A model generated the notes under the pieces. It was not told where the DNA came from. It saw only the letters and a list, made by a program, of their open reading frames with translations, and did no database searches. A program made the translations under genes and the position numbers. Below, piece after piece: positions 1-64,000 of a DNA stretch of 64,000 nucleotides. The number at the start of each line of letters is the position of its first letter. Positions within the stretch are counted from its first letter, which is position 1. Origin of the DNA: a virus; IMG/VR virus record IMGVR_UViG_3300023174_005819, positions 23,240-87,239 of that record; one strand, 5' to 3'.

Positions 1-231
1 TTTTGACTCCAAATTTTACTGCGATCTCAGCAGTAAACGGGCCATCGCACTTATGGATCAGAGGTAGCTTCGATCACTACATTCTGCGATGCCTATAGCT
101 ACATTTCCTTATTTAGCCATATAATGTACAAATTAAGGTTTTAATAGTTGTCAGCCCTTATGACATTGCTATCTCAGGGATTGATAGTTGATTTTTTGAC
201 ATCAACAAACTGCTCTAATTGGGAACTATGT
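1..231 (-). ncRNA. Putative structured non-coding RNA of unknown family, 3' part beyond the window edge
   Basis: No long ORF. At least six inverted repeats: 15-22/30-37, 43-49/85-91, 94-101/114-121, 149-153/161-165, 169-173/183-187, 187-192/201-206. A TTGACA-N17-TAGTAT promoter points into it. Confidence 0.6.
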
Positions 232-237
232 ACTTAC

Positions 238-266
238 ATACTATTCTAATTTTCAACTTTTGTCAA
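238..266 (-). promoter_or_regulatory. sigma70-like promoter for the leftward ncRNA
   Basis: TTGACA (266-261), 17 nt spacer, TAGTAT (243-238) on the minus strand. Confidence 0.7.
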
Positions 267-282
267 ATTTATTAATAAAAAC

Positions 283-317
283 TTGCTTTATTTTATTAAA
301 AGCTTTATAATGTGTAA
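283..317 (+). promoter_or_regulatory. sigma70-like promoter of the tmRNA, followed by a GTGTAA motif
   Basis: TTGCTT (283-288), N17, TATAAT (306-311); GTGTAA at 312-317. Confidence 0.7.
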
Positions 318-339
318 GATTAGTTAGTTCTTTAACATT

Positions 340-727
340 GGGCGCGTACTGGTTTCGATTTTAGAAATCGGAATTAAAATGCAAGTGGAGGTTGAATCGA
401 GGACTCCTTAAAAAGTTTCACTTATATTAACTGCCAAAACAGCAAAATATAAAGGTCATATTTCTGCAAGAGCTTCTCTTGTTGAATTGACCGCTTCTGT
501 AGCCTAAGTTCTACAGCGTGACTACCTTGACACATCTATTGGATAGTTGCGTAATTAGATGTTTGAGTATAATAAGTTTTTTTATTCTTTTTATATTCAA
601 TATTCAAAATAAAATCGCTAAGTATGTTTGTTCTTTATCTATACAAAGCTAAAAACAAAAAGAACTAAACTTGTAGTATTTTAATTTAGATTTTTAAAAG
701 ACAAAGGTTCAATTCCTTTCGCGTCCA
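340..727 (+). ncRNA. ssrA: tmRNA (transfer-messenger RNA)
   Basis: Acceptor stem GGGCGCG/CGCGTCC with the G3-U Ala determinant and discriminator A; T-arm AAAGG-TTCAATT-CCTTT (703-719); 5' TGGTTTCGA; long P2 helix; tag frame 433-507 starting GCC after TTAACT; CCA not encoded. Confidence 0.93.
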
Positions 728-759
728 AGTAAACGAATCTCTTAGCCTCCAATTTTATA

Positions 760-1128
760 GTGAAATCAAAAAGAAATAAAACAAGATTAGATCAATATAG
801 TCCATTTAAATACTCTTTAAATAAAGCTAGATCACGAAGTAAATCTAGAAATGAAGTTACAGATTTAACTCTTGAATATTTAAAAGAGATTTGGGAAAAT
901 CAAAAAGGATTATGTTCATATACTAATATTAAAATGGAACTACCAAGAAGCTCCCAAGATGAAGATATCAAGAAAAGTCCAACCAAACTAAGCCTTGATA
1001 GAATTGACCCAAGTATAGGATATATAAAAGGTAATGTTGAATTTGTATGTTATTGCGTTAATGTTATGAAAAATGATTTCACAAAAGAACAGATGGTACA
1101 TTTTATAAATCAAATTAAAAATAATTGA
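760..1128 (+). CDS. HNH-like (His-Me finger) endonuclease, possibly a free-standing homing endonuclease
   Basis: Q.GLCSYT...SLDRIDPSIGYIKGNVEFVCYCVN motif. Confidence 0.75.
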   Translation: MKSKRNKTRLDQYSPFKYSLNKARSRSKSRNEVTDLTLEYLKEIWENQKGLCSYTNIKMELPRSSQDEDIKKSPTKLSLDRIDPSIGYIKGNVEFVCYCVNVMKNDFTKEQMVHFINQIKNN

Positions 1129-1165
1129 AGTAACATTTTTTATAATTTAAAGTGTAATAAAGATT

Positions 1166-2431
1166 ATGGGTAATTATGATATAGCTTCTTGGCCAGCACG
1201 AGCAAATTCTTACAATGGAATAGCAAATATAGCTCTTAATGGTTGGGCGCAACAATATCCACTAAGCTTATACCAAGTATCACTTGCAACACCAACAATT
1301 TCTGCTACAGCGGGAGGAGATGGAAATGTATTATTAACTATTACCAATGGTAATTCATCATATAGATATCTCGTATATATTGATGGAGTAGGCGTTGGAT
1401 TTTTTAAATCAATAGACAATCAAATTACAATTTCTAATTTACCTCTTACCGTTCCTCATACAATTCGAATTAGATCTACATATGTAACTTATTCTGGAAA
1501 CACCGTAACAAGCGCAGGACTAAGCCAATTGAGCAATTCAGTTACAGTTACTCCACAATTTCAATTTGCAGCAAGAGTTCCACTTAACTTAAGACAACCT
1601 TATAATGGAGGAGTAGGTCAGTATAATCAACCTCCATATGATTATGTTGATGTAATAAGATTACCCTCTTTACTATACTCTACTTCAGATTGGGAATACA
1701 CCGACAATACATATACTGACCAAGAAGCTCCTGGTGCATACGCAATTCCACTTAGTCCATCTTTTAAAATTTCAATATATACAGCTCAAATAAGATTAAG
1801 AGCTAGAATAGTAAACGGAGCAAAAGATGAAACATATTTTGGAGCAGTAGATTACTCTTATAAAGATGTTGATGTTACTGTTGATGATCCATTTTTAGAT
1901 TTATATGGAGCTGATGGACATGATATCGGTTATTATTATTTTCAAAAATTGATAGAACTTGGATTATATCAAGCAAATATTAGCTCAAATATTTCTAGTG
2001 CAATAGGATGGAGACTTACAAAAGAATACATGCTTTCAAAACCTTATCTTGGTAATAAAATTAAAAATATTATTAAAAATAATTTTAACATCATAATGAA
2101 ATCAAGAGAAGCAATGCTACAATTTAGAGATATAACAAACTTTAATCCTAAACTAACTAAAGATTTTCAAGATTTTACAATAACATATCAAGGACCAATT
2201 TGGATTAATCCAAAAATCATTTCAACAAGCGGAACTCCAGATGAAGTAACAATACCAGCTAATGCACCACTATATAATTTAAAAAATTCAAAAAATAGAA
2301 TATTAAAAAGTGGAAATTCTGCTGCAGCAATACTTTTATCTAATCCTCAAGATTGTTCACATTATTCCTTTTCTGCAATCGCAGCGCCACTTAGTGCAGA
2401 TGACTATTATGGAAATGCGCCAGCTTCTTAA
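1166..2431 (+). CDS. Hypothetical protein, possibly virion-associated, with an Ig/FN3-like N-terminal region
   Basis: 421 aa ORF; beta-rich N-terminus (YLVYIDG...ITISNL...SNSVTVTP); GTGTAA motif upstream. Confidence 0.5.
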   Translation: MGNYDIASWPARANSYNGIANIALNGWAQQYPLSLYQVSLATPTISATAGGDGNVLLTITNGNSSYRYLVYIDGVGVGFFKSIDNQITISNLPLTVPHTIRIRSTYVTYSGNTVTSAGLSQLSNSVTVTPQFQFAARVPLNLRQPYNGGVGQYNQPPYDYVDVIRLPSLLYSTSDWEYTDNTYTDQEAPGAYAIPLSPSFKISIYTAQIRLRARIVNGAKDETYFGAVDYSYKDVDVTVDDPFLDLYGADGHDIGYYYFQKLIELGLYQANISSNISSAIGWRLTKEYMLSKPYLGNKIKNIIKNNFNIIMKSREAMLQFRDITNFNPKLTKDFQDFTITYQGPIWINPKIISTSGTPDEVTIPANAPLYNLKNSKNRILKSGNSAAAILLSNPQDCSHYSFSAIAAPLSADDYYGNAPAS

Positions 2432-2440
2432 TATAAAAAT

Positions 2441-3277
2441 ATGACAACCGATAATACATCTTTAGAGAGCATTTGGAGCCAAACTGTTGGAGAAGATCCT
2501 ACAGACCCATATCTTAATTGTAACTCTTGCGAACTAGATTGCGCTAATCAAGCATTAAATGATGCAGCCGCTAATGTTTCAAACTTTCCATTTAACATGA
2601 AAGCAGCTGCCAAAAATGATTTTCTTGCTCCACAACCAAGCGCAATGGATATTCTTCGCCAGGAAGAGCACCTTAGAGCTTTTAACGCGGACCAGGCTGC
2701 AAAAAAAGGAGCAAGAGCAATGGTAGACTTGGGGCCCAGTCGAAGGTATCCTATCTCATTTTCTCCAAATAGAGGAGGTGGTGGAAGCCGATCATCTAGC
2801 GGATTTGAAGCAACTTCTATTGGTTCTGAAAATCCTTTAGGCCAAACAGGATCAGTAGGATTTCGATGGTCTGGTAATGAAGTTAGCTGGGATCCAGATA
2901 ATTTTCTTAACGAAACTAGTGGCAGCGTAGTAGTCGTTCCAGAGCAAGGAATTACAGATGTTGGAAATGCTGCTGGCAGTTTGTTGAGAGAAACTTTTAA
3001 TCCAACTCCCGATCCAGTTACAACTGTGAGTTGTTCAACTGACACAGCAGCAGCTACTGCTGCTGTTCCTGCCACTCCAACTACAAGTGGCCTTGGCGCT
3101 ACTGGATCACAATCAGCAGTAAGTGCAACGCAAGGAACCACAGTTACTGGAGGAGGAGGATTGAATCAAGCTGGCGGAGGATCAGTAAGTAGCGTAAAAA
3201 CTGGAGTAAATAATAATGGTGTCGCAACTCAAGGCAATGGGGGCTTCAGAGGGGTCAAAGCAACAATCAGGCCTTAA
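2441..3277 (+). CDS. Hypothetical Gly/Ser/Thr/Ala-rich low-complexity protein
   Basis: 278 aa ORF co-oriented with its neighbours; CNSCELDC near the N-terminus; T/A/G-rich C-terminal half. Confidence 0.55.
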   Translation: MTTDNTSLESIWSQTVGEDPTDPYLNCNSCELDCANQALNDAAANVSNFPFNMKAAAKNDFLAPQPSAMDILRQEEHLRAFNADQAAKKGARAMVDLGPSRRYPISFSPNRGGGGSRSSSGFEATSIGSENPLGQTGSVGFRWSGNEVSWDPDNFLNETSGSVVVVPEQGITDVGNAAGSLLRETFNPTPDPVTTVSCSTDTAAATAAVPATPTTSGLGATGSQSAVSATQGTTVTGGGGLNQAGGGSVSSVKTGVNNNGVATQGNGGFRGVKATIRP

Positions 3278-3329
3278 AAGATAATTTTTAGATATATAAA
3301 TATTACATTCATAGAATACTAAATAATCT

Positions 3330-4295
3330 ATGAATATACTTTGGCCAGATATACATAAAAATCTAACAAAAAATATAGCAAAAGCATTTTATAAACTTGG
3401 TCATACTTTAATTTTGCCAAGCAATCAATATATTCCAACTAATTTACCTCCTAAACAATTTAACCAATGGGCATGGAACACAAGTTGGACTCAAGAAAAA
3501 GTAGATCTTGAATTTGAACATAAAAATGTAAAAGTTTTAAACAAACAAGAGATATTAGACATTAAACCAGAAATAATATTTATCACCAGCTTTGAAAGTC
3601 AATTTGAAATTTTAAATGAAATTTGGCCCCACTTAAAAGATAATAGTAAAATAGCTTGCTACAGTGGCAATGATTATTGGGATGGAGCTTATCCATTTTA
3701 TATTATTAAAAATTATCTTTGTGCAGATTATGTTGGTTTTTGTTTAGCTAATAAATATAAAGTAAATCACTTATATTATAAGCCTTGGGTAGATTATGAT
3801 AGATGTACTTTTGATGGACCAACAGACGGAAATATAGTTGGAATTTATATTTCAGAATATGAAAATAATTTTAATCAAGAATATAATATGAGTAAAGCAT
3901 TGCAACAAATTACTCCATATATAGACTACCATTATCACACAAATAGCTCTCAACAAGAATTAACTAAAACCCTTAAGTCTAGTATTGCAACTCAACATAT
4001 CAAACACCTTGAAGGTTATGGAATAGCTATTATAGAAAGCATGGCTTGTGGTAGACCAGTTCTTATGCATCGCCAAATGGCGCAAAACAAAAGCTTAATG
4101 AATTGGAGTATTGAAAATGTAACAGCTCTATTCTTTGAAAGTCAGCACGAATATATAGCAAAATTAAAAGCATTATATGATAGTAAAGAATATAGACATT
4201 TTATTCAATATACAACAGCTAATGTAATAAGGCAAATTATAGACAACAATCAAGAAACAGAAAAGCTTGGACATTTTCTTAATAATCTAGTATAA
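3330..4295 (+). CDS. GT-B glycosyltransferase (GT4-like)
   Basis: EGYGIAIIESMACGRPV motif. Confidence 0.8.
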   Translation: MNILWPDIHKNLTKNIAKAFYKLGHTLILPSNQYIPTNLPPKQFNQWAWNTSWTQEKVDLEFEHKNVKVLNKQEILDIKPEIIFITSFESQFEILNEIWPHLKDNSKIACYSGNDYWDGAYPFYIIKNYLCADYVGFCLANKYKVNHLYYKPWVDYDRCTFDGPTDGNIVGIYISEYENNFNQEYNMSKALQQITPYIDYHYHTNSSQQELTKTLKSSIATQHIKHLEGYGIAIIESMACGRPVLMHRQMAQNKSLMNWSIENVTALFFESQHEYIAKLKALYDSKEYRHFIQYTTANVIRQIIDNNQETEKLGHFLNNLV

Positions 4296-4304
4296 TTTTT
4301 AATA

Positions 4305-5141
4305 GTGAAAATCTGGCTCTGCGGTATTACCCAAAACGAGAAACAGAATATTGATGATATGACAAAACATATATATCAATATTTTGATGGTTTAATTTTT
4401 GTAGATGGTGGATCAACAGATGGTACATTAGAAATATTAAATGCAAGAAAAGGCCAAGGAAAGATTGTAAACAGAGAATGGTCAAATGACCACGATATTC
4501 AAATGAATGGTTTTTTAAGAGCAAATGTAATGCAAAATGGCGATTGGTTTATTATTCGAGATAGCTGCGAAAGATTAGATATAGATTGGGCAAAAAACTT
4601 GCGTAATTTTATAGAAAATTTTTTAGAAAAAAATAAAGTAAATAGTTGTGTTGATAGGCAAAAAGCATTTCTTGTTAAATATTTTGATGATATGATATTT
4701 CAAGGTAGCCCGCATTGGGGACTACAAGGTATGAGGCCAGGATATATTGATCTTTATGAATATTATAATAAAAATCAAAAAATGTTTGCATGGGAAGAAA
4801 GACCATCTCAAAGAAAGCATTATATTGATAGTGATATGAAATATTATTTTGTTTACGGAAGATCAAATCATTGTGTTCTTCATTATTATGATAATGGAAG
4901 AACTCCAGAAAGATACCAACAACAAGAAGGCATAAGACAAAATTTTAGATCTTTTTGCGAAAGTTTAGGTATAAGATTTAATCTAGAATCATTAAAAAAT
5001 TATTGGAAAAATAATCCAATTGACGAAAAAATGAAATTTTTTATCAATAACGAAAGATTAATAAGAAGATTTTATAGATTAAATATTTTAAATCATACAT
5101 TAGAAAAAATTGACTCATCAGAAGAATGGGTATTAGAATGA
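4305..5141 (+). CDS. GT-A glycosyltransferase (GT2-like)
   Basis: FVDGGSTDGTLEIL; D.CE. Confidence 0.7.
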   Translation: MKIWLCGITQNEKQNIDDMTKHIYQYFDGLIFVDGGSTDGTLEILNARKGQGKIVNREWSNDHDIQMNGFLRANVMQNGDWFIIRDSCERLDIDWAKNLRNFIENFLEKNKVNSCVDRQKAFLVKYFDDMIFQGSPHWGLQGMRPGYIDLYEYYNKNQKMFAWEERPSQRKHYIDSDMKYYFVYGRSNHCVLHYYDNGRTPERYQQQEGIRQNFRSFCESLGIRFNLESLKNYWKNNPIDEKMKFFINNERLIRRFYRLNILNHTLEKIDSSEEWVLE

Positions 5142-6028
5142 AATTAATTGATTGCTTTATGTTTTTTAATGAAAAAGATATTGCATATCTTAGAATTAAA
5201 GAATTATATGATGCTGTAGATTATTTTGTTATTAATGAAGCCACGAAAACTCACCAAGGGCAAGATAAAGAATTATCCTTTTGGAAGGATGACAGATTAC
5301 AAGAATTTAAAGATAAAATTATTTACTCTTCAATAGATTTAGATGGAAGATTCGATTATTTAATGCCAAAATTTTTTCCAGATGCAAATATTGGCGCAAA
5401 GGAACATGAACAAAGAATAAGGCTACTCGAACAAATTGAAAAACTAAATCTATCAGATGATGATATCGTTATGATATCGGATTGCGATGAAATTCCTAAT
5501 AAAAATATATTCCAAGAAATTCTGAATTATCCAGTAGTAGCATTAAATCAAATGTTTTTTGTTCATTATATTAATATTTATACAAATAAAAATGTAACTG
5601 GAACCATAGCTTGCAAATATAAACATTTAAAACATTTAAATACTCTATGTTTTGGAATGGGTCTTCAGCTTTTAAGAAGAGATAAAGATTTTATGCCAAG
5701 GATAGAAAATGGAGGTTGGCATTATTCATATATGGGTGGACCAAAATCTGTAAGCAGAAAAGTAATCTCAACTTATGATGGAAATTTAAATTCTGAGTGG
5801 AAAACAGAAGAATCTTCTAATATGTTAATTCAAGAAAGTATAAAAAATAAAAAAAGTCCATTCTCTCAAATGCCATTAGAATTTATAGATTTAAATATAA
5901 AAAATAAATTCATAGAATTTTTAACAGCAAAAAATGGAACATGGATTAATGCACAAGGGTGTTATCAATTTTCTCCAAATATTTTGGAAAAAGACATACA
6001 AAATCATAAACATCTTATATATGAATAA
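5138..6028 (+). CDS. GT17-like N-acetylglucosaminyltransferase
   Basis: DCFMFFNE, SDCDEIP, GGWHYSY; start moved to the ATG overlapping the upstream stop. Confidence 0.8.
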   Translation: MKLIDCFMFFNEKDIAYLRIKELYDAVDYFVINEATKTHQGQDKELSFWKDDRLQEFKDKIIYSSIDLDGRFDYLMPKFFPDANIGAKEHEQRIRLLEQIEKLNLSDDDIVMISDCDEIPNKNIFQEILNYPVVALNQMFFVHYINIYTNKNVTGTIACKYKHLKHLNTLCFGMGLQLLRRDKDFMPRIENGGWHYSYMGGPKSVSRKVISTYDGNLNSEWKTEESSNMLIQESIKNKKSPFSQMPLEFIDLNIKNKFIEFLTAKNGTWINAQGCYQFSPNILEKDIQNHKHLIYE

Positions 6029-6719
6029 TCCATTTGATTACTTTGATAGGATATATTGCATTAATCTTCAAGAAAGAACTGATAAGTGGCAACAATGCCT
6101 ACAAGAATTTACTAAATTAGGAATAGAAAATAAAGTAATTAAATTTAATGGAATTAAATTTATAGGAGAATTACCACCACAACTAAGATGGATTAATATT
6201 CGAGCCTGTGGATGCACAGCTTCGCATAGAGAAATTATAAAAATTTGCAATAATGAAAATGTAAAAAATGTACTAGTTCTAGAAGATGATGTAGAATTTC
6301 ACAATGACCCAATTAAAAATTTAAATTTATCTATAAATGAATTAAAAGATAAAGAATGGGATATATTTTATCTTGGAATGAATGTGACAGATGAAAAATT
6401 TAAAAATCCATTAGAGCGAGTAAGTCCAAATTTATTAAAAATCAAAAGCGCTCTCACAACTCATGCGATCGCATATAACTCTTCATGCTTTAAACTTATT
6501 TTAGATCATATTCCAGAAGGTTTAAATATTATTAACTGGCAGGCAGAAAATGAATCTTATGATGGATTTTTCATGAAACATTTCTTAAGTCAAAATAAAG
6601 CGTTTTGTACAAATGAATATTTAGCAACACAAAGAGATAGTTTTTCAGATATTAACCTTGGAAATGCAACTTATGGAAAAGCCATAATGGAAAATTTTTA
6701 TAGAATGCGACCAGCATGA
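6021..6719 (+). CDS. GT25-like glycosyltransferase
   Basis: YCINL..RTDK, GCTASH, LVLEDD; start moved to ATG 6021. Confidence 0.8.
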   Translation: MNNPFDYFDRIYCINLQERTDKWQQCLQEFTKLGIENKVIKFNGIKFIGELPPQLRWINIRACGCTASHREIIKICNNENVKNVLVLEDDVEFHNDPIKNLNLSINELKDKEWDIFYLGMNVTDEKFKNPLERVSPNLLKIKSALTTHAIAYNSSCFKLILDHIPEGLNIINWQAENESYDGFFMKHFLSQNKAFCTNEYLATQRDSFSDINLGNATYGKAIMENFYRMRPA

Positions 6720-7525
6720 TAACATTTTTTCAATTAGGTAAATATGGCGCAATTGGAAATCAACTTTTTCAATATGCAACATTATATTCTATAGGCAAAA
6801 TTAATAACTATGAGATTAAAATACCTAAAACAGAAGAACATTTTGATGAAGGTACAAATAGAATTCAGCATTATTTCTTAAATTGCTTTGATAATATCTC
6901 AGCTCAAATACTTACAGAGCAAGATGCTACATCAATAAAATATAAAGCATACGATGGCAACGCGATATCTTATAATAAGGACATATTCAACATACCAGAC
7001 TTCACAACATTAGAAGGATATTTTCAATCTTATAAATATTTTCATATTTTTAAAAAAAATTTAAAAGAACAATTAAAATTTAAACAATCTATTAAAAATT
7101 CTGCTGATAAAAAATATAATATAAATTATAAAGATTTTACTTCGGTTCATTTAAGATATGGAGATTATGCCCATAGACAAGATCACCATCCTATTATGGA
7201 CAAGGATTATTATCAAAGAGCTTTTGATTTAATAAACTGCTCAAATTGTTTGGTTTTTTCGGATAGTATAGATTATGCTAAAAATATATTTAATGAATTT
7301 AAGGATATAAATTTTACTTATATAGAAAATAATCACGCTTTTGAAGATATGTATATCATGTCTAATTGTAAAAATAATATTTTAGCAAATAGTAGTTTTT
7401 CTTGGTGGGCAGCTTGGTTAAATGAAAATAATAAAGTTATCGCACCAAGAAATTGGCTAGGCCCAGCGTACAATGGAAAATGGAATTTAGACGATTTAAT
7501 TCCAAAAGAATGGATTATTATATAA
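6716..7525 (+). CDS. GT11 alpha-1,2-fucosyltransferase-like
   Basis: GNQLFQYA, GYFQS, HLRYGDY, NSSFSWWAAWL. Confidence 0.88.
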   Translation: MITFFQLGKYGAIGNQLFQYATLYSIGKINNYEIKIPKTEEHFDEGTNRIQHYFLNCFDNISAQILTEQDATSIKYKAYDGNAISYNKDIFNIPDFTTLEGYFQSYKYFHIFKKNLKEQLKFKQSIKNSADKKYNINYKDFTSVHLRYGDYAHRQDHHPIMDKDYYQRAFDLINCSNCLVFSDSIDYAKNIFNEFKDINFTYIENNHAFEDMYIMSNCKNNILANSSFSWWAAWLNENNKVIAPRNWLGPAYNGKWNLDDLIPKEWIII

Positions 7526-7526
7526 T

Positions 7527-8138
7527 ATGCTTTTAATATCAGAAAAAACTTTTGAAAAAATTTCTCCAAATATAAAGGGAGTTATTCATATTGGAGCGCA
7601 TCATGGACAAGAACATGTATTATATAAAAAATATAATATAAATAAAATGATTTACTTTGAACCTCTAAAAGATGTTTTTGAGATTTTAAAATCAAATATT
7701 AATAATGAAGGCATAGTTGTAAACAAAGCGCTTGGTAATGAAAATAAAAAAGTAATGATGAATGTAGAGAAAAATAACCAAAGCCAATCAAGTTCAATAC
7801 TTAATCCAAAAATTCATTTACAACAATATAATTGGGTACATTTTAATCATAAAGAAGAAGTAGATATGATCAAACTCGATGATTACGAAGGAGACTTATC
7901 TTTATATAACTTTATTAATATAGACATTCAAGGATACGAACTAGAAGCTCTTAAAGGGGCATCTAAAGTATTAAATAATATTGATTATATTTTATCAGAA
8001 GTAAATCGCGCAGAAGTATACGAAGGATGCGCCCATGTAAAAGATTTATGTGATTTTTTACATACATATGGATTTGAATTAGAAGAGGTCTCATGGGCTG
8101 GAGAAACATGGGGAGATGGTTTATTTATAAAGAAATGA
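7527..8138 (+). CDS. FkbM-family SAM methyltransferase
   Basis: HIGAHHG, FEP, IDIQGYELEALKG. Confidence 0.85.
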   Translation: MLLISEKTFEKISPNIKGVIHIGAHHGQEHVLYKKYNINKMIYFEPLKDVFEILKSNINNEGIVVNKALGNENKKVMMNVEKNNQSQSSSILNPKIHLQQYNWVHFNHKEEVDMIKLDDYEGDLSLYNFINIDIQGYELEALKGASKVLNNIDYILSEVNRAEVYEGCAHVKDLCDFLHTYGFELEEVSWAGETWGDGLFIKK

Positions 8139-8998
8139 ATAAAAAAAATTTTAATTTAATAGATAATAATTTTGCTCACGATAAATATAGTGTTGCAGGA
8201 GTAGACTCTAAACATATAGCTTGGGATAGAGAATTAAAAGATTTAAATAATCCAACATTTTATTCTCATATTAGAATGTTAGATATACAAAAAGGCTTAT
8301 CAAGCAAAGATAAATCATATGGATTTATAGTAGAATCTAGAGGGATTGAAGCCCTTGGATATCAATTAGTAGAACCAGTTATACCATATTTTGATAAAGT
8401 TTTTACGCATAATTCTGATTTTATTAAAAAATATGAAAATTGCAAATGGATTCCTGGAGGAGGAATTTGGATTGGTGGAAGAAATGACTTACCTCATGGA
8501 GAAGGTGAAATAGAAATTTATAATAAAAATAAATTATGTTCAATGGTATCCTCTAATAAAAGAATGTGCGAATTGCATTTAGTTAGACTACAAATCATAG
8601 ATTTTCTTCAAAATAATACTAAAATAGATAAATTTACTGGCGGAGGAGGACCTGGAGATGGAAATTGGCTCCCAATTTTTAGAACACTAAAAGATTATAT
8701 GTTTTCAATTGTAATAGAAAATTATATAGATGATTTATATTTTACAGAAAAAATATTAAATTGTTTTGCAACTGGTACAATTCCAATATATCTTGGCGCA
8801 AAAAATATAGGATCAATTTTTGATAAAAATGGAATATTGCAGTTTTCTTCTTTTGAAGAATTTAATAATATTGTAAATAATTTATCAGAAGATCAATATT
8901 ATTCAAGAATGGAAGCGATTAAATACAACTTTAAAAAATCTTTAGAATTTAGATCTATAGAAGATTATATATATGAAAAATATTTTATTATTGGGTAA
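8135..8998 (+). CDS. GT10-like fucosyltransferase
   Basis: YMFSIVIEN...YFTEKI...GTIPIYLG; start moved to ATG 8135. Confidence 0.78.
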   Translation: MNKKNFNLIDNNFAHDKYSVAGVDSKHIAWDRELKDLNNPTFYSHIRMLDIQKGLSSKDKSYGFIVESRGIEALGYQLVEPVIPYFDKVFTHNSDFIKKYENCKWIPGGGIWIGGRNDLPHGEGEIEIYNKNKLCSMVSSNKRMCELHLVRLQIIDFLQNNTKIDKFTGGGGPGDGNWLPIFRTLKDYMFSIVIENYIDDLYFTEKILNCFATGTIPIYLGAKNIGSIFDKNGILQFSSFEEFNNIVNNLSEDQYYSRMEAIKYNFKKSLEFRSIEDYIYEKYFIIG

Positions 8999-9842
8999 AG
9001 GTTATATTGGATCAAATCTTGCGGAATATTTTAAATCTAAATCAGATATAAAATCAAATATTTATTCGAAACAAGATTTAAACTATTTAGACTTTTATAC
9101 TTTAAATAAATATCTCCAGCAAAATCAATCTATTGAAATAGATTATATTATAAATTGTGCTGGATATACTGGAAGGCCAAATGTAGAAGGATGTGAAAAT
9201 GATAAAGAAACTTGCTGGAAATATAATGTAAAATTACCAATTCTTTTAACAGAAGTAGCATCTTATTGGAAGATACCTATTATTCATATTAGTAGTGGAT
9301 GTGTTTATACTGGAAATGAAAAAGATTATACAGAAGAAGATGAACCAAATTTTGGAATTTATAATCAAAATAGTAGTTTTTATAGTAAAACTAAACATGC
9401 ATGCGAATTGTCATTAAAGAACACCAACTCCTATATCTTTAGAATAAGAATGCCTTTTTCACACAAATCTTCTGAACGTAATTATATAGATAAAATATTA
9501 AAATATGAAAATCTTATAAGTTATAAAAATAGCTTAACAAATATAAACGATCTTAATGAATTTATTTATAAATTTATAAATTTAAAAAATAAACCACAAT
9601 ATGGTATATATAATGTAACTAATGAAGGTTCTGCAGATGCAAAAGAAATAACAGAAATCCTTAAAAAATATAAACTACAAAATAAGAATTGGAAATTTTT
9701 TGACCAGAGCGAAATGAACTTCAAAGTTTCAAGAAGTAATTGCGTGCTTTCTACAGAAAAAATTAAAAAATTAGATTTACAATTACCAAATATTTTTTCT
9801 AGTATTGAAAATGCAATCAGTAGATTTAAAAATGATACCTAA
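8973..9842 (+). CDS. NDP-4-keto-6-deoxyglucose epimerase/reductase (RmlD / NRS-ER-like)
   Basis: G.GYIG Rossmann motif, AGYTGRPNVEGCE, SSGC, YSKTK, RIRMP. Confidence 0.8.
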   Translation: MKNILLLGKGYIGSNLAEYFKSKSDIKSNIYSKQDLNYLDFYTLNKYLQQNQSIEIDYIINCAGYTGRPNVEGCENDKETCWKYNVKLPILLTEVASYWKIPIIHISSGCVYTGNEKDYTEEDEPNFGIYNQNSSFYSKTKHACELSLKNTNSYIFRIRMPFSHKSSERNYIDKILKYENLISYKNSLTNINDLNEFIYKFINLKNKPQYGIYNVTNEGSADAKEITEILKKYKLQNKNWKFFDQSEMNFKVSRSNCVLSTEKIKKLDLQLPNIFSSIENAISRFKNDT

Positions 9843-10485
9843 AATTATACATTTAATATGGTTCGGAAATAAGAAACCAGAAAAATTTGATTTCACATTA
9901 AATGAAATTAAACGAATAAATAATGATTACGAAATTAAAGAATGGAATGATAATAATATTGATTTTGAACTAGTTCAAAAAGACTTTTTTAATAAAACTG
10001 AAAATCTAGGATCAAAATCTGATATTTTAAGATTTGAACTACTTAATAAATATGGTGGAATTTACATGGATTATGATTTTATTCAAATTAAAAAATTTGA
10101 TGAATTATTAGATTACGATTTTTTTATTGGAAGTGGAAACGAAAATGAAACATGGAATAGTATTGTTGGTTCTATTCCAAATCATAAAATTTGTAAGGAT
10201 TTTCTACATGGATTATCTAGTACTACTCCAGTAATAAAAAATGATAATGGAGATGAAGTTGGTATGGTCATGAGTAAAACTGGCCCATATTATATCCATA
10301 AAATTTATAGTCATAACAATTCTTTATCAAATATTAAACATTTAAATAAAAATTATTTTTTTCCATTTCCAGGAGGCGAAAGAGATTTAGTAAAAAATTT
10401 TGATGAACAATCAATTAATTATATTAAATCTTTCGCAACCCAAGAAACGATTTGTATACATTTTCATACTTGTACATGGCAATGA
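9832..10485 (+). CDS. GT32-like DxD glycosyltransferase
   Basis: IPKIIHLIW, SDILRFELL..YGGIYMDYD; start moved to ATG 9832. Confidence 0.85.
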   Translation: MIPKIIHLIWFGNKKPEKFDFTLNEIKRINNDYEIKEWNDNNIDFELVQKDFFNKTENLGSKSDILRFELLNKYGGIYMDYDFIQIKKFDELLDYDFFIGSGNENETWNSIVGSIPNHKICKDFLHGLSSTTPVIKNDNGDEVGMVMSKTGPYYIHKIYSHNNSLSNIKHLNKNYFFPFPGGERDLVKNFDEQSINYIKSFATQETICIHFHTCTWQ

Positions 10486-11324
10486 ATATATTAGAAACAC
10501 CTTTCATGGTTAAAACTAACCATGAATATCCTCCAAATAATAAAATTATATTTGAAGAATATTTTTATAATTGGTTTATAAAAAATAAACCTCAAACAAC
10601 TAAAACATATTTACCAATTTTTTGGACTAACTACTATATCTCAAAAGAATATGCACAGCAAGATATATCTGAAATTGATAGATTTCTAGATACTTTAGAT
10701 AAAAGCAAAGAATATTTCACAATCATTCAATGGGATGATGGTATCGTAAATCCATTTGAATATAAAAATATATACGTTTTTGGACAAGGAGGCGGAGGGG
10801 GTAAAAATGGTTATATTGGAAATTATTCAATTCCATTAATTTGCCAGCCAAATCCAAATATAAAAATACAAAATAAAGATATTTTTGCTAGTTTTATAGG
10901 CGCTATACATGGTAGAAATAATCAAATTAGGGAAAAATTGTATAGCGATCTTAATAATAAACATGGGTATTTATTTGAAAACTCTATAAGTTACGATGCG
11001 TTTTCAAATGTAATGTCTAGAAGTATTTTTTCTTTATGTCCAAGGGGATATGGAGCAACATCTTTTAGAATATGTGAAGCTTTACAACATGAATCCATTC
11101 CAGTATATATTTCAGATAAGCCTTGGATTCCATTTAATAATATTATAAATTTTAATGATTATGGAGTTATTATTGACATAAAAGATATTGATCATATAGA
11201 TAATATTCTTAAATCTATACCTAAAGAAGAAATAGAGAAAAAAATAAATATTGGAAAAATTATATATAATGAATATTATACATATACAGGATGCGCAGAT
11301 AAAATTATAAAAATAATTAAATGA
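10482..11324 (+). CDS. Exostosin / GT47-like glycosyltransferase
   Basis: SIFSLCPRGYGATSFRICEAL...IPVYISD...PF. Confidence 0.82.
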   Translation: MNILETPFMVKTNHEYPPNNKIIFEEYFYNWFIKNKPQTTKTYLPIFWTNYYISKEYAQQDISEIDRFLDTLDKSKEYFTIIQWDDGIVNPFEYKNIYVFGQGGGGGKNGYIGNYSIPLICQPNPNIKIQNKDIFASFIGAIHGRNNQIREKLYSDLNNKHGYLFENSISYDAFSNVMSRSIFSLCPRGYGATSFRICEALQHESIPVYISDKPWIPFNNIINFNDYGVIIDIKDIDHIDNILKSIPKEEIEKKINIGKIIYNEYYTYTGCADKIIKIIK

Positions 11325-12124
11325 AAAATGTTATAGTTTTAGCAACGGATCACAATCATATAAAATATGTAAAATATAATATTAATAATATTAGAAGTAC
11401 GCATGGAGACATTGATATAGTGGTACTACATGATAAATGTTATTCAGAAATAATTAATAATGAGTTGAATAAATATAATATCATATCATATCCTGTTGAT
11501 TGCTTAAAAATTAACGATGGGCCATTTTATATTAAATATCATTTATTCGATGTATTTTTTAAAAAATGGGAAAATATATTATATATAGATTCAGATACAA
11601 TGATTTTTTCAAATTTAAATCCAATCTTTGAAATGTTAAATGAAAATAATTTATTTTTTGCAGATTATGAAAAATGTAAAGTTTTAAACTTTTTTACTTC
11701 TGATTGTCCACAAGATTTAGGAAATAATGATATATATCTTGATCTTCTTAATGAAGAAAATATAAATAAACAAGGATTTAATTCTGGAATTTTACTATAC
11801 AAATCTTCTATTATTCAAGAAGATACAATAAGTAAATTGTATAAGTTACATGAAAAATATATAGAAGTAAATAAACACGGCAAAGAGCAAAACATTTTAT
11901 GGAAATTTAAACCTGGAACAGATCAACCAATAATAAATTTAATATTTGCTAATATAGTAAAACAGATGCCAAATAATTATTTTTCATTTTATTCAAATAT
12001 ATCAGATTCTACAGTTATATCACATTTTTGTAGATGGGATGCTCCATGGTTTAATGAGCGATATGGATATAGAATAAACATGAAATATATAGATTACTAT
12101 AATCAAATGCTAAATTTAATTTAA
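11321..12124 (+). CDS. GT8-like glycosyltransferase
   Basis: ILYIDSD, FNSGILL, DQPIIN, ISHF. Confidence 0.8.
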   Translation: MKNVIVLATDHNHIKYVKYNINNIRSTHGDIDIVVLHDKCYSEIINNELNKYNIISYPVDCLKINDGPFYIKYHLFDVFFKKWENILYIDSDTMIFSNLNPIFEMLNENNLFFADYEKCKVLNFFTSDCPQDLGNNDIYLDLLNEENINKQGFNSGILLYKSSIIQEDTISKLYKLHEKYIEVNKHGKEQNILWKFKPGTDQPIINLIFANIVKQMPNNYFSFYSNISDSTVISHFCRWDAPWFNERYGYRINMKYIDYYNQMLNLI

Positions 12125-12126
12125 TT

Positions 12127-12843
12127 ATGAAGAAAATCTGTATTAATTATGTTGGTCAACCTAGAACTTTTTATAAATATTATAAAAATCAATTCAAAAA
12201 TTTACCTTTAAATTATAAAGATTTTGATATTCATTTTTTATTTTCTACATGGGAAAATGAAAATACAGACATATATGCAGAAAAGACTCAAGATATTAAA
12301 AAAGATATTTTTATAAAAAAATATAGTCCACCACAAAAAGAAGAATTTAATTGGGACCCAAGATTTCAACATCATCATAGTAATCCTCAGTTTCATGGTA
12401 AAGGAGTTTTTAATTATTTTTGTCAATTAAAAATTTGGAATCATTCAAACCAGACAATTTTAGAATATGAAAATAAAAATAATTTAATTTTTGATTATAT
12501 AATTCAACTAAGACCTGATACATTTTTTGGATATAATGAAGAATCTGAAAACGAAACTGGCGTAAAAGATATTTCAATATATGATAACTTAGAAGATAAT
12601 ACTATTTATACTCCATCAGAATGTAGATTTGATGTTTATTGCTGTGGATCTGTTCCAGATCAAGTAAGATGGGCTAAAAGAGATTGTATTTTAAAATTAA
12701 ATCATGCAATAGAAATAGCTGAAAAAATACAACCAGTACAATTTGAAATACATCCAGAAAGCTCTTTATTTCAAATAATAAAATATTATGGTTTCAAATT
12801 AGAATATAAAGAAGCTGCAATGACATGCGTGATTCAAACTTAA
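12127..12843 (+). CDS. Hypothetical protein, putative glycosyltransferase
   Basis: GQPRT...STW...LRPD pattern also seen in the N-terminal domain of 15720..17177; sits in the glycan island. Confidence 0.5.
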   Translation: MKKICINYVGQPRTFYKYYKNQFKNLPLNYKDFDIHFLFSTWENENTDIYAEKTQDIKKDIFIKKYSPPQKEEFNWDPRFQHHHSNPQFHGKGVFNYFCQLKIWNHSNQTILEYENKNNLIFDYIIQLRPDTFFGYNEESENETGVKDISIYDNLEDNTIYTPSECRFDVYCCGSVPDQVRWAKRDCILKLNHAIEIAEKIQPVQFEIHPESSLFQIIKYYGFKLEYKEAAMTCVIQT

Positions 12844-14054
12844 AAATATTAGATTTCAATTTACAAGAAAATAAATTTTTATATCTATCTAAAGACGAAA
12901 ATAATAGAGAAATAAATATTTTTTTATTACAAGATATCCAATTTACAGGAGATAATCTATTCTATCCTAATATTCTAGGATATTCTCATAAAAATAATAG
13001 AATTTATTCTTTAATTAAAGAAAAAATAATGTCTTTAGAAAAGATAAAAAAAGATAATATTTTTACAAATGAAATAAACAACATAGAGAAAAAATGTACT
13101 CAACCATTATTTTATTTCATCTACAATACAGATAATTATTTTCATTTTATTTATGATTCTTTGCCATATTTAATATCTTATTTTTCATTAAAAAAACAAA
13201 TACCAAATATTAAGTTACTTATGAATTACCCGAATCAAGAAAAAAAACAATTTTACAAATTTGTTGAGGAATTTTTACAAATTTTAAAAATTGAAAAACA
13301 TGATATTGTTATGGTTGATTCGGATACTGTATATTCTAATATATATGTATCAAATTCCTATACTCATGACTTTGATTCAAATCTACCTCCAAGAAAGGAA
13401 ATATATGATTTTTATAAAAAAATATCAGACCAAGTAATAGATAATCATGATTTACCTAAAAAAATTTATATTTCTAGAAGAACATGGTTAAATAAAGATC
13501 ATAGTAATATAGGAACAAATTATACAACTAGAAGAAAATTAATAAACGAAGATGATTTAGTGAAAATGTTAAATAAATACGGATACGAAGAAATATTTAC
13601 GGAAAATCTATCAACAAAAGAAAAGATAGCTTTATTTAAAAATGCTACAAATGTAATTGGAGCTTTTGGGGGTGGTATATGTAATGTTTTATTTAGTAAA
13701 CCCCAATGTCAATTAATAGCGATTGAATCTCCAGGTTTTTTAGATATAAATCAAAGATTTTTATTTTCTTTGAAGAATATAGATTTAAAAATATTTAAAG
13801 ATACAAATCATTACGAAAAAACAAAATATAAAAAATACATGAGAGTAAAATATAATTCAATAATTGGAGAAATTATTGAAGTAGATGGGGATTATATAAC
13901 AATTGCATATACTGATAATTTTATTGCAGGGTGGAACGCTGATTTAAACTATAAAAATATAAGAGTAAAAAGTGAATTATGCCAATTACTGGACAATGGA
14001 CTTAATTCAAGTTGGGAGTTAAATATCAAAAATTTAGAAAAAATATTAAATTAA
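12825..14054 (+). CDS. GT61 / DUF563-like glycosyltransferase
   Basis: NYFHFIYD.LP, KIYISR, RKLINE, IGAFGGG..N. Confidence 0.78.
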   Translation: MRDSNLKILDFNLQENKFLYLSKDENNREINIFLLQDIQFTGDNLFYPNILGYSHKNNRIYSLIKEKIMSLEKIKKDNIFTNEINNIEKKCTQPLFYFIYNTDNYFHFIYDSLPYLISYFSLKKQIPNIKLLMNYPNQEKKQFYKFVEEFLQILKIEKHDIVMVDSDTVYSNIYVSNSYTHDFDSNLPPRKEIYDFYKKISDQVIDNHDLPKKIYISRRTWLNKDHSNIGTNYTTRRKLINEDDLVKMLNKYGYEEIFTENLSTKEKIALFKNATNVIGAFGGGICNVLFSKPQCQLIAIESPGFLDINQRFLFSLKNIDLKIFKDTNHYEKTKYKKYMRVKYNSIIGEIIEVDGDYITIAYTDNFIAGWNADLNYKNIRVKSELCQLLDNGLNSSWELNIKNLEKILN

Positions 14055-14067
14055 TATATAATATATT

Positions 14068-14691
14068 ATGACTGAAGCTATACAACAATTAAGAGAAAAA
14101 ACAGTAGCCGAGAATATTGATTTTTTAAAGGATAAGTCATATTTTGAATTTGGTGTATTTGAAGGAAATTCATTATTAATGTTCTATGATTTGTATAAAA
14201 AATATTCAAACACGCAAAATGCTTTATTTTATGGATTTGATTCATTTAAAGGGCTTCCAGAAGAAACACTAGATAAAAATAATCCATCTTATTGGAATAA
14301 TGGTCAATATAGTACAAGTGGAAATATTTCGCCAAATTTAAATAAAGAAAATATTATAATAGTCGAAGGTTTTTTCTCTGAGTCATTAACAGAAGCATTC
14401 GCAGCAACTCTTAATCAAAAAATCGGTCTACTTCATATAGATTGCGATATATATACATCTACCTATCAAGCTTTAGATTTTTGTTTTAAAAATGATTTAA
14501 TAGTTCCAGGAACAATTATAATGTATGATGATTGGGGTGGTTATCATGAGAAAAAAGTAAATGAGTTTGAATGTGGAGAAGGTTTAGCTCATAAAGAAAT
14601 ACTAGAAAAATATAATAAAAAATGTATCTTTAAATCTAAAACAATCGTTTGGGAAAATTATCACGAAATTAGTACTTTTGTGGTACAGTAA
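14068..14691 (+). CDS. TylF/MycF-family sugar O-methyltransferase
   Basis: EFGVFEG, GFDSFKGLP, LHIDCDIY.ST, YDDW. Confidence 0.85.
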   Translation: MTEAIQQLREKTVAENIDFLKDKSYFEFGVFEGNSLLMFYDLYKKYSNTQNALFYGFDSFKGLPEETLDKNNPSYWNNGQYSTSGNISPNLNKENIIIVEGFFSESLTEAFAATLNQKIGLLHIDCDIYTSTYQALDFCFKNDLIVPGTIIMYDDWGGYHEKKVNEFECGEGLAHKEILEKYNKKCIFKSKTIVWENYHEISTFVVQ

Positions 14692-14711
14692 TATTTTTTA
14701 GTTTTTATAAA

Positions 14712-15710
14712 ATGAAGAAATATACTAATATAAAATTAGTACATATTAAAAATGGTATAGATATCGTACATAATACAAGCGAACAAAATAAAGAAGTACT
14801 TTTTGGATTTAATGATCAAAATAATTTTATTCAAGGATTAACTTATCCAACGAATATGTATTTTGATATGGATGTTTTAAATAAAAACAATAGAGAGATC
14901 ATTAACATAAAAAATAAATCATTTTTATATTATTCATTTAATTATCAAATTAGCTTCGCTCATTATATGACTCAATGCTTACCTAAATTGAAAACATTTA
15001 TTGAAAATGATGACATGCTATTAGTTATACCAGAAAGCACTTATAATCAAACATGTAAAGATATATTGAATATTTTAAATATAAATATTAATAAAATTTT
15101 AATTGTTAAAGATGATGTAGAATATAGATTTGATGAACTATATGTAGTCGAACATATTGGTGATCAATGGGGAGGACCAGGAAATATTAATGAAGATGGT
15201 GTTAAAGTATGCGAACTAATTAGAAAAAATTTAAATATATTTCCCACAAATAAACCATATAGAAAAGTTTATTTGAAAAGAGATGGTGCGCCAAATACTA
15301 CTCATGGTAATGGTGAAGTTGGAATTACAAGAAAAATATTAAATGAAGAAAAGTTAATAGATTTTTTAAAGAACAATGAATTTGAAATAATAGAATTAGG
15401 AAGCAAATCAATAAATGATAAAAAAGAAGCGTTAAAAGATATCAAAATACTAATAACGCAATTAGGTGCTAATTGCATGAATTTAATTTTTTCTAATAAT
15501 ATAGAAAATAGCATTTTTCTATCAAATGACAGACCAATTGCTGAAGCATTTTATATAAACATGTTCAACAGATTAAGTAATAATAAAAATAATCATCATA
15601 ACTTATACTATAAATCAGAAGATATTAATGCTGATCCAAAAAATGGTTGGAATAGTCCATTTATTGTAAATGTAAATGATATTAAAAATATATTAGATCA
15701 AATTCAATAA
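14712..15710 (+). CDS. GT61 / DUF563-like glycosyltransferase (second copy)
   Basis: FAHYMTQCLP, KVYLKR, RKILNE, GANCMN. Confidence 0.7.
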   Translation: MKKYTNIKLVHIKNGIDIVHNTSEQNKEVLFGFNDQNNFIQGLTYPTNMYFDMDVLNKNNREIINIKNKSFLYYSFNYQISFAHYMTQCLPKLKTFIENDDMLLVIPESTYNQTCKDILNILNININKILIVKDDVEYRFDELYVVEHIGDQWGGPGNINEDGVKVCELIRKNLNIFPTNKPYRKVYLKRDGAPNTTHGNGEVGITRKILNEEKLIDFLKNNEFEIIELGSKSINDKKEALKDIKILITQLGANCMNLIFSNNIENSIFLSNDRPIAEAFYINMFNRLSNNKNNHHNLYYKSEDINADPKNGWNSPFIVNVNDIKNILDQIQ

Positions 15711-15719
15711 ATATTGTAT

Positions 15720-17177
15720 ATGAAAATAGCAGTATTAATCTCTGGATATCTCAGATCTTTTAAATTAAATATATCTTTAATAAAATCTAAAATTTTAGAT
15801 CAATATAAAAATGTTGATATATATATTCATATAACTAAAAATGAAATAAAAAATGATAAATATTTTAATATAACAAATGAAGTAGAAGATATTTCATATA
15901 TAAAAAATATTTTAAATCCAAAATGTATTTTATTAGAAGACAATATTGATATCTTTAAAAATCCAAAGAAAAACAATCTTTATAATACATGGATAAAATA
16001 TTACAAGTTAAATGAAATTAAAAAAATAAATGAAAAATTAAATGGAAAATATGACTTGGTTGTAAAATATAGACCAGATTTAAATATAATAACTGATGAA
16101 ATTTTTTTAAAACAAATAGAAGACAAAATATATATACCAGAAAAAAGTCTAATTGATATATCTAAATTAGAAAATCCTAATGATAAATATATGTGCGATA
16201 TATTTGCTTATGGCAAATCTAATTTAATGGATCAATATTTTAATATATATAATAAATTAGAAGAATTATCTCAAGAACACGGATATACTCCAGAAACAAT
16301 CATTTACCAATATTTAAGTAAAGAACAAATTCCATATAAACTTATTGATTTAGATTATTCAATGATTTTATCTATATGCAATACTTTTGCAATTTGTGGA
16401 GATTCTGGATCTGGAAAATCTACTTTGAGCAATATACTTCAAGAGTACTTCTCGAACTCTTTCGTTTTAGAATGCGATAGATACCATAAGTGGGAAAGGA
16501 ATGACAAAAATTGGAAAAAGTTTACACATTTAAATCCAGAAGCAAATTATATAACAAAAATGGAAAATGATATTTTTGATTTAAAAATTGGCAAGACAAT
16601 TCACCAAGTTAATTATGATCATTCAAATGGAAAATTTACTCAAAAAGAAAAAATAGAAAAATCAGACAATATAATTGTTTGCGGATTACATAGTTTATAT
16701 TCAGAAAATCATGGAGCATATAACTTAAAAATATTTATTGATACAGATATTAATCTTAAAACTAAATGGAAAATAAAAAGAGATATGCAAAACAGAGGCT
16801 ATTCGATTGAAGAAACGCTAAAACAAATAGAAGCAAGAAAAGAAGATTATTATAAATATATATATCCCCAAAGAGATAAATCAGATATTATTATTAATTT
16901 CTTTACAGATAAGGATTTTGATATAACTAAAATTGATGAAGAAGATACTGTTAATTTAAGAATTTTAATCAATAAAAAGTATTCTTTGATAGATATATTA
17001 AGTCATTTATCCAAAAAAGAAATACAATTCAAGATAAAATCGAATAATGAGATATTTAATGAAATTGTTTTTTATAAATATAAAAAATGTAATATTTTAG
17101 AAAACTCAAAGATATCCTTCGATAATTATTATGATTATATAATGTTTTTTATATTATCGTTGCAACAAAATCATTAA
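15720..17177 (+). CDS. Fusion of a putative glycosyltransferase domain and a phosphoribulokinase/uridine kinase-like P-loop kinase
   Basis: N-terminal SGYLRSF...YRPD; C-terminal GDSGSGKST, DRYHKW, YDHSNGKF, KRD..RG. Confidence 0.75.
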   Translation: MKIAVLISGYLRSFKLNISLIKSKILDQYKNVDIYIHITKNEIKNDKYFNITNEVEDISYIKNILNPKCILLEDNIDIFKNPKKNNLYNTWIKYYKLNEIKKINEKLNGKYDLVVKYRPDLNIITDEIFLKQIEDKIYIPEKSLIDISKLENPNDKYMCDIFAYGKSNLMDQYFNIYNKLEELSQEHGYTPETIIYQYLSKEQIPYKLIDLDYSMILSICNTFAICGDSGSGKSTLSNILQEYFSNSFVLECDRYHKWERNDKNWKKFTHLNPEANYITKMENDIFDLKIGKTIHQVNYDHSNGKFTQKEKIEKSDNIIVCGLHSLYSENHGAYNLKIFIDTDINLKTKWKIKRDMQNRGYSIEETLKQIEARKEDYYKYIYPQRDKSDIIINFFTDKDFDITKIDEEDTVNLRILINKKYSLIDILSHLSKKEIQFKIKSNNEIFNEIVFYKYKKCNILENSKISFDNYYDYIMFFILSLQQNH

Positions 17178-17836
17178 TGAATAAATTATTAGAATTAGCC
17201 CATTCTCTCGATAAATTCGTAGTAGGAATGGAGGGAAATGTTTCTCAAAGAATAAAAAATGATTTTTTAATAAAAGCTAGTGGATGTAGTTTGAAAAAAC
17301 TATCCGAACAAGATCTTGTATTATGTAATATAAAAGGGAAGCAAATTAATAATTTTAAAAAAAGACCTAGTATTGAAGCGCAATTTCATTCTATTTTATT
17401 CCAAAATATAAATATAGAATTTATAGCTCATAGCCATCCAATTAATACTTTAAAAATTTTATGTACTGAATTAGTAGAGGAATTTGCAAATAATAGATTA
17501 TTTCCAGATCAAGTTGTTTTCAATGGAATAAAATCGTGCGTTGTACCATATGTAGCACCAGGAATTGAATTAGCTATAGAAATTAATAAAAGTATAAATA
17601 TCTTTAATCAATTTAATAAATATTTTCCTAAGTTAATTTTACTTAAAAATCATGGAGTTATATCTTTGGGTTCTACCGCAGAGGAATGCTTGGTTGCAAC
17701 AGAGATATGTGAAAAAGCAGCAGAAATTTTCTTAGGATCAAAATTATCAGGAAGCATAAATTTTTTAACTGAATCAGATCAATTAGAATTAGAAAAAGAT
17801 CCAAATGAAATTTATAGAAAAGGTTTATTAACATGA
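17177..17836 (+). CDS. Class II aldolase/epimerase (FucA/AraD/RhaD superfamily)
   Basis: EGNVS, KASG, PSIE..FH, HSHP, LKNHG. Confidence 0.85.
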   Translation: MNKLLELAHSLDKFVVGMEGNVSQRIKNDFLIKASGCSLKKLSEQDLVLCNIKGKQINNFKKRPSIEAQFHSILFQNINIEFIAHSHPINTLKILCTELVEEFANNRLFPDQVVFNGIKSCVVPYVAPGIELAIEINKSINIFNQFNKYFPKLILLKNHGVISLGSTAEECLVATEICEKAAEIFLGSKLSGSINFLTESDQLELEKDPNEIYRKGLLT

Positions 17837-18126
17837 AGGTAATATATATCGATATAGACGAAACAATTTGCAATACTCCAGAAAGTAGGGATTATTTTCA
17901 AGCAACCCCAATAAAAGAAAATATAGAAAAAATAAATAAACTCTATGAACAAGGTAATACGATTGTATATTGGACATCTAGAGGTAGTAGAAAACAAATT
18001 AATTGGTATGCATTAACTAAATCCCAATTAGACTCATGGGGAGTAAAATATCACGAATTAAGAGTAGATAAACCATACTATGATTTATTTATTGATGATA
18101 AAACATTAAGAATTGAAGAAGTATGA
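17833..18126 (+). CDS. Small HAD-superfamily phosphatase
   Basis: DIDETI, TSR, KP..D.FIDD. Confidence 0.8.
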   Translation: MKVIYIDIDETICNTPESRDYFQATPIKENIEKINKLYEQGNTIVYWTSRGSRKQINWYALTKSQLDSWGVKYHELRVDKPYYDLFIDDKTLRIEEV

Positions 18127-18599
18127 AAATTATATCTCACAGAGGCAATATTAATGGAAAAGTCTTAGATAAGGAAAATAAACCCTCATATCTAGATTCT
18201 GCGATTTTCTCTAAAATTGAAGTAGAAGCAGACATTAGATGGATAGATAATAAATTTTATCTTGGCCATGACAATCCAGATTATATTATAAATGAAGAAT
18301 GGATTTTAAAAAGAAAGGATTATATATGGTTTCATTGTAAAAATTTAGAAGCTGCACAAAAACTAGAAACTTTATCTAAGGATATAAAATACTTTTGCCA
18401 TACCAATGATCCATTTATATCTACTAGCACAAATCATTTTTGGGTTCATGATTTTACTTGTAATTTAAACAATCAATGCATTATACCATTATTAGATGAA
18501 ATTGATATTAAAAATTTTAACAATAAAATTGTTTACGCGGTATGCACGGATTATGTAAATTTTTGTAAATATAATTTACGCCAAAAGGGATTATGCTAA
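18123..18599 (+). CDS. Glycerophosphodiester phosphodiesterase-like protein
   Basis: IISHRGN, EN, VEAD, LGHD, HCKN, CTD. Confidence 0.65.
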   Translation: MKIISHRGNINGKVLDKENKPSYLDSAIFSKIEVEADIRWIDNKFYLGHDNPDYIINEEWILKRKDYIWFHCKNLEAAQKLETLSKDIKYFCHTNDPFISTSTNHFWVHDFTCNLNNQCIIPLLDEIDIKNFNNKIVYAVCTDYVNFCKYNLRQKGLC

Positions 18600-20161
18600 T
18601 TAAAGATAATATTCAACTTATAATTCCTATGTCGGGAAAAGGAAAGAGATTTGCTGAAGCTGGATATAAAACATTAAAACCATTGCTAGAAGTAGATGGT
18701 TTTCCAATGGTTCAACATGTATTAAATCTTTTTCCTGGAGTAACAGACATATCTTTCATTTGTGATGAAGCACATATAAAAGAAACTAATATGCTACAAA
18801 TATTAAAATCAATTGCACCAAATGCCAAAATATTTAAAATTTATAATAACACAAAAGGTCCAGTAAATGCCGTATGTTCAATCGAAGAACATATAGACGA
18901 AAACAAAGAAGTAATTGTGTCTTATTGCGATTATGGTACAGATTGGGATTTCGACAAGTTCTTAGAAATAACTAGAAATGGAAATTTCGATGGAGCAATA
19001 CCATGTTATACAGGATTTCACCCTCATATGTTGGGTAGCGATAATTACGCTTTTTGTAGAGAAGAAAATAAAATACTTTTAGAAATTAAGGAAAAAGAAC
19101 CATTTACAAACAATAGAATGAATGAATACGCTTCAAATGGAACTTACTATTTTAAAACAGGATCAATTCTTAAAAAATATTTTAAAGAATTAATTGACTT
19201 AGACCTTAATTTAAAAGGAGAATATTATGTCAGTTTAGTTTATAATCTTTTAGTTAGAGACAATTTAAAAGTTAATATTTTTGAAATTAAAAAAATGCTT
19301 CAATGGGGAACGCCATATGATCTAGAGATATATAAAAGTTGGTCATCTTATTTTAGTAATATTAAAAAACCTCAAACGCCAATCTACAATGATCCAGAAA
19401 CTACATTAATTTTGCCAATGGCTGGAAGAGGAAGCAGATTTTCTGAAGAAGGTTATTCATTGCCAAAGCCATTATTAGAAGTAGACTCAAAACCAATGAT
19501 AATACAAGCTGTAGATTGTCTTCCTCAATCACAAAATAATATATTTATATGTTTATCAGAGCATATTAAAAATTTTAATTTAGAAGAAAAATTAAAAAAT
19601 AAATATTCAAATTGTAAGGTTTTATCTATAGACCGAACTACCCAAGGCCAAGCTTGTACTTGTGAATTAGCTATTAAAAACTTTAAATTAGACTTAAACA
19701 AACCAATCTTAATTTCCGCTTGTGATAACGGAGTTTACTATGATCAAGACAAGTATTTAAAATTATTAGAAGATAAGAATAACGATATTATTGTTTGGTC
19801 TTTCAGAAATAACCAAACTAGTAAAGTGCATCCTAATATGTATTCTTGGTTAGACGTAGATGGAGATAATAATTTAAAATATGTTTCTTCTAAAAAATTC
19901 ATATATGATGATCCATTAAAAACTCATGCAATTATAGGAACTATGTTTTTTAGAAAAGCTAAATATTTTATGGATGGTCTACAAAAAAATTACGAAGAAA
20001 ATATAACAACAAATAATGAATTTTATGTAGACGATGTATTGAATCAAAATATCAAAATGGGATTAAATATAAAAGTATTTGAAGTTAAAAATTATATTTG
20101 TTGGGGAACTCCAGATGATTATAAAACTTATAATTATTGGAAAGATTATTTTAATAAATAA
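18593..20161 (+). CDS. Tandem two-domain sugar-phosphate nucleotidyltransferase
   Basis: Two copies of IPM(S/A)G.G.RF...GY...KPLLEVD ... CD ... EYYV/EFYV ... WGTP. Confidence 0.85.
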   Translation: MLIKDNIQLIIPMSGKGKRFAEAGYKTLKPLLEVDGFPMVQHVLNLFPGVTDISFICDEAHIKETNMLQILKSIAPNAKIFKIYNNTKGPVNAVCSIEEHIDENKEVIVSYCDYGTDWDFDKFLEITRNGNFDGAIPCYTGFHPHMLGSDNYAFCREENKILLEIKEKEPFTNNRMNEYASNGTYYFKTGSILKKYFKELIDLDLNLKGEYYVSLVYNLLVRDNLKVNIFEIKKMLQWGTPYDLEIYKSWSSYFSNIKKPQTPIYNDPETTLILPMAGRGSRFSEEGYSLPKPLLEVDSKPMIIQAVDCLPQSQNNIFICLSEHIKNFNLEEKLKNKYSNCKVLSIDRTTQGQACTCELAIKNFKLDLNKPILISACDNGVYYDQDKYLKLLEDKNNDIIVWSFRNNQTSKVHPNMYSWLDVDGDNNLKYVSSKKFIYDDPLKTHAIIGTMFFRKAKYFMDGLQKNYEENITTNNEFYVDDVLNQNIKMGLNIKVFEVKNYICWGTPDDYKTYNYWKDYFNK

Positions 20162-20169
20162 AATTATTC

Positions 20170-21144
20170 ATGAATATTTTAATAACTGGTGGATTAGGAT
20201 TTATTGGTTCTAATTTTATTAAATATATAATTCATAAAAATGAAGTAAATGTAATAATAAATATAGATACAACAACAAAAAAACATACTTCATCTAATAA
20301 AAAAAATCTACAATCTATCGAAAATAATCCTAAATATAAATTTTATGATTTTTGGTTAGATATATTAGACTATTCTCCTTCGAAAGAAGAACTCAAAAGA
20401 ATAATAAAAAATTATAATATAACTCATATAGTTCATTTTGCTGCTGAATCTCATGTTGATAATTCAATATCTGACCCAAGAAGATTCATTCAATCTAATA
20501 TATTAGGCACATTTAATCTTTTAGAAATTATTAGAGATTTTCCACAAATCAGATTTCATCATATTTCTACTGATGAAGTTTATGGTAGTTTAGGAGAAAA
20601 TGGAAAGTTTACAGAAACAACATCTTATGCCCCAAATTCTCCATATTCTGCATCAAAAGCCGCAAGTGATATGTTAGTTAGAGCATATAATCATACTTTT
20701 AAAAGTTTAATCACAATTTCTAATTGCTCTAATAATTATGGTCCAAATCAACATAATGAAAAATTTATACCAGTTGTTATTAATTCTATATTAAATAATA
20801 AAAAAATACCTGTTTATGGGAATGGAAAAAATATAAGAGATTGGATTTTTGTTAATGATCATTGTGAAGCGGTATGGTCTATACTAAACAATGGTAAAAT
20901 TGGAGATACCTATAATGTGGGCGGTAATTGTGAAAAAACAAACTTAGAGATTATTAATGATATTTGTGAAGTATTAAATGTTAATCCTCAAGATTACATA
21001 TCTTTTGTAGAAGATCGTAAAGGACATGATTTTAGATACGCAATAGATAATGCTAAAATAAACAAAGAATTAAACTGGTATCCAATTACATCTTTTAAAG
21101 ATGGACTAAAACAAACAATTGATTTTTATAAAAATTTGTTATAA
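20170..21144 (+). CDS. rmlB: dTDP-glucose 4,6-dehydratase
   Basis: TGGLGFIGSNF, HFAAESHVDNS, STDEVYG, PYSASKA, DRKGHDFRY. Confidence 0.92.
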   Translation: MNILITGGLGFIGSNFIKYIIHKNEVNVIINIDTTTKKHTSSNKKNLQSIENNPKYKFYDFWLDILDYSPSKEELKRIIKNYNITHIVHFAAESHVDNSISDPRRFIQSNILGTFNLLEIIRDFPQIRFHHISTDEVYGSLGENGKFTETTSYAPNSPYSASKAASDMLVRAYNHTFKSLITISNCSNNYGPNQHNEKFIPVVINSILNNKKIPVYGNGKNIRDWIFVNDHCEAVWSILNNGKIGDTYNVGGNCEKTNLEIINDICEVLNVNPQDYISFVEDRKGHDFRYAIDNAKINKELNWYPITSFKDGLKQTIDFYKNLL

Positions 21145-21153
21145 TATATCAAT

Positions 21154-22299
21154 ATGAGTTTAAATTTTCAAGAAACCTATTATGGTAAAAAGATAGATAC
21201 TTCTAATATTTTAAATATTGAAGATGCCAGCAGAATAATTAATGGAAGAAAAACAGTAGTAATAACTGGAGTGACTGGTCAAGATGGAAGTCATATGGTT
21301 GATTTTTTGCTTAAAAATACAGATTATCTTATTTTTGGTGGAGTAAGAAGATTGAGCGTATACAATCATGAAAATATTAAACATATTAAGTCTGATAGAT
21401 TTCATCTTATTAATTTTGATTTAACTGATTCTCATGCTATATCTAGAACTGTAGAAAAATTACAACCAGATTATTTTATTAACTTTGCTGCCCAAAGCTT
21501 TGTTGCAAGTAGCTGGGATTTCGCTAGACAAACTTGGCAAACTAATTCTACAGCAGTTCTTGATATTTTAGAAGCTATAAGACTTTATAAACCATCTTGC
21601 AGACTTTATCAAGCTGGTTCAAGTGAGGAATTCGGAAATGTACAATATACTCCTCAAGATGAAAATCATCCATTAAAACCAAGAAGTCCATATGGAGCAA
21701 GTAAAGCAGCTTCTCGTCAATTAGTTAAGGTATATAGAGAATCTTATAATATATATGCTATTCAAGGTTGGCTTTTTAATCATGAAGGCACAAGAAGGGG
21801 TGAAGAATTTGTTACTAGAAAAATTACAAAAAATGTAGCAAGAATTTCTAATGCGGTTAAAAATAACAAAGAATTTAATCCACTTGAATTAGGTAATATA
21901 GATGCAAAAAGAGATTGGAGTGATGCAGAAGATTTTATAGAAGGTGTTTGGATGATGTTAAATCAAGATAAATACAATCAAAATTACGATGGAGCACCAA
22001 AAGAATATATTTTCTCATCTAATGAAACTCATACCATTAGAGAATTCGCAGAAAAAGCCTTTGCTTGCGCTGGAATTACTGGCGAATGGATTGGTGAAAA
22101 AGAACATGAAGTATACATATCTAATGATAAGAAAGTATTAATTCAAATTAATCCAAAATTCTATAGACCAGCTGAAGTAGAACTTCTACTTGGAAATTCA
22201 GACAAAGCTAGAAAAGAGTTAAACTGGCATCCGAAAATTTCATTTGACAAATTAATAGAAAAGATGGTAAACTGGGACATTGAAAATCTCAAATCATAA
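21154..22299 (+). CDS. gmd: GDP-mannose 4,6-dehydratase
   Basis: ITGVTGQDGS, AAQSFV, PRSPYG, FNHE, FVTRKIT, LGNIDAKRDW, RPAEVELL. Confidence 0.93.
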   Translation: MSLNFQETYYGKKIDTSNILNIEDASRIINGRKTVVITGVTGQDGSHMVDFLLKNTDYLIFGGVRRLSVYNHENIKHIKSDRFHLINFDLTDSHAISRTVEKLQPDYFINFAAQSFVASSWDFARQTWQTNSTAVLDILEAIRLYKPSCRLYQAGSSEEFGNVQYTPQDENHPLKPRSPYGASKAASRQLVKVYRESYNIYAIQGWLFNHEGTRRGEEFVTRKITKNVARISNAVKNNKEFNPLELGNIDAKRDWSDAEDFIEGVWMMLNQDKYNQNYDGAPKEYIFSSNETHTIREFAEKAFACAGITGEWIGEKEHEVYISNDKKVLIQINPKFYRPAEVELLLGNSDKARKELNWHPKISFDKLIEKMVNWDIENLKS

Positions 22300-22615
22300 A
22301 CTTTGTCAATTAATAGTTAAAAAATTTATTAAAGGAAATATTAATTGGCCAAGAGAAATTAAAATCGCTCAAAAATTGGTTAAAAAATTCAATTCTTTTG
22401 ATTTTTGGGATAATCTAAAAGACTTAGGAAGCCCACCACCTTCATTAGCTTGGTTCCTTAAACCAGAAGGTAAGGCTTTTATATTAAAAGAATATGAAAG
22501 TTTTAATTTAAATCTAAATATAGAAATAATAAAATTAGAACAAGATAAAGTTCAAGACGATAAAAAGATTTGTAAAAAACCTAAAAGTTTGATAGAATTT
22601 ATAAGACAAAAATGA
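22280..22615 (+). CDS. Hypothetical protein
   Basis: 111 aa ORF; TTGACA-N18-TAAACT just upstream (22244-22273). Confidence 0.55.
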   Translation: MKISNHKLCQLIVKKFIKGNINWPREIKIAQKLVKKFNSFDFWDNLKDLGSPPPSLAWFLKPEGKAFILKEYESFNLNLNIEIIKLEQDKVQDDKKICKKPKSLIEFIRQK

Positions 22616-23316
22616 AAAATATAGCTCTCACTTCTGCGATAAATTATAATGATTATTTAAAAATTTTCAAACAACATAATTATAATTATTTTGATGAAAT
22701 ATATGTAGTTACAGATACAAAGGAAGATAATGAACTACAAGAGATATGTAGTGATTCTAAATTTAAATTAATAAAAACTGATAAATTTTATACTTTTGAA
22801 AATCAACCAGCAAAATTCAATCGAGGCGCAGCTTATACATACGCTATGAGTTTATTGCAAAATCCAGAAATAATTACAATTATAGACGCTGATACTCTAC
22901 TACCAGAGAGTTATCATAGTATATTTACAGAATTAAAATATAAAAAATTTGATTATATGGTGAGTGCTAGAAGATTCGTATTAGAAACTTATCAAGATTA
23001 TTCAAAAGTCTTTTTAGAAAAAGATCCAAATTATAAATTGGAAATAAGAAGTTCTGATTGGGGTTGGGGATATTTACAAATTTTTCATGCAAAAAGTAAA
23101 TGGTTAAAAAACGGGCTTGTATATCCAGAAAATTATGATTGTGCAGTATCAGATTTTATGTTTAGAAGGCAATTTGGATGGCATATTTTTAGACAAGATA
23201 CAGAAGAACATTATTGGGATCCAGAGGCGCAAGTATGCTTAAGGCAATTTCCAGTATATGGTCTAGGTCCAAATAATATTAATTCAAGAGGTCGCCGTGC
23301 ACCAGAATTTAAATAA
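22612..23316 (+). CDS. Putative GT-A glycosyltransferase
   Basis: FNRG...IIDAD, GYLQIF, D.MF. Confidence 0.55.
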   Translation: MKNIALTSAINYNDYLKIFKQHNYNYFDEIYVVTDTKEDNELQEICSDSKFKLIKTDKFYTFENQPAKFNRGAAYTYAMSLLQNPEIITIIDADTLLPESYHSIFTELKYKKFDYMVSARRFVLETYQDYSKVFLEKDPNYKLEIRSSDWGWGYLQIFHAKSKWLKNGLVYPENYDCAVSDFMFRRQFGWHIFRQDTEEHYWDPEAQVCLRQFPVYGLGPNNINSRGRRAPEFK

Positions 23317-23355
23317 TTTAGTTGCATTTTGTTAAAAGAAAGGTATAATAAAATT

Positions 23356-24498
23356 ATGGGAAGAAAACCTAAAGAAGAAATCGTCCAATCATCTGGTCCA
23401 AGTTCATCAGATAGATTGTTATCATTTTTAAAAGAAAATAAAGAAGATCATTATAATTTCGAAGATGAAATTTATTATAAAGTATCAACTGGTAGTTTAA
23501 ATCTCGATATCGCTACAAGTGGTGGCTTGTGTCCAGGTTTACATAGATTTATTGGTATGAATGAAGGCGGTAAAACTTCAGAAGCCCTTGAGGTAACAAA
23601 GAATTTTCTTAAATCGGTAGAAAATTCAAGAGCTTTACTTTTTAAAGCAGAGGGAAGATTAAGCAAGGAAATTAAAGATCGTTCTGGTATTAAGTTTGTA
23701 ACTGACCCAAAAGAATGGGTTGACGGAACTTGTTTCGTATTTGAATGTAATATTTTTGAAACAGTTTCAGAATTAATGAAAGATCTTATCCAGTCTAATG
23801 ATGAAAATAAGAGATATATGTTTATTTTAGATTCAGTTGACGGTTTGATGACAAAAGGTGACTCTCAAAAAAGCATGACCGAAGCAACAAAGGTTGCTGG
23901 CGGAGCAGTTATTTCTTCTATGTTGATGAAGAGAATCTCTCTTGCACTTTCTAAACGTGGTCATATGGCAATTTTTATTAGTCAAGTTCGATCTGATATT
24001 AAACTCGATCCTTATGCCGCGAATAAGGATATTCGTCAAACTACTGCGACTGGTGGAAATGCATTATTGCATTTCGCTAATTGGATTCTTGAATTTGAAC
24101 CAAAGTTCAACAAAGACCTTATTCTTGAAAAACCAAATGACAAATATGATCCAGTTAAGAATAAAATTATTGGACATAACGTTAAGATTGTTATTAAAAA
24201 ATCCACAAATGAATCTACAAACTCTAAGATTCAATACCCAATCAAATATGGTCGTAAAGATGGTTCTTCTGTTTGGAGAGAATACGAAATTATTGATCAA
24301 ATTTTGGCTTGGGAATTTGCAACAGCAAAAGGAGCATGGGTTACTTTTTCTGATGAGATCATTGAAGAACTTAAAAAAGTAAATCTAGAACTTAAGAAGC
24401 AACATCAAGGAATAGATAATCTAAGATCTTATCTCGAAGAGAATAAACCAATCGTAGATTATTTTTATAATAAATTCATTAATACTCTTGCATCATGA
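23356..24498 (+). CDS. RecA/UvsX-like recombinase
   Basis: STGSLNLD, G.NEGGKT Walker A, ILDSV Walker B, ISQVR, TGGNAL; start moved to ATG 23356 just after TTGCAT-N16-TATAAT. Confidence 0.88.
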   Translation: MGRKPKEEIVQSSGPSSSDRLLSFLKENKEDHYNFEDEIYYKVSTGSLNLDIATSGGLCPGLHRFIGMNEGGKTSEALEVTKNFLKSVENSRALLFKAEGRLSKEIKDRSGIKFVTDPKEWVDGTCFVFECNIFETVSELMKDLIQSNDENKRYMFILDSVDGLMTKGDSQKSMTEATKVAGGAVISSMLMKRISLALSKRGHMAIFISQVRSDIKLDPYAANKDIRQTTATGGNALLHFANWILEFEPKFNKDLILEKPNDKYDPVKNKIIGHNVKIVIKKSTNESTNSKIQYPIKYGRKDGSSVWREYEIIDQILAWEFATAKGAWVTFSDEIIEELKKVNLELKKQHQGIDNLRSYLEENKPIVDYFYNKFINTLAS

Positions 24499-24914
24499 GA
24501 TTATTGAATATTAACGGCAAGCTCGTTAATAAAAATGTAAGAAACTACGAAATAGATTGGGATGGAAAATGCAGAAGCAAATTGCAATTTAAATTCAAGC
24601 AATTCTTCTATCCTTACTGGAAAAATCATATTGTTTATGAAGAGTTTCCAGTTTATGGAAGCATGCTTAAAGTAGATTTATTAAATGCTACGAAAAAGAT
24701 AGCAGTTGAGATACAAGGCAATCAACACGAGAGTTTCAATAAATTCTTTCACGATAATTCTAGATTAAAATATCTTCAAAGCATAAAAAGAGATGTTAAG
24801 AAAGAAAAATGGCTTGAAATGAATGGATTTAAATTCTTAGAACTCTACGAAAATGATTTAAAAAGTCTGTCACCACAATATATAGAAGAAAAGTGCGGAA
24901 TATTAATTATTTAA
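24495..24914 (+). CDS. DUF559/Vsr-like endonuclease
   Basis: EEFPV...VD...AVEIQG.QH...RD..K...G. Confidence 0.7.
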   Translation: MRLLNINGKLVNKNVRNYEIDWDGKCRSKLQFKFKQFFYPYWKNHIVYEEFPVYGSMLKVDLLNATKKIAVEIQGNQHESFNKFFHDNSRLKYLQSIKRDVKKEKWLEMNGFKFLELYENDLKSLSPQYIEEKCGILII

Positions 24915-24929
24915 GTGTAAAATTCTGTA

Positions 24930-25193
24930 GTGACAAATAAGAAAAAATTTAATTTCCCACCTGCTCTTTTAAAACAAATTGATGAATGCAGTTTTGGTGG
25001 ATATATTCTTTTTAATTTTTCTAATAAAGGTGAACCTCAAGTATATACTAAATTTGATAATCAAATAAATGCTATGGCTCTTTTATATTATTTAAATACA
25101 TGGGGACAAAGCATAGACCAACTTAATCTAGAAGCCACTACTGATTTAATAGCAAGAAAAAACGAAGAAGAAGATTCAGAAGAACAAGATTAA
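24930..25193 (+). CDS. Hypothetical protein with an acidic C-terminus
   Basis: 87 aa ORF preceded by GTGTAA (24915-24920). Confidence 0.55.
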   Translation: MTNKKKFNFPPALLKQIDECSFGGYILFNFSNKGEPQVYTKFDNQINAMALLYYLNTWGQSIDQLNLEATTDLIARKNEEEDSEEQD

Positions 25194-25196
25194 AAC

Positions 25197-25225
25197 TTGA
25201 CTTTTAATTTCTAGTTTGGTATCAT
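25197..25225 (+). promoter_or_regulatory. sigma70-like promoter of the helicase operon
   Basis: TTGACT-N17-TATCAT. Confidence 0.7.
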
Positions 25226-25234
25226 ATATAAAGG

Positions 25235-26719
25235 ATGATTTATTCTTTACAAGTAGAAAGACATGTATTAGGTGGTCTATTAAAGCATCAAGATTTATTT
25301 GCAGATATTGATGTATTTTTAACAGAGAATGATTTCTATAATGATGTTCATTGTACTATTTATTCAATATTTAAGAATATCAAGCATAGGGGCGAAAATG
25401 TAGATAAAGTACTATTAGCCGAAAAGATTAAAAATCTTGGAATCTCATTTAAAGATGAAATTAATATCTTTGATTATATTGATAACTTAAGCTTCTCACA
25501 AATCACGGAAGAAGCAACAATGGAAGCGTGCAAGGAACTTATTAAGTTGCGAGTTAGAAGAGAAATATCTTCAACAGCAGATAAGCTTAAAGAATATGTA
25601 ACGAAAAACTCAGATGAATCACTTGATTCTATAATATCTAAAATAGATCAGATTTATAACAAAAAGATCTCGTCTTATTCTGAGAATGATATGCCAATTA
25701 ATATTTTTGAAGGAGTTGAAGATCTTATCGAAGAAATTGGCAATAGTCCAAAAGAAGATACTGGACTTATAACTCCATATTCTGAATTTAATAGAATGTA
25801 TGGTGGTTTAAAGAATGGTAATATTTATGCAATCGCAAGTAGGCCAGGTCAAGGAAAATCAACTTGGTTAAATGATATTTGTTTTAAAACTTCTATTAAT
25901 CCTAAGAATAAAACTAAAACTCTTATTCTTGATACCGAAATGCAAACTGTAGATATTCAATTAAGAATGGTTGCATCTTTAAGTGGAGTTCCAGTTTGGT
26001 ATCTTGAAACTGGAAACTGGCGTAAAAATGAAGAAATGACCAAGAAAGTAAGAGAAGCTTGGGATAAGGTTAAAAAATATGAATACTTTCATTATCATGT
26101 AGGAAATAAAAATATTGATCAAGTATGTTCTATGATTCGCAGATGGTATCTTTCTAAAGTTGGAAGAGGAAATCAAGCTATGATCGCTTATGATTACATT
26201 AAACTAACTGGAGAAAAAGTCGGACAAAACTGGGCAGAACATCAAGCGATTGGTGATAAGATAGACAAACTAAAAAGAATTTCAGAAGAAATCAATTGTC
26301 CAATTATTACAGCCATGCAATTGAATAGAACTGGTGAAAGTTTTAATAGAAAAGGTTCAGAGGTTGTTGATGATAGCTCTGTAATTTCACTTTCAGATAG
26401 ATTACAATGGTTCGCATCATTCGTAGCAATCTTTAGAAGAAAAACTCTAGATGAGATTACTCTTGATGGTCAAGCGTTTGGAACTCATAAGTTGATTCCC
26501 ACTAAAACTAGATTCCAAGGAAAAGACGCAGCTGGTCATCAAGATTTGGTTAGAAGACTAGATTGCACTGGTAAAGAAGTCTGGTCACAAAATTATTTAA
26601 ATTATAATGTTCAAAACTTTAATATAGAAGAAAGAGGATCACTCGCAGATGTAGCAGAACGTCAAAGAGAACAATACGAACTTAATGATGCAAACGCAAA
26701 TGACGGAGAACTATTATGA
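25235..26719 (+). CDS. dnaB: Replicative DNA helicase
   Basis: N-terminal ER.VLG domain, ASRPGQGKS, TEM, DYI, QLNR. Confidence 0.92.
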   Translation: MIYSLQVERHVLGGLLKHQDLFADIDVFLTENDFYNDVHCTIYSIFKNIKHRGENVDKVLLAEKIKNLGISFKDEINIFDYIDNLSFSQITEEATMEACKELIKLRVRREISSTADKLKEYVTKNSDESLDSIISKIDQIYNKKISSYSENDMPINIFEGVEDLIEEIGNSPKEDTGLITPYSEFNRMYGGLKNGNIYAIASRPGQGKSTWLNDICFKTSINPKNKTKTLILDTEMQTVDIQLRMVASLSGVPVWYLETGNWRKNEEMTKKVREAWDKVKKYEYFHYHVGNKNIDQVCSMIRRWYLSKVGRGNQAMIAYDYIKLTGEKVGQNWAEHQAIGDKIDKLKRISEEINCPIITAMQLNRTGESFNRKGSEVVDDSSVISLSDRLQWFASFVAIFRRKTLDEITLDGQAFGTHKLIPTKTRFQGKDAAGHQDLVRRLDCTGKEVWSQNYLNYNVQNFNIEERGSLADVAERQREQYELNDANANDGELL

Positions 26720-27372
26720 ATGTAAATTTAGTATCAATTACAAAACCAGAAATTAAAGGAATTAAAAATCCAGAAGATTTAGTTGCATTTTGTGCTAGAG
26801 TTAGTAATCCATCTAATCAAATGAATGTTGAAACTGCTCCGAAGCTATTAAAATTTTTAATCAAACATAAGCATTGGAGTCCATTCGAACTTGTTGATAT
26901 GTGTGTTGAAATTAAAACTAGCAGAGGAATTGCAGCTCAAATTCTTAGACACAGATCATTTAGTTTTCAAGAATTTAGTCAAAGATATAGTATTGCAAAT
27001 GAGTTTGAAGATATTGAACTCAGATTACAAGGAGATAAGAATAGGCAAGTGGGTGAAATTCTTATGAAAACAAATACCGATGCATATGATAAAGTCAATG
27101 AACTTCTAATAGAATCCCTATCACTTTCTCAACATTGTTATGATACAATGATTGAAAATGGAGTTGCGAAAGAAGTAGCAAGAATGATATTACCACTAAC
27201 AACTCAAACCACAATGTATATGAAAGGTTCATTAAGAAGCTGGATTCATTATATCGAATTAAGAACAGAACAGAATACTCAAAAAGAACATAGAGTAATT
27301 GCAGAAAAATGTAAAAAGATTTTCATTAAAGAATTTCCTACAATAAGTGAGGCTTTAGAATGGAAGAATTAA
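26716..27372 (+). CDS. thyX: FAD-dependent thymidylate synthase
   Basis: HWSPFE, QILRHRSFSFQEFSQRY, EVARMILP. Confidence 0.95.
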   Translation: MNVNLVSITKPEIKGIKNPEDLVAFCARVSNPSNQMNVETAPKLLKFLIKHKHWSPFELVDMCVEIKTSRGIAAQILRHRSFSFQEFSQRYSIANEFEDIELRLQGDKNRQVGEILMKTNTDAYDKVNELLIESLSLSQHCYDTMIENGVAKEVARMILPLTTQTTMYMKGSLRSWIHYIELRTEQNTQKEHRVIAEKCKKIFIKEFPTISEALEWKN

Positions 27373-28265
27373 ATGTATATCAAATCCTAACAGATCTTGG
27401 TTACCAATTAAAAGATTGTGGAAAAGAATTTAGAGCTAAACCTTTATATAGGGATAGCGATAATGACTCTGTATTAAGAATCTACAAAGATACTGGCAAA
27501 TGGGTGGATTTCAAACAGAATATGAGCGGCGACATAAACTCACTAGTTAAATTAACACTTAAATTAGAAAATCCAAGTGAAGCTCAAGAATGGCTTAAAA
27601 ATAAAAACTTTGCATTTAAAAAGCCAACAGAACCAGAAAAACCACTTATAAAATCTTCTAAAAAATTTGATATAGAAATTCTTTCTAAACTACAAGACGA
27701 TCAAGAGTATTGGCTCAAAAGAGGAGTAGATATTGAAACATTAAAAATTTTCAAAGGTGGAGTTGCAAAAATGGGAAAGATGAAAAACAGATATGTATTT
27801 CCTATTTTTAATTCTAAGAATAATATTATAGGATTTTCTGGAAGAGACATTACCAATTTATCTAAGATAAAGTGGAAGCATATTGGTGAAAAAACAGAAT
27901 TTGTTTATCCATTATTTGTTAATTCAGAAATCATACAACAACAAAAAGAAATAATCTTAGTTGAAAGTATTGGAGATATGTTGAGTTTATGGCAAGCTGG
28001 AGTTAAGAATACTCTTGTTACATTTGGAACTAGTTTAAGTTTAGCGATTTTAAATTACTGTTTAAAACTTGATCCAAAAAAAATTTATATTAGTTTAAAC
28101 AATGATTCAAATAAAAACAATGCTGGAAATATTGCAGCAGAAAAAACTCAATCTAGATTGAGTAGATACTTTGATAAAAGTCAACTTAAAATAGCTCTAC
28201 CACCTAAAAAAGATTTTGGTGAGATGACTAAAGAAGAAATAATTCAATGGAAAAACAATCTTTAA
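27360..28265 (+). CDS. DnaG-like primase (Toprim)
   Basis: RYVFPI...IGFSGR, LVESIGD, D..AG, KDFG. Confidence 0.85.
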   Translation: MEELNVYQILTDLGYQLKDCGKEFRAKPLYRDSDNDSVLRIYKDTGKWVDFKQNMSGDINSLVKLTLKLENPSEAQEWLKNKNFAFKKPTEPEKPLIKSSKKFDIEILSKLQDDQEYWLKRGVDIETLKIFKGGVAKMGKMKNRYVFPIFNSKNNIIGFSGRDITNLSKIKWKHIGEKTEFVYPLFVNSEIIQQQKEIILVESIGDMLSLWQAGVKNTLVTFGTSLSLAILNYCLKLDPKKIYISLNNDSNKNNAGNIAAEKTQSRLSRYFDKSQLKIALPPKKDFGEMTKEEIIQWKNNL

Positions 28266-29212
28266 AAGTATTATCAGCATCTAGAATTAAAACTCTTGAG
28301 ACTTGCTCTTGGGTTTATTGGAATAATTATCATACCAAAGTTCCACAATCTCAAAATGATGGAGCTTTAAGAGGAACGATTTGTCATACAGTTTTTGAAT
28401 TACTCTTAAATAAAAGACATCTTAAAAATTATAAAAGAATAATAAAAAAGAATTCGATTGATGGTGATGAGGGAGTAAATAGGTTAGTTAAAAAACTATC
28501 AGCAAAGGTCAAGCTTGACGAAAGCAATTATAAACTATTAAATGATATGATTTTAGTTGGCCTTAAAAACGACTTCTTTGGACAAGGTGGAGAAATAATT
28601 AAACCAGAGTATGATTTTGATATTAAAAATGATGAACCAAAATATCATATTCGTGGCTTTATAGATAAGCCAGTTAAAATCAAAAAAGAAATGCATATAA
28701 TCGACTATAAAAGCTCTAAATACAAGTTTAGGGGTGATGACCTTGAAGCTAATATTCAAGCTATGATGTATAGTCTTGCTAGTAAAAAATTATGGCCCAA
28801 GTTGAAACCTATTGTTAAATTTCTATTTCTCAGGTTTCCAAAACAACCAATTCAAGAGCTAGTATTTGATGACAATCAAATTAAAGGATTCGAGCATTAT
28901 CTGGAGCACATTAATGATTATGTTAATAAGTTTGACGAAGAATCTGCCAGATCAAACTTTGCAATAGATAGCGTTAAGAATAAGTGGATGTGTCAAATTG
29001 GTGGATGGAAATGTCCATATAAAGATCCATATACATATTATGTCAAAGTAAATGATAAAGGCGATATAGTAGAAACTAGCCTAGAAGATAATTTTAAAGA
29101 TATTAAAGGATTCAAAGTAGAAACTCGAAAATATGAAGGATGTCCAAAGTTTCAAGCTGCTTCCGCTAAAGATGACTTTCTAGATGACTCAAAAGACGAA
29201 TTTTTAGATTGA
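28247..29212 (+). CDS. PD-(D/E)XK exonuclease (RecB/AddB/Cas4-like fold)
   Basis: LSAS...C, RGT.CH, GFID, IIDYKS, Q...Y, three C-terminal Cys. Confidence 0.85.
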   Translation: MEKQSLKVLSASRIKTLETCSWVYWNNYHTKVPQSQNDGALRGTICHTVFELLLNKRHLKNYKRIIKKNSIDGDEGVNRLVKKLSAKVKLDESNYKLLNDMILVGLKNDFFGQGGEIIKPEYDFDIKNDEPKYHIRGFIDKPVKIKKEMHIIDYKSSKYKFRGDDLEANIQAMMYSLASKKLWPKLKPIVKFLFLRFPKQPIQELVFDDNQIKGFEHYLEHINDYVNKFDEESARSNFAIDSVKNKWMCQIGGWKCPYKDPYTYYVKVNDKGDIVETSLEDNFKDIKGFKVETRKYEGCPKFQAASAKDDFLDDSKDEFLD

Positions 29213-29244
29213 TATATTTATAAATTGTTGTTATATTGGTAAAA

Positions 29245-29991
29245 ATGATACCTTTATTTAAATCTCATTATTCTTTAGGAAGATCTATTCTTACTCTAGA
29301 GGATAAATCTGAAAGAGATGAGTATCCAGATTCTATTATTCAAATAGCTAAACAAAATAAATTAAAAGAGATATTTCTAGTAGAAGATAATATGTCATCA
29401 TTTCTTGAAGCTTATACTAATTGCAAGAACAATGATATTAAATTAAATTATGGATTAAGAATTTCAGTTACAGAGTCGATAGCTGATAAAACGGATGAAT
29501 CAAGAGCAAAAAACTCAAAATTTATACTTTTCTTTAAAAATAAAAAAGGTTACGAATCCTTGACTAAATTATTTAGTATTGGTGCAAAAGATGGTTTTTA
29601 TTATGAACCTAGAGTAGATTATACTACAATAAAGAATAACTGGTCAGATGATTTAATTATGGGTATTCCATTCTATGATTCTTTCATATTTAATAATACT
29701 TTAAAAAATAGCATATGTGTTCCACAAATAGATTTTACAAAACCAGTAGTATTCATTGAGCAAAATGAATTGCCTTTTGATTTTATTATTAAAGATAAAA
29801 TATTATCATTTGCAGAAAAGAATAAATTAGAAATTTATAAAGCAAAAAGCATTTACTATAATGATAGAAAAGATTTTAAAACATACTTGACATTCAGATG
29901 CATTAATAATAGAAGTGTTCTAAATAAACCAGATATTGAGCATATGAGTAGTAATGAATTTTCTTTTGAAAGCTGGAAGGAAAATAATTAA
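29245..29991 (+). CDS. Stand-alone PHP domain of DNA polymerase III alpha
   Basis: KSHYSL..S, KLNYG, KNKKGY..L..L, YYEPRVD; promoter TTGATA-N17-TATATT at 29209-29237. Confidence 0.75.
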   Translation: MIPLFKSHYSLGRSILTLEDKSERDEYPDSIIQIAKQNKLKEIFLVEDNMSSFLEAYTNCKNNDIKLNYGLRISVTESIADKTDESRAKNSKFILFFKNKKGYESLTKLFSIGAKDGFYYEPRVDYTTIKNNWSDDLIMGIPFYDSFIFNNTLKNSICVPQIDFTKPVVFIEQNELPFDFIIKDKILSFAEKNKLEIYKAKSIYYNDRKDFKTYLTFRCINNRSVLNKPDIEHMSSNEFSFESWKENN

Positions 29992-29993
29992 AT

Positions 29994-30632
29994 ATGGACG
30001 AACATTTATTAAGATACGACAAAAATAAAACTTTAGTTTTTATAGATTGCGAAACATTTAATCTTTGCTTAAATTTTTGTCATAATATTCCTTGGCAAAT
30101 TGCTATGCTTAAAGTTCAAGGCGATAAAAAAATTGATCAAAAGAATTTTTATTTAAAATGGCAAACAGACTTAAAAATTAGTCAAGATGCAGCCAGAATC
30201 ACAAGATATGACCATAAAAAAGTTCAAAAAGAAGGTTATGATCCTAAAGAGATATTTCCAACTATTAAAGATTGGTTAGACCATGCAGATTATATTATTG
30301 GTCACAATACTCTTGGGTTTGACATTTATCTTATAAAAGAGTATTATAAATACATGGGTTGTAATTGGCATCATCTTGTGAATAAATTTATTGATACAAA
30401 TGCAATAGCAAGAGGTATAAAATATGAGATGCCTTATAATTCAAAAGATAGCTTAATTGAATATCAATATAAAATTCTTCATACTAGAAAAAAGAATGTT
30501 AAAAGTTCTTTGACTTTCTTAGGAAAAGAAAATGGGATAGAACATGATTACGAAAAACTTCATGATGCTATTAATGATCTTGACTTAAATTTAAAAGTAT
30601 GGAATAAATTAAAATGGCAATTAGAGGTATAA
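29994..30632 (+). CDS. DEDDh 3'-5' exonuclease (DnaQ-like)
   Basis: IDCET, GHN..GFD, IDT, HDA..D. Confidence 0.85.
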   Translation: MDEHLLRYDKNKTLVFIDCETFNLCLNFCHNIPWQIAMLKVQGDKKIDQKNFYLKWQTDLKISQDAARITRYDHKKVQKEGYDPKEIFPTIKDWLDHADYIIGHNTLGFDIYLIKEYYKYMGCNWHHLVNKFIDTNAIARGIKYEMPYNSKDSLIEYQYKILHTRKKNVKSSLTFLGKENGIEHDYEKLHDAINDLDLNLKVWNKLKWQLEV

Positions 30633-30633
30633 T

Positions 30634-30858
30634 ATGGCATCATTAGACGATATTTATGATATAATCCAAAAACTAGAAAATGGTGGAATAGAATATTTAC
30701 TTATCACGGTCCAAAAAGGTAAAAAACAAGGTAAGGCTGATGTATTCTTTAATCTAAAAGATAAGGCATCTATGAAAATATTAGCGACTGGATTAGCAGC
30801 TTTTAACAAAGAGATAGATAATATTGATAGACAAGATGAAGATGAAGATGATGAATAA
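30634..30858 (+). CDS. Small acidic hypothetical protein
   Basis: 74 aa ORF filling the gap between the exonuclease and dnaE. Confidence 0.55.
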   Translation: MASLDDIYDIIQKLENGGIEYLLITVQKGKKQGKADVFFNLKDKASMKILATGLAAFNKEIDNIDRQDEDEDDE

Positions 30859-33433
30859 TACCATAAAAGATGAATTATTTTCCAGTAAGTTTACTACTAC
30901 TGACCTTGGATTGCATGGGGTCAGACTTCCAGAATTTAATATTGATGGATCTTTAAAAAGACATCTTAACATTAGCGAAGATGTTTCTAATTACGACTTT
31001 CTAAGGGCATTAGCCCTAAATGGTTTCAAAGATTTAAAGATAGAAAAAGATAATAAAGATTACAAGAAATATATTGATCGAGCAAAATACGAACTAGAAA
31101 CATTGAAAGAATTAGGTTTTACTGATTATGTTTTATTAGTATGGGATGTTATTAATTTTTGTAAAACAAATAATATACCAGTTGGACTAGGTAGAGGTTC
31201 AGCTGCTGGTTCACTTATTCTTTATCTAATTGGCGTAACTAGAATTGATCCAGTTAAATATGACCTTTATTTCGAAAGATTTATATCCAAGATTCGAGCT
31301 AAAAAGCAGGTTATTGATGGAGTAACATATCTTGATGGCAGTTTAATGTGCGATGTCGATTTAGATATTTGTTATTATAATCGTCAAAAAGTATTACAGT
31401 ATTTAGAGTCTAAATTTAAAGGTAAAACTAGTAAAATTCTAACGCTTAATACTTTAAGTGGAAAACTTTTAATTAAAGAATGTGGTAAAATCGTTGGAGA
31501 AAAAACAGAAGAAGAAATGACGAATATTTCTTCATTAATCCCCAAAGTTTATGGTCAAGTTAAAGATATTAATACTGCATATGAAGAAGTAGAAAAATTT
31601 AAAGAATGGTGCGATGAAAATAAAGAAACATTTCAAATTGCTTTAAAGTTAAGAGATTTAATTAAAAATAAAGGAGTTCATCCATCTGGAGTTCTTCTTT
31701 CTTACTACGATTTAGAAACAGTATGTCCAACAGAATTTTCTTCTGATAAAGAACCAGTTTCAAGTTTTGATATGAATTGGGTTAGTTTATTTAATATTAA
31801 ACTTGATATCTTGGGATTAAGAAGTGTTTCCGTAGTTGATGATGTTTGTAAAAATATTGGCATTAAAGTAGAAGATATTGATTTAAATCATGAATCTATC
31901 TATAGAAATCTACAAGATTTAAAATCTCCTCATGGTTTATTCCAAATTGAAGCAGAAACTAACTTTAGAGTTTGTCAAAAAGTAAAACCAAAGAATCTTG
32001 AAGAACTTAGCGGAGTATTAGCTCTAGCAAGACCTGGAGCATTACAATTCGTAGATAAATATGCTGCCCACACAAATTATCAACAATCAGAAAGTATTCA
32101 TCCATTCTTTGATGATATTCTAAAACAAACTGGTGGAGTAGCATTGTATCAAGAGCAATTGATGAAGATGGCTAATAAGATTGGATTTACTTTGGATGAA
32201 GCAGAAATCTTAAGAAGAATCGTAGGCAAAAAGAAAACCGAAGAGATCAAAGCTTGGAAAAAGAAGATTGAATCAAAGATCAAAGAAAATAAAATACCAA
32301 AAGAAGTAGGAGAAATTCTATGGAAAATCTTGGAAGATTCTGCGAATTATTCTTTTAACAAGAGTCATTCATTGGCATATGCAGCTTTAGCGGCAGTTAC
32401 AATTTATTTAAAATTTAATTATCCTCAACAATTCTTCTTATCTTTATTGAAAATGAGCAGAAACGAACCAGACCCAATTGGTGAAATTTCTAAAATTCAA
32501 AAAGAAATGCATGAGTTTGATATTAAACTTCTTCCTCCGCATATCATCAAATCAGAGATGGATTTCTCAACAGAAGATAAAGATATTAGATTCGGATTAC
32601 TATCAATCAAAGGTATTAGTGATAAATCTATTGAAAAATTAAATAGTTTTAGAAATAAGTATTCTAATAAATTTGAGATTTTTCAAGCAGCAGAAGAAGC
32701 CAATCTTAATATTGGAGTGTTATCTTCTTTAATTCAAGCAGGAGCATTGAGTGGTTTTAGTCAATCTAGAAGTAAAATTGTATTAGAAGCTCAATTATGG
32801 AATATTTTAACTTCTAAAGAAAAGAAATATTCAATTTCATTCGCAGACAAATTTGATTATGACTTAATTAAAATTATTAAGCATCTTAATAAATTTACTG
32901 ACGAAAAGAATCATTTAGTTATTAAAGATAATAGATTAAATACTATTAAAGCAAAATATGCACCATATCTTGAAATCTATAACCAAAATAGTAAAAGCGA
33001 AAGTTTTGCTAATTGGTATTATGAAAAGAAACTTTTGGGATATACATATAATAAAAATTTAAGAGATATCTTCGCAGAGAAAAGAGAAAATCTTAAATAT
33101 GTTAGCGATATTGTAGATGAACCAGTTAATAGTAAAGTGGCATTTGTTGGTCAAATAGAAGAAGTCTATACTGGGGTATCTAAAAATGAAAAGAAAACCA
33201 GATATGTAAGGTTAAAGATATCAGATGAAACAAGTTCAATTAGCGTATTAATATTTAATGATAATATTGAGAATAATAAATTATTAAATAATAAAGCTTT
33301 TGAAGAAGGAAATATTGTTATTGCTAAGGGCTCAAAGAGAGATGATTGTATATTTGGAGACTTGATAGCTATTCAAGATCATCAAATTTATATGAAATTA
33401 AATGATTTAAAAAAGACAGATAAAAATAATTGA
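30848..33433 (+). CDS. dnaE: DNA polymerase III alpha subunit lacking the PHP domain
   Basis: GRGSAAGSL, FERF, DVDLD, HPSG, KLDILGL, FQIE, YQEQ, YSFNKSH, C-terminal OB fold. Confidence 0.93.
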   Translation: MMNNTIKDELFSSKFTTTDLGLHGVRLPEFNIDGSLKRHLNISEDVSNYDFLRALALNGFKDLKIEKDNKDYKKYIDRAKYELETLKELGFTDYVLLVWDVINFCKTNNIPVGLGRGSAAGSLILYLIGVTRIDPVKYDLYFERFISKIRAKKQVIDGVTYLDGSLMCDVDLDICYYNRQKVLQYLESKFKGKTSKILTLNTLSGKLLIKECGKIVGEKTEEEMTNISSLIPKVYGQVKDINTAYEEVEKFKEWCDENKETFQIALKLRDLIKNKGVHPSGVLLSYYDLETVCPTEFSSDKEPVSSFDMNWVSLFNIKLDILGLRSVSVVDDVCKNIGIKVEDIDLNHESIYRNLQDLKSPHGLFQIEAETNFRVCQKVKPKNLEELSGVLALARPGALQFVDKYAAHTNYQQSESIHPFFDDILKQTGGVALYQEQLMKMANKIGFTLDEAEILRRIVGKKKTEEIKAWKKKIESKIKENKIPKEVGEILWKILEDSANYSFNKSHSLAYAALAAVTIYLKFNYPQQFFLSLLKMSRNEPDPIGEISKIQKEMHEFDIKLLPPHIIKSEMDFSTEDKDIRFGLLSIKGISDKSIEKLNSFRNKYSNKFEIFQAAEEANLNIGVLSSLIQAGALSGFSQSRSKIVLEAQLWNILTSKEKKYSISFADKFDYDLIKIIKHLNKFTDEKNHLVIKDNRLNTIKAKYAPYLEIYNQNSKSESFANWYYEKKLLGYTYNKNLRDIFAEKRENLKYVSDIVDEPVNSKVAFVGQIEEVYTGVSKNEKKTRYVRLKISDETSSISVLIFNDNIENNKLLNNKAFEEGNIVIAKGSKRDDCIFGDLIAIQDHQIYMKLNDLKKTDKNN

Positions 33434-33458
33434 CATTTCTAAATATAGCTAGTAACAT
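33430..33458 (+). promoter_or_regulatory. sigma70-like promoter
   Basis: TTGACA-N17-TAACAT, 8 nt before ATG 33467. Confidence 0.7.
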
Positions 33459-33466
33459 AAAGTAAT

Positions 33467-34012
33467 ATGATATCATTTTATAAACCAAATAGCAAGAATA
33501 CAGGCACGGCTTGTAGTTTCAGCGTAAATTCAAAAGATAATTCAGTATGGGGGTCATTAATCAAGCAAAGCTCTTGGAATGATGCCAAAAAAATTGGATC
33601 TTTTTCAGAAAATCAAAATAATCCAAGTAAAAGTGTTAAAGTCAAATTTTCTTTAACAGAAGCAGCAGGTCTTTTAGATGCTCTAGAAAGAAACACAGAA
33701 TTTTCAGCATATCATACTTCTGAGAAACAAATTACAAAAATCAAATTAGCACCTTATATTAGAGATGAAAAACAAGTAGGCTTTTCATATAGCGTAAATA
33801 AAGAAGACAAGCAAAATGTTGAAAATAAACAATCCTATTTGATTGGTTTTTATTTTAACGAAGCAAGACTATTGAAAGAATTTTTAAGTTATTCTTTAAA
33901 TTCTGTTTTCGAAGCTCAAAGAATTGAAGCTATTAAGAAAGCAAAAAATTCAACAAAAGAAACCAAAGACGTTAGCGCAACTAATCAAGAAGAAGATAGC
34001 GAACTCTGGTAA
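33467..34012 (+). CDS. Putative single-stranded DNA-binding protein
   Basis: Follows dnaE; two strand-strand-helix units; acidic/aromatic tail EEDSELW. Confidence 0.4.
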   Translation: MISFYKPNSKNTGTACSFSVNSKDNSVWGSLIKQSSWNDAKKIGSFSENQNNPSKSVKVKFSLTEAAGLLDALERNTEFSAYHTSEKQITKIKLAPYIRDEKQVGFSYSVNKEDKQNVENKQSYLIGFYFNEARLLKEFLSYSLNSVFEAQRIEAIKKAKNSTKETKDVSATNQEEDSELW

Positions 34013-35928
34013 TGGAAAGAAAAAAGAAAGTTCTAATACAAACGGATTTTGCCTTAGCTAAAACAGGCTTTGGTAGAAACGCTAGAGCTTTACTTAAATA
34101 TTTGTATTCTACAAATAAATATGATTTAATTCATTATTGCTGTGGAATGACTTATGATCATCCAGAATTCAAAAAGACTCCTTGGAGATCTGTTGGCTCA
34201 CTTCCTAATACTCAACAAGAATTAGATCAACTAAATAAAGATCCAAATTTAGCTCGAATGGCAAGTTATGGAGCGCATTATTTAGATCGAGTTATCAATG
34301 ATGAAAAGCCAGACGTATATTTTGCAGTACAAGATATTTGGGGGGTAGATTTTGCTATTGAAAAGCCTTGGTTTAATAAAATTGCATCTGTAATTTGGAC
34401 TACATTAGATTCTCTACCTATTCTTCAATCTGCTATTACTAATGCTCCAAAAATTAAAAATTATTGGATTTGGAGTAATTTTGCTACAAAAGCTCTTCAT
34501 AAACTTGGATATAGTCATGTAAAAACTATTCATGGATCTTTGGAAGATAAAGATTTTTATCGTTTATCAGATTTTGATAGAAATCAACTTAGGAAAAAAT
34601 ACAATATTGCTCAAGATGCATTTATTATCGGATTTGTATTTAGAAATCAATTAAGAAAAAGCGTTCCTAATTTACTTCAAGGATATGCATTATGGAAGAA
34701 AAATAATCCTCAAATTAAAAATACATACTTACTACTTCACACTCATTGGGGAGAAGGGTGGAATATACATAAATTAGCAGCAGAAGCTGGAGTAAATCAA
34801 AATGAAATATTAACAACTTATATATGTAAAAGCTGTGGAAATTATGAAATTAAAAATTTTACTGCACAAGATTTAGATTGTAAATTTTGTGGATCAAAGA
34901 AAACTCAAACCACAACAAATGTTAGTATCGGAGTCACGGAGGCTCAATTAAATGAAGTATATAATTTAATGGATGTTTATTGTCATCCATTTACTAGTGG
35001 GGGTCAGGAAATTCCAATTCAAGAAGCAAAATTAACGGAATTAATTACGTTAGTTACAAATTATAGTTGCGGAGAGGAAATGTGTGAACCAGAAGCTAAC
35101 TCATTACCACTAGATTGGATAGAATACAGAGAACATGGTACAGAATTTATTAAAGCATCAACTCTTCCAGAATCAATAGCAAAACAATTAAATATAGTAT
35201 ATAAAATGCCTATTCATCAAAGAAAAGAAATTGGAAAAAAGGCCAGAGAATGGACTATTAAAAATTTTGCAATTAGTAATGTTGGAAAAAGTATAGAAAA
35301 TTTTATTGATAATCAAAAATTAGTTGATTGGAATGAAATAAAAGAGAATCCAGAGGATAAAAAAGATCCTTATTTTCAAATTCCAAATATCACAGATGAT
35401 GCAGAATGGTTAATATTTATGTATCATAATATATTAAAAATGAAAAATATTGATCGCAATGATTCTGGACATCAATATTGGATGGGAGAATTAGCGAAAG
35501 GAGCAAAAAGACAAGATATCGAAAATTATTTTAGAAATGTGGCATTAAAAGAAACAGAAGATAAAAAACAGGTTAAATTTGAGGATCTACTTGACCCAAA
35601 TGATAAAGGTAGAGTGATATATGTTATGCCAGAGAGTGCTGGAGATATTTTCTTAAGCACTGCATTATTTAAATCTATTAAAAATAGATATCCAGATTAT
35701 AGTTTATATGTTGCAACAAAACCACAGTACAAAGATATTTTAGATGGTAATCCATATGTTCATAGATGGATAGAGTATAATCCAATTATGGATAATTTGA
35801 TTTGGTTAGAAGGAAATAATCAACATAATGGATATTTTGATATTGCTTATTTACCATATACTTGTACTCAAAGAAATTTAAATTATCTTCACAATGGTTT
35901 AGATAAAATAGAATTTCAATTAAGTTGA
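34012..35928 (+). CDS. GT4-like glycosyltransferase with a Zn ribbon, fused to a GT9-like N-terminal lobe
   Basis: TGFG, RNQLRK, CKSC..CKFC, GGQEIPIQEA; C-terminal AGDIFLST...YPD...NPYV. Confidence 0.75.
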   Translation: MERKKKVLIQTDFALAKTGFGRNARALLKYLYSTNKYDLIHYCCGMTYDHPEFKKTPWRSVGSLPNTQQELDQLNKDPNLARMASYGAHYLDRVINDEKPDVYFAVQDIWGVDFAIEKPWFNKIASVIWTTLDSLPILQSAITNAPKIKNYWIWSNFATKALHKLGYSHVKTIHGSLEDKDFYRLSDFDRNQLRKKYNIAQDAFIIGFVFRNQLRKSVPNLLQGYALWKKNNPQIKNTYLLLHTHWGEGWNIHKLAAEAGVNQNEILTTYICKSCGNYEIKNFTAQDLDCKFCGSKKTQTTTNVSIGVTEAQLNEVYNLMDVYCHPFTSGGQEIPIQEAKLTELITLVTNYSCGEEMCEPEANSLPLDWIEYREHGTEFIKASTLPESIAKQLNIVYKMPIHQRKEIGKKAREWTIKNFAISNVGKSIENFIDNQKLVDWNEIKENPEDKKDPYFQIPNITDDAEWLIFMYHNILKMKNIDRNDSGHQYWMGELAKGAKRQDIENYFRNVALKETEDKKQVKFEDLLDPNDKGRVIYVMPESAGDIFLSTALFKSIKNRYPDYSLYVATKPQYKDILDGNPYVHRWIEYNPIMDNLIWLEGNNQHNGYFDIAYLPYTCTQRNLNYLHNGLDKIEFQLS

Positions 35929-35942
35929 TATATCATAAATAA

Positions 35943-37094
35943 ATGAGACTTCTTGATACATATGCAACAAATACTGGTTCAAAAATTGATCGACCTTTTA
36001 TTTATACTAAATTTTTCCCATTACCTTTAGATAGATATATAACACTTCAAGCTCAAACTCCATATGATTCAAGGAATTATTCTTATTGGCAAGAAGTTAT
36101 AGATATATTACTTCCATATTTATCTAAAGAAAAAATACATCTTGTTCAAGTTGGGACTAAAGATGAAAGACCATTAAATGGAGCTATTAATTTATTAGGG
36201 CAAACTAATATAAATCAATTAGCATATGTAATAGAAAACTCTACTTTACATTTTGGAGCAGATAGTCTTTGTGTTCATTTAGCTTCATATTTTGATAAAC
36301 CCATAGTTTCAATTTATAGCATAAGTAATCCAAATGTAGCTGGTCCGCATTTTGGAGATAAAAATAAACATATTCTATTAAAAGGATATGAGAGAATAGG
36401 AAATAAAAAACCATCCTATTCTCAAGTAGAATCGCCAAAATCTATTGATACAATTAAACCAGAAGAAATTGCTAAATCAATTCTACAACTTTTACATATA
36501 AAATATAATAATATACCAGAGACTATATTTTTTGGAACAGACTTTAATGTTAAAAGTTTCGAGATTATTCCAGATGAAATTTTAGACCCAAATTCAATAC
36601 CAGTAGAAAATCCAATCATAAGAATGGATTATAGTTTCAATGAAAAAGCTTTAGAAGTTATAATCTCTACAAAGAAAAGTATAGTATTTACAAATAAACC
36701 AATTAAAAAAGATATAATTGAAAAATATAAGCATAATATCAATCAATTAATTTATATAATTGAAGAAGATAATAGCGTTGATTTTGTTAAATTGCTAAAG
36801 AATAATTCCATAAATTATGTGCTTTTATCATTTTTACCAGAAGAAATTTTAAATAATTTTAAATTAGATTATATGGATTATAATTTAATTGTTAATAGGA
36901 AACATAAAACTAAAGAAGATACAAAAATAGAAGATACAAATAATCTTTGTTACAAATCTTGTAGAACACTATTTTCATCAAAAGGTAAATTTACGTCAAG
37001 ATACGATTGGATTAATGGTAATGGGAATAAAGTAGTAGATCATCCAAATTTTTGGAAAGAAGCTGATAATTTTTACATTTTTAAGTTGACTTAA
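35943..37094 (+). CDS. GT9 (heptosyltransferase-like) C-terminal lobe plus an unknown domain
   Basis: RNY..WQEV, VQVG, LLGQTNINQLAYVI, GADS..VHLA. Confidence 0.7.
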   Translation: MRLLDTYATNTGSKIDRPFIYTKFFPLPLDRYITLQAQTPYDSRNYSYWQEVIDILLPYLSKEKIHLVQVGTKDERPLNGAINLLGQTNINQLAYVIENSTLHFGADSLCVHLASYFDKPIVSIYSISNPNVAGPHFGDKNKHILLKGYERIGNKKPSYSQVESPKSIDTIKPEEIAKSILQLLHIKYNNIPETIFFGTDFNVKSFEIIPDEILDPNSIPVENPIIRMDYSFNEKALEVIISTKKSIVFTNKPIKKDIIEKYKHNINQLIYIIEEDNSVDFVKLLKNNSINYVLLSFLPEEILNNFKLDYMDYNLIVNRKHKTKEDTKIEDTNNLCYKSCRTLFSSKGKFTSRYDWINGNGNKVVDHPNFWKEADNFYIFKLT

Positions 37095-37114
37095 AATATA
37101 ATTTACAGTATCAT
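37086..37114 (+). promoter_or_regulatory. sigma70-like promoter, probably giving a leaderless transcript
   Basis: TTGACT-N17-TATCAT, 6 nt before ATG 37121. Confidence 0.7.
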
Positions 37115-37120
37115 TCTTAA

Positions 37121-37933
37121 ATGAGTCCAAAAATAAAATCAGAAGAAAATACAATTTCAATTGGTAGTTCAGAGCTATTTGAACCAGTAACAGTAGTTGA
37201 TTCAGAGAATAAATCAACATCTCCTCAAGTAACTCCTCCAAATATAATAACAAGAAACCAATATGGACTTATCGAAGATAAAACTCTTAATTATATATTT
37301 AATGATGATGGAACTATTAATTGGCGTAAAATGGTTAAAACTGAACATCTTGTACCTAATAGACAAAAGACTCAAGAAACAGATGTTTCAAAGCTTCAAG
37401 ATAAAGATCTTCTTATACTTTTAGGTGGAATTAAAGAGTTAGCTCAAATCAGAGGATATACTAGTGTTGAATATAAAGTAGTTGCAGCTTCTGAAAATTA
37501 TTTTGCAACAAGCTGTAGAATCACTTGGCTACCAAATTATGAAACTGGTGGAAGAGAAGTAGTTTTTGAATCTCTTGCTGACGCTACTTTAAATAATACA
37601 AAGAGTTTCGCCAGATTCTTCTTGGCTGCGATTGCTGAGAATAGAGCGTTTGTTCGCTGTGTACGCAATTTCTTAAAGATTAATATTGTTTCTCAAGAAG
37701 AGCTTGGCGATGCAAAACTTCTTGATGATTCTTCTTCTGTAAATGAAAATCCAACTTCTCCACAATCATTACTTGAAAAAGTCATGAAAGAAAAGAATGT
37801 TAATTTTGAAGCACTAAAGAAAAGATTAATTAAAGATAATTTTGATAATGCAGAAAATTTAAATTCTATATCAGATATACCTAAAGTTAAATTATTTGAA
37901 CTAATAGATAGAATCAAAAAGATTAAAGATTAA
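37121..37933 (+). CDS. Putative single-strand annealing protein (Rad52/Sak/Erf-like)
   Basis: L.GIKELA..RG, beta strands, ADA...AIAENRAFVRCVR..L; replication context. Confidence 0.45.
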   Translation: MSPKIKSEENTISIGSSELFEPVTVVDSENKSTSPQVTPPNIITRNQYGLIEDKTLNYIFNDDGTINWRKMVKTEHLVPNRQKTQETDVSKLQDKDLLILLGGIKELAQIRGYTSVEYKVVAASENYFATSCRITWLPNYETGGREVVFESLADATLNNTKSFARFFLAAIAENRAFVRCVRNFLKINIVSQEELGDAKLLDDSSSVNENPTSPQSLLEKVMKEKNVNFEALKKRLIKDNFDNAENLNSISDIPKVKLFELIDRIKKIKD

Positions 37934-38226
37934 TAATCTTTATACTTTATTAATTGATTTCTAACAAAATAAAGATTAATAAAAAATCCACAAAAAGCAC
38001 TAAATATATTACTCAAATAAGGATGTGTTAGTCCATAAAATGGATTAATAAAAAAACTTATAAATAAAGATATCCAAAAACTAGAACATTCATGACACAA
38101 TAATAGTCGATTTATATATGGTATTCTTGCTATTAAATTTCTAAATGGTCTAGTTATTTCAGTATCGCTCCAAGCGAAACAAACTCCTAAACAGACAAAT
38201 AGATAAATAAAAAAACAGTAAAACAT
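37930..38226 (-). CDS. Small membrane protein with CxxC (DUF1360-like)
   Basis: Three hydrophobic segments; LLCHECSSFW. Confidence 0.55.
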   Translation of the reverse strand: MFYCFFIYLFVCLGVCFAWSDTEITRPFRNLIARIPYINRLLLCHECSSFWISLFISFFINPFYGLTHPYLSNIFSAFCGFFINLYFVRNQLIKYKDY

Positions 38227-38232
38227 TTTTAA

Positions 38233-38514
38233 TTATTTAATTCGTGAATTCAAAAAATTCTCAAGAGTAATTAACATTTTCTTTGTTGTTTCATCACTAA
38301 AAAGATTATTGAAGTAATCAGTTTCTGCGTCAAATTTAGATATTAAATATGATATAACTCTTTTAACGCATGGACAACTTACATTACGCTTTGCTACAGT
38401 TAAATCAGCTAAAATTTCTGGAAATTTATCTTTTAAAGAATTAAAAATTTTAGGATTTTGCAATATACCATTTAAATATAAATTAGAACTAATATATTTT
38501 TTAAATTCCGACAT
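38233..38514 (-). CDS. Hypothetical protein
   Basis: 93 aa ORF with CPC; TTGAAA-N17-TATAAT upstream. Confidence 0.55.
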   Translation of the reverse strand: MSEFKKYISSNLYLNGILQNPKIFNSLKDKFPEILADLTVAKRNVSCPCVKRVISYLISKFDAETDYFNNLFSDETTKKMLITLENFLNSRIK

Positions 38515-38554
38515 ATATAGAATTATATATTATTTACAGTATTATTTCAATATT

Positions 38555-39364
38555 TTATCTTTCACCACTTAATATATATGTTTGAAAAGCTAAACTTAAT
38601 TTGGCATCATCAGAAATACTATAATTTAATTGAGTTTGATTATTTATTAAATTAGATAAGTTAAATGATAATAAAGATTCATCTGTTTTATATTTTTTAA
38701 AAGAAATATTTAAATTTCTTTGAGTGATTCCAGTTAATATATTAGTTACTTTTTCTTGAGTATAATTACTCATAGAAAATTCAAAATTTAAAGATATTGA
38801 TATTGGATATTTTATAATTACATTATCTGGAAGATAATTACCAACAGTATAAACTGCTTCTCTTGGAATATTTATATTTAATTGAAAATTTTGCAATCTA
38901 TTTTCATTAGCTTCTTTTAAATTTAAATCAACGTAACAATTATCTCCTATATTGAAATTATTTAAAACTTTTGGCGTATAATTGAAAACTCCAGTTTCAT
39001 TTCCTAATTCTCCTAAAATCAAATTTTTAACATTAACAATTGGATACTGATCTAAAGAGTAAGATATACTATAATTTGTTAAATAACCACTAGAAAATTT
39101 AAAATAATTATTGCCATATTCAAGTTTACCACCAAATGGTCTAGACCCAGTATAGCCTATAAACCTATCATTAGAGCTTAATATATAATTTAAATCAAGA
39201 TTCGCAACAACTGGAGCAGTTACCAAATAATTTATATTCTGGTCATTTATAGCTAAAGATGGATTAATATTATTATTATAATTAATATTTAAACTCTGCA
39301 CTCCAGATATCAAAGAATCATTTAGATAAAAGTTTTGATTTTCTATAGAATATACATTAAACAT
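38555..39364 (-). CDS. Putative tail structural protein (tube-like fold)
   Basis: GVQSL, GYLTNYS.S and LQNF.L...R..VY..G..P.....YP patterns parallel the major tail protein at 56616..57767. Confidence 0.55.
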   Translation of the reverse strand: MFNVYSIENQNFYLNDSLISGVQSLNINYNNNINPSLAINDQNINYLVTAPVVANLDLNYILSSNDRFIGYTGSRPFGGKLEYGNNYFKFSSGYLTNYSISYSLDQYPIVNVKNLILGELGNETGVFNYTPKVLNNFNIGDNCYVDLNLKEANENRLQNFQLNINIPREAVYTVGNYLPDNVIIKYPISISLNFEFSMSNYTQEKVTNILTGITQRNLNISFKKYKTDESLLSFNLSNLINNQTQLNYSISDDAKLSLAFQTYILSGER

Positions 39365-39373
39365 TAACTATAA

Positions 39374-39394
39374 TTACACTACTTTTAAGTGTAA
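39374..39394. promoter_or_regulatory. Back-to-back GTGTAA motifs between divergent tail genes
   Basis: TTACAC-tacttttaa-GTGTAA in the 51 nt intergenic gap. Confidence 0.6.
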
Positions 39395-39415
39395 AATATA
39401 AGAGGTAAAAGGTAT

Positions 39416-39958
39416 ATGGCTAGCATTTACGATATAGTTCCTAGTTGGAACGCTGGAAGTACTTATAATAAGTATAATATAGTACTAGGATCTGATAATA
39501 AATATTATTATTCAATTATAGATTCCAATATTAATCAAAATCCAATAGATCCATTAAATCTTCAAGTTGAGTGGGATGGATACATAATTATAAATGGTAA
39601 TTTAACTCCTAACTTTTTTTGGAAACCTTCTTATAATATAGAAGCAATTTCTAAACCAAGAGTTAAAATAAATCAATTTGGAAATGGTTATCAACAAAGA
39701 ATATCTGATGGAATAAATATTAATTTAATTGAATTTAATATTATTTTCGAAAATAGGTCAGAATTAGAAACTGTTTCAATACTTCATTTTTTACAACAAA
39801 TGAATACAAAACAAAGTTTTATATATAATTTACCAACAATTTACTCAAAATCAACTTCTAATTTAAACACAATGTTTATATGTCCAGAATGGAGCGCCAG
39901 TTTTATTTCTTACAATAATTATTCTATAAAAGCCAATTTCACAGAAGTTCCAAAATAA
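39416..39958 (+). CDS. Minor tail protein, lambda gpM-like
   Basis: PRV...FGNGYQQR..DGIN, F.C.EW, ANFTEV. Confidence 0.8.
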   Translation: MASIYDIVPSWNAGSTYNKYNIVLGSDNKYYYSIIDSNINQNPIDPLNLQVEWDGYIIINGNLTPNFFWKPSYNIEAISKPRVKINQFGNGYQQRISDGININLIEFNIIFENRSELETVSILHFLQQMNTKQSFIYNLPTIYSKSTSNLNTMFICPEWSASFISYNNYSIKANFTEVPK

Positions 39959-39959
39959 T

Positions 39960-41348
39960 ATGCCAACATCTTCAGAAACATATAATTTAATTGTAAGTGG
40001 AGCAAAAGATATTAATGCAGAGTTAAGTTCTCTTACTCCATCTTCTCCATTACAATTTTATGAAATAGATTTATCAGAAGTTTCTCCTATAACAATAAAT
40101 TTTGATTATAATGGACAACAACCGATGAATCGTGGAATTTTACGTATTTATAATGATTATAATTTATTTAAAATAACATCCGATTCTTATGGAAGAATAA
40201 AATGGCAAAATAATTTTTACTATCCATTTCCTATATTTTCAGAAGGATTTGAATATACTTCAGCAGGAACACTTCCTACTCCAAAAGTTTCTATATCAAA
40301 CCTTTCTCCAGATTATTCTAATAATTCATTTTATAATTATATCAGAATGCAAATGCAGTCTTTGGGTGATATAGTTGGAGCAAAATTTACAAGAATTAAA
40401 ACTTTTTTAAAATATTTAGACGGATCAAATTTTTCTCAAGGTTACAATCCATATATGACAAACTCTGGAATATATGAAATGGAACTTCCAAGAGATATTT
40501 ATTATATAGATAGAAAAACAATAGAAAATAAATCAATAGTAGAATATCAATTAAATACAATTTTAGATTTAGAAAATTTAGTTTTACCAGGAAGAACGAT
40601 TTTAGCCAAAAAATGTCCTTTTCAGTATAGAGGAGAAGGATGTTGTTATGAATATAATAGTAGATTAACATATTTACATAGTGGAATTTATGCTAATATA
40701 CAAAATTCTCCTATAACAGTCAAAGCTCTTCAAACCGCACCACCCGTAGCTAGTGAAAATGATCAATTATTTATTGGCGGAATTTTTGGAACAGGAGTAG
40801 ATGGAACAGCTGTAAATACAGCTACATTTAGAATTACTGGAGCAAATCAAGGAAACAATGGTCCACTTGGCAATTCTGGTTTATGGATAGAAAATGCGCA
40901 ATATGTTTCTGGAGATTTTATTTTTACTCAAAATAAAGGTTTAAAATATTATTACGTTTGTATAAATAATAATACATCAGATATTTTTAATGCTCCACCA
41001 AATAAAAACTATTGGATTGCAGATTCATGTTCTAAAAGTATAAATTCATGTAGATTAAGATGGTTAAAAAATCCAGCATTTAGACCTGTTATTTGGCCCA
41101 TAAACAGAAATGGAGAAAATTTTGAAACTACAAATTTGAGAATCTATAATTTTTATTCTGTAGATAATATTGCTGCGAATTGGCTTACTGGAATCAATGG
41201 AGTCCCAGTATATTTTCCAAGAAGACCTGGAGCAGAAAATCCAATTTCCGAACAAGCGCATGGCATACCTAAAGATGCTAATGGAAATTATTTAAATGGA
41301 TTTTTACCATTTGGAGGATTTCCTGGCACAAATAAACCACAAAATTAA
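39960..41348 (+). CDS. Minor tail protein, lambda gpL-like
   Basis: G.LPTP, R.KTF.KYLD..NF, CPFQYRGEGC.Y, D.CSK...C.LR, PFGGFPG. Confidence 0.88.
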   Translation: MPTSSETYNLIVSGAKDINAELSSLTPSSPLQFYEIDLSEVSPITINFDYNGQQPMNRGILRIYNDYNLFKITSDSYGRIKWQNNFYYPFPIFSEGFEYTSAGTLPTPKVSISNLSPDYSNNSFYNYIRMQMQSLGDIVGAKFTRIKTFLKYLDGSNFSQGYNPYMTNSGIYEMELPRDIYYIDRKTIENKSIVEYQLNTILDLENLVLPGRTILAKKCPFQYRGEGCCYEYNSRLTYLHSGIYANIQNSPITVKALQTAPPVASENDQLFIGGIFGTGVDGTAVNTATFRITGANQGNNGPLGNSGLWIENAQYVSGDFIFTQNKGLKYYYVCINNNTSDIFNAPPNKNYWIADSCSKSINSCRLRWLKNPAFRPVIWPINRNGENFETTNLRIYNFYSVDNIAANWLTGINGVPVYFPRRPGAENPISEQAHGIPKDANGNYLNGFLPFGGFPGTNKPQN

Positions 41349-41349
41349 A

Positions 41350-42054
41350 ATGATTGATAAAAAGATAAAAAATTTTATTAAAAAACAAGCACTAGAAAGT
41401 GCCCCTAATGAATGTTGTGGGTTTATAGTAAAAGAAAATGATTCTTTTAAATGTATCCCTTGTTATAATATAGCAACCGATACAATTAATAATTTTAAAA
41501 TAGGTAGTTTAGAATATTTAAAAATAAAAAACAAATATAAAATATTTTATATTTATCATAGCCATACTAATGAAAATTGCGATTTTTCAGAAATGGATAA
41601 AAATTGTTCAGAAAATTTAAATTTACCAATTATATTATATAATATTGAAAAAAATATATTTAAAGTTTACGAACCAATTTCAGTTGATACCAATTTAATT
41701 GGAAGATTTTATGAATATAAAAAATATGATTGTTTTACTTTAATAAGAGATTTTTATCTTAAAAAAATGAATATAGACTTATCAATTGAATATGAAGATT
41801 TGGATAAAATTAATGTTAAAAAAATGTTTATTGATCATTATAATGATAAAAATTTGATGCTAATTAATAATATAGAAGAATTAAAAGATAATGATATATT
41901 GCTTATTGATGATTTTAAAGAGGCTTGTCATTGTGCAATTTATTTAGGCAATGATAAAATACTTCATCAACCAATGGATACTTTCTCAAAAATTGAAAAT
42001 TATTGTAATTTTTATAGAAGGCGTACAAATTTAATATTTAGGTCAAAAATATGA
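41350..42054 (+). CDS. Tail assembly protein, lambda gpK-like (JAB + NlpC/P60)
   Basis: PNECCG, YHSH...S.MD; YDCFTL.RD.Y, H.AIYLG...ILH; start moved to ATG 41350. Confidence 0.88.
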   Translation: MIDKKIKNFIKKQALESAPNECCGFIVKENDSFKCIPCYNIATDTINNFKIGSLEYLKIKNKYKIFYIYHSHTNENCDFSEMDKNCSENLNLPIILYNIEKNIFKVYEPISVDTNLIGRFYEYKKYDCFTLIRDFYLKKMNIDLSIEYEDLDKINVKKMFIDHYNDKNLMLINNIEELKDNDILLIDDFKEACHCAIYLGNDKILHQPMDTFSKIENYCNFYRRRTNLIFRSKI

Positions 42055-42818
42055 TAAAAGTTAATTTACATGGAAAGCTAGGAAGCGATATTGGAGAGTC
42101 TTGGGATTTAGAGATCTCAAGTGTAGCTGAAGCTTTTAGAGCTATAGAAGCAAATTCAAAACAATTTAGAAAATGGATAATAAATCATTCAGATCGTTAT
42201 GAATATGAAATATTAATAAACAAAAATAATCTTTTTTCAGAAAAACCCAATTTTAAATCTATAGCAGAAATTAAAAATTCAGAATTATTTATTAATTTAG
42301 ATGATAAAATTGAAACAATAGATATTGTTCCTTGTATCGTAGGAGCAGGTGGAGTTGCAAAAACAATAGCTGGAGCTTTCACCCTCGCTGCGGCAGTTGT
42401 AGTTGGCGCATTTTTTCCTCCATTACTTCCTCTTGCAGTTGGAGTAGGTATTGCTGCTTTAGGACTAATTGCTGCGGGTACTAGTGAACTATTATCTAAA
42501 CCACCACCAAATGTACCATTTACAGCGCAACAAGTTAATCCAATTGGAGGAGAAGGTGAAAGCGGTGGGCCAACTTCATATCTTTTTAATGGACCAGTAA
42601 ATACAGTTGGAGAGGGTGGACCAGTTCCAGTAGGTTATGGTAAATTACTTGTTGGGGGAAACAATGTATATGCAAATTATGATATAATTTATAGAGCTTA
42701 TAAAGCTTCTGTTTCACCCACAACCCTCCAAAGCGTAAATCAAGGAGATAATCAATATACATTTAATTCAAAATGTTATTTGATAAGTCAAGATTCTTTG
42801 AGTACTTTACCTTTTTAA
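42051..42818 (+). CDS. Tail assembly protein, lambda gpI-like
   Basis: V.LHGKLG, S.AEA.RA, hydrophobic hairpin, SYLFNG.VNT..EG.PVPVGYG. Confidence 0.88.
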   Translation: MIKVNLHGKLGSDIGESWDLEISSVAEAFRAIEANSKQFRKWIINHSDRYEYEILINKNNLFSEKPNFKSIAEIKNSELFINLDDKIETIDIVPCIVGAGGVAKTIAGAFTLAAAVVVGAFFPPLLPLAVGVGIAALGLIAAGTSELLSKPPPNVPFTAQQVNPIGGEGESGGPTSYLFNGPVNTVGEGGPVPVGYGKLLVGGNNVYANYDIIYRAYKASVSPTTLQSVNQGDNQYTFNSKCYLISQDSLSTLPF

Positions 42819-42822
42819 TTTT

Positions 42823-45800
42823 ATGGGAAATGCATATAAATTTGCCGATGGTTTAGCTTACGTTTTGTTTCCTGGAATGTTAGGATATGGATTTGCTTCT
42901 TATAATTTTCCAGAAAGTACAGCTCAAGATGATGGAGGTGGAGCTGGATCAATTTCTTTATCTTTTAGTGGTTCACAAATACCATATAGTAATTCGAGTA
43001 TTTATAGCGTAGGATATGGTCCTAGCGGTTTTGATGCAGTTTATACTCCTTTAGCTACTTTAACTGGAGATAGTTATACTGATTGGCGATCAAATAGATA
43101 CGTTGACTTTAATATAGATAAAAATGCTCCAAATTTACAAGAAATTTATAATGTAAGTCCAGGTCCAGCTATAGAAGCTAGTTATGGTGATTTAAAAAAT
43201 CAATCCGCATTTAATTCTATTTCTCAAATTAATGTATTAGATTTAATTTCAGAAGGCCCAGTCGAAGGTTTTATTTCTGGAATTTATATTCCAAATTTAA
43301 GTGGAAAAACTACTGGAGATATTGGTTATACAAGTGTGACATTTCAACCTTTTGAACAAACTTATAGTACTCCAGAATCAAGATCAATATATTGGAATGA
43401 TGTTCCAATTACAAATCTTCAAGGTTTTTATAATTTTCAATATGCAGATTATAAATTTTCATATGGGGAAAAAACAAATGACCATACAGTATATAATCCA
43501 TATTTGAATCTTTATGAAGATAGAAGAGATTATTTTGGCAAACAAGTTGATAAAAATAAATATCCAATACAAACATCCACCACAAGAAGTATTGGAGAGC
43601 CTCTATACGGATATTATGTAATTAGTGGTAATAGACAAATTATTACTCCAAAAACATATTACATATATAATACAGAAGTTTCTTCAATAAAAATTAATAT
43701 CAAAATAAATGGATTATATGAACAAATTGTCATTGGGTCAAATGCTGGAGATGTAGAACGCCAAGATCTACAGTTAAGATTTACTATTTTTAGAATTTTA
43801 AATAATGGAGAAATTGTTTTATTAGATACTTCAAAATATCCACCTTTCGAAAAAGCGTATTGGTCAAGTGATGATATTTTACTTAAGGGAAAAATATCTA
43901 ATTCTCCAGTTATTTGCACCTATGAAATTCCATTAAGACCTTATGCAGAAAATAAACCATTTTTCTCTTTATTTCCAAATCAAATTGGTTGGTCAATAGA
44001 AATAACTAAAGTATCTAGAGAATTTACAACTGCAACGCTATCTTCTAGTTGTTCTGTAGATAGCATAACAGAAGTCTATTCCGATAGATTTGTTTATCCA
44101 GATTCAGCTCTAGTTTTTTCAAAATTTGATGCAAGATATTTCAGTGATGTTCCTGCTCGATCTTATTTAATGAGACTTTTAAAAGTTAAAGTTCCAATTA
44201 ATTATGATCCAATTGCAAAAAATTATTCTGGTCCTTGGAATGGAAAATTTAAAGTTGCTTGGACAGATAATCCCGCATGGTGTTTTTACGATTTAATTAC
44301 AAACAATAGATTTGGTTTAGGAAAGTATATAAATGCAGACTTAGCAGACAAATGGAATTTATATGAAATTGGTCAATATTGCGATCAATTAGTAACTGAT
44401 GGTTTTGGCGGACTTGAACCAAGATTTAGATGTAATGTATATCTTTCAACAAAAGAAGAGGCTTATAAAGTATTAAATGATATGGCAAGTATATTTTTAG
44501 CTATAACTTATTATTCTGCTGGACAAATAACTGTAGCTCAAGATTCACCAAAAGAACCAATTTATTTATTCAATAATAGCAATATATTAAATGGTGACTT
44601 TTCTTATTCTGATGCTTCAAAGAAATCAAGAAAAACCGTAGCATTAGTGAGATATAATGATGAAAATGATAATTATAAACCAGGAATTGAATATATTGAA
44701 GATAGAGCTTCGATGGCTAAATTTGGTATTAGAGAAACAGAAATTGTAGCTTTTGGTTGTACAAGTAAAAATCAAGCTAGAAGAGTTGGTAAATGGCTTC
44801 TTACTACTCAAAATAATGAAACTGAACTAGTAGATTTTAAAGTTGGTTTAGAAGGTAATTTTTTAAAACCTGGAGATATCATTTCAATTTATGATCAATA
44901 TAGAAAAAATTCAGCTTATGCAGGAAGAACATTAGAATTAACTACTGGATATGCAATATTAGATCTTCCTTATAATTATAATAATACCTATGCAATTACT
45001 GGTGTTAATGTTAATAATTCTGTTGTATTTAATGTATTAACTCCAACTTATAATTTAAATTTTGGAACACAACTTGGAGATCTTTATGCTACTGGATATT
45101 CAAATGTTACATCTTCTGGAGTTTCTGGATTAAATAGTTCATTTATTAGAAAAAGTCAATTACAATCAATAACTATAAATAATCCATTAAATTATTTAAC
45201 AAGTGGATCTGGAATATATAGTAATAATATAAGACTTAATTTTCCAAGTATTTTATACAATTCTGGATATGTTTTACCTCAAAATACAGTTTGGTCATTA
45301 GATATTAGTACTTCTGGATATTTACCAGCAGGAATGAACACTAGATCACAAATGAATAATCCAACAAATATTGCTTATCCAGGATATTATCTTGAGCCTT
45401 ATTTAAATAAACCCAAAAAATATAGGGTATTAAATGTTACAGAAGATGAACCAACTATATTTTCAATAAATGCTTTAGAGTATAATGATCAAAAATTTAA
45501 AGATATAGATAATATTGCAACATTAGTTAATGTTCCTAATCGCCCAGCTTTACCAACTCAACCAAGTTTAAATTTAAGTGGTTTATTCAGAGATGCAAAT
45601 GGATATTTTTATAGAAATCCGAGTGATCCATTTGAAGGACATTATACAACTAATCAAGGTGGAATTAATAGTGTTATTTATAATATAGTTCCACCAGGAA
45701 CATCTTCTAATACTTTATATTATGTATATGTTAATTCTGGAGTTAATTTTGGAACAAATACTCCAGAATCTAATTTAAAAGACGTATTATCAACCACTAA

Positions 45801-46014
45801 TTTAATAACTGGTATATCTAATTGGTTTGCTCGATCAGAATATAATCCAATATTCCCACCGTTTTTCACTCCTCTTTATACTGGAGATTATTATTTTAGA
45901 ATTTTTGCTGAAAACAGTATAGGAGAAAGATCTCAACCTGCAACTGGTGTCTTTACACTTCAAAACCAAGCTTCTGTATTTAGCGTAACAGCTTCTGGAA
46001 TAAACGTATATTAA
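42823..46014 (+). CDS. Central tail tip / host specificity protein, lambda gpJ-like
   Basis: DLISEGPVEG, YP.SA, VKVP.NYDP, WTDNPAWCFYD, YCDQLV.DG.GG.EPRF, FGCTS..QARR. Confidence 0.92.
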   Translation: MGNAYKFADGLAYVLFPGMLGYGFASYNFPESTAQDDGGGAGSISLSFSGSQIPYSNSSIYSVGYGPSGFDAVYTPLATLTGDSYTDWRSNRYVDFNIDKNAPNLQEIYNVSPGPAIEASYGDLKNQSAFNSISQINVLDLISEGPVEGFISGIYIPNLSGKTTGDIGYTSVTFQPFEQTYSTPESRSIYWNDVPITNLQGFYNFQYADYKFSYGEKTNDHTVYNPYLNLYEDRRDYFGKQVDKNKYPIQTSTTRSIGEPLYGYYVISGNRQIITPKTYYIYNTEVSSIKINIKINGLYEQIVIGSNAGDVERQDLQLRFTIFRILNNGEIVLLDTSKYPPFEKAYWSSDDILLKGKISNSPVICTYEIPLRPYAENKPFFSLFPNQIGWSIEITKVSREFTTATLSSSCSVDSITEVYSDRFVYPDSALVFSKFDARYFSDVPARSYLMRLLKVKVPINYDPIAKNYSGPWNGKFKVAWTDNPAWCFYDLITNNRFGLGKYINADLADKWNLYEIGQYCDQLVTDGFGGLEPRFRCNVYLSTKEEAYKVLNDMASIFLAITYYSAGQITVAQDSPKEPIYLFNNSNILNGDFSYSDASKKSRKTVALVRYNDENDNYKPGIEYIEDRASMAKFGIRETEIVAFGCTSKNQARRVGKWLLTTQNNETELVDFKVGLEGNFLKPGDIISIYDQYRKNSAYAGRTLELTTGYAILDLPYNYNNTYAITGVNVNNSVVFNVLTPTYNLNFGTQLGDLYATGYSNVTSSGVSGLNSSFIRKSQLQSITINNPLNYLTSGSGIYSNNIRLNFPSILYNSGYVLPQNTVWSLDISTSGYLPAGMNTRSQMNNPTNIAYPGYYLEPYLNKPKKYRVLNVTEDEPTIFSINALEYNDQKFKDIDNIATLVNVPNRPALPTQPSLNLSGLFRDANGYFYRNPSDPFEGHYTTNQGGINSVIYNIVPPGTSSNTLYYVYVNSGVNFGTNTPESNLKDVLSTTNLITGISNWFARSEYNPIFPPFFTPLYTGDYYFRIFAENSIGERSQPATGVFTLQNQASVFSVTASGINVY

Positions 46015-46016
46015 TT

Positions 46017-47432
46017 ATGAAAATAAATAATTTAAACTTAACTTTAGAATGGGATACATTAAGAAAAATACCTGAGTATGTTGAGGTTTTTGATGATTTT
46101 CCAAGTTATAATATAGCTGTAAAAGATAAAAATGGAAATATAATACAAAAATATTTCAATATTAAAAACAACGAACCACTTTTAGAAAAAAAATTTAAAG
46201 CAATAAAGGGCATACCTAAAATTAAATATTTCGTTAATTTATCTAAAAATCAAATTAAAAGTAATTTTAAATATAATTTTGAAGATAATTATAATAAATT
46301 TAAAGAATTAAATAATAAACTAGGATTTTTTAAAGAGTTATCATTCTCAATAGATTACAATAATGATGATAAAGAAGATTTTAATGTAAATGTCGAATAT
46401 GAAATTATAGAAGATTTAAATAAAAATATTTTATTTAATAAAGTATACAGAAGTAGTGATTATGTTAGTGCAAAATTATTAATTAATAAAGAATATTTCA
46501 ATCAAAAAAATATTCACTCTTTTTTAATTTTAAGTGAAGTTTCTAATAAGATTTTGAAAAATAAAAAATTAAACAATTTATTCATAGAAAATGTAAAAGA
46601 TAAATGGTTAGACGTAAATGAATCAACAACTTTGCTTACTGTTCCTTTTATAGAAACTGATATTGTAGAAATTTCGGAAAATTTAAATATTAAAATTATT
46701 CCACTTAATTATTTTCAATCTGAATTGTATAATTTTTTAAAAGAAAAAGAATCTCAAGAAGATATTAATAATTTATATGAAGAATATTTTTCTAATCAAA
46801 CATTTAATATTGGTAAGATATACAAGCAATCTGTAAATAATGAAACTGTAATATTTTATCAAAATTACTTATATTTATTCAATAATCAAAGTTTAAATTC
46901 AAATAGCTTAACTTCAGATTTATCAATTAATGATATGGTATTTAATAGTTATTTCCCACTTTTAAATAAAGATCAAACGAATAAAACTATATGCTTATCT
47001 AATGATTTAAATACAGATGATGTACTTGATAATAATTATAACCTACAAAAGGGATATTTAGGCTTTTACGGCAGAGACTCTAGCTCTTATGAAGATGTGG
47101 CAATTGATCTAGATTATCTTCAAAACCAAGGGGTACTTCAAGCCAAAATCATTGAAATCGAAGAAAATAACGATACTTGCAATATTTATATTGAATATAT
47201 AACCACTTTTTATAACAATGAGAAGTTCTATATAGAAACCAGTAATAACCTCAAATATAGCGAAAAATACAAGACAAATATTGATGGCAGGGAGTATATT
47301 ACTTTATTATTTAAATACTCTTATGACTTACAAAATTTAAATGAATATTTAAATGAAAATCCTTCTATAAATAAATCTCAAATAATATCAGATAAAGATT
47401 TGATTAATTTTTCTGTGAAACTTATACTATAA
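46017..47432 (+). CDS. Hypothetical Asn/Lys/Ile-rich protein
   Basis: 471 aa ORF directly after gpJ; no motif recognised. Confidence 0.6.
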   Translation: MKINNLNLTLEWDTLRKIPEYVEVFDDFPSYNIAVKDKNGNIIQKYFNIKNNEPLLEKKFKAIKGIPKIKYFVNLSKNQIKSNFKYNFEDNYNKFKELNNKLGFFKELSFSIDYNNDDKEDFNVNVEYEIIEDLNKNILFNKVYRSSDYVSAKLLINKEYFNQKNIHSFLILSEVSNKILKNKKLNNLFIENVKDKWLDVNESTTLLTVPFIETDIVEISENLNIKIIPLNYFQSELYNFLKEKESQEDINNLYEEYFSNQTFNIGKIYKQSVNNETVIFYQNYLYLFNNQSLNSNSLTSDLSINDMVFNSYFPLLNKDQTNKTICLSNDLNTDDVLDNNYNLQKGYLGFYGRDSSSYEDVAIDLDYLQNQGVLQAKIIEIEENNDTCNIYIEYITTFYNNEKFYIETSNNLKYSEKYKTNIDGREYITLLFKYSYDLQNLNEYLNENPSINKSQIISDKDLINFSVKLIL

Positions 47433-47433
47433 G

Positions 47434-50400
47434 TTATCGTTTTTTGTATACATTAGATCCTAATAATCCGCCTGGTCTTTGCTGCTCTGTAATTGTTCTA
47501 ATAACTTGCTCTTTAACTCTTGCTGCTAATTCTTTTGTTCTTTGGTTCTCTGCTTGTCTGTCTTCATTTGCTGATGTGCTTTCATCCTTATTTTCTGATA
47601 CTATTTTTTCTTGATTTAAGTTAACTGTTACATTGATATTATTAGTTGGAGAATAATTGCTTGAGTTTCCTGTATTATCGTTACCAACTGATCCACCTTC
47701 TGCAAATTTTCTTGCTCTTCCAGAATTGAGATCATCAAAGAATTTTTTACCATACATATTGACCGCTTCTTTTCTCATTACAAATTCACCACCCATTAGA
47801 AGGGCTGGAATATCATCTTTGCCACTTGACCCACCATTTGCAAAACCTCTAATATATCCTCCCATAGCTTTACCTAATTTTAATCTTCCTCCAGAATATG
47901 GAGCAGGTTGAATAGGATTATAAGTAGTGCTACCATAAGCAGATCTTAAATTTACATCATTTACAGCGGTAGCTCTTCTTACCTCTTGAGAGCCCAAGGG
48001 AGATCCAGCGCCAAATATACTTTTAAATCCTCCCATTGAAGAGAATTGACTTGCTCCTGCTCCAAGGAGACCAAGACCAAAACTCATCCATGCGCCTCTA
48101 CTTTTTGCGCTTTTTTGTTGATTATATTCATCTCGAATTTTTTTATTTAGAGCTATATTTTCTTGTAATGCTCTTTCATTATCTGCTCTTACTCCATCTA
48201 CATAATTTAAATAATCGTATAAAGCTTGTTCTCTATCTTGCCTAATTCTATTTTGAGGATTATTTGGATCAGTAACAGCTCGCCCACTTAAATTTGAACT
48301 AAAAAGTTCTTGTCCAGCGGTTGGGTAAAGAGGATCATTATATCTATAAACATTTGTTCCAAGATAAGAAGTTTCTCCACCAGATGCAAATCTTTGAACT
48401 CTTCCACCGTATTTAAAATAATTATCTTCTCTGTCGCTCTGTCTTGCGCGCATGCCTATTCTAGAAGTTGGAGAAGTGTTGGTAGAAACATTTTGATTAC
48501 TTCCTTTACTATTACCTAGATTTATACCAAATACTGGAGCTATATTTTGAAGCATAGAAGGATTGCCTTGACCAAGTCCTGCCATAGCTAAACCCATCGC
48601 TCCTCCCAAAAAGTGTTTTTGAACCTTTCCTTCATTTAACATTTGCAAATATTCTGGACCATATTTTTTAACAGCATTTTTTCTTATTACATATTCTCCA
48701 CCACTTAACATAGCTGGAACATCATCTTTATTTCCTGATCCGCCAAGAACATGTCCTCCTGTAGAATAACCTTTAATAATTCCACCTTTTGATTTGGATA
48801 GACCGCTTAAAAAATCTCCGATTCCACCACCGAGACCGCTAGTACTACCAAAAAGAGAACCAAAAATTTGATTTGTTGCAAATTCTAATGCTAATTGTTG
48901 TATTCTATCACTAATATTATTAGCCATTCTTGTAAATGCATCACTTGCTGTTTCTGTTCCATTCGCAAAAGATAAAAAGGCATTGTTAAATTCGCTTTTT
49001 ATTGTTCGCGCTGTGTCAGAAGCGGTTTGATTTACATCTCTAAATGCATCTTGAGCACCATATGTCATTTCGTCTGTAAAGGAACTAAATGCATCGCCTA
49101 TATTTCCCTGTCCACTTCTTATTCTATCTTCTCTTGCTTTATTTTGTAATTGTTTATATTCATCTGCAAATATAGTTCCTTCTTTGAACGCGGCTACTGC
49201 TTGCAAACTAGTTGCAGCTGCAGATGAAGCATAATTTAATTTAACTATGTTGTCACCAAGTTCTTTTTTAAGTTGAGATTCTTTTTCTGTATAAATATTT
49301 AATACTTCATTTCTAGTAGCAGCATCGCCAATTGATGAACCTAGTTCTACTAAATTTTTACTTGTCATACTAGCTTCCATGCTAGTTTGTTGAATTGCAA
49401 TTTGTAATTCAGCTAATGTCCTATCAGTTAAATTTCCAGTTTCTTCAATTTCTTGTGCAGCTTTTTTATAAGCTTCTCCAAATTTTGTTTCTAATGCGAT
49501 TCTTTTTCTTTTGTCTGTTGTCCCTGTTAATATTCCCTGTAAAGCTGAAAGATTAGTTCCTCTAAGAATCTCATTTTGTTTTAAATTTTGCCCTGGACCG
49601 TTTAAAAAGTCTTCTACTAAAAGACCAAAATCTCCTTTTTGAATAAAATCTGCAGCTTGGCTTCTTACAACTGAATCTGGTGAGAATAATTTTTGGGTTT
49701 GTGCACTTAAATTACTTAAATTTAAAAAAGCTGATTCTTGTCTTTTAAATGCTGCGTCCACTTCACGAGAAGTATTTCTTAAGTTTCCAAAAGCATCTTG
49801 TAATGCCTTTGATTTTTCTGTCAATGATTTATCACTATTTAATACTTTTTCTATAGAGTCTGCTAATTCTAAAGCTTTATCTTTTTCTAATTTTCCAGAA
49901 TCTCCTAATTGAAGGATGAAATCCTTTAATCCTTTCCCAGAATCTTGAATTGCTGTTTGTAAATCTTTTTCATAAGCCTCTTTGCTTGGATTAATTACGG
50001 TCACATTTCCAAGATCATCTACTATTGTTTGTATTTTTTGTGATCCAAATCCAGCAGGAGCTGCTCCAGCGCCACCTACATTAGTAGTATTAAATCCAAA
50101 TATATCATTTTTTGCAAATTCATCTATACTCATAGTAGCTTTATCTGCTGCAATTGATGCTTGCTCTATAGATTTTGCTACTTGATCATTTATTCCATAG
50201 TATTTTTCTGAAGCTATAGTTAATGTATCAAATGATTTCAATAAACCGCTTTGTTGAGATATTAAATCTGCAATATATTCTCCATTTTTTGTTTTTATTG
50301 ATCCTAATTGTCTAAGTGTATCGGTTATATCTAAATTTTTAGCTCCATCTTTAAGTTGTTCATTAGTTGTTTGTATGAATTGATTTACAAAATTATTAGA

Positions 50401-53400
50401 AGCAATTTCATCGTTTGCTTTTTGTATTGCAGACTGTAGCTGGGCCTCTGTTCCAGATAATCCTGCTAAAAGTTCTTTTTGAATACCTTCGCTTACAGAC
50501 GAAAAAATTCTATTAAATGAAGCAGATCTTTGAGATTCTAATTTAGCTAAATCTTCTGGTCCAGCGGTAATTGCTCCAGATTGAATTCCTGCTACTTTTT
50601 CTCTTGAGGTTAAAAATGCTTGAACGTCTTCAGAAAATCTTGCTACTCTATTACCAGATTCTCTAGAGCTCTTCGCAAGCTCTTCTGATTTATCATTTAA
50701 TTGTTTAAAAGCTTTAGTTAATCCAATTGTAACACCAACTAATCCACCAAACGCTACGCCCAATGGCCCAAATAAAGCTCCTGCGCCAGCAAATGATGCT
50801 GTATCACTTAAAACTGTTGTTCCAGCTGTAGCATATTTATTATTTGGCATAAATTCTTGAATTATTTGGCTTACTATTGGAACGGCTATACTTGCTCCAA
50901 TTCCAATACCTTGTAATCTTGAAGCTGAATTAGCTCTTCTTTCTCTTGCTGCTTCTAATCCACCTCGCGCTAATTCTGCTCCTCTTCCTCCAGATGCTGC
51001 TCTTGCTTCTAATTGTTTTACGGCTTTAGAACCTGTTATTAAATTTCCACTTGCAGCAACTAATGAATCTGTTTCAACCACTAATCTTTTGTAAGAAGCA
51101 TCTGCGCGATTCAATGTATTTCTTACTTTTTCTGTAGTAGAATCAATTAAATAAAATTCTCTAGTAAGTTTCTCTAATTCTTTATTTGCTTGATCAAAAG
51201 TTAGTATTCCTCTATAAACTTTTTTTGCAAGATCTGTAAGCGCTGCATTAGCTTCTTTAGATGCTGGAACGATAAGTGGACCTGATTGTCCTTGATTTGA
51301 TTGATATAAAGCAAAATTAGGAATTAGTCCTTTAGCAGCACCTGCTCTGCGAGCTTCACTTACTGAACCATATCTTGATATGCCTTGAGATAATCCTCTT
51401 GGTTCATCTCTTGTATTATAAACTCCAAGACCGCTAGGATTCATATTAGAAATTAAAGAGTTATCTCTTCCGATTCTTATAGAATTTGGATTTACTCCAG
51501 CTTTCTTTTCTCTATTTATTGCATCATTTAAATCATTTGCAAAATTAGGAATAAATCCATCAAAAGCTTTTTTACCTTTAACTGTAGAAAATTTTCCTGC
51601 TCCAAGTAAAGCTCCTTCTTCTCTATAAATTTTATTTGCAAAACTTTGCAAATTACCTTCAGATAATCCACTTTTAAAATCTGCAAGAAATGTTGTAAAA
51701 CCAAAAAGTTTTTGTAAATGTATTAAATTTTTTCCTCCTCTAACGTCAAAATCTCCAAAGTCTTTTGGTGCTTCTTCAGCAGTATATCCTAATGCCGTTT
51801 TTATTCCAACTTCAAAAGCAGAACCAACTGCGCCACGAACTGCTCCATATGCTCCTTTTTCTCCAGAACGTTGAAATTGTAACCCTAAATTTGCTTTAGT
51901 TACAGTTTTTCCCAAAGGTTTTAATGTATCAATAAAATTAAATACATCATCTATGATACTATTAGTTATATTTGTGCCTAATCTTGCCTTATCGTCAGAA
52001 ACATCTCCATCTACTTTAGTTTTATTAATTCCATAAACTGGAACATTTTTAATTGCAAATCTATCAGATTTACCTTTTGGTGAATATGGTCCAGGTAATA
52101 TTTTTTTAGTTCCTGCGAATGGTAACAATATACTTGCAATATTACTAGCATCTACTGGTTTAATTCCTGCTGCTAACGCTGCTTTTTGACCCCTAGGAGA
52201 TCTGCTTAAAATATCATCTTTTTGAGCTTCAGATACAGTTAAAGCTTTTCCTGCTGAATCTACTCCATATTTAAATTTTTGAGTTCCTGGAATTCTTTCT
52301 AATTCATTTTTTATCGCAGCTAATCTAACTGCTTCATTTCTGCCCAACTCAAAATTTGGGATAAATCCACTATTGGCATAAGGATTAAATCCGTGAGCAT
52401 TAGAAAATTGTTTTTGATAATTTTTTCCAGCTTTGCTACCTTGAGGTGGCATTATAGCTGGTTGAGAAAATCCTTGTATTCTTTTTACTGTTTCTGCAGA
52501 ATTATAAACTACTCTACCAGCTCCAGCAATATTCATTTCTTTAATATTTCCTGGTTTATATCCTCCAGCTAATGCACCATAAATTTCTTGCATTGCAAAG
52601 TTTGGAATAAATCCATCACTTCTTGTAGTAATTTGCCCACCTTTAAGAGTTACTCCTCTACCAACTAATCCGCTAGTAATTGAACCAGATAAAGCCGTGG
52701 CTTGTTGTCTTAATGCATTTTGTTCTCTTAAGATTCCTAATATTCTATTTTCTACATCTAATATTGAAATTTGTTTAGAAGCTATTGCTGAAAGAAGTTG
52801 TGGTTCTTGAGAAAGAATACTCGAAATTTTTCCTTCAATAGCAGCTCTATCCGCAGCTTGCTTGCCAATACCTAGTAATGTTTTAGCTGAAGTAGCGGCA
52901 AATTTACTTAAATCTAAAAATAATTTTCCAATAACAGCTGTTATTAATAATAATCCAGGACCAGATATAAAAGTAGAAAGACCACCTAGAATTCCAGCTC
53001 CAATTTTAGCTCCAACGCTTTCTGAGTCTTGATTAGCTAACCCTTCTAATATATTATTTACATTTTTTAATGTGCCTTCGATTGCTGGTTGAAAAGCTCC
53101 CGCACCAATTTTAGCTCCTAACTGACTAAAGTTTGTTAGCGTTCTGCTTGTTAAAGCGGATAGAGTTTCATTTAATGCTTCATTTCGTTTAATGGCTTGA
53201 TCAGTCGCGCCTCTTGAAGTATTTAAAGCATTATTATAAACAGAATATTCTTTACCCAAATCACCCAAAGCAGCTTTTAAAATGTTAATCTGGAAAACAC
53301 CACCAACACTTTCTGCAACTTGTGATCTTTGAGCATCAGAAAGAGTATCAAAAGTTGATGACAATTCTTTTAAAATATCAATCGCTGGACGAGTGCTACC

Positions 53401-54231
53401 ATCTAAATTACGAACTTCTAAGCCTAAGTTTTGTAATTGATCCAATACTTCTGGTCTAGCAACTCTTGTAAAAATAGTCTTTAATGAATTACCAATAACT
53501 GCACCACCTCTAGCAGTAGTTTGCTGAACGCTTGTTACAATAGCTAATAATTCATCGAATCCAACCCCTGCGTCTTGAGCAGAACTACCAACTCGTTGAA
53601 TTGCATTAGCCAAATCAGCAGAACTAACAGCAAAAGCCGCGTCAACATTTGCTAATTTATTAATAACAGTTGTTGAATCTAGGGCTGTTTGATTAAAACT
53701 GTTTAATGTAGCTGTTAAGGCTTCTACGCTAGAAACAGTATCTAATCCACTTAATCTAGTTAAAATTAAAGCATCTCTTGTTCTTTTTAGTGTTTCTTCT
53801 ACGCCAAGACCTTGACGAGCTAATTCTGTTGCAGCTTCTGCAACTGATTGAAATGATTGTCCAGTATCTTTAGCTACGGTGAATAAATCTGCACCAAATT
53901 TTTCTAATCCCTTTGATGTTGTATTTAATATGATATTAATATCAGTAAGAGATTTTTCAACATCTATTGTACTTTTGATTAAACTAACGAAAGCTTTTTC
54001 TACAGCAAAAATTGATCCAGCACTAGCACCGAATGCGATAACACGAGCATTAGAAGCATCTAATGACTTTTGGAACTCGTTAGAAGCTCCAGTAATTCGG
54101 CCTAATGGCTGGGTAAAGGCCTTTTCATTAAATCCTTTGAATTTAAAATCGCGAGATAAAGCACTTTGAATATCTTTTTCAAGTTGCCTTGTATCTGCAC
54201 CTACAGAAATTGTAGCTGACGTTCTTGCCAT
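47434..54231 (-). CDS. Tail tape measure protein with internal repeat-delimited modules
   Basis: 2265 aa; TP901-type N-terminal core (ELARQG, IGNSLKTIF.R); Ala/Gly-rich helices; lies downstream of tail tube and chaperone-like genes. Confidence 0.9.
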   Translation of the reverse strand: MARTSATISVGADTRQLEKDIQSALSRDFKFKGFNEKAFTQPLGRITGASNEFQKSLDASNARVIAFGASAGSIFAVEKAFVSLIKSTIDVEKSLTDINIILNTTSKGLEKFGADLFTVAKDTGQSFQSVAEAATELARQGLGVEETLKRTRDALILTRLSGLDTVSSVEALTATLNSFNQTALDSTTVINKLANVDAAFAVSSADLANAIQRVGSSAQDAGVGFDELLAIVTSVQQTTARGGAVIGNSLKTIFTRVARPEVLDQLQNLGLEVRNLDGSTRPAIDILKELSSTFDTLSDAQRSQVAESVGGVFQINILKAALGDLGKEYSVYNNALNTSRGATDQAIKRNEALNETLSALTSRTLTNFSQLGAKIGAGAFQPAIEGTLKNVNNILEGLANQDSESVGAKIGAGILGGLSTFISGPGLLLITAVIGKLFLDLSKFAATSAKTLLGIGKQAADRAAIEGKISSILSQEPQLLSAIASKQISILDVENRILGILREQNALRQQATALSGSITSGLVGRGVTLKGGQITTRSDGFIPNFAMQEIYGALAGGYKPGNIKEMNIAGAGRVVYNSAETVKRIQGFSQPAIMPPQGSKAGKNYQKQFSNAHGFNPYANSGFIPNFELGRNEAVRLAAIKNELERIPGTQKFKYGVDSAGKALTVSEAQKDDILSRSPRGQKAALAAGIKPVDASNIASILLPFAGTKKILPGPYSPKGKSDRFAIKNVPVYGINKTKVDGDVSDDKARLGTNITNSIIDDVFNFIDTLKPLGKTVTKANLGLQFQRSGEKGAYGAVRGAVGSAFEVGIKTALGYTAEEAPKDFGDFDVRGGKNLIHLQKLFGFTTFLADFKSGLSEGNLQSFANKIYREEGALLGAGKFSTVKGKKAFDGFIPNFANDLNDAINREKKAGVNPNSIRIGRDNSLISNMNPSGLGVYNTRDEPRGLSQGISRYGSVSEARRAGAAKGLIPNFALYQSNQGQSGPLIVPASKEANAALTDLAKKVYRGILTFDQANKELEKLTREFYLIDSTTEKVRNTLNRADASYKRLVVETDSLVAASGNLITGSKAVKQLEARAASGGRGAELARGGLEAARERRANSASRLQGIGIGASIAVPIVSQIIQEFMPNNKYATAGTTVLSDTASFAGAGALFGPLGVAFGGLVGVTIGLTKAFKQLNDKSEELAKSSRESGNRVARFSEDVQAFLTSREKVAGIQSGAITAGPEDLAKLESQRSASFNRIFSSVSEGIQKELLAGLSGTEAQLQSAIQKANDEIASNNFVNQFIQTTNEQLKDGAKNLDITDTLRQLGSIKTKNGEYIADLISQQSGLLKSFDTLTIASEKYYGINDQVAKSIEQASIAADKATMSIDEFAKNDIFGFNTTNVGGAGAAPAGFGSQKIQTIVDDLGNVTVINPSKEAYEKDLQTAIQDSGKGLKDFILQLGDSGKLEKDKALELADSIEKVLNSDKSLTEKSKALQDAFGNLRNTSREVDAAFKRQESAFLNLSNLSAQTQKLFSPDSVVRSQAADFIQKGDFGLLVEDFLNGPGQNLKQNEILRGTNLSALQGILTGTTDKRKRIALETKFGEAYKKAAQEIEETGNLTDRTLAELQIAIQQTSMEASMTSKNLVELGSSIGDAATRNEVLNIYTEKESQLKKELGDNIVKLNYASSAAATSLQAVAAFKEGTIFADEYKQLQNKAREDRIRSGQGNIGDAFSSFTDEMTYGAQDAFRDVNQTASDTARTIKSEFNNAFLSFANGTETASDAFTRMANNISDRIQQLALEFATNQIFGSLFGSTSGLGGGIGDFLSGLSKSKGGIIKGYSTGGHVLGGSGNKDDVPAMLSGGEYVIRKNAVKKYGPEYLQMLNEGKVQKHFLGGAMGLAMAGLGQGNPSMLQNIAPVFGINLGNSKGSNQNVSTNTSPTSRIGMRARQSDREDNYFKYGGRVQRFASGGETSYLGTNVYRYNDPLYPTAGQELFSSNLSGRAVTDPNNPQNRIRQDREQALYDYLNYVDGVRADNERALQENIALNKKIRDEYNQQKSAKSRGAWMSFGLGLLGAGASQFSSMGGFKSIFGAGSPLGSQEVRRATAVNDVNLRSAYGSTTYNPIQPAPYSGGRLKLGKAMGGYIRGFANGGSSGKDDIPALLMGGEFVMRKEAVNMYGKKFFDDLNSGRARKFAEGGSVGNDNTGNSSNYSPTNNINVTVNLNQEKIVSENKDESTSANEDRQAENQRTKELAARVKEQVIRTITEQQRPGGLLGSNVYKKR

Positions 54232-54280
54232 TCCTTATACCTTTCCTGTAATAAATTACACGAAAATATAAGATATTTAA

Positions 54281-55285
54281 TTAAATTCCGTGGAGTTTCA
54301 TGAGGTCTTCCATACTTAGAGTACCACCTCTTTTCTTTGCTTCTTCAGTTAGACTTATACTGTTAGATTCATCTAATCCAGCCTTTTTAAGGTCTTCTTT
54401 AGTGGCACCAATAATAGATGTAGATACGGTATCCGCTTTACTATTAGAGGTCTTTTCTAGTAATTCTTCTACATTTTTACTACTTTCTAGCCATTCTATT
54501 AGTTTATCTGGATCTTCAAAATATTCGTCTGCTGGTTTATGTTTTGCATAGCTTAATTGATTTTTGAAATATTTAGCATAACCAAAAATTTCAATTTGAT
54601 AAAAAGTTAAATATACAATACTCTTACCATACATATAATAAGGATTATCATCAGATATATTAAAAAGTGTTAAATGGCTATTTAATAAAGATATTTTCTT
54701 TAAATTTTTATCATTATAAATTGACAATTTATCATTATAAATTTTTACTAATTTAGTAATATCTACATTCTCAAGTTCATCAAATTCATTTTGAGAAAAG
54801 AAATTTTCTTTTAATTCAGTATCTTTATATAAAGATATAAACATGTAATATTCATTAATTTTTTTATTAGCGTAATCTTCTGCGGTGAATCCTATTAATT
54901 CTTTTTTTTCTAAATTTAAATTTAATAACTTATTTTCTTCATTATTTATTTGTTTGTTTACACTTATTAGCTCTTCTTCTCTAAACAGCTTTAATTTGGT
55001 TTTTCTTAAACCAATTATGTATTCTTTTATTTTTTTAATTTCTTTATTTTTTTCTTCTGACCAAAGGTCTTCTTTTAAAATATAAGCTTCCTGATCAACC
55101 AAAGAAGGGAGCTTGTTTTTTAAAGCTTTACTATAAAATTCTTCTTTTTTAAGATCAACCTCTCCAGAAGATAGAGAGTCCATATGCTTAATGTATATCG
55201 TTTTGTCGTTTAAATATGTTTTAGAGTATCCTTTTAAAATATCTACCAAGTAAAGTCTTAATAAATTTTTATTATCAATTTGCAC
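54281..55285 (-). CDS. Putative tail assembly chaperone (distal)
   Basis: Charged helical protein immediately upstream of the tape measure gene. Confidence 0.45.
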   Translation of the reverse strand: MQIDNKNLLRLYLVDILKGYSKTYLNDKTIYIKHMDSLSSGEVDLKKEEFYSKALKNKLPSLVDQEAYILKEDLWSEEKNKEIKKIKEYIIGLRKTKLKLFREEELISVNKQINNEENKLLNLNLEKKELIGFTAEDYANKKINEYYMFISLYKDTELKENFFSQNEFDELENVDITKLVKIYNDKLSIYNDKNLKKISLLNSHLTLFNISDDNPYYMYGKSIVYLTFYQIEIFGYAKYFKNQLSYAKHKPADEYFEDPDKLIEWLESSKNVEELLEKTSNSKADTVSTSIIGATKEDLKKAGLDESNSISLTEEAKKRGGTLSMEDLMKLHGI

Positions 55286-56018
55286 TCTTATTTTCTTCTA
55301 AATTAAATAATTTTTCAAATTCTTCTTGGGTTGAGGCTCGACCCATATACCAGAAGCTTATAAGAAGAACTAATTTTTGACATAATTTTTCAAAAAATAA
55401 ATCGGTAGTTTCTTCTAGTCTATCATACTCTTTCAATTTATCTTCATATGCTCCATCTCCAAATACTGGTGAAAATGTACCATTATCATTGTCTTTATAA
55501 GAAAGGTTGAGTACCCAAAACATTATAGTTTTATTTCTTGCTCTATTTTCTGCGGTTTGATCAAAAAGACTGGCTTGAGCAAACTCATAGTCCTGAATTT
55601 TTTCTCTTGATTCTGTGATTTCTTTAACCAATATATTATATTGGGCTTCTTCTTCCTTGTCTCTTTCTTTAACAGAAAGTCTTTGGAATTCGTTCTGTAG
55701 TTGAAATAGTTTTAGATATAGACTAGTATATTGCTCTTTATCTATTTCACTAAAAATTCCACCGTCATTAGTAAATCTTTTAGCTAATAAAGCTCTAGTT
55801 AAAAGCCCAGCTTTAATACCTTCTGATAAGCGAACACCATAGAATAATTCTGCTTCGTCAAACAAACTTCTATTTGGTTTTTTAATAAAAAACTTTTGAA
55901 GTACTTCTTTTTTTACGTTTTTAGATACTTGAATTTCTTCGCCTTTTTCATTTATTTCATTAGTTGTTTCTTTAACTTCAACTTCTTTATTTAGTGAAAA
56001 TTCATATAATTTTTTCAT
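55275..56018 (-). CDS. Putative tail assembly chaperone (proximal)
   Basis: Charged coiled-coil protein between the tail tube and tape measure genes. Confidence 0.45.
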   Translation of the reverse strand: MKKLYEFSLNKEVEVKETTNEINEKGEEIQVSKNVKKEVLQKFFIKKPNRSLFDEAELFYGVRLSEGIKAGLLTRALLAKRFTNDGGIFSEIDKEQYTSLYLKLFQLQNEFQRLSVKERDKEEEAQYNILVKEITESREKIQDYEFAQASLFDQTAENRARNKTIMFWVLNLSYKDNDNGTFSPVFGDGAYEDKLKEYDRLEETTDLFFEKLCQKLVLLISFWYMGRASTQEEFEKLFNLEENKSAN

Positions 56019-56290
56019 ATTTTTTCTCCATTAGTATTAATTAGACTGTCTAGATAGTTTTTAACTTTACCATAGTAAACTACGCCGCCAATCGTTTTAA
56101 TAAATCTGTGTTTTTTATCAGCATCCCAATTTTCATAGTTTTTAATAAAATTAGGATTCTTGAAGGTAGTTAAACTTGGTTTTAAAATTCCAAAGTTATC
56201 TTTCAAGTTTTTTTGTATGCTTTGTACAGAAAGGTTTCCTTCGATTATTTCATCTATAGGGAAATTATAATTTAATTTCTTAGTTTTCAT
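56015..56290 (-). CDS. Hypothetical protein
   Basis: 91 aa ORF with ATGA overlaps on both sides. Confidence 0.55.
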   Translation of the reverse strand: MKTKKLNYNFPIDEIIEGNLSVQSIQKNLKDNFGILKPSLTTFKNPNFIKNYENWDADKKHRFIKTIGGVVYYGKVKNYLDSLINTNGEKI

Positions 56291-56511
56291 TTGAGCGTTA
56301 TGTTGATTTTACTGAAATTTTCTTCTATCTCTCGTACTGCATCATTGGCATTGTCAAGGATTCTTTTGCGTATTTTTTGATAAGTTTCATCATTTATATT
56401 ATAACCAGAATCACCTAAATCTTCAAGAATAAAAAAGAAATTCTTATATATATTTGTAATCTTCCTCTTTATCTGAAAAAGAGTCATGTCTTTTATAGGA
56501 TCGTTTTCCAT
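56287..56511 (-). CDS. Hypothetical protein
   Basis: 74 aa ORF with a GTGTAA motif and purine-rich leader upstream. Confidence 0.55.
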   Translation of the reverse strand: MENDPIKDMTLFQIKRKITNIYKNFFFILEDLGDSGYNINDETYQKIRKRILDNANDAVREIEENFSKINITLK

Positions 56512-56555
56512 AATCTTTTACCTTTATCTAACCCTTGCCTTAAATTGAATTACAC

Positions 56556-56591
56556 AAAAAATAACCCCCACGAGAACGTGAGGGTTATTTT
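56556..56591 (-). terminator. Intrinsic terminator after the major tail gene (possibly bidirectional)
   Basis: AAAAAATAACCCCCACG-AGAA-CGTGAGGGTTATTTT hairpin flanked by A/T tracts. Confidence 0.75.
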
Positions 56592-56615
56592 ATAATTTAA
56601 TTTATGTATTATTTA

Positions 56616-57767
56616 TTAGAACTGTCCGTTCATAAACAATCCATTAGCTGTGTCTTGAGGTCCACCAACTTGAGTTTCCCATGTTAGGGTAACTGTTTTA
56701 TTGCTACCTATATCAGAACTATATTCTTGACTTACTAATTTGGCGCCTCGGAGTGCAAATTTAGCCATAACCAAATTCTTATCGCTTGGACTCTTAATTG
56801 TTACTGATGGACTATATCTAAGGCTATCATCATTAACCAAGTTAGCTAGGTTACCAGTTACCATATCAGTTACTTGAGCATCAACACTTAGATTTACTGT
56901 TAATGGGAAGTCAATTGGTCTTGAAAACGCGAATCTGTTACCTAGTCTTTCAATTGGAGTGCGAGCTAAATCAAAGCTAAGATTGTAACTTTGAATATTC
57001 ATTACTGTTGTATCTACTCCACCAACACCAGTTTGAGCTTGAATATCTAAAGTAATATCTCCTGGGCGAAGAGCGCTAATTGCATTTCCACTACCTATAG
57101 CAGTATTTTGAACTGCTGCTGGTAATGTATAAAAATTTCTTATAGGTGTACCATCAATAGTATTAACTGCAGGAACAAAATTTCCACTTAAACCTCTTTG
57201 GAAGTTCATATTCAATCCTTCAACATTTATTGATGCTGTTGGGAAATTACCAACTGAAGCTTCTGTTGAGTAAGACGAAATGAATCCATTACCAATTCCA
57301 ATAACTCCGTTATTTCCAGATGATACATCTGAAAAACCTACGGCATCATTACCTTCTGGTACTGTACGTATAAAATAATTTCTTTCGTCTTGAGTAGCAT
57401 TGAGGAATCCAGAAATAGCAGAAATATTAGAATCTGAGTTACCAGAAACTACTGTAAATCCTAAATCAGCTTCATTTGTAAGACCTGCTAAGATATAACT
57501 AAAATCTAATGAAACTGTTGGACTAGTCAAAATTACGCGATCAATTGCAGCGAGTTGACCAAATTGATTAACATCTGTACGAGCAACATTAAAACTATAA
57601 TTAGCAGTTTGAACTCTTTGTAACTGATTTACTAGGTTATTTGGATTAAGGAGGTCATTTGTACTTCCACCAATTCCAGGTGTGAATGTTCCAAAATGAA
57701 ATCCAGTTGCTGGTGATGGACCAGCATAAACCGCTTCTGATTGATAAATTATTCTATTTCTAGGCAT
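56616..57767 (-). CDS. Major tail tube protein
   Basis: Beta-rich; position between neck genes and chaperones/tape measure; GGAG RBS, own GTGTAA motif and terminator. Confidence 0.7.
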   Translation of the reverse strand: MPRNRIIYQSEAVYAGPSPATGFHFGTFTPGIGGSTNDLLNPNNLVNQLQRVQTANYSFNVARTDVNQFGQLAAIDRVILTSPTVSLDFSYILAGLTNEADLGFTVVSGNSDSNISAISGFLNATQDERNYFIRTVPEGNDAVGFSDVSSGNNGVIGIGNGFISSYSTEASVGNFPTASINVEGLNMNFQRGLSGNFVPAVNTIDGTPIRNFYTLPAAVQNTAIGSGNAISALRPGDITLDIQAQTGVGGVDTTVMNIQSYNLSFDLARTPIERLGNRFAFSRPIDFPLTVNLSVDAQVTDMVTGNLANLVNDDSLRYSPSVTIKSPSDKNLVMAKFALRGAKLVSQEYSSDIGSNKTVTLTWETQVGGPQDTANGLFMNGQF

Positions 57768-57823
57768 ATTAGTATTTCTCCATTTATTGTTATTACACCG
57801 ATTTTTTTATTTTTTCTACTTTT

Positions 57824-58693
57824 TTATTGCCTTGGGTATCTATTTTTTACTACCTCAAAATCAACAAAAGCAGAATATACATTTCTATTTAAGCTATTGG
57901 TAGCATTAAGTAGTCTTGTGTCAGTTTTAGTAACATTGACTTCATTAACATATAAATAATCATCAGTATTGGCCTTTCCAGCTACATATTCAGTATAATT
58001 AAAACAATGGTCAGGAGTTTTAACTGAATTTAAAGAGTTAAATGGCATTTCATCTGGATATATTAATGGTATTAATTCACGGGCGGTATCTCTCATTATA
58101 CTTGTTACAGCATCAAGATTAAATACGCTATCTGCTAATATAATTGCTCTTACATTTCCTACTGTTTGATCGTAGCCTCCAAAAGCTAATGGTTTATTTT
58201 TTCCACCTTGATATTTTAAATATATAACAGGATATGTTTCTGCTCCAATAGGTAATCCAGTTGGATTTTGATAAGTCTTAGGATTAGTTTGATAAGATGT
58301 TTCAAATAATAAACTTTCTTCTGTTTTACTAGTTAAATAAATATTAAAATCTTTTACAGCATAGTTTCCGCTTAAAGTTGTGCTAGGATTTGAAACTGGA
58401 GATGTAAAATATAATTGACCATTAGATGAATCTATTCCTGTTAAATTATTTTTTCCAGGAAGACTAAATGTTCCATTAATATAAACTCCACTTATAATAT
58501 TTGCGCCAGAAACAGAACAATCTATGACCATTTGTTTAAATGGAGCGCCATATGTATAATATCCATAATACATATTTGGAAGAGGATAAAAAACACTGTG
58601 ATAATTAGTATAAGCTTGTCCCTTGATTAAGATTTTATTATCTAACCAAAATAGCATGCTTGTCATTAAAGTATTATCAAATTGTGGTATCAT
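57824..58693 (-). CDS. Putative tail terminator / neck protein
   Basis: Position upstream of the tail tube gene; YP.IY motif. Confidence 0.45.
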   Translation of the reverse strand: MIPQFDNTLMTSMLFWLDNKILIKGQAYTNYHSVFYPLPNMYYGYYTYGAPFKQMVIDCSVSGANIISGVYINGTFSLPGKNNLTGIDSSNGQLYFTSPVSNPSTTLSGNYAVKDFNIYLTSKTEESLLFETSYQTNPKTYQNPTGLPIGAETYPVIYLKYQGGKNKPLAFGGYDQTVGNVRAIILADSVFNLDAVTSIMRDTARELIPLIYPDEMPFNSLNSVKTPDHCFNYTEYVAGKANTDDYLYVNEVNVTKTDTRLLNATNSLNRNVYSAFVDFEVVKNRYPRQ

Positions 58694-58694
58694 T

Positions 58695-59285
58695 TTATTT
58701 TAAATTTTTTATGAATTTAGTATATAGTTCTGTCATATATTTTACAGGTTTATAAGCAGCAACTCTAACTTTATTTTTAGATTGAATTCCTCTACCAGAC
58801 CTGCTAGTTGGAAAAACTAACCCATAAACATAATAACCAAATCCAGAAATGCCATCTTCTACTCCCTTAACCCAACTTCTACCACGTTCAAATGGAAGAG
58901 GTGTTTGAGATTTTATTTCATCTAAAGAAGGAGTAAACACATTAAATTTTAATTGAAAAGTTTTTCTATCAAAAGTCGAATTCTTATTTAAAAATGTATT
59001 TTGTTTGATTAACGCAGTAAGATCATCAACTGGTTTGTCTTCGCTATCGAAGCCAATAAATGCAAAAAGATTTTCCTTTCCATTTAGAGTATTACTAATA
59101 TTTTCTCCATCTGGACCACTATCTAGTTCTTTGGATACTGGATGATCTTGTATCTCATTTATATATTGATCTAGGTTTTCTTTTAAAATTTCTTGAGCAA
59201 AAATAACTGCTTCTTTTTTTAAAGCTGCTTCATATGAACTTGATATTTCTTCTTTAACTTGTTTAAAATTAATTTTTGCAGCCAT
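58695..59285 (-). CDS. Putative tail completion / neck protein
   Basis: Position in the neck block; start moved to ATG 59285 (MAAKIN) just after the upstream stop. Confidence 0.45.
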   Translation of the reverse strand: MAAKINFKQVKEEISSSYEAALKKEAVIFAQEILKENLDQYINEIQDHPVSKELDSGPDGENISNTLNGKENLFAFIGFDSEDKPVDDLTALIKQNTFLNKNSTFDRKTFQLKFNVFTPSLDEIKSQTPLPFERGRSWVKGVEDGISGFGYYVYGLVFPTSRSGRGIQSKNKVRVAAYKPVKYMTELYTKFIKNLK

Positions 59286-59286
59286 A

Positions 59287-59727
59287 TTATTTTGTTTGCT
59301 CCAATCCAAATACGTAATACGTATTATTAAGATATTTTTTAATAACATCCTCTGTAATAACATTCCAAGTTTTTCCATCAAATTCAATTTTAATTGTTTT
59401 GCCATTTGCAATATAATCTCTTGCATCTTGTCTAACTTTTAAAGTAACATCTCCTCTTGCAAAAACTAATTTTAAATCACTATTTACTGCATCTAAATCT
59501 CTAGAATTATTATAATAAATTCTTCCACTATATGTAGCATTTACTGGTATATAAGTATAATTTACAGGATCTGAACTTGAACCATATCCATACATTGGGG
59601 CACTTTGAATTTGTTCTACTATTTTAATTGGCTCTTTATGTACAACAAATGGTCTACAAAAATATGTAAAAAAATCATCATAATCTTTAGAAAAACTTGC
59701 TGCAGTTGTTGAGTCTATAAAGCTCAT
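59287..59727 (-). CDS. Putative head closure protein
   Basis: 146 aa beta-rich protein (IEFDGKTWNV) in the neck position. Confidence 0.45.
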   Translation of the reverse strand: MSFIDSTTAASFSKDYDDFFTYFCRPFVVHKEPIKIVEQIQSAPMYGYGSSSDPVNYTYIPVNATYSGRIYYNNSRDLDAVNSDLKLVFARGDVTLKVRQDARDYIANGKTIKIEFDGKTWNVITEDVIKKYLNNTYYVFGLEQTK

Positions 59728-59729
59728 AA

Positions 59730-60239
59730 TTATGAAGCATTATATATTGTTCTAATATAGTATAATGCATCCCTTTCAACTCTATAATCCCCTGGAATTG
59801 TATCATCTCCTGCAACTTGAAGCGGAGAACTAGCATTTACATTATATTTATATACTGAGTCTTTAAGCTCCTTGTATTCTTGTTGTCTAATATTATAGAA
59901 ATTTTTAAGTACTTCATTTTTATTTAATTTTTGTACACTACCAATATCATCTTTAATCGAAACATAATCATTAATAGCTAAACTTCCTGTACTTTTAATT
60001 TTAACATCAAAAAAGTAAATAGAATACATTTTTTTAAATATGTATTTTTCAGTATCTGTAAGATTTGGAGTAATTTCTAAAGTTGTACTATCTATTGAAA
60101 AAGAAGCATTTAATGAATTATTTAAACCACCAATATTTCTTCTTACCCATGCGGCGATAGCTGCTATACTAAAATCATCTGGTTCGCCCATTTCTTCATA
60201 TATCTCTTGGGCAATAGAAGTTACGGTATTTATTATCAT
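59730..60239 (-). CDS. Putative head-tail adaptor
   Basis: Helical 169 aa protein, first gene of the neck block, GTGTAA upstream. Confidence 0.4.
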   Translation of the reverse strand: MIINTVTSIAQEIYEEMGEPDDFSIAAIAAWVRRNIGGLNNSLNASFSIDSTTLEITPNLTDTEKYIFKKMYSIYFFDVKIKSTGSLAINDYVSIKDDIGSVQKLNKNEVLKNFYNIRQQEYKELKDSVYKYNVNASSPLQVAGDDTIPGDYRVERDALYYIRTIYNAS

Positions 60240-60269
60240 ACCCTAAATTACACTTTAAATTATTTAAAT

Positions 60270-61136
60270 TTAAAGTAAATATGATAGGATTTCTTGTTTG
60301 TTAAAGGCTTGGTCTAATTTATAATTACACTGATGAGGTATACCAACGAATTCTTTTTCTAGTATAATTCCATCTATATTATGAGTAAATATACTTGCGC
60401 TATCTTTTGCTATTATGTTTTTATGTATATTGTATCCTAATTTATCTGGAGATGTTCCTATCCAGCATACAATAGAAGGAAGCATTAAGGCTGCGCAAGC
60501 ATGTTGGGCAAATGAATCTATAAATAATCTTTTTTGACTTAACATCAAAAGACCAAAAATTTCGCGCCAATGTGTATTAATTTTTTCAACATGTTCATAG
60601 CTTTGTTGGTCTTGTCTGGCTATATGATAAATATGATATTTATCTTTTAAAGTATTAACTATGTCTTGCACTAAAAACGAAGGAAGATCTCTTGACCAAC
60701 TATATCCAGAACCTTCTCCTCCTCCATTTGTTTGTATAACCAAAATAGGTTTATTCCTATTATATTTTTTAGTAACATCAATGATTTCTGCATCATTTAA
60801 GAACAATCTAGGGTTTTCATTCGTATATTTTAAATTAAACATATTGCACCAAGATTCAATAATGTGTTTGTTTTGAACAGTGTATTCGTTACTTTGATAT
60901 ACTTCATTTCCTAAAAATATAGTATCTTTATCTTTAATAAAATCTTCATAAAAATATTGAGCAGTATTAGATCTATAAACTCTATAAATAAAAGGATTAT
61001 TTAAAAAAACTTCTGGATATGGACAGATTACAATTAACTTTCTATCTGGATAGTTTTTACTTATATTCTCTGCAATAGCTGTTGCAGCAATATGTTTACC
61101 AATTCCACCTTGAAGAAAAAATACTACAGTTTTCAA
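60270..61136 (-). CDS. GT9-like glycosyltransferase (both lobes)
   Basis: GGIGK.IA.T, YPDRK, NNPFI, RDLP, IDSFAQH..AAL. Confidence 0.7.
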   Translation of the reverse strand: MKTVVFFLQGGIGKHIAATAIAENISKNYPDRKLIVICPYPEVFLNNPFIYRVYRSNTAQYFYEDFIKDKDTIFLGNEVYQSNEYTVQNKHIIESWCNMFNLKYTNENPRLFLNDAEIIDVTKKYNRNKPILVIQTNGGGEGSGYSWSRDLPSFLVQDIVNTLKDKYHIYHIARQDQQSYEHVEKINTHWREIFGLLMLSQKRLFIDSFAQHACAALMLPSIVCWIGTSPDKLGYNIHKNIIAKDSASIFTHNIDGIILEKEFVGIPHQCNYKLDQAFNKQEILSYLL

Positions 61137-61183
61137 TATAATATTATATTTTATTTAATGCTTAATATCAAAATTATTTGAAA

Positions 61184-61927
61184 TTATATTATTAATCTTT
61201 TATTTGAATCTTTTGAAGAATGTACATTGTCTATTATATCTGTTTCAGTTTGACAAGAGGCATTTGTTCCATAACAATTTATATCTTCGTATAAAAGGGC
61301 CATATATTCATCAACTGGACCCTGTATAGTAGATTCGTAAAGTTTTTTAGCCATATCTTTTGTTAAAACATACGAATGTAAACATAGAGCATATTTAATT
61401 TTTTGCAAAGGATATTCAAATTTAACATCTTCTACGTATAATGATTGTTCTGCGTATCCAGCAAGCCAACCTAATAAATATACATCAAAATTAATTTCCG
61501 TTTGATTTTCTATATAATCCAATAAGGGTTGTATTCTGCAAGTAAAAGTAATGTCATCTTCTAATATTAAAGAATAATCATAATTCATCGCTTCTTTCCA
61601 TGCTTTTTTATGACTTTTTGCCACGCATACTTCTGGTAACGACATACTTAATAAATCATTTTCTTTGTCATAATTTGTTAATTTTGATAATTCATATTGA
61701 TCTCTATGTGGACAAAAATATTTAGTTTTTATATTTTCTAATAAGTCTGTTTTGTTTATTTTTTCATAATCTATATATTCTTGATTGTTTTCATCTAAAG
61801 AAACAAAATTTTTATAATCTATTGCTGATATTTTTTCAAAAGATGGAATACCATGAAACTCAAGATGTTTTTTCATATATTCAAAACGATCTTGCCTTCT
61901 ATCTAAATTAATAATAAAAGTTTTCAT
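61184..61927 (-). CDS. GT25-like glycosyltransferase
   Basis: IINLDRRQDR, C..SH, LILEDD, PVD. Confidence 0.82.
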   Translation of the reverse strand: MKTFIINLDRRQDRFEYMKKHLEFHGIPSFEKISAIDYKNFVSLDENNQEYIDYEKINKTDLLENIKTKYFCPHRDQYELSKLTNYDKENDLLSMSLPEVCVAKSHKKAWKEAMNYDYSLILEDDITFTCRIQPLLDYIENQTEINFDVYLLGWLAGYAEQSLYVEDVKFEYPLQKIKYALCLHSYVLTKDMAKKLYESTIQGPVDEYMALLYEDINCYGTNASCQTETDIIDNVHSSKDSNKRLII

Positions 61928-61952
61928 ATATTATATTACACCTCTATTATAT

Positions 61953-62537
61953 TTAAAAACCATTGGTAGCAGGATTATAATAATAATATCCTAAACCGTT
62001 GCTGTAATTTGTTGTGCCATTATTAAGTCTAGTTATTGTTGCTGTGGTAAATGATACGCTAATCTCATCTCCTCCTGTTCTTTCTCCAAATTGTATTCTA
62101 ATTGGATAATAAGTGTTAGCAACTAAACTTACTGCGGATGAAGTTATTTCTTGATTGCCATGTAATCCACCATTATTTACTGTGGCATTTGCTACTGTAA
62201 AACTAGATATAGCATTATTTCCAATCCAAAGATAACTTGCGTCATCAGAATTTGTATAAAAAGTATAGTTTTCAGTTGAGCTTGCTTTAAAGTATCCAAG
62301 CCATTGCCAGCTATAATTCTCTTCGCTATTACGATTAGCGCTACTACTAAACCTATTAAATTCTGTTAATTGATTAATATCTCCATGAAGAGTTGCTGTA
62401 GCAAACCAATTTACATCGTCGGTATCTCCTATTAATGATCCAAAATATTGAAGATATCTTTTGCCATATAAACCATTAGTGTAATTTATATTTCTACTAG
62501 ATATTATTCCAGCTTGAACAGATGGTAATATTATCAT
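61953..62537 (-). CDS. PA14-domain (carbohydrate-binding) protein
   Basis: W.GYF, YTFYTNSDDASYLWI, NNGGLH, YYPIRIQFGE..G. Confidence 0.85.
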   Translation of the reverse strand: MIILPSVQAGIISSRNINYTNGLYGKRYLQYFGSLIGDTDDVNWFATATLHGDINQLTEFNRFSSSANRNSEENYSWQWLGYFKASSTENYTFYTNSDDASYLWIGNNAISSFTVANATVNNGGLHGNQEITSSAVSLVANTYYPIRIQFGERTGGDEISVSFTTATITRLNNGTTNYSNGLGYYYYNPATNGF

Positions 62538-64000
62538 GCTGTATTTCCATACATTATATAACCATTATTTCCACTATGTAATAATGAAATTGTTGCATAT
62601 TGCCCTGCAGTTCTAAATTGATTATTATAGCTTTGTATAATTACTCCTGCTGCACCAGTAATTTGTACTTGACCCACTCCAATTTGTATAACTGAAGAAT
62701 TAAAACCAGTAGGATTTCCAAGGCTTATTGTGCCAGTTAACATTGATCCAGAGTTTGCAAGAATAACTCTACTATTATATCCTGCGCCAATTAAAAAATT
62801 AGAATTTACATTTAAAATATTTGGCGTAGCATTGATTAAATTACTATCACAAAAATCAACTCTTCCAGCAAGTGGGGATGGAGATAAAGTTATATTGCTT
62901 CCTGTTAAAAATATTCCACCATTAAAATCTAATGATAATGAACAAGCTCCTCTAGAAAATTTATCTCTTGCTGCACCATCACCAATTACTGTTGCGCCAT
63001 AATGAGTAACAGTATTTTGTCTTCCTCCAAGAATTGAACCTAAACAGTCAGTTATTTTATTAGCGTATCCACCAACAATTGTATTCCAAATAACACTTGA
63101 TGCACCACAAGGATCAGGACTTGCTCCAGTAATAATATTTAAAGCGCCACCACCAATAAATGAAGCGTTAGTAGTTCTACTAGAAAAACCTAGTATGTTA
63201 GAGTTTCCACCTACTATTGAACTACAATTTCCACATATTTTATTATCACATCCACCAAGTATTGAAGAACCACATGAAGAGTCTATTCTATTTTTATCTC
63301 CTGCAATAAAATTAGGCCCTATGCCAACTGCAACAGCACATCCTGAATTACATGTTCCTCCAGCAATTACTGACCATGTAGCGCCATTATAATTAGAAAA
63401 TCCTCCTAGTGTGACATTATTACATCCTCCTCCACAATTACATTGCCCTCCTATAATTGAATTATAATTTCCGATATTTAGAAGATTACAATTTCCTCCA
63501 ATAATAGTTTGACCACAAGTTGTAGCTAGTCCTGGAACAACAGAAATTATACAATTAAAATTTCCTCCAATAATTGCACTATTAGTAGGCCCCGCTGTAA
63601 TAGCATTAGATGCTCCTCCTTCAATTACATTATTTACTGTATATAATGTAGTATTAGCAAAAAAACCATTAGAACAACCAATTAAATTATTTCTACCATT
63701 ATTTATGATACTAAAATGTGCATTTACAATATTCAAACATCCACCATTTATATTACTAAAACAACCACTTATAGTATTATTAAAGCCTCCAATAATTGAT
63801 GAATCATTTCCAGAAATTCTATTTCTTTCTCCACCAACTATAGTTAAATCTGTTCCAGCAAAACTATGACTTCTTCCAAAAATTCCACTTAGTGCAATTA
63901 CAGCTTTATTTGGTGAAAAATATCCAGTAGAATTAATCTCTGCTATTTGATTAGCAGAAGTTGTTCCATCTGTGTGAAATTTTATAATTCTATTAGGGCT
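62534..64000 (-). CDS. Fibre-like protein with S.I.GG..N repeats, 5' end beyond the window
   Basis: The frame stays open from 64000 through the listed TTG at 63736 (SPNRIIKFHTDG...GGCLNIVNAH); many IIGG.CN/GG..N repeats. Confidence 0.75.
   Translation of the reverse strand, partial: SPNRIIKFHTDGTTSANQIAEINSTGYFSPNKAVIALSGIFGRSHSFAGTDLTIVGGERNRISGNDSSIIGGFNNTISGCFSNINGGCLNIVNAHFSIINNGRNNLIGCSNGFFANTTLYTVNNVIEGGASNAITAGPTNSAIIGGNFNCIISVVPGLATTCGQTIIGGNCNLLNIGNYNSIIGGQCNCGGGCNNVTLGGFSNYNGATWSVIAGGTCNSGCAVAVGIGPNFIAGDKNRIDSSCGSSILGGCDNKICGNCSSIVGGNSNILGFSSRTTNASFIGGGALNIITGASPDPCGASSVIWNTIVGGYANKITDCLGSILGGRQNTVTHYGATVIGDGAARDKFSRGACSLSLDFNGGIFLTGSNITLSPSPLAGRVDFCDSNLINATPNILNVNSNFLIGAGYNSRVILANSGSMLTGTISLGNPTGFNSSVIQIGVGQVQITGAAGVIIQSYNNQFRTAGQYATISLLHSGNNGYIMYGNTA

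Follow-up and report, generated by a model that had tools for sequence, protein, structure and literature searches.

Positions 1 to 266 of the window (the whole 64,000-nt stretch analyzed here, positions 23,240 to 87,239 of IMG/VR virus record IMGVR_UViG_3300023174_005819) very probably hold the promoter and the 5′ three quarters of a stand-alone, minus-strand noncoding RNA (ncRNA) gene that belongs to a new family absent from Rfam 15. The first-pass annotation had inferred at this place the 5′ part of a large structured phage ncRNA, divergent in transcription from the tmRNA gene and perhaps of a class not yet described, and the present results support this view except for the size, as an RNA of about 311 nt is mid-sized rather than large. 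That the element is a real structured RNA gene of a new family and, in addition, that its product acts in trans as a scaffold with two binding sites is, taken together, a reading to which we give slightly better than even chances.

Extent and Promoter of the ncRNA Gene

The first 231 or so nucleotides of the ncRNA occupy window 1–231 (minus strand), with the start inferred at a conserved ACAUA near position 231. Extension of the contig leftwards, which had been suggested in the first-pass annotation, recovered the remainder of the element, about 79 nt to the left of window position 1. The whole gene covers G000:C1:23160-23470 (minus strand), to about window −79, and the match of model R1 covers G000:C1:23148-23474 on the same strand. 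Sequence conservation begins directly after the −10 box of the promoter and stops just past the second of two repeated boxes described below (box 2). Both ends of the RNA were inferred from this conservation, without experimental mapping, and no terminator-like site was found at the 3′ end of the gene.

A sigma-70–type promoter was present in every homologue read. In the window it has the form TTGACA-17-TAGTAT (266–238, minus strand), matching the consensus at 10 of 12 positions, and the near-consensus promoter described earlier was thereby confirmed. The −35 hexamer TTGACA (261–266, minus strand) was kept in all 22 lineage-A upstream flanks read (locus L032, which is cut before the −35, is outside this count) and in all six diverged homologues. 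After a 17-nt spacer, the −10 hexamer TAGTAT (238–243, minus strand) was kept as TAnnnT at the same distance, and the arrangement TTGACA-17-TAnnnT, with a variable spacer sequence, is found in 28 of 28 upstream flanks read. A promoter scan alone did not rise above chance (4 promoter-like sites vs 5.3 ± 2.6 expected). Two other features pointed out from the sequence, the lack of ORFs and a GC content above that of the surroundings, also held: the only ORFs overlapping 1–266 are of 31 and 33 aa on the plus strand, and the GC content is 0.38 in 1–200 compared to 0.25–0.29 in the intervals that follow.

A New Family in Phage and Metagenome Sequences

The full element was found at 150 loci in IMG/VR and JGI metagenome contigs, which yield 98 unique sequences in at least four diverged lineages (A, B, C, and D). 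Two independent 18-mers matched 45 and 47 IMG/VR contigs, and a gapped pattern blind to lineage retrieved 67 IMG/VR and 71 metagenome stretches. Every copy sits on a viral or metagenome contig. An exact 18-mer gave three matches among GTDB genome contigs, which were attributed to chance because none carries the element by model R1, and the region had no blastn match among 50,697 phage records. Mean pairwise identity was 0.923 for the element and 0.854 for tmRNA (465 pairs of 31 sequences in both cases), and 0.830 for the spacer between the two (325 pairs). Judged by these identities alone, the ncRNA is under tighter constraint than the adjacent tmRNA.

On the window, tmRNA was the only Rfam 15 model to reach its gathering score, and at E ≤ 1 it was likewise the only match on locus L001 (3.7 kb). 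With permissive filters (cmscan, E ≤ 10), the 356-nt element gave only two noise matches among 4227 families, namely Termite-leu (16.6 bits vs a gathering score of 51) and the snoRNA SNORD65 (12.4 bits vs 41). The library took in GOLLD, ROOL, OLE, HEARO, raiA, RNase P, group I and group II introns, 6S, and SRP, so that the comparison with GOLLD, ROOL, and introns that had been proposed for this RNA assigned it to no known class. The tmRNA model did not match the element, and ARAGORN found in it no tRNA-like acceptor/T-arm domain, the neighboring tmRNA being its sole find. Full-text searches of the literature on phage tmRNA and on structured phage ncRNAs returned nothing on this ncRNA, although supplements were not covered. 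The two-piece phage tmRNA with a glutamine riboswitch in the pelagimyophage paper (PMC9004378) is, as far as the available part of that source goes, different from the ncRNA described here. Measured against Rfam 15 and the literature searched, the family is new.

A strongly diverged relative of RNase P RNA, a group I intron, 6S, SRP, or tmRNA could have been missed by Rfam, and the position of the element beside RNA genes as well as its multi-branched, pseudoknotted architecture of RNase P–like size would be in line with such an origin. This explanation is scarcely credible in view of the permissive cmscan search, which returned noise only, the absence of a tRNA-like domain by ARAGORN, and the RNase P P4 signature, which was not seen by eye (compared to consensus sequences by inspection only). 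The earlier remark that no tRNA or RNase P signature is visible agrees with the lack of ARAGORN and Rfam matches. Like tmRNA (RF00023), the ncRNA is pseudoknot-rich, of similar size, equipped with its own promoter, and carried by the same phages; unlike tmRNA, it has neither a tRNA-like domain nor a tag reading frame.

Conserved Fold

The fold is compact and well determined, with twelve nested helices and two pseudoknots, and is backed by compensatory changes, the covariation among homologues from related phages that the first-pass annotation had named as a check. In the 38 distinct sequences of lineage A, 99.6% of 3215 cells pair, compared to 28–47% with the partners slid by one to three columns, and double changes occur in 14 pairs, a level reached by none of 500 shuffles, compared to 1–5 pairs when slid. 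The cell counts overstate the number of independent events because sequences within one lineage are closely related. Furthermore, the cross-lineage readings of the helices rest partly on inspection of printed alignments by eye, with no structure-aware model. At least six helices had been noticed in the window, and Pa, Pb, Pd, Pe, Pg, and Ph, together with pseudoknot PK2, indeed lie inside it.

The 5′ part of the RNA (coordinates of Pa to Ph in the window, minus strand) is made up of Pa to Pd. Pa, the 5′ hairpin of 4 bp (212–226), shows the pair types UG/CG/UA, UA/UG/CG, and CG/UG in lineage A; its stem reads GCUU/AAGC in lineage B, CCGC/GCGG in D, and, by eye from the printed sequence only, GCCU/AGGC in C, where a structure-blind alignment scores three of the four pairs as unpaired. 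Pb, a local hairpin of 6 bp (187–206), carries a GC to AU double change in L058 and was read by eye in lineages B, C, and D as stems that differ in sequence but remain complementary; because these hairpin changes stay complementary, the long-range pairing of this region given by RNAalifold is disfavored. Pc is a long-range helix with its 5′ strand at 178–186 and its 3′ strand outside the window (about −8 to −16). It shows double changes in lineage A (AU to GC and CG to UA), its columns pair with other letters in lineage D, and helices of 8–12 bp were read by eye in lineages B, C, and D. Pd (143–173) is a two-part hairpin with a conserved CAA bulge, in which Pd2 has UA or CG (24 and 14 of 38 sequences, respectively).

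Further downstream, Pe (107–138) is a hairpin that includes the CCUUA/UAAGG stem (Pe1) and has CG, UA, AU, or UG as its closing pair; by eye, the whole stem is replaced in lineages B, C, and D, with D lacking the inner part. The CCUUA and UAAGG segments had been regarded as a possible kissing loop, but they form an ordinary stem that covaries as CG/UA/AU. In the two-part hairpin Pg (44–90), Pg1 is invariant in lineage A, has the exchanges UA/CG and CG/GC/AU in B and C, and is replaced in D, by eye, with other letters that are again fully complementary, and Pg2 has AU or GC (32 and 6 of 38 sequences) in lineage A and replaced stems in B–D. The two-part hairpin Ph (5–43) has double changes in six of the eight Ph2 pairs in lineage A and was read by eye as shortened to a GAAA-capped stem in lineage D. 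Two helices given by RNAalifold (14–24 with 289–298 and 27–38 with 303–314) were dropped, as the differences from one lineage to another are better accounted for by the 5′ hairpin, Pb, and PK1. Competition of the two box units for the 5′ strand of Ph1, acting as a switch, was also rejected, as by eye it is not kept across lineages.

Pseudoknot PK1 joins the Pd loop (window 153–159, the 5′ strand) to a strand after hairpin Pi, outside the window. Among the 98 unique sequences, it occurs in five fully complementary 7-bp versions (AAGGGCU/AGCCCUU, GAAGGCU/AGCCUUC, GAAGACU/AGUCUUC, AUAGGCU/AGCCUAU, and CGGAGCU/AGCUCCG) and in one variant with an end mismatch. A contact between CCCU and AGGG, suspected earlier, found no support, since the CC belongs to Pc and the AAGGGCU loop pairs with AGCCCUU outside the window. 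Pseudoknot PK2 is formed by a junction strand (GUAGCU, 97–102, minus strand) and the Pg2 loop (64–69). It reads GUAGCU/AGCUAC in lineage A and GUGGCU/AGCCAC or GUGGAU/AUCCAC in C, an AU pair being replaced by GC in lineage C and a CG pair by GC in B and D; a single mismatch is present in lineage B, in 4 of 10 of lineage C, and in lineage D. The PK2 pairing is also present in a structure-blind MAFFT alignment. Pairing of the Pb loop with the strand preceding box 2 was considered as a third pseudoknot and was judged by eye not to be kept across lineages.

Of seven G-U positions, four are invariant; on the opposite strand all seven would read A-C, and, as far as pairing rules can tell, they mark the minus strand as the RNA strand. 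Single-sequence folding does not separate the strands (z −2.05 for minus and −2.52 for plus). Direct repeats of 10–12 bp and many inverted repeats in an ORF-free region whose transcription is unproven could also belong to an element that acts as DNA, be it a replication origin, a set of iterons, or a region bound by protein. That the element works as DNA and not as RNA is very improbable, since compensatory changes keep the pairing, G-U is tolerated on one strand only, the two long-range pseudoknot pairings covary, and the promoter is kept at a fixed distance. In addition, the repeats have no single helical phase because their spacing varies from 63 to 75.

Twin Boxes and the Search for a Partner

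Each of the 98 unique sequences contains an exact 10–12-nt repeat whose copies are 63–75 nt apart; shuffles reach at most 9. Box 1 starts at window 1–4 and runs over the window edge to about −7, and box 2 is located beyond the window edge, at about −68 to −79 (both on the minus strand). One box precedes the Pc 3′ strand, within a junction, and the other belongs to the 3′ tail; both are predicted to be single-stranded, an inference from the modeled fold without probing data. The core has three versions, AAAGAAAAGU, AUUGGGAAGU, and AUUGGGAAUU, always in two identical copies per RNA, and the box reads Y-A(A)-AAGAAAAGU in most phages. The pyrimidines preceding the two boxes are C/C or U/U in every printed pair, with both states found within lineage A and within lineage C. 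On this comparison of homologues, the twin boxes are changing in concert between lineages.

Identical single-stranded sites that flank a defined segment at a spacing of 63–75 nt in 98 of 98 sequences might also be the marks of a precursor cut by one endonuclease at both boxes, with release of a segment of about 60 nt (the Pc 3′ strand, hairpin Pi, and the PK1 3′ strand) or trimming of the 3′ end. Some 3′ processing is needed anyway because no terminator follows box 2. Such cutting is nevertheless quite improbable as the role of the boxes. Excision of the segment between them would destroy the fold because the segment supplies one strand each of Pc and PK1, and a nuclease site need not stay identical down to the flanking pyrimidine across lineages.

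Searches for a partner covered genomic repeats, RNAs, and proteins. In four phage genomes, the box complement occurs at 4–6 sites per genome, including the gene's own two, compared to 2–6 for the reversed control, and is thus no commoner than that control. The longest match of a box to the 40 unique tRNAs in the loci was 6–7 nt, which is at chance level and without lineage correspondence, and no box site in tmRNA was consistent across the four lineages. For a whole-length duplex between the ncRNA and tmRNA, 23 of 60 shuffles do as well in energy, and the longest Watson-Crick run is 8, compared to 7–14 in shuffles. SmpB was rejected as a partner, as none was found in four records. A 69-aa ORF lying between the ncRNA and tmRNA genes was rejected likewise; it matches nothing in Pfam or PHROG and is missing from G000 and from G024, which is 100% complete. 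Reverse transcriptase (RVT_1) was absent from all five records searched, one of them rated 100% complete, with a host enzyme not excluded; on the absence of RVT_1 from these five records, a template jump as the origin of the twin boxes and a reverse transcriptase–associated template RNA (retron, DRT) were set aside.

Genomic Neighborhood

The tmRNA gene (340–728, plus strand; Rfam and ARAGORN) is the divergent neighbor of the element, with no partnership between the two shown. The element and tmRNA are adjacent and divergent in 50 of 65 full-element loci by ARAGORN, and also in L055 and L065 by Rfam; the distance is 6.5–16 kb in lineages B and D and in G006. A tmRNA is present in all 17 longer element-bearing records and in none of five related records without the element. 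As an obligate partner it was rejected, given that three short element-bearing fragments show none and that the two genes are not neighbors in lineages B and D or in G006. Also against an obligate partnership, in a further set of 16 tmRNA-bearing records (2–71% complete), 15 gave no match to model R1, and a divergent promoter upstream of tmRNA was found in none. Genes for tRNA-Ser and tRNA-Asn are nearby in relatives.

In the source genome, the next gene downstream encodes a 328-aa membrane or coiled-coil protein. There, as in L054, the next gene is co-directional, about 60 nt away, with no terminator between, and on these grounds the element might be a cis-acting 5′ leader or riboswitch of that gene. 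The other loci make such a leader most unlikely. The downstream neighbor is a convergent 171-aa ORF, ending a few bases from the element, in 6 of 13 relatives printed; in others it is co-directional and encodes a membrane protein or a methyltransferase, the latter, an unrelated gene, in L071 and L069. Among 23 further related records, moreover, 12 have the full-length element several kilobases away from the membrane-protein gene, and one more has just a truncated 3′ part of the element. The element is without any constantly linked protein gene, and because the downstream neighbor and its orientation vary, the gene is considered independent and not a leader.

Transcription

Transcription of the ncRNA is only hinted at and not proven. 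Contigs from RNA libraries cover the element in three of four runs at a depth of 4–29, with tmRNA at a depth of hundreds to thousands, and the fourth run (X3) has no cover of the element. All four runs are available as assembled contigs, which give no read starts, ends, or strand. DNA carry-over or read-through is possible because the contigs pass both ends of the element, one of them into the promoter. For metatranscriptome coverage, the remaining check named in the first-pass annotation, contigs in three of four RNA libraries thus give a hint, but contigs that overrun the ends of the element do not demonstrate its transcription. A total of 24 runs, 20 of them recorded as RNA, hold shares of 0.07–0.16 of a 1-kb stretch. 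The RNA-library runs with this stretch carry freshwater labels (lake, river, or other), with a lake or river label on two of the four examined.

Proposed Function

We propose that the compact fold with its two pseudoknots would serve as a rigid scaffold acting in trans, which displays two identical single-stranded boxes. Both boxes would bind the same sequence-specific partner, and the ncRNA may hold or sequester two copies of this partner during infection. This mechanism is the inferred part of our interpretation and remains tentative, with somewhat less than even chances of being correct. A nucleic-acid partner bound by base pairing is favored because the boxes change in concert down to the flanking pyrimidine, and it is somewhat more likely than a dimeric protein; however, coevolution with a protein could explain the concerted change equally. 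In a more specific and rather unlikely version, the boxes would be guide-like segments, each pairing with its own copy of a single pyrimidine-rich target in RNA or DNA of the host or phage (5′-ACUUUUCUUU for most lineages, 5′-ACUUCCCAAU for lineage D).

Sponge RNAs such as CsrB and RsmZ for CsrA and CrcZ for Hfq/Crc carry repeated single-stranded motifs for one protein. The ncRNA resembles them as a proposed trans-acting RNA with a repeated short single-stranded motif. It differs from them in having only two copies of the motif, a rigid double-pseudoknot fold, and a motif that varies among lineages yet is identical within one RNA. An Hfq-type ARN or AAnAAnAA site does not fit, because the lineage-D box is not A-rich.

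A self-assembling RNA-only particle, with the boxes or palindromic loops as subunit contacts, would offer a different role for the same fold. ROOL and GOLLD form homo-oligomeric RNA-only nanocages (Kretsch et al. 2025, PMC12286853), and in the part of that source available to us they are phage-encoded, pseudoknotted RNAs of unknown function with their own transcription units, tRNA-type neighbors, and no linked protein gene, all of which, from the pseudoknots to the lack of a constantly linked protein gene, holds for the ncRNA. The location near tRNA-type genes is a matter of context and not of homology. In lineages A, B, and C, short palindromes were seen by eye at the apex of Pe. However, AT-rich palindromes of 4–6 nt are expected by chance, and the boxes cannot pair with each other because they are identical and not self-complementary. 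Unlike ROOL and GOLLD, the ncRNA has different helices and no covariance-model match, with neither these two families nor any other in Rfam matching at E ≤ 10. We know of no twin identical single-stranded boxes in ROOL or GOLLD, as far as the partial literature at hand allows. At about 311 nt, the ncRNA is also far below the more than 800 nt of many GOLLD members (PMC12286853, available in part). An RNA-only particle is doubtful on these grounds, and the two-site scaffold remains the preferred interpretation.

Implications

The twin boxes of the proposed scaffold, identical within an RNA yet variable among lineages, provide a directly testable handle on the partner. To our knowledge, mid-sized or large structured phage RNAs without a known job are few, with ROOL and GOLLD as the main examples. 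Each of these two opened new RNA structural biology. If the guide-like pairing of the boxes is true, the ncRNA would be bivalent and re-programmable, bridging or sequestering two target molecules, the target would be deducible from the box sequence, and the family would represent a new functional class of phage RNA. More generally, the ncRNA may bear on how phages take over translation or RNA metabolism.

Locus and Single-Sequence Signals

The element is a minus-strand noncoding RNA gene of about 311 nt. The record that carries it (G000) is an IMG/VR virus record of 87,239 bp with a completeness rating of 56%, and the window corresponds to G000:C1:23240-87239. Because the element reaches the left window edge, a further 1.5 kb on that side was included (locus L001; subtracting 1500 from an L001 position gives the window position). 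The gap without ORFs is bounded by the start of a 328-aa ORF on the minus strand (L001 361-1347) and by the plus-strand tmRNA gene (window 340-728). Among 50,697 phage records, no protein reaches 32% identity to the DnaE-type polymerase of this phage, which thus lacks a close isolate.

The first-pass annotation had described an ORF-free, GC-richer stretch preceded by a promoter, and these features were borne out. Only ORFs of 31 and 33 aa overlap window 1-266, the GC content of the region is 0.38 compared to 0.25-0.29 nearby, and the promoter scan placed TTGACA-17-TAGTAT at window 266-238 on the minus strand. By itself, the scan was not above chance (4 sites found versus 5.3 +/- 2.6 expected), and folding of the single sequence was unremarkable on either strand (z -2.05 and -2.52). 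Support for the element therefore has to come from comparing it with its relatives.

Homologues and Lineages

Among 34 related IMG/VR loci gathered through the neighboring 328-aa protein, nine carry the element (blastn, 88-95% identity). A DNA search found it in 13 of 23 further records, 12 full-length at 92-97% and one as a cut 3′ part, with the copy of the neighbor protein in these records only about 74-80% identical. Two independent exact 18-mers retrieved 45 and 47 IMG/VR contigs, essentially one set, which yielded the 38 unique full-length sequences of lineage A. Conservation in this lineage starts directly after the -10 box and ends just past a purine-rich tract, and both flanks diverge immediately. 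All 22 loci whose upstream flank was read retain both promoter hexamers but not the spacer between them; locus L032, cut before the -35 box, is outside this count. Pairs of sequences share on average 0.923 identity in the element and 0.854 in the tmRNA (31 sequences with both genes, 465 pairs), and 0.830 in the spacer between the two genes (325 pairs). Indels of 1 and 2 nt occur within the element, and no ORF in it is common to different lineages.

A gapped pattern derived from the tmRNA gave 77 loci. Six of 42 new loci showed full-length matches to R1, the covariance model of lineage A, at 114-135 bits and, in one case, 45 bits, compared to 400 bits for lineage A itself. Lineage-specific patterns added members, and a lineage-blind degenerate pattern, which recovers 56 of the 59 known sequences, matched 67 IMG/VR and 71 JGI metagenome stretches with no obvious chance matches seen. 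The full element is present in 150 loci, representing 98 unique sequences that fall into groups A, B (with variant B2, L166), C, and D (with variant D2, L165/L167). A TTGACA-17-TAnnnT promoter was retained in all six diverged representatives inspected.

Conserved Secondary and Tertiary Structure

The structure model comprises 12 nested helices, with two-part hairpins counted as two each, and two pseudoknots. In the MAFFT alignment of the 38 lineage-A sequences, the hairpin Pi was split into two stems by the tool, so that 85 pairs in 15 helices were counted. Standard pairs make up 99.6% of 3215 cells, versus 28-47% in controls with the 3′ partners slid 1-3 columns. Both sides have changed in 14 pairs, versus 1-5 in the slid controls and 6.7 +/- 1.3 in shuffled ones, in which 14 was reached in none of 500; the covariation score is 0.112 versus 0.014-0.039 slid. 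The related phages supply homologues with compensatory changes above both controls. These double changes are located in Pa, Pb, Pc (two pairs), Pd2, Pe1, Pg2, Ph2 (six pairs), and Pi. G-U pairs occur at seven positions in most or all lineage-A sequences and therefore fix the RNA strand as the minus strand of the window. As the sequences are close relatives, independent events are fewer than the cell counts suggest.

Comparison between lineages extends the model. In pseudoknot PK1, which does not vary within lineage A, the Pd loop pairs with the strand after Pi; the pairing reads AAGGGCU/AGCCCUU in A, GAAGGCU/AGCCUUC in B, AUAGGCU/AGCCUAU in B2, GAAGACU/AGUCUUC in C, and CGGAGCU/AGCUCCG in D, with both-sided exchange at five of seven positions and an end mismatch in some D members. 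In PK2, a junction strand pairs with the Pg2 loop as GUAGCU/AGCUAC in A and as GUGGCU/AGCCAC and GUGGAU/AUCCAC in C, with a single mismatch in B, in four of ten C sequences, and in D. PK2 is visible even in a structure-blind alignment, in which Pa, Pd1, Pd2, and Pg2 also pair with other letters between lineages, as do Pg1 (for A-C) and Pc and Pe1 (for A and D). For helices misaligned by MAFFT, complementary replacements were read by eye from the sequences and not counted by a tool. Two further RNAalifold helices, proposed on close relatives only, fail the comparison between lineages. Neither of the loop contacts initially suggested survived: CCUUA and UAAGG form the stem Pe1 rather than a kissing loop, and CCCU does not pair with AGGG, as its CC belongs to Pc and the partner of AAGGGCU lies beyond the window edge, 79 nt away.

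Genomic Neighborhood

The element is an independent gene and not the leader of a downstream gene. Downstream, six of the 13 loci inspected have as their next gene a convergent 171-aa ORF ending a few bases from the element; in G000 and locus L054 this place is taken by the co-directional 328-aa protein, and in L071 and L069 by a methyltransferase. The promoter/terminator scan found no terminator-like site, and the position of the 3′ end is inferred.

Linkage to the tmRNA is strong but not strict. ARAGORN placed an adjacent, divergent tmRNA in 50 of 65 full-element loci, usually 292 nt away, and Rfam added two loci (L055 and L065). All 17 longer element-bearing records contain a tmRNA; in B, D, and record G006, the two genes are 6.5-16 kb apart. 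No copy of the element was found in 15 of 16 other tmRNA-bearing fragments.

Several other features of the neighborhood were recorded. The tmRNA tag has 24 codons (AKTAKYKGHISARASLVELTASVA) and differs in lineage-C phages (AKTAKLKGSFSLRVSHNKKHLIAA). Directly after the tmRNA, a 122-aa ORF (window 760-1128, plus strand) matches PHROG endonuclease, endonuclease VII, and HNH families (phrog_3322, E 3.6e-26); its product is probably a free-standing homing-type nuclease. Most relatives have a 69-aa ORF (78 aa from an upstream TTG start) between the ncRNA promoter and the tmRNA, co-directional with the latter (L054:4832-5041, minus strand; L081:5603-5839, plus strand) and without a Pfam or PHROG match. 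In many related phages, tRNA-Asn(GUU) has as its neighbor a tRNA-Ser whose ACU anticodon (A34) is unusual (L011:1743-1908, L014:532-695, and others). Window 2500-3300, which overlaps an ORF (2441-3277) and a long antisense ORF (2548-3141), has a GC content of 0.42-0.50 in a genome otherwise at 0.25-0.33 and may have been acquired recently. The tmRNA pattern also picked up an unrelated viral contig (L120:2074-7975) that carries a tRNA island (Gly, Trp, His, Asp, and Tyr) and a tmRNA with a tag of 32 residues (AKNINSVVSGIDALLAKANKVVAARKSAAVFA).

Expression

Small shares of the stretch were found in 24 runs (20 recorded as RNA) from 18 studies, most of the runs being labelled lake, river, or fresh water. 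Contigs cover the element in three of four runs examined at a depth of 4-29, compared to hundreds to thousands for the tmRNA in RNA libraries, from contigs at no less than 88% likeness. These data are unstranded assembled contigs extending beyond both ends of the element, and transcription is hinted at, no more.

Twin Boxes

In lineage A, AAAGAAAAGUU occurs in two copies. An exact repeat of 10-12 nt, with copies 63-75 nt apart, is present in all 98 unique sequences, one copy in the strand joining Ph to the 3′ strand of Pc and the other in the 3′ tail; in mononucleotide shuffles of the same stretches, 44 had no repeat of at least 6 letters, 50 had one of 6-7, and four had one of 8-9. The box has three versions, each found twice per RNA: AAAGAAAAGU (A, B, and C), AUUGGGAAGU (D), and AUUGGGAAUU (D2). 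The preceding pyrimidine is C/C or U/U in all box pairs inspected, and both states are found within lineage A and within lineage C. The two boxes of an RNA vary in step with each other. In locus L151, the C form gives an A-C mismatch in Ph1, as read by eye.

Searches for a partner were negative for the tmRNA (with the box or the element), for repeated box-complement sites in four phage genomes, for phage tRNAs as box targets, and for a reverse transcriptase. No SmpB domain was found in four related records, one rated 100% complete. The 69-aa ORF was rejected as a partner, being missing from G000 and from its 100%-complete relative G024.

Comparison with Known RNAs

No Rfam 15 family matches the element, consistent with an undescribed class, and literature searches aimed at this RNA gave no description of it. 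By life-style, ROOL and GOLLD are the nearest known RNAs; they are described as pseudoknotted phage RNAs near tRNA islands that are of unknown function and form RNA-only cages (PMC12286853). The element shares their genomic context but matches neither covariance model, is much smaller, and carries the twin boxes.

The proposal of a structured phage ncRNA of an undescribed class, transcribed divergently from the tmRNA, thus stands on homologues, covariation, and the absence of an Rfam match, but at about 311 nt the RNA is not large. The element is a real stand-alone gene that defines a new family of doubly pseudoknotted phage RNA. The most likely reading of its mechanism, which remains an inference, is that a rigid RNA scaffold would offer one partner two single strands of identical sequence.
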